From: a virus | Length of the DNA stretch: 64,000 nt | Virus record (IMG/VR): IMGVR_UViG_3300030102_005172 | Span: 32,001 to 96,000 of that record | Direction: 5' to 3' (one strand) | Shown here: positions 1-64,000 of the stretch, in pieces | How positions within the stretch are numbered: the first letter of the stretch is position 1 | How the letters are laid out: every line of letters starts with the position of its first letter | Translations under genes and position numbers: made by a program | Notes under the pieces: model-generated | Databases searched by the model: none | What the model saw: only the letters and a program-made list of their open reading frames with translations | Told to the model about the DNA's origin: nothing

Positions 1-782
1 GATTCTGATTCTTGTTGTCTTTTTGATTTAGAGTTCAGTTTATCTTTTGCTTCATCTCTAAAATGAGAACCTCTTGCTGAAAAATGATATACAACCGACT
101 TAGAAGACATAACAAATTTATATCCTTCTAATTGCATTCTAATAAATAAATCCATGTCATCGTATGACGCAGGTGCGAATAATGGGTCGTTACCACCAAT
201 CCAAACATAGTCTTCTTTTTTACAAAAGAATCCTGCACCACCACCTTTTCTTACACGAGTCTCTGGCATATCTGATAGTTTCTGAGACCAATCATCAAAC
301 CACTCTTTATCAAAGTTATGATGAAACTCACCAAACTCATCAGTTGTAACAAATACTGTTCCTGGTCTGTAATCAGGGTCATTTGGAAATATCTTAGGTT
401 GTATTCTAAATGACGATGCGATTATTCTATCAATCCCATCACCTTCTTCTACAATCTTTTGTAACTCTATATCTTGATTTGGTGCAATCCACATATCAGA
501 GTGGATTATATTTACATATTCTGTTTCTGATTTGTCAACACAAAAGTCCATACCACCACCAATTCCCCTTGGTACATCATTGTGTTCTACAAACCCCTTT
601 AGATTTTTATCTTCTTGCATTAGATTAAGTAACCACTCATCTGTACCATCAGTACAATTCTCTGCGTGAATCACAATCGGCTGGTCTTTGTAGTATGCAT
701 TCTTTCTTACAGATTCGTAAGCAAGTTTTACATAATCAAGATTATTGTTTGTTGATATACAAGTTGTTATTGGACTTTCCAT
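1..782 (-). CDS. Glycosyltransferase family 2 (3' end runs off the window)
   Basis: Manual translation from ATG at 782: MESPITTCISTNNNLDYVKLAYESVRKN...IHAENCTDGTDEWL...YVNIIHSDM. GT-A pattern. Missing from the ORF track because it is truncated. Confidence 0.75.
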   Translation of the reverse strand, partial: MESPITTCISTNNNLDYVKLAYESVRKNAYYKDQPIVIHAENCTDGTDEWLLNLMQEDKNLKGFVEHNDVPRGIGGGMDFCVDKSETEYVNIIHSDMWIAPNQDIELQKIVEEGDGIDRIIASSFRIQPKIFPNDPDYRPGTVFVTTDEFGEFHHNFDKEWFDDWSQKLSDMPETRVRKGGGAGFFCKKEDYVWIGGNDPLFAPASYDDMDLFIRMQLEGYKFVMSSKSVVYHFSARGSHFRDEAKDKLNSKSKRQQESE

Positions 783-1717
783 ACATCTTCCCATTTATAT
801 GTTTTCGTTTGTTTCATAAAGTTGTAAGCGTTATATTTAGAATACTCACTTGCTTTAGGATACCAATCGGTTGACTTTCTTTGTTCGTTTATATCTTTCC
901 CAACTTCATCCATTACATATTTTCTTTTTCTTGGATGTTCTCTGTTGTGAACTAATAAAATATTCTTTACAATATACAAAGGAATTTGGTTATTTCCAAA
1001 TATTGTTAACATTTTATTCATAAAAGCAGTATCTTCGTGGGTAAAGAATACCGATTTAGGTATGTTTACACCACTTCTAATTATTTCAGATGAGATTACT
1101 AAACCACATCCATTAAATTTATAGTTGTATGTTGACTCTATATGTGGTGATTCAACATCTGAGTTTATCTCTTCCATTTTATCATAATCCATATAACATC
1201 TTGTTCCATACCATGCGTGTGGGTCTCTTGGTAAATCAGTTAGTTTTGGATGTTCTAATGGTTTCCACGAATCGTCCCACATTTTACAAGTTGAAAAGAA
1301 TCCAACCCATTTTGGTGTTTGGTCTTTGACTGCCTCATGTAATGATATTATTGATTCCATCGCTTGTGATGGAACTAACATATCAGACTCACCCCAAAAT
1401 AATACATCTACTATTTCACAATATTTTTCATTGAAGTCTCTTCTGTAATCTGCGATAGTATATAACTCATCTTTTGTTGCGTATGTAATATCGTAACCTT
1501 TAAGTTTATATTGATTACAAACTCTGACATACTTTTCCATAATATATGTCAACATATCAACTTCATCAGAAACTTTTTCTAAGTCTTGATTTGTGACTAA
1601 ACACATATCAATCTTAACCTTGTCTTTTTGTTCACCAATTGATTTGATTAAAGAATCTAAATATTCCTCAAACATATCAATCTCATACCATTGTACTAAA
1701 CAACCTGCTGCTATCAT
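767..1717 (-). CDS. Putative GT-A fold glycosyltransferase
   Basis: 316 aa; LFWGESDMLV (DxD-like), NGCGLVIS and THEDTAF motifs; sits inside the GT cluster. Confidence 0.5.
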   Translation of the reverse strand: MIAAGCLVQWYEIDMFEEYLDSLIKSIGEQKDKVKIDMCLVTNQDLEKVSDEVDMLTYIMEKYVRVCNQYKLKGYDITYATKDELYTIADYRRDFNEKYCEIVDVLFWGESDMLVPSQAMESIISLHEAVKDQTPKWVGFFSTCKMWDDSWKPLEHPKLTDLPRDPHAWYGTRCYMDYDKMEEINSDVESPHIESTYNYKFNGCGLVISSEIIRSGVNIPKSVFFTHEDTAFMNKMLTIFGNNQIPLYIVKNILLVHNREHPRKRKYVMDEVGKDINEQRKSTDWYPKASEYSKYNAYNFMKQTKTYKWEDVWKVQ

Positions 1718-2535
1718 AGTTCTATTCTTGGAATACCTTCATAACCAGGATTGGTATCTGAAACCATTTCCCACTCTACACCTTGTTCTTTTAACCAATA
1801 GTAAATACCTTTAGTTGCCTTTGCTACTGATTTTATTTCTCTTGGCCCCATAGATGTTTTTGCATATACAATCTTTTCATGTTCGTCACCATAAAAGTGT
1901 TCTTGGAAAACTCTTTGTGTATCATCTTCAGTTCCATTTTCAAATGATGATAAGTCACCAATGTCCCAACCAATCGTGACAATCTTTTTACACCCTAAGT
2001 AAAGTGCTAATGGTAATGCCATTTCGTACATGATACCAGGCCCCCAAGGTTGTTGAAATCCTATTTCGGGGTGGTCTAACCTCATAGTATCCCAATCTTC
2101 TTTTTCTGATAATGAATAAATCATTTTGTTAGGACCAACTCCACCACCTGTATTTGGATTGTTTCTAAATATAGGAATGAATAAGTCTGATTCTAAATTA
2201 TTATCAAAAATCATTTGAGGATGAAATTGTTCAAAGATTGCCCATGTTATGATTGATTTATTATCTGACCAATCATATGGTGCGAAGTTACAAAAGTTTA
2301 GTAAATGAAAGTCAGTAACATCTTTTACTAAATTGTATGATTGTTTGATTGGCATACATAATTTATCTGCCATAAACTCATTAAGGAATTCTTTATCATA
2401 CTTTTTGAGTGAAGGACCACCTGCGATTATATATGCAGTATCATCTTTGTACTGATTTTTTAATACTTTTAATCTATCTTCAGACTCTTCTAATTGTAGA
2501 AGTTCTTGTCGTAACTTACTTGTTTGTGATTTCAT
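1714..2535 (-). CDS. Maf/DUF115 (MptE-like) family protein, putative ulosonic-acid transferase
   Basis: AYIIAGGPSL and LALYLGCKKIVTIGWD motifs, typical of Maf/CstII-like folds. Confidence 0.65.
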   Translation of the reverse strand: MKSQTSKLRQELLQLEESEDRLKVLKNQYKDDTAYIIAGGPSLKKYDKEFLNEFMADKLCMPIKQSYNLVKDVTDFHLLNFCNFAPYDWSDNKSIITWAIFEQFHPQMIFDNNLESDLFIPIFRNNPNTGGGVGPNKMIYSLSEKEDWDTMRLDHPEIGFQQPWGPGIMYEMALPLALYLGCKKIVTIGWDIGDLSSFENGTEDDTQRVFQEHFYGDEHEKIVYAKTSMGPREIKSVAKATKGIYYWLKEQGVEWEMVSDTNPGYEGIPRIEL

Positions 2536-2917
2536 TAAATTGTTTCAAAGTTTGTTCCCATGATTCAAACCTAATTCCTCTGTCATCTATGTAACAGATT
2601 GCTCTTGGTTTTTCACAAGTTATTTCTTTTATATAATTATCAATCTCATATTTAGTTAACCACTCCCAAATCAACTCTTCACCTGTTTTACCATTTACAA
2701 GTGGTCTATCTGGTTTTACTTTTGCGGTAAACAAAACTATATCGTATCCTTGAGACTTAAACCACTTGATTGCGTCTAATGAACCCTCAATAGGTGGGTC
2801 GTATACAGTTCCATCATGGAATCCTTTTGAATTACCATGGACAACACCATCAAAGTCTATTGCAACTTGAAAGTTGTTTTCGTGGTGTTGCATTTTATCA
2901 TATTCATTTATATTCAT
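2516..2917 (-). CDS. HAD-superfamily phosphatase
   Basis: IDFDGVV motif I, LFTA motif II, KP...YIDDR motifs III/IV. Confidence 0.8.
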   Translation of the reverse strand: MNINEYDKMQHHENNFQVAIDFDGVVHGNSKGFHDGTVYDPPIEGSLDAIKWFKSQGYDIVLFTAKVKPDRPLVNGKTGEELIWEWLTKYEIDNYIKEITCEKPRAICYIDDRGIRFESWEQTLKQFNEITNK

Positions 2918-3744
2918 GTTATTGCTCTACCTTTCATACTTTCCCAATCTCTATCGTTCCTAACATCATCATTCTTAGAATCTACTGCATTTAATATTTT
3001 TGGGTCTAAAGAATATTTGTTTGCTAAAGATATTAATGCTTTTACATCTTTTGGAAAACAATGACCACCATAACCAAAGTCACCATCTGGTCCTGGCACT
3101 GCCCAATGTGATTTACCTAATCTATCATCGTGTTGTGCATATTCAATTACTTTATCATAATCTATATCCAACGCCTGACATATTTGATACATTTCATTTG
3201 CAAATGATACTTTAGTCGCTAAAAAGGCGTTTGTTACATACTTAACCATCTCAGCATGACGGGATCCTGTTTTTATGATATGTGCTTTTGGAAATACTTT
3301 TGTGAATATTCTTTTTAGTCTTGTTGTTGCAGGTCTCGGTCCACCTAATATTATTCTACTTTGGTTTTCATAATCTGATACTGCGTTTGCTTCAGTTAGG
3401 AATTCAGGATTAAAAACAATGTTTAGTTTTTTAAATCTTTCATTCCACTCCTCTGTTGTGCCTGGTGGTACTGTTGATTTGATAACTATATCATAAGATT
3501 TATTAGGACCATAACCATTTATCTGTGACAACATGATTTCAACTATTGATGTATTACAAGTACCATCTTCATACATCGGTGTTGGTAAACACAAAAATAT
3601 AGTGTCACATCCTTTTTTTATATAATGAAAGTCACTATTACATTTTGTTTCATCAATGTCATATGTCAATATATCAAAATAGTTTTTAAACTTCTGATAT
3701 ACGGCGTTACCTACAAATCCTTGACCTATAATCCCTATCTTCAT
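2914..3744 (-). CDS. ugd: UDP-glucose/GDP-mannose dehydrogenase family (short form)
   Basis: GIIGQGFVG Rossmann motif, IKSTVPPGTT, FNPEFL, GYGGHCFPKD. Confidence 0.9.
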   Translation of the reverse strand: MKIGIIGQGFVGNAVYQKFKNYFDILTYDIDETKCNSDFHYIKKGCDTIFLCLPTPMYEDGTCNTSIVEIMLSQINGYGPNKSYDIVIKSTVPPGTTEEWNERFKKLNIVFNPEFLTEANAVSDYENQSRIILGGPRPATTRLKRIFTKVFPKAHIIKTGSRHAEMVKYVTNAFLATKVSFANEMYQICQALDIDYDKVIEYAQHDDRLGKSHWAVPGPDGDFGYGGHCFPKDVKALISLANKYSLDPKILNAVDSKNDDVRNDRDWESMKGRAIT

Positions 3745-5465
3745 TAACTTAACATTTTTTCAACGATTTCTATATCTTCAGGGTAGTCAACTGCGTGTGA
3801 TACATTATCTACCATAACCATTTTGACTTTGTATCCCATCTCTATAAATCTATCAATCTCGATATCTTCTTGTGATTCAAGTGGTGTCTTTTTACCATAT
3901 TCCCAAAATGACTTAAGATGTTCTCTATTGAATCCGTAGATACAAACTTGTTTTAGTGGATTACTGGTCGAACCCTGTTTTGTCCCTGGGAGTGGACTTC
4001 TTGAACACCAAATCAATTCATCATTTAGATTTGTGATTATTTTTGGTATCTTTGGGTCTTCTACTCTTTCGTGGGGATTGAGTTTTGCCATACAATTCAC
4101 GATGTGGTCAGGATTATTTATCTTTGCTTCAATGACCTTTGTTATATCTTCTGGCGATAACATTGGTTCATCACCTTGTACATTGATAATAAAATCTGCG
4201 TCAATCTCTAATGCCGCCTCTGCGACTCTATCTGTACCCGTTGGACAATCATCTGAAGTTAGTATTACTTTCCATCCATGTTTTTTTACAACATCAACTA
4301 TTTCTTGATTCTCAGTTGCGATGTAAACATTCTCTTGTCCTACTGCCCACTTCGCAGTTTCAGCTACCCAAAGAATCATTTCTTTTCCATGAATCTTGGC
4401 AAGAGGTTTTCCAGGGAATCTTGATGATTTGTATCTTGCGGGGATAACTACTGCCACTTTAGGTTCTAACACTCCATCAAGTTTATTTTCGTCAAAACTT
4501 ACTGATTCAGGAATGTCAAGTAATACATCTTCTATTCTATTAGGATGTAAAAAAGATTGTTGTAAGTTCTGAGGATACAATGGATGGATATGTTTTAACC
4601 CACTAACCATATAGTTGTGTGTAAAACCCCATTTGTGTTCTTTCATCAAAGGAATCATCCAATCAGAAATAACTTTTTGTAAAGGTTTACAATTATATTC
4701 AGTCTTATCATGTGAAAGAAATTTCATTTTGTCTTTCGCATATTGATGATAAGTCACAAGTTGTTCTGTTTTTACATTACCAACTCCTCTACCCATTCCA
4801 AGTAAAGTACCATCTAACCAAAGTGCCCCTTCGGATTCTGCGGCAATACAATTAGCGAATGCAAGACCAAGATTGTCGTGTGTATGAACCCCAATCTTTG
4901 AATCACCTTCAAATAGTTCAACAACTTCTTTTGTTCTATCAGGTGTCAATGCTCCATAAGAATCAGCAAAATATAATACGAGTGGGTCTAATCCACTCAT
5001 CACATTTACGAAGTCATATATTTGAGTATCAGTTAGTAAAGTTATACCCATCAGATTTACTATCAAATCATATCCTTTTGTTTTGACATAATCACCAATC
5101 TTGACAGAATGGTCTAACTCCGAATACTTTATTGCCAGACGACAGATGTCAAATGGTGAATCTTCACTATCATGTATAACATCGTCAATCAATGCATAAT
5201 CTACCTCATCATCTTTGATAAAGTCTTTTGCGTCAATCATAAACGCAAGTTTTAAGTTTACTGGTTTTCTATAATCTAATACATCCCAAATGAACCTATC
5301 GTTACACTTACGATACTTACCACCCTTAACAGGTGACTTGTATCCCATCTCCATTACTCCAACTCCTGAAAGGTCAAGTGCCTGTACTAAGTCTTTGACC
5401 ATCTGAGTGTCAAAGTTCCAATTGGTGTAGTAACCACCATCTCTTAATGTACAATCTAATATCAT
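3744..5465 (-). CDS. Fusion: HMGL-like (DRE-TIM) pyruvate aldolase + KdsB-like CMP-ulosonate cytidylyltransferase
   Basis: N-terminal ILDCTLRDGGY, ADSYG, GVHTHDNLGLA, GMGRGVGN. C-terminal VIPARYKSSRFPGKPL, TGTDR, INVQGDEP, VDYPED. Confidence 0.88.
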   Translation of the reverse strand: MILDCTLRDGGYYTNWNFDTQMVKDLVQALDLSGVGVMEMGYKSPVKGGKYRKCNDRFIWDVLDYRKPVNLKLAFMIDAKDFIKDDEVDYALIDDVIHDSEDSPFDICRLAIKYSELDHSVKIGDYVKTKGYDLIVNLMGITLLTDTQIYDFVNVMSGLDPLVLYFADSYGALTPDRTKEVVELFEGDSKIGVHTHDNLGLAFANCIAAESEGALWLDGTLLGMGRGVGNVKTEQLVTYHQYAKDKMKFLSHDKTEYNCKPLQKVISDWMIPLMKEHKWGFTHNYMVSGLKHIHPLYPQNLQQSFLHPNRIEDVLLDIPESVSFDENKLDGVLEPKVAVVIPARYKSSRFPGKPLAKIHGKEMILWVAETAKWAVGQENVYIATENQEIVDVVKKHGWKVILTSDDCPTGTDRVAEAALEIDADFIINVQGDEPMLSPEDITKVIEAKINNPDHIVNCMAKLNPHERVEDPKIPKIITNLNDELIWCSRSPLPGTKQGSTSNPLKQVCIYGFNREHLKSFWEYGKKTPLESQEDIEIDRFIEMGYKVKMVMVDNVSHAVDYPEDIEIVEKMLS

Positions 5466-5517
5466 AGGAAATTGTTAAATTTTCTTTTTGACACACGAAT
5501 CGTTCCCAAAATGTAGG

Positions 5518-6141
5518 TTACACAAGGGTGTCATAATAATCGTTTTGTTTTATTTGTTTATCTATATCTTTATGGTGGAACAATGATAGTTCCTCAACCC
5601 AAGGTAGATTTGAAATTGTATCATAACCATCGAGTTTCTCGTGTACCTTATTTATCCAACGAATGGATTCGGATTTCTTATATACTCTCCATTGAGGGTC
5701 TGGCCAATTTACTCTACCTTTATCGTCAACATTCCAATTCCATTTTTTAATGTACTCATCTGTTAATCCATCTACCAAATTTACTCGTGGTACGAGGATT
5801 ACATCTACTGAATTCATTTCAAGGATTTGTGGAAGGTTTTCAATTAATTCCTTATTTGGAATCTCATCTGCGTCAATCTGAAAAATGTAATCACCATTAC
5901 ACAAATCAGTCAACTTGTTTTTCCAATCAGCGAAGTGTCCATCAAACTCCCCACTATGCCAAGAGTAGGTTGGATTTACTGATTTAGCTCTTAAATATTC
6001 TTCTACCTTTTCATCACCATTCTTAGAATCATAAAGTATTACGATTTCATCTTCTGGTCTAATATTATCTAAAAGGTATGGGATTAGTTTTTGAATTTCT
6101 GTGAATTCATTACAAACTGTAACTGCGTAACTTATTTTCAT
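5518..6141 (-). CDS. Glycosyltransferase family 2
   Basis: ISYAVTVCNE, YIFQIDADE, W..KVHE. Confidence 0.85.
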   Translation of the reverse strand: MKISYAVTVCNEFTEIQKLIPYLLDNIRPEDEIVILYDSKNGDEKVEEYLRAKSVNPTYSWHSGEFDGHFADWKNKLTDLCNGDYIFQIDADEIPNKELIENLPQILEMNSVDVILVPRVNLVDGLTDEYIKKWNWNVDDKGRVNWPDPQWRVYKKSESIRWINKVHEKLDGYDTISNLPWVEELSLFHHKDIDKQIKQNDYYDTLV

Positions 6142-6150
6142 AATTTAATT

Positions 6151-6666
6151 TTATAGTCCTACGGGTGGAGTATCTTGTGGTGTTTCCAAATCCGTATCGT
6201 CCTTTCGAACTTGTTCTTGTTGTCTTCTTGTTGACCTCGGTGGTATCATATCATAAACACCAAAATCATAATTATATACTGTTACTTGACCTACATTTTT
6301 TTCAATCAGAGTTCTGTATCCGTTTTGTAAGTCTTTGTTTTTTAACTTTGATGTATAAAATTGTTTAGAGTTAACTTCTACTCTTAATTTACTTAAATCT
6401 AATTTTCTAATCTTAGGAGTATTACTTGTTACCTCACTCAAATCTTCTGCAAGTTTAATAAACTTATCTGGTGCACAATCTTTCAAATCTAAACAATGGA
6501 AATAAAGTTTAAAATTAGGTTGTAGAATAAAAACAAACATATCTCTCTGAGTATTGTCTCTTTTCTTGTATCTAATCTTAGCAACCATACCTCTCTCTAA
6601 TTTAGATTTAGAGAGTCTTGTAGGGTCGGTCATATTACTTCTATGTCTACTTGTATAGTCTGGCAT
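6151..6666 (-). CDS. Hypothetical protein
   Basis: 171-aa ORF, tightly packed in the operon. Confidence 0.6.
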   Translation of the reverse strand: MPDYTSRHRSNMTDPTRLSKSKLERGMVAKIRYKKRDNTQRDMFVFILQPNFKLYFHCLDLKDCAPDKFIKLAEDLSEVTSNTPKIRKLDLSKLRVEVNSKQFYTSKLKNKDLQNGYRTLIEKNVGQVTVYNYDFGVYDMIPPRSTRRQQEQVRKDDTDLETPQDTPPVGL

Positions 6667-7946
6667 TATTTCTTCTTAAGTTTAGGTAATTTTAATCCTA
6701 CTTGTTTTGGTCCTTCACCAACTTTATATTGTGTTATTAATTCACCTAATTTTTCTGTCATTTTTTCTTGGGTAAAATTAGTCTTCACAAAATGTCTGTT
6801 TTTTCTTGACAATCCAAGTGCCTTTTTGTAACTATTATATACAGATTTCATAACACTCGAAGCTTGATTGTGGTCAATCTTAAACCACCTTGAACCTTGG
6901 ATAATCCACTTGTTTGTACTTGACGGGTGAACTTCTTCTAAGTTACCACCTACTAAGAAGTTGTATTCTTTATGTAGGAAGTCCATATGACCACTCCATG
7001 CTGATGCGATGATTGGTTTACCACTAACACATGCTTCAAGTAATGGTCTACCAAACCCTTCACCATGGGTAAATGAAACATGGGCTTTAACTTGTGGATG
7101 GTTGTATATAGAATTCATTTCTTCATTTGTAAAATCACCATCTAATATATAAATATTAGGGAAGTTACTACCACCAAGTCTTCTTTTACATCTTTCAATT
7201 ACTTTTTTAATTCTATGAACACTTGAAATTGAAGGTTGTCCATTATTACATTTCAAAATCAATGCAGGTTTAGCTTTACCTCTAAATGATACACCTTTCC
7301 ATGTTTTTAAGAATACTTTTACTAAAGAGTATATATTTTTTCTATCTTGTCCATCTGCACCATGTAACCAATGACCAACAAACAGAAAACAAAATTGTTC
7401 AGGTATTTTTTGAAATACTTTTTTTACATTATCATCAATAGGTTTTTTATGGTCATATACTTTGGAATCATATCCTTCAAACAAAACCTCAACAGGTTTT
7501 TCTATTTTTAGTTCACCTATTTTTTCTTTGGTCTGGTCATTTAATTTATCATAGACTGCACTTAATGTTGCAGCTGAGTGTTTTGATGAAACTAAGTTTA
7601 AGTCCATTCTATTACACCCTTCAATAAAATCTGCAGATGCGTCTGATGTTTCGATAACTGCGGATACACCTATATTAAAATGTCCGACAGGTTGGAACTC
7701 ACTTGGAATGGTTACCATAATCCAAATATCAGGTTTTGTTTCTAATTTAGGGATAAGTCTACTAATCAAGTCTTTATCATCAGGTGTCAATGCATTCATG
7801 GGAGTTGTACCCCATCTTTGACCTAAGAGTTTAATATCCCACTCATCACCTTTTAAATCAATTAAAGACCTTACGAAATCCCTTGCTCTTGCTCCGTAAC
7901 CACTTCTTGTAGCTATCGGACAACTAATTACACATAATTTTTTCAT
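6666..7946 (-). CDS. Glycosyltransferase family 4 (GT-B)
   Basis: SGYG N-terminal motif, FLFVGHW, THGEGFGRPLLEA..SGKPII. Confidence 0.88.
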   Translation of the reverse strand: MKKLCVISCPIATRSGYGARARDFVRSLIDLKGDEWDIKLLGQRWGTTPMNALTPDDKDLISRLIPKLETKPDIWIMVTIPSEFQPVGHFNIGVSAVIETSDASADFIEGCNRMDLNLVSSKHSAATLSAVYDKLNDQTKEKIGELKIEKPVEVLFEGYDSKVYDHKKPIDDNVKKVFQKIPEQFCFLFVGHWLHGADGQDRKNIYSLVKVFLKTWKGVSFRGKAKPALILKCNNGQPSISSVHRIKKVIERCKRRLGGSNFPNIYILDGDFTNEEMNSIYNHPQVKAHVSFTHGEGFGRPLLEACVSGKPIIASAWSGHMDFLHKEYNFLVGGNLEEVHPSSTNKWIIQGSRWFKIDHNQASSVMKSVYNSYKKALGLSRKNRHFVKTNFTQEKMTEKLGELITQYKVGEGPKQVGLKLPKLKKK

Positions 7947-9346
7947 ACTTTGTAAATATCAAATCTTTGTCTTGGTTTCCAATTTTCAAAACAACCATCG
8001 ATTGCTTCAATAAACTTTTCACCCATTGTTTCTGACGCCATATCACCGGCACCTATAATAAATTCATGTCCTTTCAAACCTGCGGATTCACATCCATCTC
8101 TTCCCTTTTCATACCAAGTACCAATAGCGTTACCAATATCTTTGTATGAACATCTATCATCAAAAATATAAGGAGTTACTGGTGACCCTTGTAGTGAACG
8201 ATTTGATGGCCATATTGGTTCAACCCACTCACCCCAAGTTAAGTCTTTTATCATTGGATTATCTTTGTCATGTAGTGACCCAATATCAATGTAATCATCT
8301 GCATTTAAAAATTTACCATTTCTTTTAAATCCACATTGGTCTTGTAGTCCACCTGTAACATTTATTACGACAGGAGTTCCTGCTCTTAGTGCTTCACAAG
8401 AACCTAATCCAAACCCTTCATTAGATGCGACATTTAAAACTACATCACAAGAGTTATAGAATAAATTTAATCCTTCGGTACTTAACTTATCTTCACTAAA
8501 CTTAACATGACCATGTTTTACATTCATTCTAACGACTTCTGGAATATCTGTACCATTTTCGTCAATAGGATTTGTGTGCATGAATAAACACATTTTTTTA
8601 TCAGGATATTTTTCTGCAAACTTTTCAAATCCAAGAACAACATCACCTGGTACTTTTCTACGAATGTTTCTATTACACCAACCTACTACAAAGTCATAAT
8701 CATTTAATCCTTTTTCTCCTTTGTACTTAATCAATGCACTATCTGTAAGTTCTAATGGTTTGAATAAGTTAGTTACCCCATGTGGAATATACTTGAAAGA
8801 CCAATCTTCTCTGTCTTCACCATACCAATCCATTACTCTTTTATTGATACCATAAGTTTGTTTGGATATACCTAATAGTAAATCACAACTTGCGTAAAAT
8901 GGTGCATTCCAATGAGGGTCAGGTAATGAGTCCCAAATATTGTAATACATTATAGGACATATTTGTCTAACTTCATTTTCCATATCATACAACCATCCCC
9001 AAAATCTTGGGTCTGTAAAGTGTAAGATTGCGTCTGGCTTTTCTACATTAAGTAGTTCTCTTAAGACTTCAGGATTACCATAACTTGTATGACAATATAT
9101 TTTTACAGATGCGTCTTCTACGCCTGTTAACTTTCTTACATCATCATCTAATATAAATTGTTTACCATGTTCAGGGTGTTTTAGTGCTGCACCTAACTGA
9201 ACCCAATCGTATTTATGAACAGTAGACAATACAATCTCTTTTGATTGTGTTGCAATTCCACTATGTAATCTTAAGTCGTCTGAAAGTAAAAGTATCTTGG
9301 GTTTTTTTGTCCCAGCCTTTTTTAATTTTGGTAGTTCTATACTCAT
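7943..9346 (-). CDS. Glycosyltransferase family 4 (GT-B)
   Basis: ILLLSDD..HSG, NRNIRRK, SNEGFGLGSCEAL..GTPVV. Confidence 0.88.
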   Translation of the reverse strand: MSIELPKLKKAGTKKPKILLLSDDLRLHSGIATQSKEIVLSTVHKYDWVQLGAALKHPEHGKQFILDDDVRKLTGVEDASVKIYCHTSYGNPEVLRELLNVEKPDAILHFTDPRFWGWLYDMENEVRQICPIMYYNIWDSLPDPHWNAPFYASCDLLLGISKQTYGINKRVMDWYGEDREDWSFKYIPHGVTNLFKPLELTDSALIKYKGEKGLNDYDFVVGWCNRNIRRKVPGDVVLGFEKFAEKYPDKKMCLFMHTNPIDENGTDIPEVVRMNVKHGHVKFSEDKLSTEGLNLFYNSCDVVLNVASNEGFGLGSCEALRAGTPVVINVTGGLQDQCGFKRNGKFLNADDYIDIGSLHDKDNPMIKDLTWGEWVEPIWPSNRSLQGSPVTPYIFDDRCSYKDIGNAIGTWYEKGRDGCESAGLKGHEFIIGAGDMASETMGEKFIEAIDGCFENWKPRQRFDIYKV

Positions 9347-9372
9347 TCTATAACTTCTTCTTTTTATTTAAC

Positions 9373-9380
9373 TATAAATA
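9373..9380 (-). promoter_or_regulatory. Putative late promoter (TATTTATA on coding strand)
   Basis: One of about 11 intergenic copies of the motif; lies upstream of the GT cluster. Confidence 0.55.
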
Positions 9381-9395
9381 TACAAAAAATATTTA

Positions 9396-9740
9396 TTAAA
9401 TCCTATTATATTCATCAGAAATTCTAACAATATCATCTTCACCGAAATATGTGCCAGTTTGAACTTCTATGAACTCAACAACCTCATCAGTTTCGTTCCA
9501 TGCTCTATGCTTTGCACCTTTGGGTATTCTGATGGATTCACCATATTCTCTAAATACTTTTTCATCATCTAAAACTATTGTTAGATTTCCTTTCGTAACA
9601 ATCCAACATTCTTGTCTTAGAAGATGATATTGATACGATAATTTTTGTCCTGGATTTACTGTAATCCTTTTTACTTTTGTTGTTGGGTCATCTAATAGTA
9701 CCTCGTACTTTCCCCATGGTCTTTCATCTATTTCATTCAT
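9396..9740 (-). CDS. Cupin protein, mannose-6-phosphate isomerase type II C-terminal-like
   Basis: ERPWGKY, VKRITVNPGQKLSYQYH, IEVQTGTYFGEDDIVR. Start moved to ATG at 9740. Confidence 0.85.
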   Translation of the reverse strand: MNEIDERPWGKYEVLLDDPTTKVKRITVNPGQKLSYQYHLLRQECWIVTKGNLTIVLDDEKVFREYGESIRIPKGAKHRAWNETDEVVEFIEVQTGTYFGEDDIVRISDEYNRI

Positions 9741-10132
9741 TGTACAAAACTTGCCTTCTTTTTCCATCTATTTAACAATCTGTTAAAGTGGTTAAATTCT
9801 TTTCTTGTTATTTCACCGAAGTAAACTATCTTGTCTGAATTATGTACAATACAATCATATTGATGAAGTGGTTGTGTTGGATGATATGGTTTGTCATAAT
9901 ACTCATCTTCCATTCCACTATATAATGTTCTTGATGTATGTGCAGGATTAAACTCAATATACTTTAGATTCATTTCTAATGCATATTTACGAACCCATTT
10001 TTCTACACCATTCTTTTTTCCTCTTGTGATAATTGTTAAATCCTCACCAAACTTTTCTTTTAATTTAAAAATGGTCTCTTTTAATTCACCTCTATTTTCG
10101 TATTTTTCATCCCCTATCAGAGCTATCTTCAT
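9737..10132 (-). CDS. SLOG/YspA-like protein
   Basis: MKIALIG...IITRG..GVEKWVRKYA pattern. Start moved to ATG at 10132. Confidence 0.5.
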   Translation of the reverse strand: MKIALIGDEKYENRGELKETIFKLKEKFGEDLTIITRGKKNGVEKWVRKYALEMNLKYIEFNPAHTSRTLYSGMEDEYYDKPYHPTQPLHQYDCIVHNSDKIVYFGEITRKEFNHFNRLLNRWKKKASFVQ

Positions 10133-10616
10133 TTTTATTAAGTGTGTTTTGTACCTTTTTCCAATACCTTTTAGTTTGTTTTTTCTGTAATCCCTTCGGA
10201 CCACCATTCCAACACCTTGCGATTTCTTCATATGAACTATCTTTGTGATAATAATCTACAAAAACATAAAACATCTCAATAGACTTTTTTTCATTCCATC
10301 TGTCGTCAAGTGTATAAAATCTATCGTCTTTTTTTATGTTTAGTATTCTGTTTACTTCGTTTACCATAATGGGTCTAATCTGTAAAACTCCTGCTGCGTC
10401 TTCTCTTTTTGCAAACGCTTTTGGGTTTCCTTTTGATTCTACCCACACCATCGCCTCTATCAAATCTTCTAAATCTCTGACAATGGGTTTTATTTCATTT
10501 TTGTGTTCAATTTTTATTTGTTCAATTGGTAATCTTTCTATTTCATATAACTTTTGTTCGGGTGAGTTTACCGAAGTACACAACAACCCTATCAGCATTA
10601 TTGAAAAATTTCTCAT
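10107..10616 (-). CDS. Lysozyme-like/lytic transglycosylase with N-terminal hydrophobic signal
   Basis: AMVWVESKG (catalytic Glu), AAGVLQI, ARCWNGGP. Confidence 0.75.
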   Translation of the reverse strand: MRNFSIMLIGLLCTSVNSPEQKLYEIERLPIEQIKIEHKNEIKPIVRDLEDLIEAMVWVESKGNPKAFAKREDAAGVLQIRPIMVNEVNRILNIKKDDRFYTLDDRWNEKKSIEMFYVFVDYYHKDSSYEEIARCWNGGPKGLQKKQTKRYWKKVQNTLNKNEDSSDRG

Positions 10617-11563
10617 ATATTCCTTATTCGTTCAACTTTGGGACACAACTCCGATGTCTTAAAAGGACACCACTTACAATTCTTATTATTTTTACCTGCC
10701 ATCGCAGGAAAGTCCCCTTCTGAATTGTAAGAACCATCATCATTGAAAGCCACATCAATAAATTCATCAAAACTTTTTACAATCTTATTTAATGTTGGTT
10801 TTCCATGTGCTGGTACAAATTCTTGTACTCTTTGTTGAGCAAACATGGCCTCTTCCCATAGTTTCCTCTTTACTATAAAGTATCTAACTTGTATCTTTTC
10901 TATCGGATATCCGTATTGTTCTGAGAAAAACTTTTTGTATAAAACCAACTGAGCCGTTTTAGTTTTATCAGCTTTCTGCCACTTGTTCCATCCTCTTGTG
11001 GATGTTTTGATATCCCAAATCTCTATTGTATTATCTGCCAGATTCTCAAATACTAAGTCTAAGAATCCTTTCATCATAATATTTTCGTTTGATTCTGACG
11101 CTGGATAGTATATTGGTAACTCAACACCAACTAATCTCATAGTCCTTGTTGAAAAATACTTTGCTCTATTCTTTCTTAAGAAGTCCAATATCTGAAGACC
11201 ATCATCGTAGAACTCATTCATTTCATCTTTGGTGGTAAACTTAACACCATAGATTGCCATCATCTTTTTGTACTCTTTAGCCATTTCTTCTAAGAGTAAC
11301 TTTTCCAAGTCCATGTCATTTGCTTTTACTGCAGAATCATTATACATGACTTGTAACCATGCTTGAATAGTCTCGTGCATAGCAGTACCAAATACAAGAT
11401 GTATAGATGGGTCAAAGTCTTTGTGACCATCCATATATGTAAGTTTCCATTGTTTAGGACAATTTGCCCACATTGTATATTGTGAGTAAGAAACCTTTAC
11501 ATCATCTTTTCCCTCTTTATGTACGGGAAAATTAAATATATTGGATACCATTGATTTTTTCAT
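10613..11563 (-). CDS. PD-(D/E)XK Cas4/RecB-like exonuclease
   Basis: SYSQ...CP, FGTAMH, GFLD, IWDIKT, QLVLY, C-terminal CKWCPF....C (four-Cys cluster). Confidence 0.85.
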   Translation of the reverse strand: MKKSMVSNIFNFPVHKEGKDDVKVSYSQYTMWANCPKQWKLTYMDGHKDFDPSIHLVFGTAMHETIQAWLQVMYNDSAVKANDMDLEKLLLEEMAKEYKKMMAIYGVKFTTKDEMNEFYDDGLQILDFLRKNRAKYFSTRTMRLVGVELPIYYPASESNENIMMKGFLDLVFENLADNTIEIWDIKTSTRGWNKWQKADKTKTAQLVLYKKFFSEQYGYPIEKIQVRYFIVKRKLWEEAMFAQQRVQEFVPAHGKPTLNKIVKSFDEFIDVAFNDDGSYNSEGDFPAMAGKNNKNCKWCPFKTSELCPKVERIRNI

Positions 11564-11568
11564 CTATA

Positions 11569-11600
11569 TAAAGATAAGAAAAAGATTCGGAACTGCCAAA
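11569..11600 (-). promoter_or_regulatory. Bacteroidota-type promoter TTTG-N20-TATCTTTA
   Basis: Matches the -33/-7 consensus TTTG...TAnnTTTG with a 20-nt spacer. Confidence 0.7.
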
Positions 11601-11628
11601 TCTTTTATGTTAAATAATTGTTAAGTTT

Positions 11629-12039
11629 TTACTTAGCCCACTTCTTTCTTTGGACTATTTGTGCTATGATTCCGTAAACACTCATATCTTCATAGGTATC
11701 TTGAATATTTTCACCAACCTCATCTGGCTGACCTAAAACTACTAATTGTTTTAGTCTTTGGATTTTGTCATTCAGTCTAAACCATAAACCTGTTAGTGAT
11801 ATCTTTATTTCATCATCGGTTTCTAAATTAGTTCCAACTGAAATATTATCAGGTCCATAATTTCTTTGTTTTTTACAGAATGTTTCATACATTTCTTCTT
11901 GAATCTTTTTAAATTCATTTGTAGTATTTGGATACATTCTTTCACAATACTCTATTGCGGTCTCATCTACATTTCTATTCTCTACTCTCTCACCTTGCCA
12001 CTCTACTTTATTTTTTCTATCTTTAATTACTTGAGCCAT
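11629..12039 (-). CDS. DUF1599 / nucleotide-modification-associated domain protein
   Basis: KKQRNYG, RLNDKIQRL, DTYEDMSVYGII. Confidence 0.65.
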   Translation of the reverse strand: MAQVIKDRKNKVEWQGERVENRNVDETAIEYCERMYPNTTNEFKKIQEEMYETFCKKQRNYGPDNISVGTNLETDDEIKISLTGLWFRLNDKIQRLKQLVVLGQPDEVGENIQDTYEDMSVYGIIAQIVQRKKWAK

Positions 12040-12470
12040 TTTTTTACTTCTTTTTTATCTAAACCATATTTTAACAATATTTCTGTAATATCGTCTTTAC
12101 TTAGTATCTCAAGATAATCTCTAACTTCTCTTTGAGATACTTTGTAGTATTTTGCAAGATATTCTAATACATTAGAATTATACTTGTCATCCTTTTTACC
12201 TTTTATATACTTGTCCCAAGTTTTCTTTTTAGGTAAAAAATCAAAGTACATTTTGTAAACATCTCTTGGACTGAGTTGGCCAATAGTAAACTTTTGCAGC
12301 TCGTTTACCAACTCCAATAGTCCCATATTCATTGACAAGAATCTATTTACCATAAATGGTTCAAATGTTTTCTTATCCATAACTGAAAGACTATCCCAAG
12401 AAGTTTTATACTCCTTAAGTCCAGATAGATGTTGAAATAATGTCTTAGCCTTCTTCGTTGATGCCATCAA
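12027..12470 (-). CDS. Clamp loader small subunit (gp62-like)
   Basis: PFMVNRFLSM...VNELQ...LAKYYKVSQREVRDYL; near the clamp-loader ATPase. Confidence 0.65.
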   Translation of the reverse strand: MMASTKKAKTLFQHLSGLKEYKTSWDSLSVMDKKTFEPFMVNRFLSMNMGLLELVNELQKFTIGQLSPRDVYKMYFDFLPKKKTWDKYIKGKKDDKYNSNVLEYLAKYYKVSQREVRDYLEILSKDDITEILLKYGLDKKEVKKWLK

Positions 12471-12732
12471 TCAATTCTTTTGGTGTAAATTTAGGATGAA
12501 TAGTCCCACAATTGTTACACAATACAACGGGTATAGGTAACATTGAAGCTTGACCTGTTGGTGATTGAACCGCTGGTACTTCTTTATACATTGTTGTTTG
12601 GTCAAAGAATATACCACTACATTTAGGACACTTTACAGTTTCCAATTTTGTAGGGTCAAGTTTTAGTTGAGGTTGTTGTTGTGCTTTTGGTTTACCAAAA
12701 TCAATAACTTTTCCTTTTCCTTTTTTTGCCAT
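12445..12732 (-). CDS. Small zinc-ribbon protein
   Basis: CPKC...CNNCG. Confidence 0.6.
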   Translation of the reverse strand: MAKKGKGKVIDFGKPKAQQQPQLKLDPTKLETVKCPKCSGIFFDQTTMYKEVPAVQSPTGQASMLPIPVVLCNNCGTIHPKFTPKELIDGINEEG

Positions 12733-12735
12733 AAT

Positions 12736-13656
12736 TTATTTCCCTAATGTCATTAAAATATTTAATATCATAGCCATCACATTGATTTCCTTGTCAACGA
12801 CCATAGAGTCTTTATATTGACCCTCGGCTATATTCAAAATTGTGTGTCCAACTTTACCACTTGCATATGAGTCTACTTCATCATAAAGTGCTCTATACAA
12901 TGGTGTAAAGTCTTTCACTTTAGAGTCTGCAATAATCTGTCTTATTGTGTTGAACTTTGATTTCATTTCACCACTATCTTGTAAAACTTTTATTACATCC
13001 TCTGTATAGTTTGCCTGAATTGTAGATGTAGTATCTATTTTCAACTCACCTTTGACAACTTGTCTTTGTGCTGAGTTCAATACTCTACGAATGTCAGGAT
13101 AACCACTATTGACCAATATTGCCAAGTCTTCCTTTTCAAACTTAACTGATTCCTCGTTTAATATATCAAACAATCTTTTTGCCACTTCTTTTTTAGAAGG
13201 TGGTGTTATTGCGAATGTTTGACAACGAGATTGAATCGGGTCAATAATTTTTTCTACATAGTTACAAGTTAAAATGAACCTTGTAGATTTACTGAAAGTT
13301 TCCATTAGATTACGAAGTGCTGCTTGAGCATTCGGTGTCAAATAGTCTGCTTCATCTAATATAATTACTTTCCACTTTCTGAATCCCATTGATGATGCGA
13401 ATCCACGAATCTTGTCACGAACTGCGTCAACAGAGTTTTCATCAGAAGCGTTGATATACATCAAATCACAATCAATCTGATTAGTGATTATTTTTGCGAG
13501 GGTAGTCTTACCTGTACCTGCGACTCCATAGAGTAACAAGTGTGGTACATCCTCATTCTCAATGTATATCTTTACTTTGTCTAAGATATGTTGATTACCA
13601 ACATACCCATCTAATGTATCGGGTCTATATTTTTCGACCCATAGTGAATTACTCAT
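12736..13656 (-). CDS. Clamp loader ATPase (gp44/RFC-like)
   Basis: LWVEKYRP, GVAGTGKTT, ILDEAD, SRC. Start moved to ATG at 13656. Confidence 0.92.
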   Translation of the reverse strand: MSNSLWVEKYRPDTLDGYVGNQHILDKVKIYIENEDVPHLLLYGVAGTGKTTLAKIITNQIDCDLMYINASDENSVDAVRDKIRGFASSMGFRKWKVIILDEADYLTPNAQAALRNLMETFSKSTRFILTCNYVEKIIDPIQSRCQTFAITPPSKKEVAKRLFDILNEESVKFEKEDLAILVNSGYPDIRRVLNSAQRQVVKGELKIDTTSTIQANYTEDVIKVLQDSGEMKSKFNTIRQIIADSKVKDFTPLYRALYDEVDSYASGKVGHTILNIAEGQYKDSMVVDKEINVMAMILNILMTLGK

Positions 13657-14843
13657 CGACCTACTTCTTTTAAATATGTTTCTTTTGCTTTGTCCCAACT
13701 CATTCCAATAATATCCATGTAATACAATGTATCTGGTTTCAATCTGTTTTCATCATGTAACTTAGTGTATCTTCTTATTGCTTTCTTCTTCCACCATCTG
13801 ATTGTATAATCATCACCTTCTTCAAACTTCTTCTTCATTTTAAGTTGACTTTCATCAATCTCATTTCTAAGAAACTCATTTCCGTTGTCATACATCATTG
13901 CGAAGTAAACACCTCTTTTGAATCCATGTTGATATTGTGTACTTTTGATTCCCAACTCTTTGAAAATCATAGACAATATTCTTTGTTTGATACCAGATAC
14001 AGGTCCTTGGATACCTTCTTTTTGAGTTGTAACTCTTTTATATTCTTCGGATTTATTTTCTTTAATCCATTGGTGCCAGATATCGTAAAATTCATTATCA
14101 GGTTTAGTAGAAACTTTACCTGTTGATTCACCTAATGTTTTGAAGTGTGGGATTCCATTATATTGAGAATGGATTCCATAAAGAGAAGTTGTTCCAACTG
14201 CGATTAGAGTTTGTCCATACTTTTCTTTCCACAAGTCTCTGAATGTCGGTGAGGTTGTTAGTGCTGATACAAGTTTACCACCTAAGAAATTATATCCTAA
14301 TGGTTGTGTTGCGATGATAGATGTTCCAATCGTAGTATGATTTAACTTACCATCTTTAAACTTGTTTTCTTTTTGCCAACCTATGTACTTATCACGAACA
14401 CCTAAAGATGTTACATCAGAACCAAGAGATATTACACCAAGAACTTTACCACTCTTTCGGTCTTTAGCAAATGCTTTTATATTACGACCAGGATTAGCAG
14501 TAAACTCCATTGATGAAATACACTTACGAATATCAGTCCACTTCGCAGTGCCTGATGAATCTGTAATTAACTCTACATAAGGTTCTAACTCTTCAATCTC
14601 TTTGATTGTTAGTTCCTTATTGTAAATGTCAGTAGGAGTCCAAATCATATCAAAAGACTTTGCAAGACTTGGTTTTCTTGCCATAGACTTTGGTAAATCT
14701 GAATTCCATTCTTGCCATTTTTTGTAAAGAGTTTGTTCCTCAACAGGCATGGTAGATAAATACTCCATGTTGTCAATGAATCGTTTTCTCTCTACATCGT
14801 AGTCAAAAACAGGTTTCGCTGGTTCTGTATCCCAAAATTGCAT
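13653..14843 (-). CDS. DUF4338 (DruA-like) family protein
   Basis: PGRNIK, QPLGYNFLGGKL, TTSLYG..SQYN motifs. Confidence 0.65.
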   Translation of the reverse strand: MQFWDTEPAKPVFDYDVERKRFIDNMEYLSTMPVEEQTLYKKWQEWNSDLPKSMARKPSLAKSFDMIWTPTDIYNKELTIKEIEELEPYVELITDSSGTAKWTDIRKCISSMEFTANPGRNIKAFAKDRKSGKVLGVISLGSDVTSLGVRDKYIGWQKENKFKDGKLNHTTIGTSIIATQPLGYNFLGGKLVSALTTSPTFRDLWKEKYGQTLIAVGTTSLYGIHSQYNGIPHFKTLGESTGKVSTKPDNEFYDIWHQWIKENKSEEYKRVTTQKEGIQGPVSGIKQRILSMIFKELGIKSTQYQHGFKRGVYFAMMYDNGNEFLRNEIDESQLKMKKKFEEGDDYTIRWWKKKAIRRYTKLHDENRLKPDTLYYMDIIGMSWDKAKETYLKEVGR

Positions 14844-15538
14844 TACTTAATCTCTACTAAATAATAGTTAGACTTAAATCCATCATTCTCAAATGAGACA
14901 TGAGCTAATCCATTTGGTGAAATCTTCAATGAAGATGATTTTGCACCTTTGTTAGCATTAAGGATTTCTTTTAAGTATTTTGCTGAGAATGAGATTGGTT
15001 CTACATCACCATCACATTCACACTCTACATTAATAGAAATTCTGTTAGAGTTAATCTTTGAGTAACCTAAGATTACTTCACCTTTGTTACTTTTACAACT
15101 AAATGTAAATGTATCTGAATCAGATAATGCACCCTTTGATTTTACAAACTTGTTTACAAAATCATTGTCCATCTTGATTGTAGATGTAAATTCAGGTAAT
15201 TGTTTTAAATCTGGCACAACAGGTATAACAGATAAATCAGCCAACATATAGTTTACTGAAGTTCCCTTATCTGAAAATACAAGTGATGCGTCACCTTCTT
15301 TTACATTGATATCAGAATCTAATACAGTTAGTAATCCTTTTAATTGAGAAGTAGTATAAACACCAAACTCACCACTTGGGAAGTCTTTGTTATCACTACT
15401 TACATTTCCTAATAGGGTCTTATCGTCAGAGATAAATTTGACAGATAACCCTTCTTCTGTTGAATCAATTTTAACTGATTCGACCTCACCACCTAAGTTA
15501 TATCTAGTGATGAAACCTTCAAACGAGCTTTTTTTCAT
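14843..15538 (-). CDS. DNA polymerase sliding clamp (gp45-like)
   Basis: 231 aa, beta-rich, located between PolB and the clamp loader; EFGVY, ISPNGLAHVSF..YYLV. Confidence 0.7.
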   Translation of the reverse strand: MKKSSFEGFITRYNLGGEVESVKIDSTEEGLSVKFISDDKTLLGNVSSDNKDFPSGEFGVYTTSQLKGLLTVLDSDINVKEGDASLVFSDKGTSVNYMLADLSVIPVVPDLKQLPEFTSTIKMDNDFVNKFVKSKGALSDSDTFTFSCKSNKGEVILGYSKINSNRISINVECECDGDVEPISFSAKYLKEILNANKGAKSSSLKISPNGLAHVSFENDGFKSNYYLVEIK

Positions 15539-15560
15539 AATTTACTATTGTTTATTTTAA

Positions 15561-15592
15561 TTAATATACGAAATTTATTTTTAAAATCCAAA
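15561..15592 (-). promoter_or_regulatory. Bacteroidota-type promoter TTTG-N20-TATATTAA
   Basis: Same geometry as the other copies. Confidence 0.65.
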
Positions 15593-18097
15593 AAATTCTG
15601 AAGCTTTATTTAGATTTGGGTTTGGTTTCTCCCAATCCATAGCTTTATAGAAGTCATCAAGTTTATTTTCTAACTCCTTTTCCCAAATTTTATCGTAGTC
15701 AATATATTGTTCTACGAGTTTTAAAATCTGAGGTGGGTCATTGTGTCCTTTTAGACCTGTTGCGTCTAATCCAAGAGGATTCTTTTTCAAATATACCCAC
15801 TTAATCTTATCACCATCTTTCATAGGTTCGTACTTATATGGTACTTTATAGAAAGCAAGTAATTGATTATATGTTATTGCCGCCTTGACATGAGCAGGTG
15901 ACCCCTTTTGGAATTCACCCAATACTTGAGTCTTTGTTGTATACTTACTCATACCTTTGACCGCTGAGTTCTTTGCGATGTCAATGAATGGTCTATCTTC
16001 CATACCTTTTTTGTAATCAAGAATCTTAGTATCAATTTCTTTTTTATCAACTGACCTTAGAATATCTAACAAAACAGTTTTCATAACTTCTTTGAAGTAA
16101 GTTGGGAATGAACTTCTTTTAACATCCAATCCTTTTACATCTAACTTGTCACAATCAACTTCGTTATCATTGATAATCCATTGTGCATATCTTTTCTTTG
16201 AAACCCAAAATCCACCTTTTGCAATTGTTTCTTGTTTAATATCAAATTTATGTGTATCGATGTTAAATAACTTTTTTGCCATCGTATCGTAAACCTTGTT
16301 GATATGAGTTTCTACTTCTTTTGCTGCGGATAGAATCGCAGGAATCATTTCTTCATCCGAATCCTCATTGAGTTCAGGATTACGAGATTTTACTAACGGA
16401 GCGGCCTGATAAAAAACAGAATCAGTATCGGTATAAACATTGTAGTCATCTTCTTTTCCTATTACTTTTGAATAATATTGATTTGCAATCAACTCTGTTG
16501 TTTTAATTACAGTTTGACCTGTAATCGTAGTTGCTTCAGCATTATCAACATCATAAAATCTGAATGATGGTAATCCTAAAACTCCGTATAACGAGTTTAA
16601 CATAATCTTTTGTACCAATTGTCTTTTACCATAAAACTTGTATTGTTCATCATTACCTTCTTTACCATACTTTTTCATCAAGTTTTTGTATTCAACTCTT
16701 TTGTCGAACCAAACACTTAATATTTCAGGTATAACTCCAACTTTATCAGTTCTATATAAAACACCATTTGCGGCAACAGAGTATTTGTTTTTTTCAATAA
16801 ACTTTAGAAACTTTTCTTTAGGTAAAGGTGGAAATTCATTACCATCATCATCTATAATTGAATAAGTTTCAAGGTTACCTTTCATATGTTGTTCTGCAGA
16901 GTAACCTTTTAGTTTACCAATCTTAGTCTCAGGTGATATATTGATACTCATAATGATAGATGGATACAGAGAAGTCAAGTCCAAGTCATAAACCCATTTG
17001 TAAAGACCAGGTTTAGGTTCTTTTACATAAGCGCCTGTAAATTTACCTTCACCATCAGAACCATCTTCATTTCTTGGTTTTCTTCTTGGTTTGTTGGGTG
17101 CTACCCTACCACTTCTTCTAAGGAATGTTAATATTGCGCCTTCTAACCATTTTGATGAGAACAAAAAGTCTTCATAGAATACATGACCTGTATGACATAT
17201 TGCCCTTGCCAAGTCAATAAACTGAAGTTTTTTATCCAAGTCCACAACTAATTCAACATCAACTAAGTTATACTCAATAAACTTCTCTATATCATCTCTA
17301 AATAATTGGTCCAAGTTACCTTCATATTCAATCTTACCCCTACCTAACTCAATACTTGCTACTGTATCTAATCGGTAATTAGGTAACTCTGTAAAGTTGT
17401 AACACTTGTAAAGTGCTAGGTAATCTAATGCCGATACTCCTGCAATAATATATCTGTTTCTGTATTTGTTATATGTTACTTTACCAATCGGTGATAATTG
17501 ATTTGCATATTGTTGACCAAATAATAGTTTATATCTATTGTAAAGATATGTAACATCAAAGAAATCAATATTCCAACCTGTTACAATAGTTGGATTTATT
17601 TCTCTCCATTTAGACATAAATGCTGATAGTAGACCTTCTTCAGTATCAAATGACTCTACTTTAGCTCCTTTGATTATCTTATCAATCTTTTCACCTTTGT
17701 TAACTACATAGACAAAATAGTCATTTGTAATTGAGTCGTGTGCTGCGATTGAAGTAATTGCGTTACTTGCAGTTTCAATATCAGGCAATCCACTATTCAT
17801 TTCAACCTCAATATCGAATGTTAGAATTGTATGTCCTGTTGATAGTTCATCCGAATCACCATACTCATCAATTAAGAAACGAGTCATTTCATTTACATCT
17901 GATTCATATAATTGTAAATCATCATCTGCTTTCCAAAAGTTTAGTTTCTTAAGTCTTTCACCATGAATGGATTGGTGTGCTCCGTTTCCATCTCTTACAT
18001 AAGCATATCTACGATACTTGGATGTAAAGTAACCTTTTTGGTCATCCCAACAATGGATGATAGACTTTTCTTTTTCGAAGAATACATTTTGATACAT
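15581..18097 (-). CDS. DNA polymerase family B (gp43-like)
   Basis: FDIEV exonuclease motif, DLTSLYPSII, KIMLNSLYG, YTDTDS, KKRY. Confidence 0.96.
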   Translation of the reverse strand: MYQNVFFEKEKSIIHCWDDQKGYFTSKYRRYAYVRDGNGAHQSIHGERLKKLNFWKADDDLQLYESDVNEMTRFLIDEYGDSDELSTGHTILTFDIEVEMNSGLPDIETASNAITSIAAHDSITNDYFVYVVNKGEKIDKIIKGAKVESFDTEEGLLSAFMSKWREINPTIVTGWNIDFFDVTYLYNRYKLLFGQQYANQLSPIGKVTYNKYRNRYIIAGVSALDYLALYKCYNFTELPNYRLDTVASIELGRGKIEYEGNLDQLFRDDIEKFIEYNLVDVELVVDLDKKLQFIDLARAICHTGHVFYEDFLFSSKWLEGAILTFLRRSGRVAPNKPRRKPRNEDGSDGEGKFTGAYVKEPKPGLYKWVYDLDLTSLYPSIIMSINISPETKIGKLKGYSAEQHMKGNLETYSIIDDDGNEFPPLPKEKFLKFIEKNKYSVAANGVLYRTDKVGVIPEILSVWFDKRVEYKNLMKKYGKEGNDEQYKFYGKRQLVQKIMLNSLYGVLGLPSFRFYDVDNAEATTITGQTVIKTTELIANQYYSKVIGKEDDYNVYTDTDSVFYQAAPLVKSRNPELNEDSDEEMIPAILSAAKEVETHINKVYDTMAKKLFNIDTHKFDIKQETIAKGGFWVSKKRYAQWIINDNEVDCDKLDVKGLDVKRSSFPTYFKEVMKTVLLDILRSVDKKEIDTKILDYKKGMEDRPFIDIAKNSAVKGMSKYTTKTQVLGEFQKGSPAHVKAAITYNQLLAFYKVPYKYEPMKDGDKIKWVYLKKNPLGLDATGLKGHNDPPQILKLVEQYIDYDKIWEKELENKLDDFYKAMDWEKPNPNLNKASEFFGF

Positions 18098-18101
18098 AAG
18101 T

Positions 18102-18133
18102 TAAATATACAAAAATTTTATGACATTACCAAA
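18102..18133 (-). promoter_or_regulatory. Bacteroidota-type promoter TTTG-N20-TATATTTA
   Basis: Immediately upstream of the PolB gene. Confidence 0.65.
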
Positions 18134-18914
18134 AACTAACTGCGTTTTCTGGTGAATATGTTTCATGTTTTTCAATAGGTGGTAAAAACTCCTCGGGGTC
18201 TTTTGGATACGGACTCGTTTTATGTTTTAACATCTTACTAAGTTTTCGTTTCTCAGATTTATTTTGACCTAAGATTTGAATGTACCTATGTTTAGGCGCC
18301 TCTTTCTTTCGCCAAAAACAAGATTTGTTTTGTTTACCTATTTCTTTTTTTAAGTGTTCTACATTATGTGAACCCCATTTAGAAAATACAGTCCTTGAAT
18401 GAATCCAATCATAAGGACTATCACTAAGTGATACTGAATAGTTTGGCATTAGTTGTATATCACGACAATCTTGATATAACCAATTAGTTGCTTGGTAAAT
18501 TCCACCGAGGTGTAATTGTTCAGGGTCTGCGTAACTCAACAACATCTTAATTTTTGGTGCATTATCTCTCATCCATTTAAAAGACTGACCCATTGCGTAT
18601 GATTCTATATTTGAACCATATCCATCATGGATAAACAATCTTGTCAACTCCAAACACTCGTCTTTATCTAAACCATCAATTACAGACTTAATCGCTGAAC
18701 GACCTACGGGATATCCGTATACCAAGCAACCAATTAGTTTTTCACTACCAAAGAATCCATCATCACCATTGTAATATACACCGAGTGCATATCTACACAT
18801 AGTCCACGCATGAGAGTAGTGATACTTTACAATCATTTGTTTAGCTACACTTTTATTGATTTCTCTAATAGAAACCTTTGATGTGTCTACATAATGTTTA
18901 TTAGGTTCTTTCAA
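18126..18914 (-). CDS. Mom-like (GNAT) DNA adenine modification protein, copy 2
   Basis: YHYSH, LELTRL, SYADP...H.G.IYQATNW, KHRY. Confidence 0.8.
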   Translation of the reverse strand: MKEPNKHYVDTSKVSIREINKSVAKQMIVKYHYSHAWTMCRYALGVYYNGDDGFFGSEKLIGCLVYGYPVGRSAIKSVIDGLDKDECLELTRLFIHDGYGSNIESYAMGQSFKWMRDNAPKIKMLLSYADPEQLHLGGIYQATNWLYQDCRDIQLMPNYSVSLSDSPYDWIHSRTVFSKWGSHNVEHLKKEIGKQNKSCFWRKKEAPKHRYIQILGQNKSEKRKLSKMLKHKTSPYPKDPEEFLPPIEKHETYSPENAVSFW

Positions 18915-19653
18915 TTGGTTCTAATTTTTTTATTTCTTCTTCAAATAACTCACCCTGTTTAGGATATGGTAGTGAAGGATATTTCAAACTCTTTAATATA
19001 CGACTTTTTTTTGACTTATCCAAAATATAAATGTATCTATGTTTTCTTGGTTCTTTTTTAATCCAAAAAGTTTTACCAATTACCTTTTGTATTTTCGTTG
19101 GGTTGTTAGTTCCATAATATGGAAATATTGTTCTACCATGTTGCCATTCACCATTTTCCTCAAACTTAAATAACCAACTATCGTTTGGTCTTATTCTGTT
19201 TCCTTGATATATCCAATTTGTAGATTGATAAACAGTTCCTAAGTGACCTGCTTTTGGGTCTGAGTATGATATCAGTCCTATAATGTGTCTTGCGTGTTTT
19301 CTTAACCACTTAAATGTTTGTCCTACAAACCAACTTTCAACATTACATCCATATCCATCAAATACAAATAATCTCGTTAGTTCTAATACTTGTTTTCTGT
19401 CTAATAACTCTGATATTGATTGACCAGAGTGTCTTCCGATTGGGTCACCATATGTTGCAACACCGATTAATTTATCTGTTGATGAAAAGAAAGAGTGTGA
19501 ATCATCCTCAACATACAATCCCAAACAGTAACTAACTTTAGTCCATATACCACTATAATGGTTCTTTATGATAATGTCTTTTGCTACTGATTTTGAGATA
19601 GGTCTTACGGATAACTTTGAAATATCTGTATACTCTTTCCCTTTAATTTTCAT
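18901..19653 (-). CDS. Mom-like (GNAT) DNA adenine modification protein, copy 1
   Basis: NHYSG, LELTRL, SYSDP..GHLGTVYQSTNW, KHRY. Confidence 0.8.
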   Translation of the reverse strand: MKIKGKEYTDISKLSVRPISKSVAKDIIIKNHYSGIWTKVSYCLGLYVEDDSHSFFSSTDKLIGVATYGDPIGRHSGQSISELLDRKQVLELTRLFVFDGYGCNVESWFVGQTFKWLRKHARHIIGLISYSDPKAGHLGTVYQSTNWIYQGNRIRPNDSWLFKFEENGEWQHGRTIFPYYGTNNPTKIQKVIGKTFWIKKEPRKHRYIYILDKSKKSRILKSLKYPSLPYPKQGELFEEEIKKLEPIERT

Positions 19654-19853
19654 TGATAATCGTTAAATTCACCGAACAACAAATGTTTCCAAGTTTCACC
19701 TCTAACTATTTTTCTTATGTTAGCAGGTGATACTCCGTTGTTTCTTGCCAATACTCTAATGTTACGATGTCCAACAGACCACAACTTACGAATCGACCTT
19801 ACTTGTCTTTCTGTTAATTTATGTTGTGGATGTAATTCACCTCTTAATGCCAT
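19650..19853 (-). CDS. Small HTH DNA-binding protein resembling the C-terminus of HNH homing endonucleases
   Basis: RGELHPQHKLTERQVRSIR...LARNNGVSPANIRKIVRGETWKH. Start moved to ATG at 19853. Confidence 0.6.
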   Translation of the reverse strand: MALRGELHPQHKLTERQVRSIRKLWSVGHRNIRVLARNNGVSPANIRKIVRGETWKHLLFGEFNDYQ

Positions 19854-19867
19854 TCTAAACCTTTTCA

Positions 19868-19899
19868 CTAATATACGAAATTTTTATTAATTTTCCAAA
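19868..19899 (-). promoter_or_regulatory. Bacteroidota-type promoter TTTG-N20-TATATTAG
   Basis: Upstream of the HTH and Mom-like genes. Confidence 0.7.
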
Positions 19900-20444
19900 A
19901 ATAAATCACCAACTTCTAAACCAGATGGTACTTTATCCCATAAATTTATTGCGATTGCTCGTCTTGTTCCACGAGTAACCTTAGTAACTCTATGAGGATG
20001 GGCGCCTGCAGGAAATATAACCAACCTATTATACTTTGGTTCTAATCTTTCAGGTTCACCATCTTGTCCATGTGGATAGATTTCAAGGTAACCACCATCA
20101 ATATCATTTTCCCATGGATAAAAAACAGTACCTATTACAGGTGTAACTATTTCTTTTGTTTGATTATACCAATACTCATCTTTATCAAAGTGAAATGGTA
20201 GTTCATCTCTTTCCTCGGTTGATGAGTAAACACCTGTCCAATATTCAAACCCTGAAACACTTACAGATGGATATGGGCAGTTTTCACCCCAAATATATTG
20301 TATCAACCTTTTTTTAATTGTATTTGCAGGTGAGTTCCACCAACCATCCCACCACATATAACCTTTAGTATCAAAGAATGTCGTGTCATTCTTTAGGTCA
20401 TTTAATAGTTCTTGGTCTTTTATGAAATCATCTATTACAATCAT
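19887..20444 (-). CDS. 2OG-Fe(II) oxygenase
   Basis: HFDKD (HxD), GGYLEI, NRLVIF, HRVTKV..GTRRA. Confidence 0.85.
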   Translation of the reverse strand: MIVIDDFIKDQELLNDLKNDTTFFDTKGYMWWDGWWNSPANTIKKRLIQYIWGENCPYPSVSVSGFEYWTGVYSSTEERDELPFHFDKDEYWYNQTKEIVTPVIGTVFYPWENDIDGGYLEIYPHGQDGEPERLEPKYNRLVIFPAGAHPHRVTKVTRGTRRAIAINLWDKVPSGLEVGDLFLEN

Positions 20445-21532
20445 AATTCTTCTACTTTCTTAAGTGCCGATGCGATTACTTGGTGCATATCATAATATTT
20501 GTATTCTGCTAATCTACCACCAAATATGACTTTGTCTTGACTATCGGCTAATTTTTTATACTTTTTATATATCTCATTATTAGTTTTATCATTTACAGGA
20601 TAATATGGTTCTACTCCCCTTTCATAAGGTTGTGGGTATTCCCAACTAACATAAGTTCCTTGTTGATTTTGATTATCAAAATGTTTGTGCTCTATAACTC
20701 TTGTATATGGTGTTTCTGAGTCCGTATAGTTCATTAATGCACACCCTTGATAATTATCTTTTGATTTATACATCTTACTCATCCAATGTAAAGATTTGTA
20801 TTCCAAATCACCATACTTGTAGTCAAAATACAAATCAATCGGACCTGTATAAATTACTTTATCACCTAACCCATCCCAAAAGTCTTTTTTGTCAAAATAA
20901 TCTGTATTTGTAAATACTTCAATACCTTGTAACAATCTTTCAAATATCTGAGTGTATCCACCAATTGGTATTCCTTGATACTTGTCATTAAAATAGTTGT
21001 TATTGTAAGTAAATCTAACAGGCAATCTTTTGATAATTGACTTTGGTAACAACTTAGCTGGCTTCATCCATTGTTTTTGAGTATAACCTTTTATTAACTT
21101 TTCGTAAATGTCTTTACCGACAAGAGCTTGTGCTTGTTCTTCTAAGTTAGTAGGATTACCTTCAAACTTCTGTGATTCAATTCTTTCTTTTGCACCTTCG
21201 GGAGTTCTAACACCCCACATTTTATTAAATGTATACATATTGAAAGGTAATGGATATATCTCACCTTTATAGTTTGCAACTATATTAAGTTGAAACTGAT
21301 GAAAGTCTACAAACTGATTTATCCAATGCCAAATCTTTTCATTATTTGTATGAAATATGTGTGGTCCATATTTGTGTACATGAATACCTTCTATTTCTTC
21401 AGTATAACAATTACCACCAATGTGGTCTCGTTTTTCAATAACACAAACCTTTTTACCTTTTTCTTTGAGTTCGTATGCACATACTGCGCCAAAGAAACCT
21501 GAACCAACTATTACATAATCATACTTACTCAT
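20441..21532 (-). CDS. glf: UDP-galactopyranose mutase
   Basis: GSGFFG, HIGGNCY, YGPHIFHT, YFNDKYQGIP, GRLAEYKYYDMHQ. Confidence 0.95.
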   Translation of the reverse strand: MSKYDYVIVGSGFFGAVCAYELKEKGKKVCVIEKRDHIGGNCYTEEIEGIHVHKYGPHIFHTNNEKIWHWINQFVDFHQFQLNIVANYKGEIYPLPFNMYTFNKMWGVRTPEGAKERIESQKFEGNPTNLEEQAQALVGKDIYEKLIKGYTQKQWMKPAKLLPKSIIKRLPVRFTYNNNYFNDKYQGIPIGGYTQIFERLLQGIEVFTNTDYFDKKDFWDGLGDKVIYTGPIDLYFDYKYGDLEYKSLHWMSKMYKSKDNYQGCALMNYTDSETPYTRVIEHKHFDNQNQQGTYVSWEYPQPYERGVEPYYPVNDKTNNEIYKKYKKLADSQDKVIFGGRLAEYKYYDMHQVIASALKKVEEL

Positions 21533-22663
21533 TTATAGTCTATTATTATTTAGTGCCTCTGAATGTAATTCTTTTGGATAAGAACTTGTGTCGTAGTACG
21601 CATCATCTTCAATTAAAAACTGAAATCTTGGGAATGGGTTTTTTCTTTTTACATCTATTAACATTCGTGTACATTGTAACATTTTATGATAATGTTTTCT
21701 GTCTTTATGTATTTCTGCTAATCTAAGATAAGACTCATTTCTAGCTGAACAGAATTCTACACTTTTATAGTACCATTCTATTGCTTTATCTATTTCACCA
21801 ATTAGTTTATATGCTCCTGCGATTCCAAAACAACACCAATAACAAAACTCATCGTTTTTATTGTCAATATAACCTTGTGTTTTGTAAAAGGGATTTATTT
21901 GATAAATGTATTGTTTAAAGTAAAATATACATCTTCTAACATATTCCTTTCGGTGGTCTTCACCAAATGGAAACTCATCTCTAAGAGTATCATAGTAAGA
22001 CTTTGCTATGTAAAATAAATGGTATCTATCCTCTAATACTTTTTTATTAGGTATTGTATCGAGTTCTAAGTTTAGTGCGTCTTTTAAAAACTTCATAGGT
22101 GACATCCATGTTTGACCATCATTAGTTAAAATATGTCTGAACTTACTATCTAATGATTCTCTTTGAAATCCTTCACCAATATCATCTCTATCTAAATAGA
22201 TTGTTTCGTGTGCTTTTTCAGGATAAAATCTCCAAGGTTCTTTTGCGTTCCAAATCCAAGTTCTGAAATATTTTATACCAGGTCCTTGACATGGTACATT
22301 CCAACTTTGTACTGAGGTGTCATTAAATACTGACCAATCGAAGTCATCATCAACTTGTAATACTTCATCTGCGTCAACTCTTAGAATCCAATCACATCCA
22401 TGGTCTGCCTCTAACGCAGTTCTTACACAATGGTCTCGATTTATACCATGTCCCTTCCACCAATCTAATTGATATAAGAAACCAGGTATTCCCTTTTCGT
22501 TAAAAAAGTTTTTAATTATGTCTTGAGTTCCATCAGTTGAACCATTGTCTTGAATAACCCAATAATCAATGTATGGATATACACTTTCCAACATTCTCTC
22601 AATAACATGAGATTCATTATTAACCATTGTGTTAAAACAAAACTTTGCAGTTGTGTTTTTCAT
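21533..22663 (-). CDS. Glycosyltransferase family 2 with TPR-like C-terminus
   Basis: MVNNESHVIERMLESV, DNGSTDGT, ILRVDADE; helical FYIAKSY repeats. Confidence 0.8.
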   Translation of the reverse strand: MKNTTAKFCFNTMVNNESHVIERMLESVYPYIDYWVIQDNGSTDGTQDIIKNFFNEKGIPGFLYQLDWWKGHGINRDHCVRTALEADHGCDWILRVDADEVLQVDDDFDWSVFNDTSVQSWNVPCQGPGIKYFRTWIWNAKEPWRFYPEKAHETIYLDRDDIGEGFQRESLDSKFRHILTNDGQTWMSPMKFLKDALNLELDTIPNKKVLEDRYHLFYIAKSYYDTLRDEFPFGEDHRKEYVRRCIFYFKQYIYQINPFYKTQGYIDNKNDEFCYWCCFGIAGAYKLIGEIDKAIEWYYKSVEFCSARNESYLRLAEIHKDRKHYHKMLQCTRMLIDVKRKNPFPRFQFLIEDDAYYDTSSYPKELHSEALNNNRL

Positions 22664-22679
22664 AACTAATTTCTAATTT

Positions 22680-22916
22680 TTAAGCAGATAAATACTCATT
22701 AAGATTTTTAACACCAATGTGTCTTTTAACTTCTTGTCCACCTTCCAATAATACTACTGTTGGTACACTTCTGATTCCGTACTTCTGTGCGAAGTCTGGT
22801 TGTTCATCTACATTTATTTTATTTACAGGAATAGTGTTACTCACTTGTTCCATTACGGGACTCAACATCTTACATGGACTACACCATGGTGCTGAAAAAT
22901 ACAAATATTCTTTCAT
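22680..22916 (-). CDS. Thioredoxin
   Basis: WCSPCK active site, GIRSVPT. Confidence 0.9.
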   Translation of the reverse strand: MKEYLYFSAPWCSPCKMLSPVMEQVSNTIPVNKINVDEQPDFAQKYGIRSVPTVVLLEGGQEVKRHIGVKNLNEYLSA

Positions 22917-22930
22917 TTTATTTACCTATC

Positions 22931-24715
22931 TTAACCATCGCAGGATACACAATCAGGGTCCAATGCTCGTGCTGCGATATCACCACGAAGGACGGACTCT
23001 GTTCTCATATAATATAAAGTTTTAATCCCTTGTTTCCATGATTCCATAGTGACTTGATTAATCCACTTTGGACTTGCTTCAGATGGAAACGCCAGATTCA
23101 ACGAAACTGATTGGTCAATATATTGTTGTCTAACGCCTGCTTGTCTAATTAATTCTAACTGATTAATTTCTTTGAAAGTCTTAAATACATCTTTGACCCA
23201 AAACACTTGGTCTTTATCAAATGCCTCTTGAGGAATGTCTTCTCTTTTTAAGAGTTTTCCATCTACATATCCCCAATCATCCAATTCTTTTATATCTTGA
23301 ACCGAACCACCATCTTCTAAAACTTTATCCCAAGTTGCCTTTTTATTTATACCCACTTTTCTAAATACCTTTTCTAACTCAAGGTTTTTACGGATGAATG
23401 TTCCCTTTGCCGTTTGTTCCGTAAATACATTGGAAGGCCAAGGTTCTATTCCTGCGGATACATTACCACTTAATTTAGAATTAGAAACAGTAGGAGCAAT
23501 TGCTCTTAAATGTGTGTTTCTAAATCCACTATCTTTACACCATAATGGTTCACCATACTCGGTAGCTAAATCTCTACTTGCTCTTTCTGATTCTATCTTT
23601 AGTTGGGAAAAAATCTTACGAGTTTCAAATTGAGCAGGTAATCCTTCAAATGAAATACCTTTTCTTTGTAAGTAAGTATGCCATCCAAGAACACCTAATC
23701 CTAATGCTCTACCTTTTTCTGCTGAACGAACTGCGTTTTCAAAACCTCTCATGTTTTTTGCTTTCTGTAAAAACTCTGAAAGGACACCATCTAAGAAATA
23801 GATTGATGTATAAATTAAATCTGTATCTTTCCACTCATCATACTTTGCTAAGTTGAGTGAGGATAAACAACAAACAAAACTATGTGACTCATCCGTATGT
23901 AGTACAATCTCAGAACAAATATTTGTCATAAAGACTTTTAGTCCGTTTGCTTTATACATTTCAGGATTTGCTTTGTTTACATTACCCTTAAACATTATAT
24001 AAGGTTCACCTGTAGCTTTTCTCTTTTGAAGTACTTTACCCCATCTTCTTCTTGCTTCAGGTACACCATCTTCTAATTTTCTCATGAACTTATCACCAAC
24101 AACAATACATTGATGTAGATTCATACATTGTCTGTTTACATCACCTTTAGGTTCTCTAATTTCAATCCACTCATCAAAATCTTCGTGTTCGATGTTTAGA
24201 TTTACAGATGCCGCACCTCTTCTGACTGCACCTTGATTTGTTGCAAGGATTGTAGAATCGTAAATCTTACAAAATGGTACAACACCATCTGATGTTCCGT
24301 TTTGTGTAATATTAGAACCTGCAGGTCTAATCTGATTTACACCGATACCAACACCACCACCATGTTTTGCAAGTAACATCATTTCTAAGTTTTTAGTACC
24401 AATTTCGTAGATACTATCACCTACATCAATACCAAAACAACTAATTGGTAATCCTCTATCGGTGCCAGTATTAGAAAGTACAGGAGAGGCTAGATTTAAC
24501 CAACCTTTCCAAATATAATCAAAAAACTTCGAAGCAAGTTGAGGTTTGTTTAGTCTTCTTGCGACTGCCGTTGATACTCTCCAATATGCGTCTTTGGGTT
24601 TTTCGCCAGGAAGTAAATAACCATTTGATATTGTTTTTACATAGATTTCGGTGTTTGCCCAAACGGGAAAATCCACACCAACTTCCCAACCTAAATTTTC
24701 TGCGTGATTTTTCAT
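22931..24715 (-). CDS. nrdA: Ribonucleotide reductase class Ia alpha subunit
   Basis: PISCF, TNICSEI, AIAPTVS, KTLYY, C-terminal CVSCDG. Confidence 0.95.
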   Translation of the reverse strand: MKNHAENLGWEVGVDFPVWANTEIYVKTISNGYLLPGEKPKDAYWRVSTAVARRLNKPQLASKFFDYIWKGWLNLASPVLSNTGTDRGLPISCFGIDVGDSIYEIGTKNLEMMLLAKHGGGVGIGVNQIRPAGSNITQNGTSDGVVPFCKIYDSTILATNQGAVRRGAASVNLNIEHEDFDEWIEIREPKGDVNRQCMNLHQCIVVGDKFMRKLEDGVPEARRRWGKVLQKRKATGEPYIMFKGNVNKANPEMYKANGLKVFMTNICSEIVLHTDESHSFVCCLSSLNLAKYDEWKDTDLIYTSIYFLDGVLSEFLQKAKNMRGFENAVRSAEKGRALGLGVLGWHTYLQRKGISFEGLPAQFETRKIFSQLKIESERASRDLATEYGEPLWCKDSGFRNTHLRAIAPTVSNSKLSGNVSAGIEPWPSNVFTEQTAKGTFIRKNLELEKVFRKVGINKKATWDKVLEDGGSVQDIKELDDWGYVDGKLLKREDIPQEAFDKDQVFWVKDVFKTFKEINQLELIRQAGVRQQYIDQSVSLNLAFPSEASPKWINQVTMESWKQGIKTLYYMRTESVLRGDIAARALDPDCVSCDG

Positions 24716-24727
24716 AACTAATTTTTC

Positions 24728-25720
24728 TTAAAATATGTCGTCCCAATCTTCACCTTCATTTGCCTTACTATAATCAGTAGGTCTGATAGCGAAGAAGTCC
24801 GTATGTGTTTGTCCACCTGTTAAGTGGTAGAACCAATCTAAATTACCTGCTTTTTCATCATCAAAGTCAAAGATAGCATTATATCCTAACTCTTTTAATT
24901 TAGAATTTGTTCTTGATTTAATAAACTCTTTTAAATCATCTGCCTTTAAATTTTCTAAATCACCCATCTCAAACATCTTATCAATGTACTTCAACTCAAG
25001 TTCTACAATTAATTTTGCAGCCTCTTCGATTGAGTCTTTACATTGGTCTAATAATTCAGGGTATTCTTCACACATATGTCTAAATAATTGACAACCCATC
25101 TTAGAATGTAAAGATTCATCTCTTACACTCCATTTCATTTGCTGGCCAATACCTTTTAACTTATTTCTCATTTGAAATGAATAAAGTACTGCGAATGATG
25201 AATATAACGCCACACCTTCTGTAAATGCTGAGAATATAGCGAGTGATTTTCCTACTTCTTTTCTTGCGTCTGCATTATCTTTAAGGTCTTCCCAAGTGTA
25301 TCTATTTGTTATACTTGCAAGATTCTCAAATCTTTCTGCGGTTGCTGGTTCGTGTAGGAATGCTTCAAAGTCTTCTAATCCAAGAGACTCGTTTAAATAT
25401 GAATATGCGGTTGCGTGAATGGTTTCTTGTGAACCAAACATCATTGCCATTTGTTTTATTTCATGTTTTGGAAACCACTCTGTCACCCAACCTGTCCAAT
25501 AATCTGATACTGCACATTCGGTTTGTGCGAATCCAAGTAAGATATTACCGACTAAATTTTTTTCTTCTGGTGTAAGATGTTCGTTCCAATCTTTTATATC
25601 ACCTTGCATTGGTATTTCTGTATGTAACCAAAATGCTTGTGCTTGTTTTAACCAACCTTCTGTATAGTACTCAGGGTACTCAAAAGGTTTAAACGGAATA
25701 CGATTATCAAATAATCCCAT
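24728..25720 (-). CDS. nrdB: Ribonucleotide reductase class Ia beta subunit
   Basis: ETIHATAY, EGVALYSSF, RDESLH, DFFA. Confidence 0.95.
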   Translation of the reverse strand: MGLFDNRIPFKPFEYPEYYTEGWLKQAQAFWLHTEIPMQGDIKDWNEHLTPEEKNLVGNILLGFAQTECAVSDYWTGWVTEWFPKHEIKQMAMMFGSQETIHATAYSYLNESLGLEDFEAFLHEPATAERFENLASITNRYTWEDLKDNADARKEVGKSLAIFSAFTEGVALYSSFAVLYSFQMRNKLKGIGQQMKWSVRDESLHSKMGCQLFRHMCEEYPELLDQCKDSIEEAAKLIVELELKYIDKMFEMGDLENLKADDLKEFIKSRTNSKLKELGYNAIFDFDDEKAGNLDWFYHLTGGQTHTDFFAIRPTDYSKANEGEDWDDIF

Positions 25721-25780
25721 AGTAATTTTATAGATTTTAAATTAAACTTTTATGTTATAGTCGGTGATAATATATATGAT

Positions 25781-27139
25781 TTAAAAATCAATACCATCCG
25801 ACATTTCTTTATATTTTTGCGCTAATTCTTTTCTTACTAAACTCTCCCCTTGTTTCATCTGACTTGTAGTCTTTCTACCATCAATGGAATCGTCATTGTA
25901 AATATGAATTTGGCCTGTCGAGAAGTTTGCTTTAGATGGGAATGTCATTCCATCAGGTCCAAACCTATTTTTTATTACATGCCATCTACCTGTACCTGCG
26001 AGTTTATCTTCTATTTTTCGAGATAAAGATACCACAAAGTCTGCGGTCATCATTTTAGAAAATGAACCTGCTATTTTTGTACCTGTAATAATGTCATCTT
26101 CTGCTCCACTTCTATTAATTTGTGAGGCAGTGTAGACAGGCACCTCGTACTCACCTGCCATACCACGAAGGTCTTCTATAATCTCTTCCAACTCTTCGTG
26201 TCTTTTTTCTTTTGTAGGCCCTCTCAATAAGTCTGCATAATCTACAATGACTACATCAGGTTTTTTACCTTGTAAAATCATTTTGTCCATATGAGCCTTT
26301 AGTGAAGTTACACTAGCGGTTTTGGTAGGATAATGTTTTACAACTAAGTCACCACTAACAGAATTAACTGCTTTTGTAACATCTTCCATGTTGTATTTCA
26401 AATTACCAACGGCGACACCACTTAATACGGCGTCATATCGTTGACCCACATAACCTTCATTTAATTCAAGAGTGTAGTGTGCAACTATCTTTCCTTTCTT
26501 CATTGCGTTGACTCCGATGTTAATCAGAGACCACGATTTACCAATGCCGGGAGGTGCTGCAAATAAAATTAATTCACCCTTACCAAAACCACCTTGTGTA
26601 ATTTCATCAATAACTTGCCAACCAGTAGTAACCACATTTCTTACTGTATCTTCATATCTTTCTACAATCATAGATTTGTATTCATGACCAATATCAGAAT
26701 CTTGACCTGCTTTCATTGCGGTATCAATATTCTTTTTGATTTGGTCATACTTACCATTTTCTAATAATGGTACTGAATCTAAGATTGCGTTTTTAATAGA
26801 TTGATTTTTACAGAAGTCAAGGATTTCTTCTTTAACAAAGTCCAAATCACCACTTTCTAAATGATTCCAAGCAAACTTCAATGTATCAATCACCGAGGTT
26901 TTTAATACATCTCTTTCTATTGGATTTATTTTAACTTTGAGAACATCTAAGGTTGGCATTTTCTCAAACTCGTTAAAATATTTTAGGATTGTTTTTACTA
27001 ACCACTCCGATGCCTCAGAATCAAAATATTCTGGTTTCATAATATCGTAAATCTGTCTTGTAAAAGACCTATCAGATAATATCGCAGATATTACTTTGTT
27101 CTGAAATGAGGTACTAAACTTACTTCCTAATTTTTCCAT
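25781..27139 (-). CDS. DnaB-like replicative helicase (gp41-like)
   Basis: APPGIGKS, YTLEL, IVDYAD, TASQINR, KNRFG. Confidence 0.92.
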   Translation of the reverse strand: MEKLGSKFSTSFQNKVISAILSDRSFTRQIYDIMKPEYFDSEASEWLVKTILKYFNEFEKMPTLDVLKVKINPIERDVLKTSVIDTLKFAWNHLESGDLDFVKEEILDFCKNQSIKNAILDSVPLLENGKYDQIKKNIDTAMKAGQDSDIGHEYKSMIVERYEDTVRNVVTTGWQVIDEITQGGFGKGELILFAAPPGIGKSWSLINIGVNAMKKGKIVAHYTLELNEGYVGQRYDAVLSGVAVGNLKYNMEDVTKAVNSVSGDLVVKHYPTKTASVTSLKAHMDKMILQGKKPDVVIVDYADLLRGPTKEKRHEELEEIIEDLRGMAGEYEVPVYTASQINRSGAEDDIITGTKIAGSFSKMMTADFVVSLSRKIEDKLAGTGRWHVIKNRFGPDGMTFPSKANFSTGQIHIYNDDSIDGRKTTSQMKQGESLVRKELAQKYKEMSDGIDF

Positions 27140-27145
27140 AGTTTA

Positions 27146-27176
27146 CTAATATACGAAATTATTTTTTAATATCAAA
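27146..27176 (-). promoter_or_regulatory. Bacteroidota-type promoter TTTG-N19-TATATTAG
   Basis: Upstream of the helicase gene. Confidence 0.65.
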
Positions 27177-28214
27177 GTGATTCTTAAGATAATTGTCTAA
27201 AGATGTAAATGAATTTCTTAACCAAGAATCTACATTTGCAAATGCAGTATATAGTTTATCATACATAAACATCTTTTTGAACTCAACAATGTTTAGTTGA
27301 GGTTGGTGTACATCCATCAACTCTCTAACATTAGATTTAATTGATGATGATATATCAGGGTCAGATAATTGCATAAGACCATAGTTCATATTGATAGTAT
27401 CTAAATTATCTTCAAGTTTTTTTGCCAACTTATCATCACACTCTGAAGAACATTTCTCAATGAATGTGTCTAAAGAAAGGTCATTTTCAGTTAAAAACTT
27501 CATTTTAGATTCAATTGTTTTGATACCAACACCATTTACACCTTTTATATTGTCTGATTTATCGCCCATAAGAACTCTGTAAAATATTAGATTTTGTGGA
27601 GTTACTCCATAATCTTCTACAACTTCTTTTTCGGTGTACATTTTCTTTTTTGTTGGTGTAAAAACCTTAATCCTTTGATTTACTAATTGTAAAAAGTCCT
27701 TGTCAGATGATAAAATCGTAACTTCTTTTTTAAAGTAGTGATTTGCCAAGTATGCAATTATATCATCTGCCTCTACATAATCTATATAAGTCATTGTGAT
27801 AGGTAGTATCTGTAAGTACTCAATGAGTCTCTTGAATTGATTTCTCATCGATACTTGTTGGTCTTCTAAGTCTTCATATCCTGCAAGTCTATTCAACTTA
27901 GTTAAACCTGTTCTACCTTCCTTATATCCCTTATATACGGACTTTCTTCTATTAGAACCACCCTTTCCATCAAAGACTATAACGACACGAGTTGGTTTTA
28001 ATCTTCTAATCGTTGCAGCGGTGGACAAGAGAAAACCTGTCACACCACCACAATGTTCACCATCATCATTCAAAGCAGGTACTGCTCCAAATACTCTAAT
28101 GAATTGATTAAGACCATCAATGATAAGAACTCTATCATTAAGGGATTCGTTTTTTACTTCGTTATGTTCTTTACTTACTTCTTTGAGTAGCTCTTTGTAT
28201 TTATTAATCATCAA
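27159..28214 (-). CDS. 5'-3' exonuclease / RNase H (FEN-like)
   Basis: IIDGLN, VFDG, EADD, SSDKDFLQ, GDKSDNI.GV.GVG. Confidence 0.92.
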   Translation of the reverse strand: MMINKYKELLKEVSKEHNEVKNESLNDRVLIIDGLNQFIRVFGAVPALNDDGEHCGGVTGFLLSTAATIRRLKPTRVVIVFDGKGGSNRRKSVYKGYKEGRTGLTKLNRLAGYEDLEDQQVSMRNQFKRLIEYLQILPITMTYIDYVEADDIIAYLANHYFKKEVTILSSDKDFLQLVNQRIKVFTPTKKKMYTEKEVVEDYGVTPQNLIFYRVLMGDKSDNIKGVNGVGIKTIESKMKFLTENDLSLDTFIEKCSSECDDKLAKKLEDNLDTINMNYGLMQLSDPDISSSIKSNVRELMDVHQPQLNIVEFKKMFMYDKLYTAFANVDSWLRNSFTSLDNYLKNHFDIKK

Positions 28215-29337
28215 AATCTGTTACTTCAACATTATCAATATTTGCCTCTTCACTTGATTGTTTGTAAGCCATAATGTATGAATTACAAATCTCATTGTAA
28301 ATAGACTCTTTTAGTTCGGGTCTTTCTTCGAGTATGTCTTCCCAATTTTTAGCTTGGAATTTTATTTCCTCACCTGTTTCTTTGTCGACATAAGTGTACC
28401 ATGCACCACTTTGAGTTACCAACTTATATGTTTTCATCATTTGTAACCATGAACCATAATTGTCGATACCACTATCAAAGTAGATATCATAGTCAACTGA
28501 ACGAAGAGGTGGCCCCATTCTATTCTTGATAACTTGAGCACGAGTTTTGATACCAACTACTTGGTCTACTCCACCAATTTTAGATTTAAGTTGTCCCATT
28601 GATTTTAACCTAATTCTACAAGAAGAGTGGAATGCTATTGCTTTACCACCACTTGTAGTCCAAGGGTCACCAAAAGAAACACCTAATCTTGTTCTTAATT
28701 GATTTGTGAAAATTAAAGATATTCTTTCTCTACCTATAAGATTTGTAATCTTTCTCATAGCTTTAGAAATAATAATAGCTTTCTGAGTAGCATAACCTGC
28801 TTGGTCGTAATCTGCGGATATCTCTACCTTAGTTGAAGCACCTGCGACAGAATCCACTACAATAGTTACTAGCTTTTTCTTGTCTGATGACCTTACTGAC
28901 TCTATAATTGAATCAATACCTTCAAAGATATCTTCAACAGTTTCAAGAGGAACATACAACATTTTTTGAATGTCAACTCCAATCGCTTCTAAGAAATCAG
29001 TATTACAAGCATTCTCAGTATCTATATAAACACCAAGACCACCCTTTTTCTGAGTATCTGCGATTGCGTGAGCTGCCAATAGTGATTTACCACTTCCTTC
29101 TAAACCTGTAATCTCTGTTAGTCTACCAACTGGTAATCCACCATTTGGTCTATTTGATATCGCCAAATCTAACATCGGTGAACCTGTCGAAATCCAACCA
29201 TCAAGGTCGGTAGGAGTTTGTTCACCACCATCCAAGAAGTAAGCCACCTTGTGGGCGGACTTAAACTTCTTGTTGAGGTTATCAGCTAAGATTGAAGATA
29301 GTTCATCACGAACCGATTCTTTCTTCTTCTTTGCCAT
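28204..29337 (-). CDS. recA: RecA/UvsX recombinase
   Basis: GLEGSGKS, IVVDSVA, FTNQLR, TSGGKAIAFH, KNRMGPP. Confidence 0.93.
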   Translation of the reverse strand: MAKKKKESVRDELSSILADNLNKKFKSAHKVAYFLDGGEQTPTDLDGWISTGSPMLDLAISNRPNGGLPVGRLTEITGLEGSGKSLLAAHAIADTQKKGGLGVYIDTENACNTDFLEAIGVDIQKMLYVPLETVEDIFEGIDSIIESVRSSDKKKLVTIVVDSVAGASTKVEISADYDQAGYATQKAIIISKAMRKITNLIGRERISLIFTNQLRTRLGVSFGDPWTTSGGKAIAFHSSCRIRLKSMGQLKSKIGGVDQVVGIKTRAQVIKNRMGPPLRSVDYDIYFDSGIDNYGSWLQMMKTYKLVTQSGAWYTYVDKETGEEIKFQAKNWEDILEERPELKESIYNEICNSYIMAYKQSSEEANIDNVEVTDFDD

Positions 29338-29340
29338 AGA

Positions 29341-30102
29341 TTATTCGTTAAATAAGTCGTCAAACGCTTCTTTTACATTAGTCGCTGGGGAAGTTGCAGT
29401 TGTAGTTTCTTTTACTTCAACTTTAGGTTCTTCTTTTTTATCAGAAACTTCACCTGTATCCAACCATTCTTTTAACATTCCTTCCATTTCTTCATAAGAA
29501 ACTTTTTTGAACATATCACCAAGAACGATTTGGTCTTTAGCGGTTTCTAATACATTCTTATCCTCTGAGATAGCTGATGTATTTGGTTTTACTCTGATGT
29601 AAGTTTCAGGATAAGTTTTACCTAACTCTGCAGCAGTTTTAAATTCTACTGTTACATCTCTACCATTTACGGGGTCAGTCAAATCACCATAATCAGGGTC
29701 AGCGAAGAATCCAAGAAGTTCTTGGTATACATTCTTACCGAATCCCCAAAACTTAACACCTTCAGACTCTTCACCTCTAACGAGGATAGGAACATAAGTT
29801 CTCATCTTTGGAGTTAACTTTCTTGAAAGTTGGTAATCATTCCTATCACCTGTTGCTTTCAACTTTTCTGCAAACTCTAAGATAGGGTCTGCTTCACCAA
29901 AAGAACTTGGGCTGATAATATTCTTACCACCAAATCCAAAATGGAAATAAAGTTCGATGAACGGGTTAGAGGGATTGTGAACATAAGGAAGAATCCTTAC
30001 TTGTTGTTTGCCGGGTTGTGGTTTCCACAAGTTGTCGGTCTTTGTTACTTTGGTCTGAAGAGAGTTCAGACGATTGCGGATTGCGTTTAAATCAATTGCC
30101 AT
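29341..30102 (-). CDS. Single-stranded DNA-binding protein (gp32-like)
   Basis: WKPQPG..VRILP, VKFWGFGK, TDPVNGRD; acidic tail FDDLFNE. Confidence 0.75.
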   Translation of the reverse strand: MAIDLNAIRNRLNSLQTKVTKTDNLWKPQPGKQQVRILPYVHNPSNPFIELYFHFGFGGKNIISPSSFGEADPILEFAEKLKATGDRNDYQLSRKLTPKMRTYVPILVRGEESEGVKFWGFGKNVYQELLGFFADPDYGDLTDPVNGRDVTVEFKTAAELGKTYPETYIRVKPNTSAISEDKNVLETAKDQIVLGDMFKKVSYEEMEGMLKEWLDTGEVSDKKEEPKVEVKETTTATSPATNVKEAFDDLFNE

Positions 30103-30141
30103 AATTTACCTTTTTTAATTATTATTTATTTAAGTTAGTCA

Positions 30142-30173
30142 CTAATATACAACATTTGGTTGACAAATCCAAA
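30142..30173 (-). promoter_or_regulatory. Bacteroidota-type promoter TTTG-N20-TATATTAG
   Basis: Upstream of the SSB gene; a TATTTATA motif lies further upstream at 30214-30221. Confidence 0.7.
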
Positions 30174-30236
30174 TGTTTTTTCATTTTTTTTATTTTGCAG
30201 TTATCACTACTGATATAAATATGTAAAAATATTTAA

Positions 30237-31235
30237 TTAACTGCGTTCTGAGCGTTTTTCTAAGTCTAAATAAAATCTACTTGCCTCAGAGTCAATCCAT
30301 GACTTTTCACTCATTTCTTTGTTTATTTCTTTCTTATCACTCCACCATTGATTTTCTTTTTTAATGGTATTCCATTTGTTGTCAACCTCTAAGTCTCTAA
30401 CATCATCTTGGTGTAATACTTCACCAGTTTCACTACTAAATGGTGATGATGATTTTGGTGTTTGTGGTACAAGGTTCATAAAGTAATCTTCTAACATTTT
30501 AGATGGTCGCATTGGTAGTTTATCATATAAAGGCATTCCATCGTAATAATCTATAAATGGAGTATCACCATCCATATTCGTATGTATTCTTAAATCTTGA
30601 TGATACATTTTATACAACTTTCCTTTTTGTAGAGTTGCCGTTCCATTAAGTTGTTTGTTTTTAGGAATTGTTTTATCCCACTTGTTAGTATATGGCTTTC
30701 TTAAGTTACCTTGCCAATACCATGGCCATTGTTCACAAAAAAATGTCCAATGATTATCTTTAAATTTTAGTTTTAATGATTCTGAGTGTTTAAATATATT
30801 GTGATGAATTGTTTCATCAAAGTTAGAACCACCTATCCAAAATTTTGGATATGGATATATTTTTTGTATTTCGTCAAATTGTTTAATTGTAGGTTTATTG
30901 ATATAAACAAAGTCAAGGACTTCCCATGCTCTTCTGAAAACATCAATCAGTTCAGAGTGTGACAATAATCTTACTACATCTTGAAATGTAGATTTAAGTT
31001 GTAAAGCTTGCTCGTCTGTAAAGTCTTCTATAATGTATATATGGTCAAATTCATTTGAGTCTACAAAGGTTTGTACAACTCCAATATCATCGTATCCTAC
31101 GATAATCATCGCTTTAGGTACACAATATTTTTTAGGAATTTTTTTACCTGCACCTAATTTAAAAGTATCTTTGTGTCTGTGTTGTCTTCCGATATATGTT
31201 AACATATCTTTAAGACCTTCATAACTTTTTTGCAT
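30237..31235 (-). CDS. Hypothetical protein (N-terminal half possibly a degenerate SAM-methyltransferase fold)
   Basis: 332 aa; LDFVYIN...WIGGSNF is weakly reminiscent of class I methyltransferases. Confidence 0.45.
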   Translation of the reverse strand: MQKSYEGLKDMLTYIGRQHRHKDTFKLGAGKKIPKKYCVPKAMIIVGYDDIGVVQTFVDSNEFDHIYIIEDFTDEQALQLKSTFQDVVRLLSHSELIDVFRRAWEVLDFVYINKPTIKQFDEIQKIYPYPKFWIGGSNFDETIHHNIFKHSESLKLKFKDNHWTFFCEQWPWYWQGNLRKPYTNKWDKTIPKNKQLNGTATLQKGKLYKMYHQDLRIHTNMDGDTPFIDYYDGMPLYDKLPMRPSKMLEDYFMNLVPQTPKSSSPFSSETGEVLHQDDVRDLEVDNKWNTIKKENQWWSDKKEINKEMSEKSWIDSEASRFYLDLEKRSERS

Positions 31236-31241
31236 ACTTAA

Positions 31242-31631
31242 TTAATTTACATCAACTATTCTGAATAAACTTGTCTTTAGTATTTTGTGTCCTTCACCAT
31301 CGGTTAGAATCATAGAGTTTCTATAATCTTCCCAATTAATTTTATATGTTTTGTCTGCAACACCACCATTTAAGTCAACAATCAATCTATTTAATGCGTT
31401 TATTGTGTAGATAGTGTTTGATTCCTTCTTACGATGTGCTAATATAGTACTTCCTAAGAATTTTCTTTCATTGTTCGGTATTATATTGTAACTAATCACT
31501 AACTCTTGTGATGGTTTTAATTTTAAAATAAATATTTTTCTACTATAAAGGATAAATGAGTTTTGAATGTTTTCTAAAACTGATTCAAATTCAGCCTCAT
31601 TAGTAAATGTACATAATAGTTGTGTTCTCAC
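31242..31631 (-). CDS. Hypothetical phage protein
   Basis: 129-aa ORF in the operon. Confidence 0.65.
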   Translation of the reverse strand: MRTQLLCTFTNEAEFESVLENIQNSFILYSRKIFILKLKPSQELVISYNIIPNNERKFLGSTILAHRKKESNTIYTINALNRLIVDLNGGVADKTYKINWEDYRNSMILTDGEGHKILKTSLFRIVDVN

Positions 31632-31641
31632 TCATCTTCCC

Positions 31642-33723
31642 TTATTTTACATTCAAAGCTGACTTTACTTTTCCTAATGGAAGTTCTTGTGTGCCTTCAA
31701 AGTTGTAACTATATCTACCAGATGAATTTGTTCCCATTCTAAATTGTGAATACTTCATATCACCTGTTGTTTCATTTATACCTGTTAATCCATACCCCGT
31801 CATTGCGAAATACTTACCATCTTTTGCATTTGTTCTTAAAAAGAATACAATTGTGTCTGATAAGTCTTTTGATAGCTTATCTTCTACAAATTTTGATGAA
31901 CCAGGGAATTGTTTATATGTAGTTCCCTTTCCATCTTTATCTACACCAAAGACCTTATATAAAGGTAATGTTGTTTTACCATATATCATTTCTTTTTCTA
32001 TCTCTATTAGTTGTGAGTATAACTTTTTTGCGTCTCCAGATAAATCACCCAAAATATTTTTAAGAACTATTGCTGATTGAAAGTTTGTCAATAACTTAGC
32101 AACAGTATCTTTTGTTACAGGTGCGGTTAAAGAAAGTTTTTCATATCCGTTATAGTAAAATGCTGGATTTGATATAGCTGCGGTTGACAATGCTTTCAGT
32201 TTAATATCTACATTACTTACTAATTTATCTAATACTTTTTGATTTGTTGCAATTTGTTCAAAAGAATCATATATAGATGGTTTTTTAGCTTCATTTAAAA
32301 TACCTTCATGTAATCCTGCTCTTAACAATTCTTTTTCTAATTTTTTAACTTCAGATTTTGGTGATTTTTTTAATCCTTTGAATATCTTTTTTGAGAATCC
32401 AAATAAGAATTTTCCTAATTGAGAAATTTTTTGTAATAAATTAGAACCAATACTTTTTATGAAAGCAACACCCTTATTTAAAAAGTCTCGTAATCCCTCA
32501 TTCAATTGAACTGACTCTAATGCCAACTTCTTAACATCTTCAGTACCCAATAAATTATACTTATCTTTTAAGAATCCGTATATTTTACCTAATTGAGCTC
32601 CACCTTCTGCTTTTTTAAGTGATACTTGTATAAACTTAATACTTGTACCAGTTATTGTACAAACACCCTTTTTATCATATTCAACAGGTAAACCTTCGCT
32701 TAACTTAGATATAAGTTCAGACGCTGGGACATTAGATATGACACAATCGGCAGTATTATCTTTTACACCATCTACTAATTCAGAACGCTCAGTAGCTTGA
32801 TAGTATGATTTAATACTTTTGTGACATATATATGCACCTTTAAATTTCATATCATCTGTAAACTTGGTCATACCTGCCATTAATTGTGCTATCAAGAAAT
32901 AATCCCCAAGTGGCATTGTATCTAATTTAGATAAAATTTCATTAGGTTTTGCATAGTCACCACTCATTCCTAATGCTTTTACAAATTTCTGTTTTACATC
33001 GTTAGTAACTTTTGGTAAAGTTTCTTCGGTAGCTGAATTTAATTGTTTAAGTATACTGAAACCATTTACATATGTTCCCATACATTGTGCGGTTTCCATC
33101 GTTTCTGTATCGAAGTTTACATCGGTTGGTTTAGAACCTTTTCTCATTTTACCGAATAAAGATTGAATGTTTCCATTACTAGCGGTAATTATATAATTTT
33201 TACCAGTATCTTCGGCAGATACATATACAGTTTGACCATTATTTATTTTTACTTGAACACCATCTTCAGTAGGTCCTATTTTAGTAAAAGGTCCTTTAGG
33301 TACTTTTTCACCCTTTGGTAATCCTAATTTCAATAAGTCTGCGGTATTTTTAAGTGGTATGAATTTATCACCTATTGCATATTTGTTATCGTATATTGAA
33401 GCTTCACTAAGAAGTTGTCCTAATTCAATTAGTATATTTTCTTTTACTTCTTCTTTTTTCTTTAACTCATCCTTCTCAATTTGAGTTAACATTCCAAACT
33501 TATCAATTTCTTTTTCGTTTTCTGAATCTTCTTCTTCGGTTTCTTTTTCTTTTTGAAATTCTTGGATTAGGATATCTGCATTCTTTTCACCAACCTCATC
33601 AATTAAGTGATAATAGAATGATTTTAAGAATTCTTCAGTATAGATACCTTCAGTAAGTTTAAGGTCTATATCAGACCAAACTTTCCTTAATATTCTATCT
33701 ACTATGTTTTGGGATTTATTCAT
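31642..33723 (-). CDS. Large hypothetical protein, possible capsid-internal protein
   Basis: 693 aa; late-type motif upstream at 33727-33734; repeated L/I-x-E motifs (LTEG, LSEA, LNEG, LHEG, LNEA). Confidence 0.55.
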   Translation of the reverse strand: MNKSQNIVDRILRKVWSDIDLKLTEGIYTEEFLKSFYYHLIDEVGEKNADILIQEFQKEKETEEEDSENEKEIDKFGMLTQIEKDELKKKEEVKENILIELGQLLSEASIYDNKYAIGDKFIPLKNTADLLKLGLPKGEKVPKGPFTKIGPTEDGVQVKINNGQTVYVSAEDTGKNYIITASNGNIQSLFGKMRKGSKPTDVNFDTETMETAQCMGTYVNGFSILKQLNSATEETLPKVTNDVKQKFVKALGMSGDYAKPNEILSKLDTMPLGDYFLIAQLMAGMTKFTDDMKFKGAYICHKSIKSYYQATERSELVDGVKDNTADCVISNVPASELISKLSEGLPVEYDKKGVCTITGTSIKFIQVSLKKAEGGAQLGKIYGFLKDKYNLLGTEDVKKLALESVQLNEGLRDFLNKGVAFIKSIGSNLLQKISQLGKFLFGFSKKIFKGLKKSPKSEVKKLEKELLRAGLHEGILNEAKKPSIYDSFEQIATNQKVLDKLVSNVDIKLKALSTAAISNPAFYYNGYEKLSLTAPVTKDTVAKLLTNFQSAIVLKNILGDLSGDAKKLYSQLIEIEKEMIYGKTTLPLYKVFGVDKDGKGTTYKQFPGSSKFVEDKLSKDLSDTIVFFLRTNAKDGKYFAMTGYGLTGINETTGDMKYSQFRMGTNSSGRYSYNFEGTQELPLGKVKSALNVK

Positions 33724-33735
33724 AACTATAAATAT

Positions 33736-34959
33736 CTAAATATTGGTCTTAACCATATTATCGTAATCTTTTCCAATCTCTAATTGTGTAGGGAATCCAT
33801 CTTTTTCCATTATCTTCTTTACTTCCCTAATATATTTGTCTTCACCTTCATCTACATCAAATAGAATCGAGTCATATGTGTATAGTATAGGTATTGACTT
33901 TTGATTCAAACCTATTTTAGACAATTTGTCTAATATAAGTATGTTTCTTTCTGTTTCAAGCGCTTGTAAAACATAATTAAATAATTTATTTTTATTCAGA
34001 CTATCATCAAATTTAATTTTTCTTTGTAAAATAGGTGTAACCACTTCACGATTTCGTAAAAAATCTAACCATAGTGAGTTTATGTAATCTGATGTTTTTT
34101 TGAAAAATGGTATGTGATAGTATTCATCTTCCACCCCACCATATAGTTGTCTAAATGTGATTGCCTTTGCTTGACTAATATCTTTTCCATATTGATTTGC
34201 CAACCATTCATGTGCTTTCTTATCTAACGGAATATCTATGCCAATTAGTTTTGATATAAGTCGAATGTGATATCCATCGAAATCTAATTGGCACAATTTA
34301 CCATTTTCGAATCTTGATATAAATCTACTACGAACACCATCATCTTTTTTAAGTGCCGCATAATTTGTTCCTTTAAATGTATTGGATGGTCTTGATGTTA
34401 TTGTTAATGGATTGTAACGAGTATATTCATAACCCATCTTAGTATATAACCCATTCTTTTCTACCCAAGCCAAACTCTTTGGATAAAGTTGTGAGAATTT
34501 AGAAATTTTTGAGTCGACAAAAAGTTTCTTCCAATCTTCGAATTGTTCGTAATGTTTCCATATAGGAATAAGGTCATTTGCTTTAGGTGCCTGTCGTCTT
34601 CTGAAGATAGTGTATATAGGTTTCTCTTCTACATCAAAGTTCTTTGCTTGCCAGAATAAAGACATTTCTAAGTCATACATATTCGGTAAAAAGTCATAAT
34701 GATACAAGAAGTCTTTCATACCTACTATATAAACTTCTTTGAAGTTATGAAACTCTACTTTTTGGTCTATTTTAGTTGCGTCTATGTTATGATAATTGAT
34801 AAATAGGTCTAATGTACCATCTGATATGATTAATGCGGATACTCGTGTATGTATGGAGTGTTTATCTAAACTTGTGAGTATAGGATATACCATAACCCTC
34901 TCCCCTTGGAGTTGGGATATATGTTTCCTAAGTTGTTTGTTGCTATCTACAATTTTCAT
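33736..34959 (-). CDS. Family A DNA polymerase-like protein (short, divergent)
   Basis: TITSRPSN, LDFDGYHIRL (motif A), AKAITFRQLYG (motif B), YTYDSILFD (motif C). Confidence 0.75.
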   Translation of the reverse strand: MKIVDSNKQLRKHISQLQGERVMVYPILTSLDKHSIHTRVSALIISDGTLDLFINYHNIDATKIDQKVEFHNFKEVYIVGMKDFLYHYDFLPNMYDLEMSLFWQAKNFDVEEKPIYTIFRRRQAPKANDLIPIWKHYEQFEDWKKLFVDSKISKFSQLYPKSLAWVEKNGLYTKMGYEYTRYNPLTITSRPSNTFKGTNYAALKKDDGVRSRFISRFENGKLCQLDFDGYHIRLISKLIGIDIPLDKKAHEWLANQYGKDISQAKAITFRQLYGGVEDEYYHIPFFKKTSDYINSLWLDFLRNREVVTPILQRKIKFDDSLNKNKLFNYVLQALETERNILILDKLSKIGLNQKSIPILYTYDSILFDVDEGEDKYIREVKKIMEKDGFPTQLEIGKDYDNMVKTNI

Positions 34960-34965
34960 CCGTAA

Positions 34966-34997
34966 CTAATATACGAAATATTTATGAGTTTTCCAAA
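34966..34997 (-). promoter_or_regulatory. Bacteroidota-type promoter TTTG-N20-TATATTAG
   Basis: Upstream of the PolA-like gene. Confidence 0.7.
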
Positions 34998-35131
34998 TTT
35001 ATATGGGTTTCTATTAAGTCTATGATTTGTAATCGTGACTTATCCATATTTGTCTTGTAGCATAGACTCCAAATGTCTGATACTAAATTCCTTAATTTTA
35101 AGTTTTCTTTTTTTAATTCTAAATTTGTCAT
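34982..35131 (-). CDS. Small hypothetical protein (49 aa)
   Basis: Manual translation MTNLELKKENLKLRNLVSDIWSLCYKT...LENS*; fills the gap in the operon. Confidence 0.45.
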   Translation of the reverse strand: MTNLELKKENLKLRNLVSDIWSLCYKTNMDKSRLQIIDLIETHINLENS

Positions 35132-35132
35132 A

Positions 35133-35459
35133 TTAATATCCTATAAATTCTAAATCAACATCACTTACTAATCCTTTTTCAACATAGTAAGGATACTCTT
35201 CGTTTAACCAATAGTTTTGAACATTGTCTACTTCACTTATTACATCGTTGTATAAGTCAGAAATATCATATCCATCACCATATTGAATACCACCACAAAG
35301 AACCATAAGTTCATTTAGGTTGTCCCAATTATCTTTGTTGTTTTTGATACTAAGTAATATCTCAGCTTTCATAAGGTCTGATACCTTGTCATTGTGGTCA
35401 TACATTTCAGTTGACCAAGGTTTTGTAATTTTTATTCCGTATTTACTCATATTTTTCAT
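35133..35459 (-). CDS. Hypothetical protein
   Basis: 108-aa ORF. Confidence 0.6.
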   Translation of the reverse strand: MKNMSKYGIKITKPWSTEMYDHNDKVSDLMKAEILLSIKNNKDNWDNLNELMVLCGGIQYGDGYDISDLYNDVISEVDNVQNYWLNEEYPYYVEKGLVSDVDLEFIGY

Positions 35460-35460
35460 T

Positions 35461-35679
35461 TTATCTGTACATTGTTACAAAAGAACCGAACTTATCATCG
35501 AATACTTTGATTAGATTTTCATAATCACCACTTGTCATTTCATCCATTAGTGGTTTAAATGGAATATCAAGGTTTCTACATAATCTTTTAGCCAAACCTA
35601 AGATTGCGTAAGCATTACCATCAGGTCCTGTTAAATCGATTTCGATTCCTACTTTTTTGTTTTCTTTTGATTTTATCAT
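35461..35679 (-). CDS. Hypothetical protein
   Basis: IDLTGPDGNAYAILG...MTSGDYENL. Start moved to ATG at 35679, downstream of the promoter. Confidence 0.65.
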   Translation of the reverse strand: MIKSKENKKVGIEIDLTGPDGNAYAILGLAKRLCRNLDIPFKPLMDEMTSGDYENLIKVFDDKFGSFVTMYR

Positions 35680-35697
35680 ATCTCTTACTTTACATAG

Positions 35698-35729
35698 TAA
35701 AGATAACAAAAAGATTTGTAATTGCCAAA
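35698..35729 (-). promoter_or_regulatory. Bacteroidota-type promoter TTTG-N20-TATCTTTA
   Basis: Near-identical to the 11569-11600 promoter, including the upstream TTAACA repeats. Confidence 0.7.
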
Positions 35730-35781
35730 TTTTTAATGTTAAATTTATGTTAAATTTATTAACAAGTTATTAACAATTTTC

Positions 35782-36360
35782 TTAAATTTTTGCACCTTGT
35801 TGTAGATTGGTAAGGTATCTTTCTAATCCTTCGAATTGATTTATGTACAAAAGGATTGTTCGTTGATTAGTATCAATAATACCTTTTTCTTCAGGTGTAT
35901 CATTAAGTGGGCCTGATATTTTCCATTTTAACTTAAGTTTTTGATAGTAAGGACTGTCTAATTCATCAAACCCATCTTTATTAATCTCATTTATGATTTC
36001 ACTACCTTTTCTTTTGTAAAAAAACCTTTCTGCAAACCCATTGTCATAATCTTCGTTAGTTGGTTGAAAGAAATATGGGTCAGGTATTGAAATAATAGGG
36101 TCAAAATCTTCTACTGCGTCTGTTAATACATTGTATTGGTAAGTATTTGTAAGAATTTGATTGTCTAAGTTGTAATATCTAACTAATTTTTTAGAAACAT
36201 CCTTTACAAAGAGGGGTTCAGTATACACTTCGTTGGTATTAGAATAAATGTGATACTGTCCTTCATATTCAGTACCATCTTCAAACATCCACTCACCACC
36301 ACTTGTGTACAGACCTTTTTGGATTGCTCCCTCTGGATAATATATTCGTTTTCTTCCCAT
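35782..36360 (-). CDS. Hypothetical protein at the end of the tail/baseplate operon
   Basis: 192 aa; LYTSGGEW...YEGQYH, LKWKISGP. Confidence 0.6.
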   Translation of the reverse strand: MGRKRIYYPEGAIQKGLYTSGGEWMFEDGTEYEGQYHIYSNTNEVYTEPLFVKDVSKKLVRYYNLDNQILTNTYQYNVLTDAVEDFDPIISIPDPYFFQPTNEDYDNGFAERFFYKRKGSEIINEINKDGFDELDSPYYQKLKLKWKISGPLNDTPEEKGIIDTNQRTILLYINQFEGLERYLTNLQQGAKI

Positions 36361-38090
36361 TACGCGTCAATCATCATTAAGCCACTAATTTTAGTAGTCC
36401 AGTCACCTGCACTAAAATCTTGACCAAGTTTTGTTACTATAAAATATGCATTATCTTTTAATCTTTTAGGTAATCTATCTACCGTAAATGCGTCACCATA
36501 TTTTGGACCACTATAACCATCACAAGTAAGTTCACATTCTAATCCATAACTAATGTTTGGATTATATTGTTTATTCTGACTTTTTACATATGCTTTCAAT
36601 GCTTGTTTTGCACCTGTAATATCATCTTCACTAATATTATCACCAAGATTTTCTAATGCTTTCTTCAAATCAGCAGTTGTGGTATTTTCAGGTTCCGTTC
36701 CTTCTGGGTAACAACCACCAAATACTTTATTAAGTTGTGGTGCACCTTCACCATCCATAGCTGCGGCAGTTGCCATACTTATTAGTTCTGAATCTAAGTT
36801 AGATGTCAAACTACAATCTCTAATACCATTATTAAATCCATTTGCTAAATTAATTGTTGTCATAGCAGTTGATTTAGCGGCAGTCCCTTTATTTAAAATT
36901 AAAAATTTACCTTTATCACCATCAACTATATCTGGGTCATTATATAAAAACATAGTTAGATATCCACCTGACAATTCTTTTACTTTATTAAATACTTTTT
37001 TCAAAAACATTGGGGTTGATATTCTTTTGGGTGATTCTTCTTTTCCTGGTGGGTTTTGTAAATCACTCATCATTTTTTGCAATAGTGGAATAGATATGTA
37101 TATGTTATCTATTGGATTACTGCTAGAGTCTTTAATATCTCTATAATCTGCATTACTACCATAGTTACACCCCCATCCAAATATAACTTCCAAAGGATTT
37201 GCAGATTTTATATTGGAATCATTCGTTTTGTTAAGTGTAAATTTTGAATAATCGAATTTTTTAGCACTTAAACCTTGAATACTTTTTGCGTTTTTATTAA
37301 TGTAGTTAAGAAATGACCCAAGGCTAACATATGGTAGTACATTATCTGTATTACTATCAAAAAAAGAAAAGAACCCTGAAGCTTGCATTTGGTGATTTGC
37401 TAATCCAAGTTTTACACCAGACCTATTATATTTTTTTGCTTTTCCACCAGATGGTTGGTCTGAAATTTTAGAAGCGATACCTACAAGATTTGTTATTAGG
37501 TCTTTAGATGGTACTTCTTTACCCGATTCCTCGTCTTTTACCATTTGTGAACCAACATCTTTTAAAGTCATGTAATCTACATCTACAACACCATCAGCGG
37601 CACCTGCCACTTTTAAACTAACATCATAACTTAAATCTTGATTTATAGTAAAATTAAAACCTGTTATTTCACCTTTTACTGTTACACTCGAACTACCAAC
37701 CCATCCGATAATTAGATTTACTCGTTGTCTTGGTGTCATAAATGTTTGGTCTATTTGGTCAAAATCAGATTTATTGTAAACCTTTACCTTTACATCTGCT
37801 TCAAACAACATTGCGTCTGATATATCTTGTCCACCATCATTTGATATAGAAATACTTTCTAAAATAGGTTTTGGTGTTAATCTACCACCCTCTGAACTCA
37901 TTAATTCTGAGTGTTTTTTCTTTACATCACTCTCGATTGATGTTATACTTCCTGCACATCCTACTACACCACCACCAACTCTTTGAATTTTCGCATACGC
38001 TCTTTTATGTATACCTACACCTTTTATTCTGTAATCTGCTCCTTGTAATTGTGGGGTTGGTAACCCTCTACTTCCTAATGTAAATGCCAT
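36360..38090 (-). CDS. Putative baseplate hub protein
   Basis: Follows the LysM gene; C-terminal F.V..L..DF....WTTKISG is hub-like. Confidence 0.5.
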   Translation of the reverse strand: MAFTLGSRGLPTPQLQGADYRIKGVGIHKRAYAKIQRVGGGVVGCAGSITSIESDVKKKHSELMSSEGGRLTPKPILESISISNDGGQDISDAMLFEADVKVKVYNKSDFDQIDQTFMTPRQRVNLIIGWVGSSSVTVKGEITGFNFTINQDLSYDVSLKVAGAADGVVDVDYMTLKDVGSQMVKDEESGKEVPSKDLITNLVGIASKISDQPSGGKAKKYNRSGVKLGLANHQMQASGFFSFFDSNTDNVLPYVSLGSFLNYINKNAKSIQGLSAKKFDYSKFTLNKTNDSNIKSANPLEVIFGWGCNYGSNADYRDIKDSSSNPIDNIYISIPLLQKMMSDLQNPPGKEESPKRISTPMFLKKVFNKVKELSGGYLTMFLYNDPDIVDGDKGKFLILNKGTAAKSTAMTTINLANGFNNGIRDCSLTSNLDSELISMATAAAMDGEGAPQLNKVFGGCYPEGTEPENTTTADLKKALENLGDNISEDDITGAKQALKAYVKSQNKQYNPNISYGLECELTCDGYSGPKYGDAFTVDRLPKRLKDNAYFIVTKLGQDFSAGDWTTKISGLMMIDA

Positions 38091-38097
38091 AACTTAC

Positions 38098-38397
38098 CTA
38101 TACATTATTTAATTCATTGTACTCATTTTGTAGTGATTCTACATCATCTGGTATTCTTAGTTGAACTCCTACTTCTGGAAATAAAGTACCTTTTCCCATA
38201 TTATTAGCTCTTGCAAGAATCCACCACAAACTTGGGTCTCTATAATACTCCCATGCTAAGTTGTCTAATCTATCACCTTGTTTTGTTATGATGTAAATAT
38301 CATTTATAGATGGATTTATGACAGGATAAACCACAGTCTCAGTAAACTTTCGTTCACCCTCTTTTTTTATTATTTGTATGTTATCGTATCTTTTCAT
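38098..38397 (-). CDS. LysM-like baseplate wedge / tail X protein
   Basis: ITKQGDRLDNLAWEYYRDPSLWWILARAN...QLRIP. Confidence 0.8.
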   Translation of the reverse strand: MKRYDNIQIIKKEGERKFTETVVYPVINPSINDIYIITKQGDRLDNLAWEYYRDPSLWWILARANNMGKGTLFPEVGVQLRIPDDVESLQNEYNELNNV

Positions 38398-38399
38398 AT

Positions 38400-41180
38400 T
38401 TAAACTCTAAAACTTCCATCAAAAGAAAATACTTTTTCACTTTCATATTGATGTAATTCATTTCCAAGGATTGTACATCCAACTGAAATATCAATTCCCA
38501 TAGGTAGTCCAAAGTCAATATCCCATGTTGTCTCATCAGAATATGCGTATGATAATGAAGTTAGTATCATTGGTGTATCTACATATAATTTTCCAATTGT
38601 TAATTGTAACTCTGATTCTGCACCACCCTTACCTGGAGCCGTATATCCATTAGAACCAACATATTTTGGCATTGTATAAGTTGATAATCTTTCTAATTTA
38701 GTATACAATGGTTGCATTTCAACTCTTGAAGTTGGATATACTTTAAAGTTAAAAGAAATATCTCTTTTAAATGAATCATATACATATACAGGTTCTGCTC
38801 TACCACTATATTTTATTTCAGTATAACTTGGTGAGAAATTTTCTGATAAACCTGATATTGTTCCTCTAAATTGTAGTCTACTACCATCTTCACCTAATTT
38901 AAAAACTAATGGAACTAAATCATCGCTAGTTTCACCAATCTTAAGTGCGTTGATTTTATCTACATGAAGTGTAAAATCTGCCAATTTAGTGAAGTCTACA
39001 TCAAACTGACCTTTTCGTACATTTCCTTGCGCATCCAACATTCTACCTGGATTACCAAATCCAAAGTCTTTTTCAATGTTGTTTTTATCATAGTCTTGTG
39101 CGTTTTCTTTACCTCTACCACCATCTAACTTTTTTCTAAAGTCTGTTGGTAAAGGTGGATTTGCACCCTTTTGTTTTCTATCATCTGCAATTTCTGATAG
39201 TTTACCATAAGATATCATTTGATAGTCAGAGATATCAGGAATCCCTTTAACTAAACCATCTGGATTACTGGTGACAAATTTATCGTCAAGAGGAAACGAA
39301 TCATCCTTTTTCTCTACTTGCTTAGCTACACCAAACTTTTTTAATTCTTCTTTCTTTTTTGGTACTGCGTTATCACCTTGAGTGTAAGTTTGGTCTTGTT
39401 TAGTTTTTAAATCAAACGAATCTTTTAAAACAAACTTTTGTTTGAATTTTAGACCTGTACCTTTTTGTTCAAATTCGCCAGTAGTTTTACCAGGTACAAA
39501 AGTACTTACATATTTTTTTACTTGAGATACACCTATTCCGTACAGTGAGTCAATTCCACCTCTTTTATCTTCTCTAAGAGCACTACCTATTTCGATTTTA
39601 CTAAAGTCACCATATAATTTTTCTAATGTATCGTCACTTGTTAGACTAGCAATTTTGCCTAATCCCACTTTCTGATATTTTCCATCAACATCTAATCCAA
39701 GAATACCACTTCTATCAGGTTTAAATCCTATATGTTGACCACCTATTGCTCCTAAGAAGTTCGCAGGTGTCCATGTTTTATTGTATTTGTTAGTTCTCTG
39801 TAATCCTATTTGTGTTGCGGACCATAGTAAACCTTTTACTGATAAAAAGAATGAACCTAACCTTACTAAATCTAATACTGCTCTTTCAGTTGAAGCAACT
39901 ACACCACCTCGAATCAATCCATCATCAATAGGAACTCCGAGACCCCAATTTTGTGGTTCAGTAAAACTATTTCTTTGAATACCTCTTAAAACATATGGTT
40001 GAGGTACTAAACTAAATTTATTTGCTGCAGGGTCTTGTAGATTGAACTTATTATACATTTCATCTAAGAATGATGGTGATTGTCTTTGTTGTAGTAAATC
40101 ACCAATACTTGTAAATGAATCTATATACCTATCACCATCTGGCGAATATCTTTGTGTATCACCAATTGCTGCACCCACTTTATATTGACCATATCCTGCT
40201 TGGAATGATATTCCTCTACTTGAACCACCGAAGTTACTTAGTAATGAAGATGCGTTATCAAATTGAGTATCACTTATACCTGTAAATTTAGTATCATCTT
40301 TAGTTTTCATGAATGGTGAGAATCCCTCTGCCTTATCATTTGTAAAGAAATCAACTTTTTGAGGTACTTCTAATCCTTGACTTTCTAAGTTTCCACTAAA
40401 TGTAAAATCACCTGGCGTTGTCTCACCTTTAAATCTGTCACCTTGTGTTATATTTTGTTTATCAGTTTCACCTAAGAATTGTTCTGATAAATTCATTTGA
40501 TTAGGAGTCGTTTCACCTAAGAATTTAGAACTTCTATCTGATTCGGTAGGAGTTGTTTCACCTAAGAATTTAGAACTTCTATCTGATTCTTTTTGTGTTG
40601 TCTCACCCAAGAATTGTTGAGTAAACTTAAATTCATTAGGAGTAGTTTCACCCAAGAATTTTTGACTAAATTTAAAATCACCTGGTTCAGTTTCACCTTT
40701 GAACTTATCACCTTGAGTTACTTCATTAGGTTCTGTTTCACCTTTAAACTTATCACCTTGAGTTGCCTGATTGGGTTCGGTCTCACCTTTGAACTTATCA
40801 CCTTGGGTTACTTCATTAGGTTCTGTTTGTCCAAGGAATCTTTCTTCTAAAGACATTGGTTTTGGACTTGTCTCACCTTTGAACTTATCACCTTGAGTTA
40901 CTTCAGTAGGTTCTGTTTGACCTTTGAACTTATCACCTTGAGTTACCTCATTAGGGTCAGTTTGTCCTTTGAACTTATCACCTTGAACTACTTTGTTTTG
41001 ATTAGTTCCAATTTTTTCAGGAGTTTGTTTTGAAAATCTAACATCGTTTTTTGTTTTTACTTTATCAGTTAATGGTACAGTATTAAACGCAGAAGGTTCT
41101 ACTCTTGTTTTTACTTCAAGAGGTTCACTTTTTGGTTTTCTGTAATCACCAAGGTTTGATTTTAAATCTTTTAACGACAT
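38400..41180 (-). CDS. Baseplate/tail tube-initiator-like protein with N-terminal 15-aa repeats
   Basis: Directly after the tape measure gene; C-terminal FRGTISGLSENFSPSY....YSGRAEPVYVY..FKRDISFNF. Confidence 0.6.
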   Translation of the reverse strand: MSLKDLKSNLGDYRKPKSEPLEVKTRVEPSAFNTVPLTDKVKTKNDVRFSKQTPEKIGTNQNKVVQGDKFKGQTDPNEVTQGDKFKGQTEPTEVTQGDKFKGETSPKPMSLEERFLGQTEPNEVTQGDKFKGETEPNQATQGDKFKGETEPNEVTQGDKFKGETEPGDFKFSQKFLGETTPNEFKFTQQFLGETTQKESDRSSKFLGETTPTESDRSSKFLGETTPNQMNLSEQFLGETDKQNITQGDRFKGETTPGDFTFSGNLESQGLEVPQKVDFFTNDKAEGFSPFMKTKDDTKFTGISDTQFDNASSLLSNFGGSSRGISFQAGYGQYKVGAAIGDTQRYSPDGDRYIDSFTSIGDLLQQRQSPSFLDEMYNKFNLQDPAANKFSLVPQPYVLRGIQRNSFTEPQNWGLGVPIDDGLIRGGVVASTERAVLDLVRLGSFFLSVKGLLWSATQIGLQRTNKYNKTWTPANFLGAIGGQHIGFKPDRSGILGLDVDGKYQKVGLGKIASLTSDDTLEKLYGDFSKIEIGSALREDKRGGIDSLYGIGVSQVKKYVSTFVPGKTTGEFEQKGTGLKFKQKFVLKDSFDLKTKQDQTYTQGDNAVPKKKEELKKFGVAKQVEKKDDSFPLDDKFVTSNPDGLVKGIPDISDYQMISYGKLSEIADDRKQKGANPPLPTDFRKKLDGGRGKENAQDYDKNNIEKDFGFGNPGRMLDAQGNVRKGQFDVDFTKLADFTLHVDKINALKIGETSDDLVPLVFKLGEDGSRLQFRGTISGLSENFSPSYTEIKYSGRAEPVYVYDSFKRDISFNFKVYPTSRVEMQPLYTKLERLSTYTMPKYVGSNGYTAPGKGGAESELQLTIGKLYVDTPMILTSLSYAYSDETTWDIDFGLPMGIDISVGCTILGNELHQYESEKVFSFDGSFRV
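40400..40990 (-). repeat. In-frame 45-nt tandem repeats (about 13 units, TQGDKFKGETEPNEV / SSKFLGETTP variants)
   Basis: Recurring ttcacctttgaacttatcaccttg and ttcacctaagaattt blocks at a 45-nt period. Confidence 0.85.
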
Positions 41181-43576
41181 TAATTAACTCCTCTAGTACT
41201 TCTTACTCGTTGTACTTTTGATATTTCACTAATTACTTTATTATCAAATACTATTTGTATAGGTTGAGCTTGTAAATCACCTCTAAGTCCTTTAATTTCT
41301 TCTAATAATGGGTCACTTTCACCACCACCACCTGCGGTTGCACCACCACCATCGTCACCACCTGCTCCAAATGCTCCTGCAATCATTGGTAACATAAGTC
41401 CTAATGCGAATACCGTTCCAAGGAATGGTGTTATCATCAATAGACCCATTGCGAATGGCATCATCGCTAATCCTACTGCCGCAAGTCCTGCCGCCAAGGA
41501 AAGTAAACCTGGTGCGACTAACACTAATTGACCCAATCCTGCGGCTAATGCCGATATTGCTGGAACTGCTGCAATCAATATCATAGATGCGAGTCCAAAC
41601 GCAAGAATACCCGGCGTTGCGTAAAGTAATCCAATACCCAATGCTAACATACCGACACCAAGTAAACTTAATATAGCAGTTAATGGTATTAAGAATGGTG
41701 CAATCGTAATCAGACCCATTAAGGATTCTGTAAGATTACCCATCATTTCAAATCCTTTAGCTATTTCTTGTATCGCATATCCAAGAACTAATAATGCTGC
41801 GGCAATAATTAACATTGCGGCGGCACCTGCGAGAATCGCAACTGCTCCAACACCACTCATCATTATTGCACCTACTAATGCCAATGCACCTACTAATGCT
41901 AACATGGATACAACTGCCATACCAATAGCTTTCCATTCAACCTTCATAAATTCTTGTACTGCTTTTGCGAATACAAATACGGATGCCGCTACAAGTAATA
42001 ATGCCGCACCACCTGCGAGTAATTTTTTAGCGTCTATTTTTGAAATAGCATTTGTCATACTACTTGTTCCTTTACCAGGACCACTATCAATTTTTGGTTT
42101 AGGTTTTGGCATATTTGTTTGTTTATCACCACCAATTAGACCCATAGCTGAACCTGCCTTTTTAGCAAGTCCACCTATACCTTTTAATGCAATTGAGGCC
42201 TGTGCTATCGCTGGTAAATATGATGTCATCAAAGCTTGTCCTTGTTGCATAACAAATTGTTTATTAGCCTCTCGCGCTTCATTATCTTCAATTAGTTTTT
42301 TTCTCGCTTCATCTGTTAAATCTGCAGTTTCTTCCAAGAATTTCGCATGTTCAGCTTGTTTGGTAACTACTTCAGATAATTGTTGACCAGTCATACCATA
42401 TGCAGCACCCAACGCCTCAAGTTCCATTGGTCCTTTACCTTCTAAATCCTCTAAAGATATTCCTAATTCTGACATAGCTTTATTAAATGCGTCTAAGTCA
42501 CCTGTTAATTGATATTCCATTGAAGCTTGTCTAATTGCATTTGTATTTTTAAGTAAGTCACCCATTCCCATGGCTCTTGCTTTCATCTCAGCTTGTATAG
42601 AATTTTCAATATTTAACATATTAGATGAAACATCTGCCATTTGCTCCATACTCATACCCATTTGTTTAAGTTGTGCGGCTTGTTTAGCAAATGCCATTAT
42701 TTGTTTTTCAGATTTACCTACTAATAAGGTTGCGTTTTTGGCCATATCTTGGAATATAGCTCTTGCAGATACACCTTCTTTTTGTGCTAATACTTTTATA
42801 TTTGATGTGAGTTCATCTGCACTTGAACCTGAGTTAGCAAATGCCTGTTGTAACATGATTGCGTTCTCACCAGATTCTCCTGATAATGCAGATATCTCTA
42901 CTAAGTCTCTCTGCATTTCTGCAGTAAAGTTTTGAGTAGTTCCAAAGAATTCAGCAGAGTCTTTTGCTGCGGTTGCTAATGCCTCACCACCATACAACAT
43001 ACCTTCCATGGTAAATAAGTTTCTGAGTGTTATCGCTCCCATTCTTGCAGATTCTTGAGCTGATAATCCTAATTGAGTATAAAGTTCTTTTGCTAATCCA
43101 ACGGTTGCTTGGAATCCTTCGGTTAACATTTCTACACCTTTTTTGGCAACTGCTAAACCAACACCGAACATAATACCATTTTTAAGCATATCAGCTGATA
43201 GTCCAACTGATTTCAATAAACCATCTCCAAGTTCATCAGCAAGGTCTGTGATTTCTTGTTGTTTGTCTTTTCTTTTTTGTTCAACCTTTAAAAGATTTTC
43301 TGTTGCCTCTAACTCTTTTAAAATTTCTTCTTTTCTATCTTTTGTTAAGTTATATTCACCTTCAATGATTTTTTGTTTTTCTTCGAGTACTTTTGTGAGT
43401 TTAGAAGATAAATCTTTTTCTTGAGCTAAGTCTGCAGTAAGTTGTTTGGCAATCTTACCTTGTTTGGTACGATAATCCAAATTTTTCTTTAAAACATCGG
43501 CAAGATTTGATTGTAAGTCTTTTTCCGCCGCAACTGCGTCAATTCTTGCTTGTGTATCTTTGTTAAACTTAGCCAT
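41180..43576 (-). CDS. Tape measure protein
   Basis: 798 aa; Ala/Gly/Leu-rich helical protein with a hydrophobic repeat region, downstream of tube and chaperone. Confidence 0.8.
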   Translation of the reverse strand: MAKFNKDTQARIDAVAAEKDLQSNLADVLKKNLDYRTKQGKIAKQLTADLAQEKDLSSKLTKVLEEKQKIIEGEYNLTKDRKEEILKELEATENLLKVEQKRKDKQQEITDLADELGDGLLKSVGLSADMLKNGIMFGVGLAVAKKGVEMLTEGFQATVGLAKELYTQLGLSAQESARMGAITLRNLFTMEGMLYGGEALATAAKDSAEFFGTTQNFTAEMQRDLVEISALSGESGENAIMLQQAFANSGSSADELTSNIKVLAQKEGVSARAIFQDMAKNATLLVGKSEKQIMAFAKQAAQLKQMGMSMEQMADVSSNMLNIENSIQAEMKARAMGMGDLLKNTNAIRQASMEYQLTGDLDAFNKAMSELGISLEDLEGKGPMELEALGAAYGMTGQQLSEVVTKQAEHAKFLEETADLTDEARKKLIEDNEAREANKQFVMQQGQALMTSYLPAIAQASIALKGIGGLAKKAGSAMGLIGGDKQTNMPKPKPKIDSGPGKGTSSMTNAISKIDAKKLLAGGAALLLVAASVFVFAKAVQEFMKVEWKAIGMAVVSMLALVGALALVGAIMMSGVGAVAILAGAAAMLIIAAALLVLGYAIQEIAKGFEMMGNLTESLMGLITIAPFLIPLTAILSLLGVGMLALGIGLLYATPGILAFGLASMILIAAVPAISALAAGLGQLVLVAPGLLSLAAGLAAVGLAMMPFAMGLLMITPFLGTVFALGLMLPMIAGAFGAGGDDGGGATAGGGGESDPLLEEIKGLRGDLQAQPIQIVFDNKVISEISKVQRVRSTRGVN

Positions 43577-43593
43577 TTATCCCCTTGTGTAGT

Positions 43594-43806
43594 TTAGTCG
43601 TCAGTTAATTCACGACCTGTCCATTGTACGGGCTTAATATTATACTTTTTTAGTAATGATTGGTATTTAGGGTCATTTGTCAATTTAGCAAGTTCTTTTT
43701 CTTTTTTACTTTTTTTTATGTAATTGATAAACTGACTAATAAAACCTTCAGGTAGGTTTTGTTTTTCAAGTACTTCCCTAAACTTTGATTCTTTTATGGT
43801 TTTCAT
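43594..43806 (-). CDS. Small hypothetical protein
   Basis: 70 aa; late motif at 43830-43837. Confidence 0.55.
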   Translation of the reverse strand: MKTIKESKFREVLEKQNLPEGFISQFINYIKKSKKEKELAKLTNDPKYQSLLKKYNIKPVQWTGRELTDD

Positions 43807-43840
43807 ATGGTATCCCTTAGTTTATATTCTATAAATATGT

Positions 43841-43866
43841 AAAAACCCAACAAATATGTCGGGTTC
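43841..43866 (-). terminator. Rho-independent terminator
   Basis: Minus strand AACCCGAC-atattt-GTTGGGTT followed by TTT. Confidence 0.7.
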
Positions 43867-43871
43867 TTATA

Positions 43872-44097
43872 TTACTTCTTGACACGAGGCATTTTTGACT
43901 TCATTTTTCTCATTTCCTTGTCATGTGCCTTCTTTTCTTCTTGTTTGAACTCTATTATCTTTCCGATATAGAAATTCCTTGCCCAAACGGGCATATTGTA
44001 GACATCGGTGTGAGTAAACCCACCATTTCCATGGAATATAAGGTCAAAAATTTGAGCGTGTAAATGCTTTCTATAATTACTCGGAAGGCCAAAAAAA
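43872..44097 (-). CDS. Tail chaperone C-terminal extension (probable frameshift product, GT-like)
   Basis: Overlaps the end of the chaperone at a T7 run; reads FFGLPSNYRKHLHAQIFDLIFHGNGGF...YNMPVWARNFY. Confidence 0.6.
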
Positions 44098-44955
44098 CCC
44101 GACATCCATAGGCAGTTGCATTTCTCTCTCTTCCCCGGTCTCCTCAGATACAAATTCAAATGTTAAATCAATATCGGGAACACTTTCGTTGATATACGCT
44201 CTGAGTGCCTTTGAATCTACTGCGAATAATTCATTGTCCACGAAATGATTAATGTCTTTTTGTTCTTCAGAACCATCTACTGAAAGAATCATATTTTTCA
44301 TCCTTGTAGTTAATTCTCTTGAAGTCATATCTTTTAATTTTCGATTTGCCTTCTTTAGAGCTTCAACTTGATGTTTTACTTTTCTTTCTCTTGATTCAGT
44401 CATCGCCATAAAAGTAATTTTTCTCTTTGATACTGGTAATGTGAATTCAAACTCATTCTTATGAAGTTCTACTTGATTTGAACCATCGTATGATTTGTTT
44501 TCAAACTGAGTGAGGTCAATTGTTTCCTTCTGCTTTGTACCTGGTTGTGATGGGTCATCAATTTCTACTTTGTAGTCTTTACCATACCCAAGTACTCTTG
44601 CTGCAATCATAATTGCGTTTTTATCACCTGTAACTAAATCTACATATTTTATAGGTTCACCTTCACCATTACCGATGATTAGTGATTGGAATAGTCTGTC
44701 TAAAACAGTTCCATCTTTAATATATGATTGTGTAGTTAGGATATCTTCCTCTTTTGCCGTCATATACTTCATTTCAACCTTTCCTACTGAAAGTGGGTTG
44801 TCTTTTTCGTATATTAGACCTTTTGAGGGTAAATCTATAACTTCCGTAGGGAATTTATAGTCACGAACTTCTTTTGTTTCGTGTTGTTGGATAGCTTTTT
44901 GTACCATATCCTTATCGGATATTGGGTACTCATCTTGTAATTTTTCTTTTGCCAT
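44077..44955 (-). CDS. Tail assembly chaperone / gp26-like baseplate hub assembly protein
   Basis: IDLPSKG..Y, MKYMTAKEEDIL, ends FFWP; lies between tube and tape measure genes. Confidence 0.7.
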   Translation of the reverse strand: MAKEKLQDEYPISDKDMVQKAIQQHETKEVRDYKFPTEVIDLPSKGLIYEKDNPLSVGKVEMKYMTAKEEDILTTQSYIKDGTVLDRLFQSLIIGNGEGEPIKYVDLVTGDKNAIMIAARVLGYGKDYKVEIDDPSQPGTKQKETIDLTQFENKSYDGSNQVELHKNEFEFTLPVSKRKITFMAMTESRERKVKHQVEALKKANRKLKDMTSRELTTRMKNMILSVDGSEEQKDINHFVDNELFAVDSKALRAYINESVPDIDLTFEFVSEETGEEREMQLPMDVGFFWPSE

Positions 44956-45025
44956 AATAAAACTCGTTTTATATCTTTTTGTTGTACTGTACTATAATAT
45001 ATATGTAACTGGACTATTATTAATA

Positions 45026-45052
45026 CAAAAAACCCCCAAAAAGTTGAGGGTC
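45026..45052 (-). terminator. Rho-independent terminator
   Basis: Minus strand GACCCTCAA-cttt-TTGGGGGTT followed by TTTT. Confidence 0.65.
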
Positions 45053-45076
45053 TTTATTTTTTTAGTAGAATATTGG

Positions 45077-45340
45077 TTATGCCCAAGAATAACTTCCGTC
45101 TGAACCATTTAAAACATTTACACCTGCTTCAAATCCATCTGGTAAATCACCATCATAGGTAATTTTATCTCTTCCACCATAATCAAACCCATCAGATGGT
45201 AGTCCCCATGTATTATCTGCCTCTGCAATTGTAAAGTGAGTAACAGGGTCACCTGCAACATCTTGCCAAGTAGCGTATTCTGATTCACCTATCCACTCAA
45301 CAACATTGTCGTCTTTTCTTCTAACGATTAAATATGCCAT
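45077..45340 (-). CDS. Small acidic hypothetical protein flanked by terminators
   Basis: 87 aa; AAGGAG ribosome-binding site; late-like motif at 45367-45374. Confidence 0.65.
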   Translation of the reverse strand: MAYLIVRRKDDNVVEWIGESEYATWQDVAGDPVTHFTIAEADNTWGLPSDGFDYGGRDKITYDGDLPDGFEAGVNVLNGSDGSYSWA

Positions 45341-45387
45341 AGTATCTCTCCTTTGTATTAATATGTAATAAATATGTCTTTATATAA

Positions 45388-45413
45388 TAAAAAACCCACC
45401 AATCGGTGGGTTA
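45388..45413 (-). terminator. Rho-independent terminator after the tube gene
   Basis: Minus strand AACCCACC-gatt-GGTGGGTT followed by TTTT. Confidence 0.8.
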
Positions 45414-45446
45414 TTCATTTTGTAATTTCTATTTACAATCCGTATA

Positions 45447-45935
45447 TTAAAATTGTAGTATTGCGTAATCGTAAGTAAGTGTCATTTCTACTGTTGCCAA
45501 GTCTTCACCTGCGTAGTCCATATCTGAAAAGTTTGCAGATTGGATATATGCACCTTTTAATGTCCACTCTTCTACTTTATCACCAACAGGACCCAAACTG
45601 TTAAATGTGATGTCTTTTTTATAGAAATCAGAGTATCCATCTCTACCTGTTACAGATTCGTGATGTAGTCTTACCCACTCCATTACTGCTTGTGCAGCGG
45701 AAGGTACGACTGGGTCGTATAAAGTGATTGCTAAATCTTGCCACTCAGAACGACCTTTCACATATCTTCTAACATTGATATGGTCGATGGTAACTTTACC
45801 ATTGTTTATTTCTGGTCTGGCTGCCGTTTTCACCAAGTATGCAGGGATTCCTTCGATGTACATGATGAACCTATTTGACATTTTAGGTTCAAAGTTGGTG
45901 AACATTATTTCATTTGGGTCTAATAATTGTGCCAT
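45447..45935 (-). CDS. Tail tube protein (gp19-like)
   Basis: FEPK..NRF, W..L.ITLYDP, YKKDI, EEWTLKGA, LTYDYA; follows the sheath gene. Confidence 0.88.
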   Translation of the reverse strand: MAQLLDPNEIMFTNFEPKMSNRFIMYIEGIPAYLVKTAARPEINNGKVTIDHINVRRYVKGRSEWQDLAITLYDPVVPSAAQAVMEWVRLHHESVTGRDGYSDFYKKDITFNSLGPVGDKVEEWTLKGAYIQSANFSDMDYAGEDLATVEMTLTYDYAILQF

Positions 45936-45983
45936 TTAATTCTCCTATTTCTCTTTCTAATAAATAGTGTTATCTATTATTTT

Positions 45984-48386
45984 TTATTCAGGGAACGCTG
46001 CGCCTGTTGGTAGTACATTGAAATCAAGTACTATAAACTCTGCAGTTTTCGCTGGTTGAATAAAAATCTCTCCTTTTAAGATGTTTCTATCAATAATATC
46101 TGGTGTATTATTTGATTCATCCATTATTACTCGGAATGCGAACAAACCTTGTCTCTGTTGTACTGACTCTAAGTAAGGGTTAACTATACTTAAGAATCTG
46201 TTTCTTGTCGCTGCCGTATTATTTTCGAACAATAAGAATCTTGAAGATGATGCGATGAACTTCTTCAATGCGATTAACAATCTTCTTACATTGATTCTGT
46301 CAAGTGCGGATGGTCTAGCTTGGAGTGTTTTTTGTCCAAATACCGTAGCACCTTGTCCAGGGAATGTAGCGATTGGGTTAATTCTATTTTCGTATAATGT
46401 ATCTCTTTCATCGTGAGTTAATCTTGATTTAACTTCGATTACATTTGATAAACCACCTCTGTTAAGACCTGCTGGTGCGAACCATGGTTCTGCAACTGCG
46501 TCATTAAATGCGATAACACCTGGTAATACAACACTTGGTGGTACCCAGACTGGCTTATTTTTATCTGTATCAAGGATTTTAACCCATGGATGATAAGTTC
46601 CAACATAATTTGAATCGAATGAACTTAGTGAGTTAACTACTGTTGCGATTGAATCTGAATAAGACCCAGCGTCCATTACATAGAATGCGTCTTGTCTATC
46701 TTCTACCATATCTTTTGCAAAAGTAGTTACTGATGAGTGTAGTCTATTGATTACACCTGGTGTAACTAACATATTCATATCATACTCATCAGGGTTTGAC
46801 ATTGCGTTAATAGCTTTTCTAAATGCAATCGTACCACCTGCAGTCGCTGATGATAAATCTAATCCTTGCATATTACCTGCAACAATGTTTTCTCCTGTAA
46901 GTATTGTTCTGTTTGGTGCGAATCCATCAAATCCACCTTGGAATGGTACATTGAATTTTTTATTGTCTATAATACCATCGTTTAGTGTAATTGCTGCTCC
47001 ATTTGAAATACAATTACTTAGTAAGAACTTAGAACCAACAGTTTCAGAACTTGAATCTGGAATTGGATTTAAGTAGTTTAAGTTATCTGTATTTGTAAAG
47101 TCATATGAGTATCCTAAGAATGCTCTCTTGTTAAATTCACCTGCAATTGACTGAGTTAGTTCATATGTTGGACTTGGTATATCGTGTCCACTATGAATTG
47201 GTGATTTAACTGCTGCAAATCCGAATGGTACAAGACTTGAATCGATTGCTCCCGCGTCTACATCAGAATTTACTTCTACTCTAATGTTTACAGATGCGTT
47301 TGGATAGTCACCATTTGAAGTAACTTTACCATTGTTATCAACAGTAATATATTTGTCACCAATTACTCTCTTAATATAGTTAGGTGAATTAGGGTCTAAG
47401 TTAAGTCCACTAAACTCTTCTACTATATTTGGTCTAACATCACTATCTTGTACATTTTGACCGAAAACAGAATAAGGAATCTTAGAACTATCTACTCTTC
47501 TTACTATTACTGAGAATGTTCCATATTCAGAACCAGGTACTTCATTTGCTGGTTTGATATCTCTAATACCAATTTTAAATTCGTAGTTTGTTGGATTACC
47601 ATGTGATAGTGTGTGGAATCTAAATAAGTTTTTAGTAACACCTGATACATCTTGTGATATGATGAAAGGTGTTGTAGCCTCACAATATGCTTTAGTATAG
47701 TCGGTTTTTCTAAGTGTATCTATTTCTACATCACAATTAGGGTCGCTGGCAAAAGACGATGATTGGAATGTTTTAAAGTTTAGATACAGATAACCGAATT
47801 CCGAACCATTTTTAGGAGATGAACCAAATGTTTTTCCAATATACTTGGTAGATGTTGGGTTCAATGATGCGGTTGCGATTGCAAGTACTGCTGATTCTGA
47901 TAAACCTGTTACTGCACCTGAAGCACTTAAATATAGTGCGAAGTTTGAAGCTGATACTTCTGTTGTTGGTGAAGCGGCTGAACCACTTAAGTTAGTGACT
48001 ACTGATTTATCAAACGAACCTGTTGAGTTTGCTACATTTCCAAATGGAACTTTTGTAGTTGGGTGAATCACCGCTGCTACTGAACCACTAATCTTTAAAA
48101 CTAAAGGTTCAACAGTATAACCACTTTGTCCTAATACTCTAACAATAGTTGCCGTTCCTGCGTCTTCTAAATACGATTGTGCAGTATATGGTAAATATGA
48201 ATCTTCTGTCAATCCACCGAATACCTGCGTAAATTCTTGAAAGGACTCGACTTTGGTTGGTACGAATGCAGGTCCTTTAATACTTTGTCCTATAAGTGCT
48301 GCACCTATTTCACCAATACCTTGAGGTAAAAATGATAGGTCTTTTTCTCTTGTGAATACACCTGGACTAACAATTCTTTCTGCCAT
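45984..48386 (-). CDS. Contractile tail sheath protein (gp18-like)
   Basis: SPGVFTREKD, WFAPAGLNRG, INPI..FPG.G...FGQKT, RINVRRL, PAKTAEFI. Confidence 0.95.
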   Translation of the reverse strand: MAERIVSPGVFTREKDLSFLPQGIGEIGAALIGQSIKGPAFVPTKVESFQEFTQVFGGLTEDSYLPYTAQSYLEDAGTATIVRVLGQSGYTVEPLVLKISGSVAAVIHPTTKVPFGNVANSTGSFDKSVVTNLSGSAASPTTEVSASNFALYLSASGAVTGLSESAVLAIATASLNPTSTKYIGKTFGSSPKNGSEFGYLYLNFKTFQSSSFASDPNCDVEIDTLRKTDYTKAYCEATTPFIISQDVSGVTKNLFRFHTLSHGNPTNYEFKIGIRDIKPANEVPGSEYGTFSVIVRRVDSSKIPYSVFGQNVQDSDVRPNIVEEFSGLNLDPNSPNYIKRVIGDKYITVDNNGKVTSNGDYPNASVNIRVEVNSDVDAGAIDSSLVPFGFAAVKSPIHSGHDIPSPTYELTQSIAGEFNKRAFLGYSYDFTNTDNLNYLNPIPDSSSETVGSKFLLSNCISNGAAITLNDGIIDNKKFNVPFQGGFDGFAPNRTILTGENIVAGNMQGLDLSSATAGGTIAFRKAINAMSNPDEYDMNMLVTPGVINRLHSSVTTFAKDMVEDRQDAFYVMDAGSYSDSIATVVNSLSSFDSNYVGTYHPWVKILDTDKNKPVWVPPSVVLPGVIAFNDAVAEPWFAPAGLNRGGLSNVIEVKSRLTHDERDTLYENRINPIATFPGQGATVFGQKTLQARPSALDRINVRRLLIALKKFIASSSRFLLFENNTAATRNRFLSIVNPYLESVQQRQGLFAFRVIMDESNNTPDIIDRNILKGEIFIQPAKTAEFIVLDFNVLPTGAAFPE

Positions 48387-48456
48387 TATTTTCTCCTAAA
48401 TTAAAATCTTTGGTTTACCTTTATATAAATACTCCAAAAATTTTGAAAACGAATAC

Positions 48457-48738
48457 TTATTTGCTAGGTGTGAATGTATTAGTATTAATATCGTAAGTTC
48501 CCTCACCATATTTCTCTCTTAACTTCACGCTTAACTCTTTTTCTTCATTAAGTAATTCATTGTAAGAATCCATTAAAGCGCCTTTTTCTTTTTTCAAATC
48601 ACTAAACTGATTTTCTAAACTTGTTACGCTAATTTCAATCTCACCTATTCTTGATGTTATTGATATAACCTTACTTTGAATTTCCGTAATTTTTTTAACT
48701 TCTTCTTCCGAAAAACTTTTTGCTATCTTTTCTGTCAT
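48457..48738 (-). CDS. Small coiled-coil protein
   Basis: 93 aa; ends KYGEGTYDI. Confidence 0.6.
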   Translation of the reverse strand: MTEKIAKSFSEEEVKKITEIQSKVISITSRIGEIEISVTSLENQFSDLKKEKGALMDSYNELLNEEKELSVKLREKYGEGTYDINTNTFTPSK

Positions 48739-48781
48739 AACTTAAAATTTATTGTTTACTACTAATATAAATATGGAAAAA

Positions 48782-49621
48782 TTATTCATTACCACTCTTT
48801 TTGGTAATTTTAATACCTGAAAGTGATGGCGCTTCCGTAAATACTGCTTTTCCTTTTGATATTCTTCGTTTTGTATTATTGTTCAAACCAACAAATTCTG
48901 GCACAATATATGCTTTTGCTACCAATGATATTGTTGCTTTAGTAATCCTATCTTGACCCATCTCTGCGATAGTTTCAAAACTATAAGAATCACCTTTTAT
49001 TACAAACTTATATCTTTCACCGAAAGACCTTCCTTGAAAGAATACAATTTGTTCTACTACTTTATTAACCTGTTCCATGTAGTCACACCAAACTATTACT
49101 TCATATTGTAAATCAACATAATCTGGTCTTTCGACTGACATAAATTCTCTTTTAGGACTTTCACCTGTTAGAACTGAAAATTGGTCGTATCTATTTGTTT
49201 TAGTATACTTTCTTTCAAATGCTTGATGTGCGTCTTCGTTCTGTGCAACTTTTAATTTTGATAATTCTGTATTAATTGAAAGATTGTCTCTTTTGAAAAC
49301 TATAACGGGTGTAAGTATCATTCCGTTATCATCTTTCATAAAACCATCTCGTTGTGCACTTGCCCATTTTTCAGGTGAAGCATACATTACAGGTACAGGA
49401 AAAAATCTTCCATCATCCTCAACAGTTGGTCTTACATCTTTTTCTAAAAATGTTTTAAATGCAGAATCAACATCGTAAATACCAACACTAACATTTTTTA
49501 CATTGTCTTTATCTCTTCTAATTTGTTTTGCCTTGTTTAACTTAGGGTCAACAGATGTAGAGGATTGTGTTTGTATAATCTGAGGTTTACTTGTATCTGT
49601 ATTTCTGTATTTTATAGCCAT
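48782..49621 (-). CDS. Tail terminator / sheath stabiliser (gp15-like)
   Basis: VPVMYASPEKW, PDYVDLQYE; position in the neck operon. Confidence 0.65.
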   Translation of the reverse strand: MAIKYRNTDTSKPQIIQTQSSTSVDPKLNKAKQIRRDKDNVKNVSVGIYDVDSAFKTFLEKDVRPTVEDDGRFFPVPVMYASPEKWASAQRDGFMKDDNGMILTPVIVFKRDNLSINTELSKLKVAQNEDAHQAFERKYTKTNRYDQFSVLTGESPKREFMSVERPDYVDLQYEVIVWCDYMEQVNKVVEQIVFFQGRSFGERYKFVIKGDSYSFETIAEMGQDRITKATISLVAKAYIVPEFVGLNNNTKRRISKGKAVFTEAPSLSGIKITKKSGNE

Positions 49622-49622
49622 C

Positions 49623-50150
49623 TTATAGTCCTATTGGTACTTCATTATCATTTTGATTTGAATTACCAAATCTTGTTTCTACTAATTTAATACTTGATTG
49701 TCGTGTTACATGGGTATCACATATAATAGATACATTTAAACCTTGAGTTTCACCACCATCCCAATACTTAGGATTTTTACCTGCGAAATATTGATATGAA
49801 TATGCCGCATCAATCAAATGATATTCATTATTCCATTGTATAATGTCACCAACTTCAGGTACTAAATCAATACTTACTAATGAATCTCTTAAAAACTTAA
49901 ATTGAACTTCACGCTGATATGATTGACCAAATTCATCAGATATTTGTGAAGCTTGGTTTCTTTCTACTAAACATGGTACTTTAATTGGATTGTGAAATAC
50001 TTTATCTTTACCTTCACCATATAGGTTTGATTTTGTTTCCGTAATCGCTACCATATAGTAATAGATTTGTGTATCAATAATATCATTGATAAGTTCTTTG
50101 TTCAACTTATTGAACAAATCCATGTCTCTTTGCCCACCGAACAACGCCAT
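49623..50150 (-). CDS. Head closure / neck protein (gp14-like)
   Basis: NLYGE, PEVGDIIQW; follows the gp13-like gene. Confidence 0.65.
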   Translation of the reverse strand: MALFGGQRDMDLFNKLNKELINDIIDTQIYYYMVAITETKSNLYGEGKDKVFHNPIKVPCLVERNQASQISDEFGQSYQREVQFKFLRDSLVSIDLVPEVGDIIQWNNEYHLIDAAYSYQYFAGKNPKYWDGGETQGLNVSIICDTHVTRQSSIKLVETRFGNSNQNDNEVPIGL

Positions 50151-50153
50151 TTA

Positions 50154-51317
50154 TTATCCTATAAAAATTGGTCTTGGAACTCTGTTTAAAGTTTCCTCTA
50201 AAAATTCAGATTCTTCTTTTCGCGCTTCCATTAATGCTCTACGAGAAGTTGATTCTAACATTTCTTTCAATTCCGTTAATAAAGTTTCTTTTTCTGCAGA
50301 TGCCTCATTTCTTAAATCAGCACCATCAAGTGTTACATCCGCACCTGGTATAGGGATAGAACTAAACTTAGCTCTAATTGCACCTAACATTTCTTTTGCT
50401 AATGCCAATGCATATCTTGCAATCCATTGTTTTCCTGCACTATTAATATTTGTATATGTTAGTCTACCAAATGGTGCATTTGATAAATCACTCACAACAT
50501 TTGAATTTGCTATTGGTGATTTACTTTCACTTTCTAATGTATAATCAAAATATACTTTTGCACCTGCGTCTTTAGATTGTGGGAATGGATATAATCTAAT
50601 TCGTTTACCATCAACATGGAATCCATATGCAGACTTACGAATAAGGTCATTGAATTCAATAGCTTGTAATCTTAAAAGGTCATCAAACATAGGTTGCATC
50701 ATAAATGAGACACCAGGGGAATAATTACCCCATCCAAAAGTTTCTAACATTTGTTGAGAACCTAAACCTGTACCGATAAATGGGTCAAAGTATCTTATGA
50801 TTGCTGGTGGTTGTGTATGGAATACTCTTCTAAGTACAATTCCATCACTTACTGAACCACTTTCTAAACTTACAACACTTGCGTCACTCAAATCATAAAT
50901 TTGTTGATTTGCTACCATTGTAAAAGAACCTGTATATACTGTTACTCGTCCACCACTTAATCCTTCAGTACCATAATCTTTTGCTATACTAACCATACCA
51001 CTTAGGTTCGGTGCGATTTCAGTATCTTTTAAATCACCACCCAATGCAGAACCTTGTATGGATAACATATTTTCTTTTGCTCTATATTGATTAACTTGTG
51101 AAGAATATTCATTAGCTGCCTCTTCAAGACAAGTAAAAAAGTTTATATCTTGTAATTCGACATCTACGATTGGATATCCTAATCTCTTCGCACACCATTC
51201 TGCAACTTTCGGAGCGTCACTTTGAAATTGTGTATCACCATCAAAGTATCCGAAAGGAGTTGATGAACCACTTGTAAATGAACCTGAGCCAGGCCAAATT
51301 GGAATATTTACTGCCAT
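50154..51317 (-). CDS. Neck protein (gp13-like)
   Basis: RLGYPIVDVEL, WIARYALALAKEMLGAIRAKF, TLDGADL. Confidence 0.8.
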   Translation of the reverse strand: MAVNIPIWPGSGSFTSGSSTPFGYFDGDTQFQSDAPKVAEWCAKRLGYPIVDVELQDINFFTCLEEAANEYSSQVNQYRAKENMLSIQGSALGGDLKDTEIAPNLSGMVSIAKDYGTEGLSGGRVTVYTGSFTMVANQQIYDLSDASVVSLESGSVSDGIVLRRVFHTQPPAIIRYFDPFIGTGLGSQQMLETFGWGNYSPGVSFMMQPMFDDLLRLQAIEFNDLIRKSAYGFHVDGKRIRLYPFPQSKDAGAKVYFDYTLESESKSPIANSNVVSDLSNAPFGRLTYTNINSAGKQWIARYALALAKEMLGAIRAKFSSIPIPGADVTLDGADLRNEASAEKETLLTELKEMLESTSRRALMEARKEESEFLEETLNRVPRPIFIG

Positions 51318-51352
51318 TTAATTCTCCTCTATGTATATAAATATGGAAATAA

Positions 51353-53161
51353 TTAGCTTTCCCTATTTTCCATAAACGAAACTACAATATAACGAGTACC
51401 TTTTGTTGTAGCCCTTGCGCCGTGCTTATGTGTTATATTGCCAGGGTGTAATGTTGCGTAACCAATTGGACCTTTTACTAACTTCTTTTGTCTTCTAAAC
51501 CAAGTACCACCACCCTCGTACTCGTCTAAGTCTGATAATTGTATCAAACAAGTAATATCTGCTCTATCATGATGTATAGAAAGATGTCCTTGTGCATTTG
51601 GTTTATATTTAGCTAAAAAGTTTTCAGATTTCATATCATCCCAACCTTTACCTTCTAACGCCCATAAATATATGCTAAGTTGCATAACATACTCTTTCAT
51701 GACATCATTATATATTTCATCCATACCGATTGCGGTTAGTAACATATCTGTTGTTGGGTAGTTTTCATGTCTATCAACAGTCCATGAGTCTGAATATTCT
51801 GCCTCTTCTCTAATTTTTTTACAAAACTCTTCTGTAAATAGTGGGAATGTAAAACAACTATCAAAAGGTTCATCTACAATCAAATCCCATTCTTTTGTTC
51901 TAGCCGAGTATGTAATAAACTTCTTTGTCCATTCTTCTTTATTATCCCAATATGAATATAAATCATTATGTAATCTTTGTGAGTCTTGAGGTGGTCTAAA
52001 TCCCCTAGCCTCATCTGGTAATGTGTCTTGTATCATGTTTAACCAAGTTTTATATCTATTATCCCAATTTTGTTGTCTTGCAAATGTTTCTGCTTTGTTT
52101 AAATTTTCTTCTAATTTATCACCTTGTTCATTTGAAAAAGCATATGCCGCAACAAAAGTATATCTCATTAATCCTGCGTTTTTATTTTCAATGTCTTCAT
52201 CACTATCTTCTAAAAAAGGTGACTTTTGTTCTTGATTTTTTCCATGTGTAAATGAACTAATTAATGTACTTTTATTATTTAGTAATGTTTTTAAATTACC
52301 TGTATCTGTTGATAGTACTTTCACTCTACCCATCATCATTTCAAGAGCGGTTATACAATATGTTTCAGGATATTGTGATGGATAAATCCACCACTCAGAA
52401 GATTTAATTTGTCTAATCAAATCGGATGGATTTAAAGAACCTAAATAATGTACATCAAAATTTTTATCATAATTTGGAAAATCTCTTTTGATTCTATTCC
52501 ATTCGTCCCAATTGTCAGTATAAGGTGGGTTTGCAATCCATAATGTTAATTTAGGATTTATCTTTTTTAAATCATCCCATATTTGAAGTAAGTTCCATAA
52601 CCCTCTATCTGGTCCTGATGTATAAATTACTTTATCTTTAAATTTTTCTTGTGAAATATCATCAAAATCTTGTGGATTTATTGCATTACTTATGACTTTT
52701 ACTTTATCTGGATTTATATTATATTTTTTAACTAATTTACCTTTTTGCCATTCTGATACTGCAATTATATTTGTTAATTTAGAATGATTTAGATAGTCTA
52801 ATCCATTATTTGGTAAAACCTCACCATTGTAAAATGGATAAAATTCTAAATTATGTATCCAAAAGTACGATTTGTCAAATGTAATATTTTTTTCTTCAAG
52901 GTGTTTAAAATAGTGTATATAATTTGATGCAATTACTACATCAAAGTGTTGATTATTTGGAAGATTTCTATAATCAAGATATTTTACATTATTATATGTT
53001 TCTTGTTTAACTTGTCCTGTAACATAAACATCATGACCATCACGACCAAACTTATCTGCTAAATTAATAACACAATACTCAGAACCACCTGTACCATTTT
53101 CTTTCCAATCAGTATAACTAAGTGGTTTGTTTTGATATCCTACTGTAAATAAAACTTTCAT
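51353..53161 (-). CDS. Fusion: GT4 glycosyltransferase + PLOD-type lysyl hydroxylase (2OG-Fe(II)) domain
   Basis: N-terminal GGSE, YTSGPDRGL, ETYCITALE. C-terminal LHNDLY..W, FPLFTEEFC, ENYPTTD, NFLAKY.P..Q..L..HHD, YEGGGTWF, LHPGNITHKH, GTRYIVVSF. Confidence 0.85.
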   Translation of the reverse strand: MKVLFTVGYQNKPLSYTDWKENGTGGSEYCVINLADKFGRDGHDVYVTGQVKQETYNNVKYLDYRNLPNNQHFDVVIASNYIHYFKHLEEKNITFDKSYFWIHNLEFYPFYNGEVLPNNGLDYLNHSKLTNIIAVSEWQKGKLVKKYNINPDKVKVISNAINPQDFDDISQEKFKDKVIYTSGPDRGLWNLLQIWDDLKKINPKLTLWIANPPYTDNWDEWNRIKRDFPNYDKNFDVHYLGSLNPSDLIRQIKSSEWWIYPSQYPETYCITALEMMMGRVKVLSTDTGNLKTLLNNKSTLISSFTHGKNQEQKSPFLEDSDEDIENKNAGLMRYTFVAAYAFSNEQGDKLEENLNKAETFARQQNWDNRYKTWLNMIQDTLPDEARGFRPPQDSQRLHNDLYSYWDNKEEWTKKFITYSARTKEWDLIVDEPFDSCFTFPLFTEEFCKKIREEAEYSDSWTVDRHENYPTTDMLLTAIGMDEIYNDVMKEYVMQLSIYLWALEGKGWDDMKSENFLAKYKPNAQGHLSIHHDRADITCLIQLSDLDEYEGGGTWFRRQKKLVKGPIGYATLHPGNITHKHGARATTKGTRYIVVSFMENRES

Positions 53162-53162
53162 A

Positions 53163-54449
53163 TTATTCTACTATATAATTAACAGATTCTTCATTTTCAT
53201 AATATCGATTGTCATCCCTATAACCAATTTCTTTTATAGAATGTCCTGCCTCATCATCCCACATCCAATCTTCTTTTCCAAGTTCTTCAAATCTTTCTTT
53301 GATTTGAAAATCATAATAATCTCTAATCAACCTTGCTCTTCGATTAATATCTATTCTATTGTTATCAACAGTAGAATCACCATTATTATATTGTACATAT
53401 AGCATTTTTTTCAGATGTATAAATTTAGTTTCTAAAAATGTTTTAATAATTAATTCAAAATCATCTGCTACTGATATGTTTCTACTATGTCCTCTTATTT
53501 TATGATAAGTATCTCTATGCCAAACTCTACAATGATTAGGCATTCCTATATTATATCTAATAGTTTTTGGATTTATTTCTGGATAATGATGAACTAACCA
53601 ATCTCTATTATCAATGTTTTTCCAAGTGTGACCTGCGTATCCCCACACAAATCCATTATCAGGATGATGATACCAATCATCACCGATGTGACCATAAATT
53701 CTTGGTGAATCATCTTTTTCTATTTCTGTTACATCCGTATAAATAAATCCAGCGTCTTTATGTTTTCTACTTGCATTTAGTACATCCTCTAAACAAGTTG
53801 ATATTAACCAATCATCATGGTCTAACTCAAATAACCACTCACCATCACATAACATAGCCGCTCTGTGTTTTGCTTCACCCACATTTCCACCTGATATTGG
53901 GAGTATTCTATGTGGTTTTACTCTATAATCTAACTTTGCTATATGATTTAACATTTCCCAAGTTAAATTATGGTCTTCAGGTGAATCATCTACAACTACC
54001 CATTCCCAATTTTGATATGTTTGTTCAACTAAAGATTTGTATGTTCTAAAAATTCTTTTTTCTGTTTTATATGTTGGTGTAAATACTGATAATAATGGAG
54101 TTTCTTCATTACTATAAATTTCATTTGTTGAACAAGCCCAAAATGTTGAATTACAAACTATATCATTTGCAATAATGTTGTCACTTAGTATTTCTTCACT
54201 ACCAATTATTTTTGATTCAACTATTAGATTATCTATTTCTTCTAATTCAATAGGTAACTTACCAAAATGAAAAATAACATCTGGTTTATGTTTAGATAAA
54301 TGTAGTTTAAAGTTTTTACTTGAAGGATATGAGTGTACTACTACTTTTTCATACAAACCTTCTTGAAAATAGACATCTGATGTAAGTTCATATCTTCCAA
54401 ATCTATTCCAACCATAAACTAAAGCCGTTGGTAAAGTTGTTTTTTGCAT
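53163..54449 (-). CDS. Glycosyltransferase family 2 with extra N-terminal domain
   Basis: LSVFTPTY, EWVVVDDS, ELDHDD, ADDFEL. Confidence 0.85.
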   Translation of the reverse strand: MQKTTLPTALVYGWNRFGRYELTSDVYFQEGLYEKVVVHSYPSSKNFKLHLSKHKPDVIFHFGKLPIELEEIDNLIVESKIIGSEEILSDNIIANDIVCNSTFWACSTNEIYSNEETPLLSVFTPTYKTEKRIFRTYKSLVEQTYQNWEWVVVDDSPEDHNLTWEMLNHIAKLDYRVKPHRILPISGGNVGEAKHRAAMLCDGEWLFELDHDDWLISTCLEDVLNASRKHKDAGFIYTDVTEIEKDDSPRIYGHIGDDWYHHPDNGFVWGYAGHTWKNIDNRDWLVHHYPEINPKTIRYNIGMPNHCRVWHRDTYHKIRGHSRNISVADDFELIIKTFLETKFIHLKKMLYVQYNNGDSTVDNNRIDINRRARLIRDYYDFQIKERFEELGKEDWMWDDEAGHSIKEIGYRDDNRYYENEESVNYIVE

Positions 54450-54452
54450 ATC

Positions 54453-55055
54453 CTATCTGTATGGTTCACCACCTACCCATAATACAAAAGATTTTCTTAC
54501 ACCTTTTGTTACAGGAGTTATTCTATGTAAATAAAATGATGGAAATATTACTGCAGCACCTTGTACTCTTGGTGCAACAAGTTTTTTACCAATATTAAAC
54601 TCTAAATCACCACCTTCGTATTCATCTGAATCTGAAAGTTGTACAGTTACTGATATTTTTCTTTGATTTTGTATTTCAATTCCACAATCCATGTGCCATT
54701 CATATCCACCTTCTTGTGTTCCATAGTATTCTGTATATTGAATTTGTTCATTCATGGTAGATAAATCAAACTTCCACATTTTATTATTTGATTCTGCAAT
54801 CATATCGTGAAGTTTTTTGTATACCCATCCCCATTCTTGATTTTGAGGACACCACTTTATTCTTGATTTTCTATAATCTGATTTTTTTGATTGTTGACCT
54901 TCGCCTGTTACTGCGTCTTGAAACTCAATTTGTTTGGTCATACCTTCTATGGTTTGTAACTCTTGTAGAGTAAATCCATCTTTAAACCAATAATAATCGT
55001 TGAAATTAACATCCCATCTATAAGGGTTTCTATCGAATCCAAAATTTGTTCTCAT
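54453..55055 (-). CDS. 2OG-Fe(II) oxygenase (PKHD/prolyl-hydroxylase-like)
   Basis: YEWHMD, RKISVTVQLSD..EYEGGDL, FPSF..HRITPVTKGVRKS. Confidence 0.88.
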   Translation of the reverse strand: MRTNFGFDRNPYRWDVNFNDYYWFKDGFTLQELQTIEGMTKQIEFQDAVTGEGQQSKKSDYRKSRIKWCPQNQEWGWVYKKLHDMIAESNNKMWKFDLSTMNEQIQYTEYYGTQEGGYEWHMDCGIEIQNQRKISVTVQLSDSDEYEGGDLEFNIGKKLVAPRVQGAAVIFPSFYLHRITPVTKGVRKSFVLWVGGEPYR

Positions 55056-55096
55056 AACTTTTTATTTGATGTTTGTATATAAATATTAAAATAATT

Positions 55097-58000
55097 TTAG
55101 TAAAAGCTACCACTATGTACAGACCTTACTATGTAAACATCATCACCCTCAGACCAACCTTCAGGTTTAAATGTTAGTACACCACCAGTAACTTCAAAGT
55201 ATCCATCGCCAGGTATTTGAGAACCTTGAGCACCTGCTCCACCACCCGTTCCTACTGTTCCTGTTGGTCCTTGAGCACCTTGAGCACCTTGATTACCTTT
55301 AGCACCTACTGCGCCAGTATTTCCTTTATTACCTTTAGAACCTTTAGTACCTACTGCGCCTGTATTACCTTTTTTACCTTTGTTACCTGCGTCACCTGTT
55401 TCGCCTGTACGACCTAAGTTACCTTTACTACCTTTAGCACCTGCATTACCTTGTGGACCTGTATTACCCTTTTGACCTTTTGAACCTTGAGCACCTTCAT
55501 CACCAGATGCGCCTGTATTACCTTTTATACCTGTAAGACCTGTATTACCTTTTTGACCTTTAGCACCTGCGTCGCCTGTTTCACCCGTTGCACCTGTTGA
55601 ACCTTGTCGACCCTCTCCACCTGTTGAACCTTTAGCACCTGCGTTACCTTGTACTCCTTTATGTCCCTTGTTTCCTTTTGAACCTTGAGCACCCTCATCA
55701 CCTGATGCGCCTGTTGAACCTCTATTACCTTTGTTACCAGTTGCACCTTGAGAACCTACTGCACCTGCGTTACCTTGTGCTCCTCTATTTCCCTTGTTAC
55801 CCGTTGCACCTTTATTACCTTTTGCACCTGCCGCGCCTGTATTACCTTTTACACCAGTTGCACCTTGAAGTCCTTGAGCACCTTCATTACCTGATGCGCC
55901 TGTTGAACCTATATTACCTTTGTTACCAGTTGCACCTTGAGCACCTTGGTTTCCACTTGCACCTTGAGCACCTCGATTACCCTTTGCACCTTGATTTCCT
56001 TGAGAACCTTGATTTCCTGCCGCGCCTGTATTACCTTTTACACCAGTTGCACCTTGAGCACCTTGAGCACCTTCATCACCTGAAGCACCTTGTACTCCTT
56101 TATGTCCCTTTTGACCTTTTGAACCTTGAGCACCTTGATTACCTTTAGCACCTGCTGCACCTTGAGAACCTACTGCACCTTGAACTCCGGCATTACCTTG
56201 AGAACCTTGATTACCTGCAGCGCCTGTATTACCTTTTACACCCGTTGCACCTGGTTCACCTTTTTTACCTTTTTGACCCACAGAACCTTGAGCACCTTGA
56301 GCACCTTGGTTTCCTTTTGCACCTTGAGCACCTTGATTACCTTTAGCACCTGCAGCACCTTGAGAACCTACTGCACCTTGAACTCCGTCATTACCTTGAG
56401 AACCTTGATTTCCTGCTGCGCCTGGGTTTCCTATTTTACCATCACGACCTAAATTACCTTTTTGACCTTTGTTACCACTTGCACCTTGAGCACCTTGAGC
56501 ACCTCGGTTTCCTTTTGCACCTTGATTACCTTTAGCACCTTTAGCACCTGCCGCACCTTGAGCACCTTCAGCACCTTGAACTCCGTCATTACCTTGAGAA
56601 CCTTGATTACCTGCTGCGCCGGTATTTCCTTTATGACCATTACGACCTAAATTACCTTTTTGACCTTTATTACCTGCAGCGCCTGTATTACCTTTTGCAC
56701 CTTGATTACCTTGAGAACCTTGATTACCTGCAGCGCCTGTATTTCCTTTTACACCAGTTGCACCTTGAGCTCCCCTAGCACCTTCATCTACTAAACCACC
56801 TACTGCACCTTGAGCACCTTGAGCACCTGCAGCACCTTGTTCACCAGTAAAATCTTCCTCTAATATTTGTTCAGGGTCCATGTCAGAACCTTTTTGTCCC
56901 TTAGAACCTTGATTACCTTGATTACCTTTAACACCAGTTGCACCTTGAGGGCCTGTTGCACCTTGAGGGCCTGTATTTCCTTTTGCACCTTGTAGACCTG
57001 TTGCACCACCTTCACCTTTTGGACCTGCCGTACCTCTATTCCCTTTATCACCTGTTGCGCCTGTATTTCCTTTTGCACCTTGTCTACCTGTGTTTCCACT
57101 ATTCCCAACTGCACCTTGAGCACCTTGTGCACCTGTTTCACCATCAAAGTCTGGCTCTAATATTCCTTCGGGGTCCATCTCAGAACCTTTTTGTCCCTTT
57201 TGACCTGTTGCACCTTGATTACCTTTAACACCAGTTGCACCTTGAGGGCCTGTTGCACCTTGAGGGCCAGTTGCACCTTTTAAACCTTGTGGACCTTGAG
57301 CACCACCTTCACCTTTTGGAGCTCCAGCGCCAGTATTACCTTTTGCACCTGTTCTACCCGTTGCACCTGTCGAACCTTTAGCACCTGCGGCGCCCCTATT
57401 TCCTTTTGAACCTGTACGACCTAAGTTACCTTTAGCACCAAAATCACCCCCACTACCTTTATTTCCTTTTACACCTGTTGCACCTTGAGCACCTTGAGCG
57501 CCTGTTTCAGCCGCTGCACCTTGTCTACCTGTATTTCCTTTTACACCTTGTGGACCTTGAGCACCTTGGTTTCCACTTGCACCTTTATTTCCTTTATGGC
57601 CTGTTGCACCTGCTGCACCTTGAGCACCTTGATTACCTACTCGGCCTGTATTTCCTTTTGCACCTTGTCTACCTGTGTTTCCACTTGGAGCGTCTACACC
57701 TGCCGCACCCGGCACACCAGTATTTCCTTTATGGCCTGTTGCACCCATTGAACCTTTTTGACCTGCGGCGCCAGTATTTCCTTTATGGCCTGTTGCACCC
57801 GTTGAACCTTTTTGACCTGCAATACCTGTATTTCCTTTTACACCTGTTGCGCCTGTATTTCCTTTTGCACCTTTATTACCTGCAGCGCCTGTATTACCTT
57901 TTGCACCCGTTCTACCTTGATTACCCGTTGAACCTTTTTGACCTACTGCGCCGGTATTTCCTTTTGCACCTGTTCTACCCGTTGCGCCTGTTGAACCCTT

Positions 58001-59200
58001 TGCACCTGCTGCGCCTGTATTTCCTTTTGCACCTGTTCTACCTAAATTTCCTGTTGGTGGGTCTGCACCTGCCGAACCTGGCCTACCTACTCGGCCTGTA
58101 TTTCCTTTTGAACCTGTTGCACCTTGAGGGCCTGTTGCGCCTGTTGGGGCGTCTGAACCTGCCGCTCCTTGAGCACCTTGAGCACCATTTAGGGCCACAT
58201 CAGCTGAAGCTCCTTGAGCACCAGCAGACCCAACTTTTCCTTGAGAACCTGCTGCACCTTGAGCACCTTGAGCACCTGTTGGTCCAAGTTGTCCAGCTGG
58301 TGCCAGATGTTCCTCTCCTTTTTGACCTTTTGAACCTTTAGGACCTGTTGAAGAGTCTGAATCGGTACAAGAACTACAATTTGAGAACCAATCGAAATTA
58401 TCTACAGTTAAACATAATGCAGTACCATCTGGAAAACTAGCGTTTGTACCACTAAAGTTGTAACAAATATTACTGATTTTTGCTACATTGTTTGGTCTTG
58501 TATCATCAAATGCAAAACTTGCTGGTCCATATCCACTACATCTTGGTACATTATTATACTGAACTGAACATCCCTCATCACCATTAAAAAAGTTGTGTAC
58601 TACGAATCTATTTACCATGAATAGGTCAGATTCTTCTACATCTAAACTTCTAACATCAAAATATCCATATATAGGTTCATCTTCATTTACTTCTTGTACA
58701 CCATCTATAATTGGTACATATTCGAATGTAGAATTATCTTCTTTTAGTCTTACTAAGTAATGATTGTCATAATCACTTGCATTTCCCCACTCAAGACCAT
58801 CTAATTGTTCAAAGAAAACATTCCATCCGCTTTGAAAAGATGATGTAGTTTCAGTTTCTTCGTCCCAACTAAATGCTCTATTTTTTTGAGCAACCATGAT
58901 GTATTCATCTTCATCGAGAGTTAGTGAACCTGATGGTGTTTCTAATGTGTATAGTGATTTCCAAAGTCTTGTACCTATTGGTCCTACATCTTTGATAACC
59001 TCATTTTCATTTAATTGAAGATATGAAAAATCATCGTAACTACCTGTCCAATTTATTGGAATGTCATTATTATTTGTATATGGGTTACCAACAATACTAA
59101 CACCTACAATAGAAGAACCTGTTTGAAGTGTACCTATTGCGGCAGTATTACCTGATAGATTTAGTAAAGTATGTTGAGATTTTAAGAAACCACCAATCAT
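55097..59200 (-). CDS. Hint-domain + Cys-rich + collagen-like fibre protein (Lys-rich)
   Basis: [18 protein letters not shown] at aa 186-203; six-Cys segment; Gly-X-Y from about aa 286 over more than 1000 aa; short C-terminal beta domain. Confidence 0.85.
55217..58345 (-). repeat. Collagen Gly-X-Y coding repeat
   Basis: 9-nt periodic acc-nnn-nnn pattern on the plus strand. Confidence 0.9.
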
Positions 59201-59219
59201 TGTAACCTTTTATTTTATT

Positions 59220-62200
59220 TTAAGAAGAACCACTTGTATACATTAATACTACAAATTTTGTACTTCCACTTGTAAATGTTAATAATCCGTCTGTTGCCGA
59301 GTATGCGAATCCACCACTTCCACCTATTTCAGCGCCACCAATTAATGTTCCTAATGCATTTGCACCTTTTTGACCTTTACTTCCTTGACCACCTTGAGCA
59401 CCTGTTGCACCTTGAGCACCTTGTTCACCTGTTGGACTAGCACCTTGAGCACCTTGAGCACCTTGGTCACCTTTTGGACTGGCACCTTGAGCACCTTGAG
59501 CTCCTGTTGGACTTGCACCTTGAGCACCTTGTGGTCCTTGAGCACCTTGAGCACCTTGAGGACTTGCACCTTGAGCACCTGTTGCACCTTGAGCACCTTG
59601 TTCACCTTGTTCACCTGTTGGACTAGCACCTTGAGCACCTTGAGAACCTTTTGGTCCTTGAGCACCTTGAGCTCCTTGAGGACTTGAACCTTGAGCACCT
59701 TGAGGTCCTTGAGCACCTTGTGGTCCTTGAGCACCTTGAGCACCTTGAGGACTAGCACCTTGAGCACCTGTTACACCTTGAGCACCTTGTTCACCTTGTT
59801 CACCTGTTGGACTTGCTCCTTGAGCACCTTGAGGTCCTTGAGCACCTTGAGGTCCTTGAGCACCTTGAGGACTTGACCCTTGAGCACCTTGTGGTCCTTG
59901 AGCACCTTGATTACCTTGAGCACCTTGAGGACTAGCACCTTGAGCACCTTGTGAACCTTTAGGTCCTTGAGCACCTTGTTCACCTGTTGGACTAGCACCT
60001 TGAGCACCTTGAGGTCCTTGAGCACCTTGATTACCTTGAGCACCTTGAGGACTTGAACCTTGAGCACCTTGTTCACCTTGTTCACCTTTTGGTCCTTGAG
60101 CACCTTGAGGACTGGCACCTTGAGCACCTTGTGAACCTTTAGGTCCTTGAGCACCTTGTTCACCTGTTGGACTAGCACCTTGAGCACCTTGGACACCTTG
60201 AGCACCTTGAACACCCGTTGCACCTTGAGCACCTTGAGGACTTGAACCTTGAGCACCTTGTTCACCTTGTTCACCTTGAGCACCTTGAGCACCTTGAGGA
60301 CTGGCACCTTGAGCACCTTGAGAACCTTTTGGTCCTTGAGCACCCTGTTCACCTTGTGGACTTGCCCCTTGAGCACCTTGGAGACCTGTTGCACCTTGAG
60401 CACCCGTTGCACCTTGAGCACCTTGCGGACTTGCACCTTGAGCACCTTGTTCACCTTGTTCACCTTGAGCACCTTGAGCACCTTGTGGACTTGCTCCTTG
60501 AGCACCTTGAGAACCTTTTGGTCCTTGAGCACCTTGAGCACCTTGTGGACTTGCCCCTTGAGCACCTTGGAGACCTGTTGCACCTTGAGCACCCGTTGCA
60601 CCTTGAGCACCTTGAGGACTTGAACCTTGAGCACCTTGTTCACCTTGTTCACCTTGAGCACCTTGAGCACCTTGAGGACTGGCACCTTGAGCACCTTGAG
60701 AACCTTTTGGTCCTTGAGCACCTTGAGCTCCTTGAGGACTTGCACCTTGAGCACCTTGAGAACCTTTTGGTCCTTGAGCCCCTGTTGGACTTGCACCTTG
60801 AGCACCTTGAGAACCTTTAGGTCCTTGAGCACCTGAATCACCTTGAGCACCTTGAGCACCTTGAGCACCTGCAGCACCTTGAGCACCTGCACTACCTTGA
60901 GCACCTTGTAGACCTTGAGCACCAGTACCTTGGTCACCTTTAGGACCTTTTGCACCTTGTGCACCTGTATTACCTTTAGGTCCTTGAGCACCTTGTGGTC
61001 CTTGAGCACCCGTTGCTCCTTGAGCACCTTGAGGTCCTTGAGCACCTTGAGCACCTTGTGGACTTGAACCCGTTGCTCCTTGAGCACCTTGTGGTCCTTG
61101 AGCACCTTGATTACCTTTAGGTCCTTGAGCACCTTGAGCACCTGTTGTTCCTTGTGCACCTTGATTACCTTGAGCACCCGTTGCCCCTTGAGCACCAGCA
61201 CCTTGGTCACCTTTAGGACCTTTTGCACCTTGTGCACCTGTATTACCTTTAGGTCCTTGAGCACCTTGTGGTCCTTGCGCACCCGTTGCACCTTGAGCAC
61301 CTTGATTACCTTGTGGACCTTGAGCACCTTGTGGACTTGAACCTGCCGCTCCTTGAGCACCTTGAGGTCCTTGAGCACCTTGAGCACCTTGTGGACTTGA
61401 ACCTTGAGCACCTTGTGAACCTTTAGGTCCTTGAGCACCTTGAGCACCTTGTGGACTAGCACCTTGAGCACCTTGATTACCTTTTGGTCCTTGAGCACCT
61501 TGAGCACCTTGAGGTGATGACCCTGCAGGTCCTTGAGCACCTTGTGAACCTTTAGGTCCTTGAGCACCTTGAGGACTGGCACCTTGAGCACCTTGATTAC
61601 CTTTAGGTCCTTGAGCACCTTGAGCACCTTGTGGACTTGAACCTTGAGCACCTTGTGAACCTTTTGGTCCTTGAGCACCTTGAGCACCTGTTGTAGTTCC
61701 ACCTTGTGGACCTTGAGCACCTTGAGACCCTTTAGGTCCTTGAGCACCTTGAGGACTTGAACCTTGAGCACCTTGTGAACCTTTAGGTCCTTGAGCACCT
61801 TGAGGACTTGAACCTTGAGCACCTTGTGAACCTTTTGGACCTTGAGCACCTTGTGAACCTTTTGGACTTGAACCTTGAGCACCTTGTGAACCTTTTGGTC
61901 CTTGAGCACCTTGAGCACCTTGTGGACTTGAACCTTGAGCACCTTGTGAACCTTTTGGACCTTGAGCTCCTTGAGCACCTTGAGGACTTGCACCTTGAGC
62001 ACCTTGAGAACCTTTTGGACCTTGAGCACCTTGAGCACCTGTTGTAGTTCCACCTTGTGGGCCTTGAGCACCTTGTGCACCTTGAGAACCTTTTGGTCCT
62101 TGAGCACCTTGAGGTCCTTGAGAACCTTGTGTAGTTCCACCCGTTGCACCTTGAGCACCTTGAGAACCTTGTACACTTGCACCCGTTGCACCTTGAGCAC

Positions 62201-62774
62201 CTTGAGAACCTTTTGGTCCTGAACTACCCGATGAACCTTGAGCACCTGTTGGTCCTTTTGCACCTGTTGAACCTGGCGAACCACCGGCACCTTTTTGACC
62301 TTTTTGACCTTTTTGACCTTGTGGTCCTGTGTTATGTACTAATAACTCACCTATAAAATAATTGTGGTCAGGTTCTACCTCTATACTTATGAGTTCTATT
62401 GGTCCTTCTACATATTTTACTGAAGTGACCTTAATATCGTTGAAGAATAGTTTACCATCACACTTACAATCTTTATCTGCGCATGATGTATTACCGATTG
62501 GTGAAACCCATTCACCATCTTTGAATATTTTTATATCAACGGAAGTTTTTAATTCAGTTCCGTCTGAAAGTTTAAGTTCTAAATAGGAGTTTAGTTGTCG
62601 TGTAAATTTAGTTACAACCTTGTTGTACCTTACGACACCATTTTCAACATCATAACCTTTTATGTAGTCACCAACTTCAATATTTGACAAGTTAATTGGA
62701 ACACCTTGTCTTTTATTTACTCTTCCTTTGATGTCTACTAAGGTATCTTTATGTAATCCATGTATTAATTCCAT
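59220..62774 (-). CDS. Hint-domain + collagen-like fibre protein (GAQ/GPQ-rich)
   Basis: GLHKDTLV...IEVGD...[18 protein letters not shown]|TG (aa 6-148), then about 990 aa of Gly-X-Y with SPQ inserts. Confidence 0.9.
59360..62327 (-). repeat. Collagen Gly-X-Y coding repeat dominated by accttgagc
   Basis: Long run of near-identical 9-nt units with periodic 6-nt inserts. Confidence 0.92.
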
Positions 62775-62784
62775 AATTTACCCC

Positions 62785-63621
62785 TTAACTAACAAAATCA
62801 AGTCTTAATATTATTGTAAAACCAAATCCTCGTGACCTTGTGGTTGCCATTCTATTAATAAATAAATTTAATCTATCATTAGCACTAAAACTATATGATG
62901 AACCAAAAGTATAAGTTGTTGGAACACCTGCCGTTGCTGAAATTGAACCACCTATTGCACTTCCTAAATTTCCAGATTGGTTTTTCCATGTTAGTTCAAC
63001 TTCACCACCCGTTGCAGATTGATGTGGACTTACAATTACTTTTTCTACATATCCATCTACGGGAACAACATATTGCCAATAACCAGTTTGAACATCACCA
63101 TCTATTTGGTTTATATTTGCAAATGGGATATAACCAGTTGTTTCAGCTGCTTTTAGTACCTCACCATTTGTATGTATTATTTGTTTTTCTTTTGTTGCGT
63201 CAATTAGACCAGTAATTTCAACACCACTACTCTGTACTCTTAATTTTGTACTACCACCTCGTCTAAGATGTACTTCATCACTAGCATTTAAAAGTAATTT
63301 AGTACCTGAAGTTGTAGATTCTATGTCAGAACTTGCTCCGAAGTTCACTTTCTTATCTGAAGATAGGTTTATTTCATCTGCAGTAGTGATATCACCACTA
63401 ACTTGTAAAGAACCTGTGACTTGAACACCAGTATTATTTGTTTTTAATCTTGTTGAACCGCCTGTTACAAGTACAATAGTATTACCTGCACTAAATCCAA
63501 ATTTAGTGTCTGTATCACCTAAGTGTTCAACATATTGTGGTATAAGTATTTCACCTGATGCGGTGATATCATTCAGTACGGCGTTACTGCCTGATGTAAT
63601 AAGTTTTTTCCAATTTGGCAT
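62785..63621 (-). CDS. Putative virion fibre/structural protein
   Basis: 278 aa, beta-rich; GDTDTKFGF..NTIVL.TGG..RL fibre-like repeats. Confidence 0.55.
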   Translation of the reverse strand: MPNWKKLITSGSNAVLNDITASGEILIPQYVEHLGDTDTKFGFSAGNTIVLVTGGSTRLKTNNTGVQVTGSLQVSGDITTADEINLSSDKKVNFGASSDIESTTSGTKLLLNASDEVHLRRGGSTKLRVQSSGVEITGLIDATKEKQIIHTNGEVLKAAETTGYIPFANINQIDGDVQTGYWQYVVPVDGYVEKVIVSPHQSATGGEVELTWKNQSGNLGSAIGGSISATAGVPTTYTFGSSYSFSANDRLNLFINRMATTRSRGFGFTIILRLDFVS

Positions 63622-63639
63622 ATCCTAATCCTCTTTGCG

Positions 63640-63681
63640 GTTGGTCACTCTAAAATGAGCCCACTTCCCTTTCGGGCCAAC
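63640..63681 (-). ncRNA. Candidate structured 5'-UTR element (three-way junction with GAAA tetraloop)
   Basis: GC-rich island GTTGG CCC-GAAA-GGG AAGTGG GCTC-ATTTTA-GAGT GA CCAAC between a late-like motif and the start codon. Confidence 0.45.
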
Positions 63682-63736
63682 AACCAGGTTTTACTTTAAT
63701 TCCTATGTATATAAGTATTAAGAAAAAAAGAAAGAA

Positions 63737-63928
63737 TTATCCTTTTATTAAAGTATCACCTTTTTTTGGTCTTCCTCGTTTCGGAGTTTTAAGAAAATCT
63801 ATCTCCATTTGAATTTTTTGTTGAAGATTTACCATCATTTGTGCTTCAGCACCTGTAATTGGTAATTTATTTAGAGCGATTTGAATAACTTTCAAATCTT
63901 GTCCATCTAATCCTTTGTATTCTACCAT
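63737..63928 (-). CDS. Small hypothetical protein
   Basis: 63-aa ORF. Confidence 0.55.
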   Translation of the reverse strand: MVEYKGLDGQDLKVIQIALNKLPITGAEAQMMVNLQQKIQMEIDFLKTPKRGRPKKGDTLIKG

Positions 63929-63930
63929 AA

Positions 63931-64000
63931 CTATTTTAATTTATCGTGTTCGTTTTGTAATTTTACTGCTAATTTATAGATTCTTTCAATGTCTCTTCCT
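63931..64000 (-). CDS. 3' end of a hypothetical protein (starts beyond the window)
   Basis: ...GRDIERIYKLAVKLQNEHDKLK* ending in TAG at 63931-63933. Confidence 0.4.
   Translation of the reverse strand, partial: GRDIERIYKLAVKLQNEHDKLK

Follow-up and report, generated by a model that had tools for sequence, protein, structure and literature searches.

Hydroxylysine, together with the Glc-Gal glycan that it carries, is generally seen as a hallmark of animal collagen; among viruses, mimivirus is the only known exception. The mimivirus enzyme L230 and human LH3 both act on collagen at X-Lys-Gly, as described in passages of PMC5802723 and PMC9546862. According to sections of PMC5802723, the Fe ligands in the lysyl hydroxylase (LH) domain of L230 are His825, Asp827 and His877, the C5-carboxylate of 2-oxoglutarate (2OG) is bound by Tyr814 and Arg887, and the domain forms a tail-to-tail homodimer via the hydrophobic contact Leu873. 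In the published literature that we searched, with supplementary phylogenies lying outside the search, we found no description of a bacteriophage PLOD-type LH or of an LH fused to a GT4 glycosyltransferase, and no demonstration of hydroxylysine in a phage protein.

The window analysed here, a stretch of 64,000 nucleotides, comes from a marine T4-like myovirus that has not been brought into culture. On its minus strand it contains a 602-aa open reading frame (ORF) at 51353..53161, precisely as given in a preliminary description of this DNA. The motifs quoted there for a PLOD-type LH domain (RLHNDLYSYW, FPLFTEEFC, ENYPTTD, ENFLAKYKPNAQGHLSIHHD, EYEGGGTWF and LHPGNITHKHGARATTKGTRYIVVSF) and for a glycosyltransferase (GGSE, PDRGL and ETYCITALE) are all present in the translation, and chance is excluded by far as the source of this agreement. 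ORF analysis, Pfam, PDB sequence matches and the modelled fold identify the gene as a GT4-LH fusion. Residues 1-379 (52025..53161, minus strand) form a GT-B (GT4-like) glycosyltransferase domain, assigned by Pfam, Foldseek and residue invariance. Residues 392-602 and the stop codon (51353..51988, minus strand) form the PLOD-type LH domain, a 2OG/Fe(II) DSBH domain. The C-terminal position of the latter was confirmed, but it starts at about residue 392 (51988) and thus slightly upstream of position 51975 suggested before. At 90% identity, homologues of the fusion protein fall into over 100 clusters. Invariance was counted in 48 aligned homologues (41-88% identity), and the LH domain was the best-conserved region of the protein.

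A phmmer search of PDB sequences with the full protein matched human LH3 (6fxk) with E=6.7e-30 at query residues 392-598 and the L230 LH domain (6ax6) with E=2.7e-22. Using the LH domain alone as query, the values were 3.4e-30 and 5.1e-22, respectively, with alignment residue by residue. Pfam searches with the 602-aa protein also gave the OGFOD2-like family PF25238 (38.9 bits; cut-off 31). The AlphaFold2 model of the fusion protein had a mean pLDDT of 85.6, and the superposition proposed in the preliminary description was obtained with Foldseek on the L230 LH domain (6ax6_B and 6ax7_B) at a target-normalised TM of 0.85, with an rmsd of 2.3-2.5 Å over 205-206 columns of 31-32% identity. The predicted DSBH fold, including the LH-specific N-terminal helical part, is superposable on a solved LH domain. 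The Fe-binding HxD...H motif and the 2OG-binding Arg are intact, as had been claimed: H530, D532, H580 and R590 align with L230 His825, Asp827, His877 and Arg887, and Y519 aligns with Tyr814. All five residues are invariant in 48/48 homologues (minus-strand codons: Y519, 51605-51607; H530, 51572-51574; D532, 51566-51568; H580, 51422-51424; R590, 51392-51394). The alignment also pairs L873, the dimer contact of L230, with I576, which is likewise invariant in 48/48. A two-copy complex prediction with residues 392-602 (score 0.00, mark 0.42) speaks neither for nor against dimerisation.

The partner of the LH domain is GT4-like rather than GT-A, in agreement with the preliminary description. In the 602-aa protein, two Pfam GT4 families exceeded their cut-offs (Glyco_transf_4, 36.1 bits, cut-off 28.5; Glycos_transf_1, 35.4 bits, cut-off 26.4), and GT_PLOD (PF25342) was not matched. 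The N-terminal part of the model superposed on GT-B/GT4 enzymes at TM 0.64-0.71 (Foldseek), among them PimA (2gej, TM 0.71), BshA, MshA and HepE. GT4 (GT-B, retaining) enzymes characteristically carry E-x7-E in their C-terminal domain. Here it reads E266-TYCITAL-E274 and lies in the C-terminal half of the GT4 domain (codons 52364-52366 and 52340-52342). Both glutamates and the loop glycines G23 and G26 are invariant in 48/48 homologues.

The fusion gene sits inside a late structural operon, in the order two collagen-like fibre genes, P4H-like 2OG oxygenase, GT2, GT4-LH, and then neck and sheath genes. The module genes between the fibre and neck genes share one strand and are separated by gaps of only 1-40 nt, an arrangement that late structural genes would be expected to show. 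Directly upstream of GT4-LH lies a GT2 (GT-A) glycosyltransferase gene (53163..54449, minus strand, 428 aa; Pfam Glycos_transf_2, E=1.8e-16; PDB chondroitin synthase 2z87, E=1.1e-12), the sole other glycosyltransferase gene of the module. No GT25 domain was found in the fusion protein or in the 118-kb virus record, which is only ~66% complete. The GT2 gene is preceded by the gene of a P4H-like, PKHD-type 2OG-Fe(II) oxygenase, Oxy200 (54453..55055, minus strand, 200 aa; Pfam 2OG-FeII_Oxy_3, E=3.6e-13; PiuC, E=7e-7). Its model (pLDDT 79.3) resembled Pseudomonas P4H (4iw3, TM 0.70) and the PBCV-1 collagen prolyl hydroxylase (5c5t, TM 0.66) in Foldseek.

Directly downstream of GT4-LH, a 387-aa neck or head-tail adaptor-like protein is encoded at 50154..51317 on the minus strand (PHROG 211, head-tail adaptor, E=4e-14). 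It ties the module to the late structural operon, which continues to the tail sheath gene (45984-48386). By its sheath (55% identity), the closest cultured relative is Microcystis phage Mel-JY01; in this single case the module was absent at the corresponding place. At the other end, the collagen genes are preceded by a gene for a 278-aa protein (62785..63621, minus strand) with a weak DUF2345 match under the cut-off, whose place is kept in four related loci (L030, L040, L044 and L056). Three marine metatranscriptome runs of one study shared small portions of words with this DNA (0.06-0.08), and eight contigs of 151-208 nt (seven at ≥99% identity, one at 95-99%) mapped to the genes for the neck protein, GT4-LH, GT2 and the oxygenase. 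These contigs show presence only and not transcription, because RNA libraries can contain DNA and the contigs give neither strand nor level.

The strongest functional clue is provided by the adjacent collagen-like fibre genes, whose products are the proposed substrates. The first (55097..59200, minus strand) encodes 1367 aa, of which 990 lie in Gly-X-Y runs; 81 of 93 lysines are at Y and none at X, and there are 82 Lys-Gly sites. The second (59220..62774, minus strand) encodes 1184 aa with 897 residues in such runs, 35 lysines at Y and 39 Lys-Gly sites, giving 121 X-Lys-Gly sites for both genes. Throughout the 118-kb record, only these two ORFs yielded Pfam Collagen matches over the cut-off. 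The 1367-aa fibre also matched PHROG tail-fibre families. PT-HINT was weakly matched at the N-terminus of the 1184-aa fibre (E=5e-4; 20.7 bits, cut-off 27.7) and had no match on the 1367-aa fibre.

We considered the positional bias of lysine (Y:X, 81:0) as a specific pointer to a hydroxylase and rejected it on the basis of control phages. In nine collagen-like proteins from phages without the enzyme, lysine occurred 87 times at Y and once at X. Because lysine at Y is generic in phage collagens, what remains is the availability of sites and their higher density (21% of triplets in these fibres versus 11% in the control collagens). Proline was found 2508 times at X and 54 times at Y of the fibres. 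Classical collagen P4H targets proline at Y, and the residue targeted by Oxy200 is therefore uncertain.

The position of the fusion gene beside the fibre genes suggests that fibres are decorated in these phages in much the way that collagen is in animals. Judging from sequence, we assign a probability of roughly two in three to the GT4-LH enzyme hydroxylating and glycosylating lysines of the phage's own fibres. The domain identities, the intact catalytic residues, the conserved gene order and the alternative fusion states in other phages are established by the data, whereas we infer what the enzyme modifies, in which sequence the reactions run, which sugars are used and what the modification serves, be it a more stable fibre, resistance to proteases or recognition of the host. 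With Fe(II), 2OG and O2, the LH domain would hydroxylate the Y-position lysine of Gly-X-Lys-Gly in the two fibres, and this step would precede triple-helix folding of the fibre chains. The GT-B (GT4, retaining-type) domain would then add a sugar to the new hydroxylysine. Alternatively, it could extend a sugar placed by another glycosyltransferase, which would be the GT2 neighbour in this phage and the fused GT25 in its relatives. It counts against this reading that the GT4 domain might glycosylate threonine or serine of the fibres instead of hydroxylysine. For the P4H-like oxygenase we propose hydroxylation of a different residue in these fibres, with proline as the likeliest target.

The same module order was seen in 88 related viral loci, with 69-92% identity in the sheath; many of these loci are near-copies, so that they do not amount to 88 independent cases. 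In 75 of the 76 loci with enough sequence, a collagen-like ORF ended upstream of the oxygenase at a distance of ≤2 kb, and the oxygenase lay upstream of the LH gene in all 71 loci that extend at least 2.1 kb in this direction. GT2 immediately preceded the LH gene in 70/75 loci (at least 1.4 kb upstream) and the neck gene downstream of it in 87/87 (at least 1.3 kb downstream). In eight loci the same slot is occupied by a GT4-GT25-LH gene, for example one encoding 788 aa with GT25 between GT4 and LH (P0063). The GT25 part of these relatives matches the catalytic region of human procollagen galactosyltransferase 1 (E=4.6e-13). A second phage lineage has other flanking genes (PhoH, thymidylate synthase and a long-tail-fibre connector). 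Collagen-like ORFs are found there upstream of a separate GT4 gene and a GT25-LH gene in six of eight loci; no collagen-like ORF was within the flank of the other two. An oxygenase homologue lies in between in five of these six loci and was not detected in the remaining one (L116). The oxygenase travels with collagen-like genes in phages, and it does so in one bacterial genome as well.

LH domains were found in a combinatorial set of architectures: GT4-LH, GT4-GT25-LH, GT25-LH, GT25-GT_PLOD-LH and LH alone, the last at least 50 times within the bacterial and phage radiation that holds the LH of the window. In a quick, unrooted LG+G4 tree of 134 LH domains, the window's LH was placed in a clade of 17 rows (SH-aLRT 95) consisting of GT4-LH, GT4-GT25-LH and GT25-LH proteins. 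This places it outside a separate clade of 34 rows (SH-aLRT 99) with the GT_PLOD-bearing proteins of one animal (Lingula PLOD1) and one choanoflagellate. Pfam detected PF25342 in the Lingula PLOD (P0264), in the L230-like P0258, in P0249, in P0149 and in others. The two-domain GT4-LH was nested among three-domain GT4-GT25-LH forms. The fusion had been described as independently assembled, and this stands insofar as the LH clade lies outside the GT_PLOD-bearing clade and PF25342 is absent, which indicates a separate assembly of the GT4 fusion. It is not a one-off event, considering the more than 100 clusters and the combinatorial set. Because the window's LH falls outside the clade with the proven collagen LHs, its specificity could differ.

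We consider it unlikely that GT4 and GT2, along with GT25 in the relatives, have the host envelope or a sugar polymer as their target, for instance to remodel O-antigen or capsule or to exclude superinfecting phages. In that case LH would act on a non-collagen target, and the fibre adjacency would only reflect the variable region for 'host recognition' that marine T4-like phages have. The GT4, GT2 and GT25 families mostly build polysaccharides, the profile matches are to LPS, teichuronic-acid and exopolysaccharide enzymes, and homologues bear names such as 'glycosyltransferase involved in cell wall biosynthesis' or 'GR25 family ... LPS biosynthesis'. In parts of PMC7029224, pelagimyophage glycosyltransferases of such regions are interpreted as modifiers of the host O-chain, which would favour the same explanation here. 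So would bacterial GT4-LH genes, which stand away from collagen genes: four (L034, L035, L036 and L038) are lone genes amid housekeeping genes, and no collagen-like ORF was found in the available sequence of five loci (10 kb on each side of L034, L035 and L038, 10 kb on one side of L036, and less than 1.3 kb for L037). However, hundreds of clusters carry glycosyltransferase domains covalently fused to a peptidyl-lysine hydroxylase domain, and the GT25 of the relatives matches the catalytic domain of a human collagen galactosyltransferase. Moreover, collagen, oxygenase, GT4 and LH occur together in two phage lineages with differing fusion states, and the tightly spaced, same-strand position between fibre and neck genes, which fits late structural genes, also speaks against an envelope or polymer target.

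It is quite improbable, in our estimate, that the LH domain hydroxylates a lysine or another residue elsewhere, either in a different component of the virion (neck, sheath or capsid, for example) or in a host protein. Such a target would be in keeping with the placement of the domain in a large radiation with many stand-alone LHs, outside the clade of proven collagen enzymes, with the generic occurrence of lysine at Y and with bacterial GT4-LH genes that have no collagen neighbour. Against this, both characterised relatives act on collagen X-Lys-Gly, according to the passages of PMC5802723 and PMC9546862 mentioned above, and the adjacency to collagen-like genes is tight and repeated. Furthermore, two of the four bacterial genomes with GT4-LH (G003 and G001) hold Lys-Gly-bearing, Lys-rich collagen-like ORFs elsewhere; one has an ORF with 64 lysines at Y, and the ORFs of the other adjoin an oxygenase homologue. 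Animal PLODs also carry non-catalytic accessory domains, but a catalytically dead domain (or two) serving only as a structural or chaperone-like fibre partner is hardly credible given that the three Fe ligands, the Tyr and Arg that bind 2OG, and E-x7-E are invariant in all 48 homologues and that the LH domain is the most conserved part of the protein.

Fibre modification by GT4-LH may belong to a larger picture, which we regard as doubtful at present. Marine phages and a few marine bacteria may carry a self-contained pathway for collagen lysine modification (PLOD-type LH, COLGALT-like GT25, retaining GT4 and P4H-like oxygenase, variously fused) that puts glycosylated hydroxylysine on virion fibres with collagen triple helices of ~1000 residues; this bacterial and phage radiation, and not animals, may be the source pool of the metazoan PLOD LH and COLGALT GT25 domains. 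If so, this would be the first glycosylated-hydroxylysine modification outside eukaryotes and their giant viruses. Provided that the enzyme works as proposed, such chemistry would be widespread in ocean bacteriophages, and virion fibres would be modified in the bacterial cytoplasm in the absence of an ER. The 'host recognition' glycosyltransferases of marine T4-like phages may then decorate the phages' own fibres rather than host O-antigen (compare the sections of PMC7029224 cited above), which would change the interpretation of adsorption and host range. The origin of the PLOD and COLGALT domains becomes testable by a rooted phylogeny. The production of hydroxylated and glycosylated recombinant collagen in bacteria is noted as a gap in a passage of PMC9546862. 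Under the same premise, the family would be a source of LH, GT4 and GT25 enzymes that are compact, native to prokaryotes and naturally fused in several ways, and that could be tried for this purpose.

Our results indicate both likenesses to and differences from known systems. The GT4 domain shares the two-Rossmann GT-B fold and E-x7-E with PimA (2gej), BshA (6n1x), MshA (3c4q) and HepE (4xso), at 11-15% identity; these enzymes have lipid or small-molecule substrates and none is fused to a dioxygenase. Oxy200 shares its fold (TM 0.60-0.70) with vCPH (5c5t), algal P4H (3gze), Pseudomonas P4H (4iw3) and the PKHD-type PiuC. The likeness to the GT25 enzyme COLGALT1/GLT25D1 (9evj, 8zgc_U) resides in the GT25 domain of the phage relatives, whereas the window protein lacks GT25. 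With LH3/PLOD3 (6fxk, 8one, 8zgc) and PLOD1-3 in general it has in common a homologous C-terminal LH domain of ~207 residues with the same Fe and 2OG residues, and, as in LH3/PLOD3, hydroxylase and glycosyltransferase domains are joined in one polypeptide. In contrast to the N-terminal GT-A 'PLOD GT' (PF25342) and accessory domain of the PLODs, the window protein has a GT-B/GT4 domain without PF25342, and it is a cytoplasmic phage enzyme whereas PLODs are ER enzymes. The bifunctional collagen lysyl hydroxylase and hydroxylysyl glucosyltransferase L230 of mimivirus (6ax6, 6ax7, 9nev) is likewise a viral fusion of LH and glycosyltransferase. It shares with the window's LH the five catalytic residues and the hydrophobic dimer-contact position (L873 and I576, respectively). 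The collagen-like proteins of mimivirus itself are the presumed substrates of L230, and the record of the window likewise carries collagen-like genes. The L230-like protein P0258 has the architecture GT25-GT_PLOD-LH (LH part, E=1.9e-66 to 6ax6), in contrast to GT4-LH in the window, and L230 comes from a giant virus of eukaryotes, whereas GT4-LH is encoded by a bacteriophage.

A single ORF of 602 aa spans exactly the interval 51353-53161 (minus strand) that the preliminary description had assigned to a PLOD-type lysyl hydroxylase (LH) domain fused to a GT4-like glycosyltransferase, and all motifs quoted there occur in its translation. Pfam placed Glyco_transf_4 at residues 120-164 and Glycos_transf_1 at residues 185-298, both over the gathering score, and the OGFOD2-like family PF25238 at residues 395-500; the GT-A 'PLOD GT' domain (PF25342) was not found in the protein. 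Among PDB sequences, the C-terminal 207 residues matched human LH3 (E=6.7e-30) and the LH domain of the mimivirus enzyme L230 (E=2.7e-22), and the N-terminal half gave a weak match to the GT-B glycosyltransferase 7mi0 (E=0.0013). An AlphaFold2 model based on an alignment of 48 homologues had a mean pLDDT of 85.6, with low confidence only in the linkers 308-327 and 381-393. Foldseek aligned its C-terminal domain with L230 LH (TM 0.85, rmsd 2.3-2.5 Å, 31-32% identity) and its N-terminal domain with the retaining GT-B/GT4 enzymes PimA (TM 0.71), BshA, MshA and HepE, confirming both the PLOD type of the hydroxylase and a GT4-like partner instead of a GT-A domain.

In L230, according to PMC5802723, His825, Asp827 and His877 form the Fe(II) triad, Tyr814 and Arg887 are the ligands of the 2OG C5-carboxylate, and Leu873 lies at the dimer interface. 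In a HMMER alignment with 6ax6_A, these positions correspond to H530, D532 and H580, to Y519 and R590, and to I576 of the window protein, respectively; 660 was added to the 6ax6_A numbering, an offset confirmed by the agreement of all five residue types. These six residues are invariant in 48/48 homologues (41-88% identity), as are the G23/G26 loop and E266 and E274, which form the E-x7-E motif of GT4 enzymes. Because the active-site residues align with those of L230 and the GT4 motif is invariant, both domains look catalytically competent. LH is the better-conserved half, with 75% identity to a 788-aa GT4-GT25-LH phage relative (P0063) vs 43% for the other half.

The window covers positions 32001-96000 of an IMG/VR record that is 118 kb long, with an estimated completeness of 66%. 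G+C in the window is ~33%, the collagen genes excepted, and the minus strand carries almost all of the long ORFs. On the coding strand, a 278-aa protein (62785-63621) is followed by collagen-like proteins of 1184 and 1367 aa (55097-62774), a 200-aa 2OG-Fe(II) oxygenase (54453-55055), a 428-aa GT2, GT4-LH, a neck or head-tail adaptor-like protein, three small structural proteins and the tail sheath (45984-48386), with intergenic gaps of 1-40 nt throughout. The sheath shares 55% identity with its counterpart in Microcystis phage Mel-JY01 and ~35% with T4-type sheaths. The 278-aa protein keeps its position upstream of the collagen genes in relatives (33-71% identity) and has a weak DUF2345 match (E=8e-5, under the Pfam cut-off). 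The oxygenase is of PKHD type (PiuC, E=7e-7), and the nearest folds to its model (pLDDT 79.3) were peptidyl prolyl 4-hydroxylases (TM 0.60-0.70), the viral collagen prolyl hydroxylase of PBCV-1 among them. The gene for the LH and GT4 domains, whose active-site residues are intact, thus belongs to a late structural operon that also contains two collagen-like fibre genes rich in Lys-Gly, a P4H-like oxygenase and a GT2.

These two fibre genes are the only ORFs with Pfam Collagen matches across the 118-kb record. Gly-X-Y runs make up 990 residues of the 1367-aa and 897 of the 1184-aa protein, and the two contain 82 and 39 Lys-Gly sites. In the former, 81 of 93 Lys residues occupy Y and none X. We do not take this restriction by itself as evidence for a hydroxylase. 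Nine collagen-like proteins of phages without the fusion, namely cyanophages, coliphages, mycobacteriophages, a Gordonia phage and a Staphylococcus phage, served as controls; they have 87 Lys at Y and one at X, so that phage collagens in general confine Lys to Y. What survives the control is that the sites are present and about twice as dense in collagens of the module (the fibre genes, oxygenase, GT2 and GT4-LH): Lys fills Y in 3495/16541 triplets (21%) of 65 distinct module ORFs from the window and loci L001-L095, compared with 87/781 (11%) in controls. In the module ORFs Lys occurs at X 31 times, and Pro 2508 times at X and 54 at Y. Arg occurs 199 times at X vs 28 at Y, the opposite of its preference in animal collagen. 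The N-terminus of the 1184-aa protein (62325-62774) gave weak Pretoxin-HINT (E=5e-4) and intein-splicing (E=1.6e-3) matches, both under the Pfam cut-off; no Hint-type match was found in that of the 1367-aa protein (58334-59200).

GT4-LH fusions are common. A word-indexed search yielded 261 proteins, and among the 120 matches listed most had 558-603 aa and the same Pfam set as the window protein. They originate from marine metagenomes, where they are named 'hypothetical' or 'glycosyltransferase involved in cell wall biosynthesis'. With tblastn, 15 of 50,697 phage records gave a match, but in no case did it cover 80% of the query, and a full-length relative was thus found in none of the records.

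We compared 88 viral loci from this group of phages (sheath 69-92% identical), many of them near-identical and therefore amounting to far fewer than 88 independent observations. Counting only loci with sufficient flanking sequence, the oxygenase gene was upstream of the LH gene in 71/71, GT2 directly upstream of it in 70/75 and a neck gene downstream in 87/87; a collagen-like ORF ended ≤2 kb upstream of the oxygenase in 75/76, the sole miss (L071) holding a 99-aa fragment slightly under threshold. Loci of this group shown without GT2 were L055, L056, L078-L082 and L086. In 8/88 loci the GT4-LH slot is occupied by a GT4-GT25-LH protein (788-792 aa). Its GT25 segment matches human procollagen galactosyltransferase 1 in the catalytic region (E=4.6e-13) and, by BLAST, lies precisely at the linker between window-protein residues ~379 and ~394. 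Among the closest relatives (L001-L031, compared with the window), GT4-LH (72-76% identity) and the collagens (~50%) diverge much faster than neck and sheath (87-94%), a pattern expected of host-interaction modules. In Mel-JY01 (L096), the cultured relative with the most similar tail sheath, PhoH is followed directly by neck-type genes, and no collagen, oxygenase or LH module was found there.

A second phage lineage (L114-L121, IMG/VR contigs of 39-212 kb) has different neighbouring genes, namely PhoH, thymidylate synthase and a long-tail-fibre connector. In 6/8 of its loci, collagen-like ORFs lie upstream of a separate 341-383-aa GT4 (Glycos_transf_1 confirmed by Pfam for one, L114) and a 430-470-aa GT25-LH; in 2/8 no collagen gene was found within the flank. 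In 5/6, the collagen genes and GT4 are separated by a homologue of the oxygenase (40-49% identical); in L116 none was detected. Auxiliary genes follow this module, e.g. PhoH and a phosphoheptose-isomerase-like gene. The module linkage is conserved and reshuffled across the two phage lineages. Since the same parts are variously joined beside the same kind of putative substrate, their arrangement reads as the classic signature of enzymes of one pathway.

GT4-LH was also found in five bacterial contigs (39-45% identity), from a Chromatiales ex Bugula, two Granulosicoccaceae, a Rhodobacteraceae MAG and an Aliishimia MAG, as a singleton amid housekeeping genes. A fibre segment had matches elsewhere in three of the four whole bacterial genomes searched. 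The Aliishimia MAG (G003, L106) encodes elsewhere a collagen-like ORF of 779 aa, which has 64 Lys at Y and gave weak EF-hand matches. In the Chromatiales genome (G001, L107), collagen-like ORFs adjoin a homologue of the 200-aa oxygenase; the oxygenase is thus found alongside collagen-like genes in two lineages of phages and in one bacterial genome. In the cultured cyanophages S-CAM7 (a Synechococcus phage, L097) and ACG-2014f (L103), collagen-like tail-fibre genes adjoin annotated glycosyltransferase genes and LH is absent; glycosylated collagen-like fibres may be more widespread among marine myoviruses.

An exhaustive phmmer search of 1.84 billion cluster representatives with the LH domain gave 1964 matches at E≤1e-3, 475 at ≤1e-10 and 86 at ≤1e-30. 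We typed 163 proteins (the best 150 of the 1964 plus 13 from the word-indexed search) by local profiles, checked with Pfam on 18: LH alone (76, some possibly fragments), GT4-GT25-LH (27), GT25-LH (18), GT4-LH (14), GT_PLOD-LH (14), GT25-GT_PLOD-LH (11), and other or unclassified (4). An unrooted maximum-likelihood tree (quick IQ-TREE, LG+G4, SH-aLRT) was calculated from the 134 LH domains of ≥175 residues, shorter ones being left out. GT_PLOD-bearing proteins fall in a 34-row clade (support 99) that includes Lingula PLOD1, a choanoflagellate protein and L230-like GT25-GT_PLOD-LH proteins. The window LH belongs to a separate 17-row clade (support 95) of 11 GT4-LH, four GT4-GT25-LH and two GT25-LH, nested among additional GT4-GT25-LH rows. 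The tree requires at least 38 changes of partner label, against a mean of 75 for shuffled labels, and domain shuffling around LH is therefore frequent. The two clades speak for the independent assembly originally proposed, but the fusion is not unique, being one of a family of reshuffled architectures. GT4-LH derives most simply from the three-domain form by loss of GT25; the alternative is a gain of GT25.

We propose that LH would form hydroxylysine at Gly-X-Lys-Gly in unfolded fibre chains, to which the glycosyltransferases would add a mono- or disaccharide. In animals, an inverting enzyme attaches the first, beta-linked sugar, and an alpha-linked second sugar follows. By analogy, the inverting GT25 or GT2 would add the first sugar and the retaining GT4 the second. 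GT4 may also act directly on hydroxylysine, because 5/75 loci have no GT2. The 200-aa oxygenase would hydroxylate proline, although, given the preponderance of Pro at X, not in the classical Y-position reaction.

In full-text literature searches, neither a PLOD-type lysyl hydroxylase from a bacteriophage nor a fusion of LH with a GT-B domain was found described. According to PMC8968730, phage collagens are short capsid segments, and giant viruses alone hydroxylate and glycosylate collagen. Bacterial collagen-like proteins are predicted, in PMC2938197, to be modified by other dioxygenase families. Pelagimyophage host-recognition regions, as portrayed in PMC7029224, combine collagen repeats with many glycosyltransferases, which are assigned there to modification of the host O-chain. 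Mimivirus L230 already represents this kind of system, the viral bifunctional collagen LH/glycosyltransferase; relative to L230, the novelty lies in a partner of GT-B type, the occurrence in phages and the modular family built from GT4, GT25 and LH.

Follow-up and report, generated by a model that had tools for sequence, protein, structure and literature searches.

In polymorphic toxins, a Hint domain lies just before the payload, and release of the payload by autoproteolysis has been proposed (PMC3482391). Self-cleavage by asparagine lyases is an established catalytic type (PMC3207474), and the residues behind the corresponding steps of protein splicing are described in PMC4031507: Thr B:7, His B:10, and Asp F:4 serve the activation of the N-terminal junction, and His F:13, His G:6, and Asn G:7 serve Asn cyclization (step 3). 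As described there, C-terminal cleavage in some inteins takes place only after the N-terminal steps, and in class 2 inteins it is drastically reduced when His B:10 or Asp F:4 is mutated. Where a comparative paper on jumbo phages mentions inteins, they reside only in essential enzymes (PMC7824862). For toxins, the idea of a Hint-mediated release of a downstream part is already current.

The locus described here lies in a window of 64,000 nucleotides (the whole stretch of DNA that was analyzed), which comes from an IMG/VR virus record of 118 kb and in which every long open reading frame (ORF) is on the minus strand (Table 1). Positions 62331–62774 are exactly codons 1–148 of a gene for a collagen-like protein, and these first 148 residues are a Hint superfamily domain. 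The PT-HINT domains of polymorphic toxins are its nearest sequence relatives and follow the same logic, the Hint domain standing immediately ahead of whatever is to be set free; in the present protein, however, the payload is a structural collagen rod and not a toxin, and the domain is N-terminal and single, not tandem, and has lost the N-terminal catalytic residues. The nearest solved folds are those of bacterial intein-like (BIL) domains (Clostridium thermocellum, 2lwy; Tetrahymena BUBL BIL2, 6y75 and 6tmm), from which the collagen-linked domain differs in its position at the extreme N-terminus, its leader of five residues, its Thr at +1, and its fusion to collagen. Class 1 mini-inteins such as gp41-1 (6qaz and 6riz) are inserted in a host protein, whereas the collagen-linked domain is without two exteins to join; unlike in mini-inteins and engineered tags, Cys1 and TxxH are naturally absent, and there is no homing endonuclease. 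In its mode of action, the collagen-linked domain would resemble a BIL or PT-HINT releasing domain or the engineered intein mutants altered at residue 1, which serve as C-terminal self-cleaving tags. A full-text literature search covering main texts outside subscription journals found no description of a Hint or intein-like domain joined to a phage collagen-like protein. The novelty lies in the combination: a Hint domain whose front is naturally disabled, placed at the very N-terminus of a collagen from a virus.

Table 1. Features of the Hint-collagen locus and its surroundings, in positions of the window
Feature	Coordinates	Strand	Evidence or remark
Upstream 278-aa fiber-like gene, separate protein	62785..63621	-	phrog_18345 tail fiber, E 2.5e-5
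Ribosome-binding site AAGGGG	62781..62786	-	6 nt ahead of ATG; overlaps TAA stop of upstream gene
Hint-collagen gene: Hint domain, collagen-like rod, and 45-aa C-terminal tail	59220..62774	-	1184 aa plus stop; Pfam Collagen PF01391, E 8.6e-85
Five-residue 'N-extein' MELIH	62760..62774	-	-1 His invariant
Gly6 at the intein Cys1/Ser1 nucleophile position	62757..62759	-	GD-motif spacing as for C of 'CF.AGT'; VIA model residue 6 = chain residue 1
Hint domain proper, Gly6 to Asn148	62331..62759	-	AF2, Foldseek, VIA, phmmer
Block-B region S78-V-D-I-K82 in place of TxxH	62529..62543	-	Family rows SxxI, SxxS, or SxxA
Cys-containing loop S97-D106 (C98, C103, C105), between blocks B and F	62457..62486	-	Block pLDDT 64 and 53
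Block F, S130-IEVEPDHN-Y139	62358..62387	-	Ten invariant residues in a row; His137 = F:13; Ser130 at Asp F:4
His147-Asn148 / Thr149, predicted scissile bond and new N-terminus	62328..62336	-	Read from window DNA: H147 = CAT (62336-62334), N148 = AAC (62333-62331), T149 = ACA (62330-62328)
Collagen-like region, aa 150-1139	59358..62327	-	302 Gly-X-Y triplets in 43 runs, no Cys, 37 X-Lys-Gly
Non-collagen C-terminal tail of 45 aa (ALGTLIGG...VLMYTSGSS)	59223..59357	-	Conserved in 7 complete ORFs and the short proteins
Second collagen gene	55097-59200	-	1367 aa
N-terminal 203 aa of second collagen, probable degenerate Hint-like domain ending FVVHN203	58592..59200	-	hhalign
Head-tail adaptor-like protein	50154-51317	-	
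Tail sheath	45984-48386	-	
Tail tube	45447-45935	-	

Hint identity of the N-terminal domain

The Pfam family PT-HINT (PF07591) matched residues 1–158 with an E-value of 5.6e-4, and the Hint/PT-HINT HMM search proposed by an earlier sequence-only reading of this DNA thus gave a match, though one that at 20.6 bits lies under the 27.7-bit gathering cut-off; the whole protein scored 15.0 bits. Judged by its sequence, the collagen-linked domain appears to be a divergent PT-HINT relative, not a Pfam-defined member. Among PDB sequences, phmmer retrieved the gp41-1 intein (E 8e-4) and the C. thermocellum BIL domain (2lwy, E 1.5e-3), and both alignments stopped at Asn148. An unindexed phmmer search against 1.84 billion representatives yielded 260 proteins at E ≤ 0.001, with 20 at ≤ 1e-10 and three at ≤ 1e-30. 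The best matches outside the fragments of the family itself (E 6e-21 to 1e-13) had tandem Hint domains of the form CF.AGT...T..H...HNK, and all five non-family matches that were scanned proved to be Pfam PT-HINT members (E 2e-11 to 1.5e-41).

The AlphaFold2 model of the domain, based on a 26-sequence alignment, had a mean pLDDT of 79.4 and a pTM of 0.74. Foldseek found 59 matches in the PDB at E ≤ 0.001, and the 40 rows printed were without exception inteins, BIL domains, or Hedgehog proteins, headed by Tetrahymena BIL2 (6tmm and 6y75, 2.6e-9), gp41-1, NpuDnaB, and the C. thermocellum BIL domain (2lwy); identity to the matched BIL structures (2lwy, 6y75, and 6tmm) was only 15–22%. Many of the structure matches paired model residues 6 to 148 with the first to the last residue of the matched chain, as in Mtu RecA (1–440), MchDnaB-1 (1–145), and a class 3 DnaB intein (1–139); therefore, Gly6 corresponds to intein residue 1 and Asn148 to the last intein residue. 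Matches in BFVD were phage and giant-virus proteins with Hint or intein domains, none of them labeled collagen. The domain thus combines a Hint fold with significant sequence similarity to Hint domains, and its fold is nearest to the solved BIL structures, one criterion for a type A bacterial intein-like domain. The claim that residues 6–148 are Hint-like, made beforehand from the letters alone, is borne out by phmmer, the PT-HINT relatives, AlphaFold2, and Foldseek, and a Hint fold is indeed predicted.

The family of the collagen-linked domain was gathered from IMG/VR patterns, the unindexed phmmer search, and a profile search of longer proteins. A word-indexed search limited to proteins of 651–2072 aa gave no match for the family, and tblastn with residues 1–158 (E ≤ 0.01) found none among 50,697 deposited phage records, a set from which records near the window's genome may be missing. 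Only four of the best 150 phmmer matches listed had a Gly-X-Y run, three of these being fragments of the collagen-linked family and the fourth (P0058) having its short run and its Hint domain far apart; collagen after the Hint domain was accordingly rejected as a general trait of Hint relatives.

Active-site residues and their conservation

The best 150 phmmer matches listed were re-aligned to the query, which gave 194 domain rows. At a fixed offset from the GD motif, Cys was present in 66 of the 194 rows, and Phe, which in the contexts printed is the second residue of the 'CF' pair, in a further 66; at the same offset, the rows of the collagen-linked family had Gly (11 rows), Ser, or Ala, residue 1 of the family being Gly, Ser (P0156 and P0020), or Ala (P0157 and P0025). 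Block B read TxxH in 145 rows and SxxH in six (151 of 194 together), and the corresponding region of the window's protein reads KTSVDIKIF, with Ile, Ser, or Ala across the family at the position of the block-B His (I81). The Hint relatives found keep Cys1, in most rows, and TxxH, whereas the collagen-linked domain has Gly1 and no block-B His. Both losses had been noted in the sequence-only reading: the Gly at nucleophile position 1 is confirmed by the GD-motif spacing and the VIA mapping, and the missing His by the SxxI, SxxS, or SxxA of the family, with the amendment that the residues aligned with the block-B Thr and His are S78 and I81, not D80.

The opposite end of the active site is intact. 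The column of His137 held His in 153 of 195 rows (including the query), other residues in 24, and a gap in 18. All 172 aligned rows that reach the C-terminus end in His-Asn, the other 22 rows ending earlier. The residue after this Asn was Lys in 83 of the 172 rows and Thr in 14, and among the 60 rows printed, every Thr row belonged to the collagen-linked family, whose +1 Thr thus differs from the Lys of many PT-HINT relatives. The set for Asn cyclization is present in full (F:13 = His137, G:6 = His147, and G:7 = Asn148), and that for the N-terminal junction is largely absent (B:7 = Ser78, B:10 = Ile81, and F:4 = Ser130). Against the features of a canonical class 1 intein, the domain has the terminal His-Asn, the block-F His, and a Cys, Ser, or Thr at +1 (H137, H147, N148, and T149), but it lacks a Cys, Ser, or Thr nucleophile at residue 1 (Gly6), the block-B TxxH (S78 and I81), and insertion in a host protein between two ligated exteins (there is only a five-residue leader). 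With three defining features missing, the collagen-linked Hint domain falls outside the canonical inteins.

A pattern scan of IMG/VR returned 28 candidate stretches, 16 of which encode relatives with 46–83% identity. At all 16 loci, the ORF begins ME(L/H)IHGLHKDTL and passes from HN through TGP straight into collagen, as it does in the window's own protein, where the collagen follows directly on Asn148 as first read. Because only zero to three in-frame codons precede the start before a stop is reached at each of the 16 loci, there is no real N-extein. Seven of the 16 ORFs are complete (942–1280 aa), and the rest run off contigs or loci. From the profile search of longer proteins came three short but complete proteins (268–365 aa), in which the domain is 42–57% identical to that of the window; they share a C-terminal tail of the same type, HN followed by TGP, and the motif SIEVEPDHN (SITVEPDHN in P0156), and have Gly, Ser, or Ala as residue 1. 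Among these, P0156 has the leader MNYNLIH and P0157 the leader MSLIH, and Asp80 is replaced by Lys in P0157. The Hint domain is full length and without frameshifts at all 16 loci and in the three further complete proteins; the loop S97–D106 is kept in the longer variants of the family and deleted in the shorter ones.

Among 12 distinct sequences with a minimum pairwise identity of 46%, 43 of 153 columns were invariant, including I4–K9 (thus also I4 and H5), S78, D80, K82, S130–Y139, H147, N148, T149, and G150. In nine distinct DNA versions, His137 and His147 were each encoded by CAC and CAT, Asn148 by AAC and AAT, and Thr149 by all four of its codons. Since the codons at H137, H147, N148, and T149 vary synonymously, the constraint is on the amino acids, and the pattern of substitutions indicates purifying selection on the block-F His and the C-terminal His-Asn. 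The sequence-only reading, which had called this C-terminal part intact, was right on the point.

Genome setting, collagen rod, and a second collagen gene

The collagen part passes the gathering score of the Pfam Collagen family (278.9 bits), and its repeat matches many PHROG 'tail fiber' families. The Gly-X-Y repeat starts one residue after Asn148, with no linker from the domain. Although the collagen length of complete family members differs more than four-fold, the 45-aa C-terminal tail is common to all. The C-terminal 60 residues matched no Pfam family and had no relative in the PDB (best E 2.4). The tail may be regarded as a candidate trimerization or nucleation site; a resemblance to the T4 fibritin foldon was considered and dropped, as no Pfam or PDB match supports it.

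In the direction of transcription, the 278-aa fiber-like gene is followed by the Hint-collagen gene and a second collagen gene, and then by genes for a 2OG-Fe(II) oxygenase, a GT2 glycosyltransferase, and a GT4/GT1 glycosyltransferase that carries a fused OGFOD2-like oxygenase domain. These genes for collagen-modifying enzymes are followed by those for the neck, sheath, and tube. The region encodes a myovirus-type tail, and the nearest cultured phage by its tail sheath is Microcystis phage Mel-JY01 (54.9% identity), for which the tblastn search gave no match to the Hint domain. With tblastn, the 278-aa gene was found directly ahead of the Hint-collagen gene at all 16 related loci, and AAGGGG, AGGGG, or AAGGGA precedes the ATG of the Hint-collagen gene in all ten distinct versions printed. 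In the window, as at most loci, the two genes are 10 nt apart, and at one locus (L002) 9 nt, with stops inside the spacer (two at L002). The two genes therefore have no fixed frame relation, and since the 9- or 10-nt spacer contains stops, no fused product is encoded; on these grounds, readthrough or a frameshift joining the 278-aa gene to the Hint gene was rejected.

The second collagen is probably headed by a second, more degenerate Hint-like cap, as suggested by profile–profile comparison, which is the support for this relation. Its N-terminus had no sequence match in Pfam or the PDB, and an AlphaFold2 model from a 6-sequence alignment reached a pLDDT of 42.8. Pattern matching in IMG/VR gave 89 matches, 17 of which were confirmed as relatives of this domain, and a more distant copy is present at L016. 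In hhalign comparisons with the Hint alignment, the probability rose from 40% with the first alignment to 74.8% (E 2.6e-5) with a broader one, co-linear over the whole domain. V201, H202, and N203 are invariant in six of six such domains, down to 27% identity, while the residue after N203 is Phe, Asp, Ala, or Pro in these six sequences. The position of the block-F His is taken in the broader hhalign alignment by Asp192, which is invariant. BLASTP found no significant likeness between the tails at the C-termini of the two collagens (E 0.66).

Self-cleavage and competing readings

Disabled in front and kept at the back, the active site is consistent with a domain limited to C-terminal cleavage. 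We consider it probable, from the residues that are kept and lost, that the collagen-linked Hint domain is a single-turnover pro-piece of this kind; its descent from the PT-HINT/bacterial intein-like branch, taken jointly with a reduction to the last step of protein splicing, also appears likely on balance. In the folded Hint domain, the side-chain amide of Asn148 would attack its own backbone carbonyl, breaking the Asn148–Thr149 bond without hydrolysis and leaving a C-terminal succinimide on the 16.7-kDa Hint fragment, in a single turnover of asparagine-lyase chemistry. The freed 92-kDa chain would start with Thr-Gly-Pro-Gln-Gly, its Gly-X-Y repeat running from the second residue. The computed masses are 16.73 kDa for residues 1–148, a small correction to the fragment of about 16.5 kDa foreseen in the sequence-only reading, and 92.1 kDa for the collagen chain from Thr149. 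Because three 16.7-kDa globular domains attached without linkers to a thin triple helix would be expected to clash, the Hint domain would most likely be a temporary N-terminal cap, in place while the chain is made and modified and the helix zippers from C to N, and shed afterwards. The resulting mature fiber would belong to the neck/tail region of the phage, the gene lying between the fiber-like gene on one side and those for the collagen-modifying enzymes and the neck, sheath, and tube on the other.

A serious rival, possible although we think it rather doubtful, is that the Hint part is permanent and structural: the intein fold would have been reused as a head or anchor of the fiber or as a binder of some partner, without cleavage, and His-Asn and block F would belong to the core of the fold. 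Phage fibers normally need an N-terminal attachment domain, and the Hint-collagen protein contains no other candidate for one; seen from the side of cleavage, the mature chain would be left without a recognizable N-terminal attachment domain if the Hint part were lost. The whole of block F and I4–K9 are invariant, not the catalytic residues alone, and blocks F and G could thus be kept for folding, all of S130–Y139 being conserved and not only His137; simple Asn cyclization does not require an invariant -1 His, I4–K9, or +1 Thr. Also counting against the preferred reading are the score under the Pfam PT-HINT cut-off and the dependence of C-terminal cleavage on the N-terminal steps in some inteins (PMC4031507). 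In addition, His B:10 and Asp F:4, which are important to C-terminal cleavage in some inteins (PMC4031507), are absent here. Against a purely structural role, however, His-Asn is dispensable for the fold, as one of 16 distant rows in the alignment (P0101) ends in Arg-Gly, and yet it is invariant in every member of the family with synonymous codon turnover, and in the very divergent second domain no motif is more conserved than VHN. That no linker separates Asn148 from the first Gly-X-Y triplet would also be awkward for three globular domains held permanently on one helix.

Non-canonical splicing, in which Thr149 would attack the His5–Gly6 bond directly, the part played by the +1 Cys of class 2 (Ala1) inteins, and the pentapeptide MELIH would be ligated to the collagen, seems to us very improbable. 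It would account for a small residue 1 (Gly, Ala, or Ser, comparable to Ala1 inteins), for the invariant hydroxyl residue at +1 with its use of all four Thr codons, and for the invariant -1 His and LIH motif, and a class 2 mechanism has been described (PMC4031507). According to the same source, however, class 2 inteins need Thr B:7, His B:10, and Asp F:4, and B:10 is Ile and F:4 is Ser here; attack of a Thr hydroxyl on an unactivated amide would be chemically unlikely, and the product would differ by only five residues, with no obvious use. Equally little credence is given to a decaying intein or BIL remnant that is carried along with the collagen gene without a function. Decay would also produce the loss of Cys1 and of the block-B His, but the domain is undamaged in length and frame in all 16 loci and the three complete proteins, specific residues are invariant at 42–46% identity while their codons vary synonymously, and synteny and the context of the start codon are conserved.

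If the domain is a self-removing pro-piece, as we prefer, its proposed outcome would be the same as that of Peptidase_S74 chaperones and animal procollagen propeptides, in that a terminal domain of the folding stage is removed from the mature trimeric fiber. The S74 domain lies at the C-terminus, differs in fold, works through a Ser-Lys dyad, and drives trimerization, and procollagen propeptides are removed by separate proteinases. Pfam and PHROG searches gave no S74 match in the Hint-collagen protein. The tailspike analogy of the sequence-only reading therefore holds for the outcome, with fold and chemistry differing, and its suggestion of a trimerization chaperone found no support in this analysis. 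As a more speculative extension, which we regard as unlikely, the domain might be a folding-gated, single-use asparagine lyase: the cap would stay in place while the hydroxylase and glycosyltransferases act and the helix zips from C to N, and arrival of the helix at the HN/T junction would trigger cyclization, freeing only correctly registered trimers. Together with the second cap, this would amount to a phage 'procollagen' maturation, independent of the animal one, with an intein relic in place of the procollagen N-proteinase.

If cleavage takes place as proposed, the collagen-linked domain would be a natural counterpart of the residue-1 intein mutants made by engineers, and a virus would mature a structural fiber with a self-cleaving tag, gaining a defined new N-terminus with no scar upstream. 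A compact domain of 148 residues, with its natural variants, would also allow studies of how Asn cyclization can proceed when the N-terminal half of the intein active site is missing. The uses of Hint domains, namely splicing, cholesterol transfer, toxin release, and ubiquitin-like conjugation, would then extend to the maturation of a collagen fiber, which bears on how very long collagen-like fibers are made and mounted on the virions of an abundant, as yet uncultured group of phages with genomes of about 170–180 kb.

Conserved ends and variable rod in the Hint-collagen family

Complete members of the Hint-collagen family, including the protein encoded at 59220-62774 and the short relatives P0155, P0156, and P0157, ranged from 268 to 1280 aa. 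Because the Hint head and a C-terminal tail of the same type were kept over this whole range, the length of the collagen rod is the variable part (more than four-fold), and the Gly-X-Y repeat itself varied roughly ten-fold in length among the complete members. Within the head, longer variants carried a Cys-containing loop, with four Cys residues in some relatives, and shorter variants had an 8-residue deletion at the same site. The loop, which was modelled with low confidence in the predicted structure of the head, could represent a metal-binding or disulphide knob.

Close to the gene start, TTACATAAAGATACCTTA showed no nucleotide difference among the 10 of 10 distinct DNA versions from the window and related loci, and the adjoining Leu3, His5, and Gly6 codons varied synonymously. 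The Thr codon inside this stretch is ACC, which would be expected to be uncommon at 33% GC. The nucleotide sequence itself may be constrained here, for example as an RNA element or a recombination joint.

Features of the collagen region in the window and their counterparts in related IMG/VR loci
Feature	Location	Strand	Remarks
18-nt stretch TTACATAAAGATACCTTA, coding L7-H-K-D-T-L12	window 62739-62756	-	same place in L002-L017
Small Cys-containing loop, aa 97-106 (C98, C103, C105)	window 62457-62486	-	between Hint blocks B and F
Degenerate Hint-like domain (probable)	window 58592-59200	-	start of second collagen gene; hhalign 74.8%
Counterparts of this N-terminal domain	L016 9754-10233; L031; L034		
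2OG-Fe(II) oxygenase, GT2 glycosyltransferase, GT4/GT1 fused to OGFOD2-like oxygenase domain	window 51353-55055	-	immediately downstream of both collagen genes

N-terminal domain of the second collagen

The second collagen gene also probably opens with a Hint-like domain, in degenerate form. Across the compared sequences, the domain ended in an invariant VHN and had an invariant Asp in place of the block-F His, while the +1 residue following VHN was variable (F, D, A, or P). In the window protein, a Cys-rich segment of approximately 80 aa lay between this domain and the collagen; just approximately 20 residues followed the domain in the L031 counterpart.

Modifying enzymes and gene order

The 37 X-Lys-Gly triplets in the rod of the Hint-collagen protein, together with the downstream oxygenase and glycosyltransferase genes, fit a collagen-modifying module. 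In gene order, the window at 50154-63621 (minus strand) has a fibre-like gene, the collagens, and the modifying enzymes; a head-tail adaptor-like gene comes next, followed by two small genes and those for sheath and tube. The corresponding order in T4 is gp12, wac, gp13-15, gp18, and gp19, which the fibre-to-tube order of the window resembles. By synteny as the sole basis, the collagens would be the positional equivalent of the T4 fibritin (whisker) gene.
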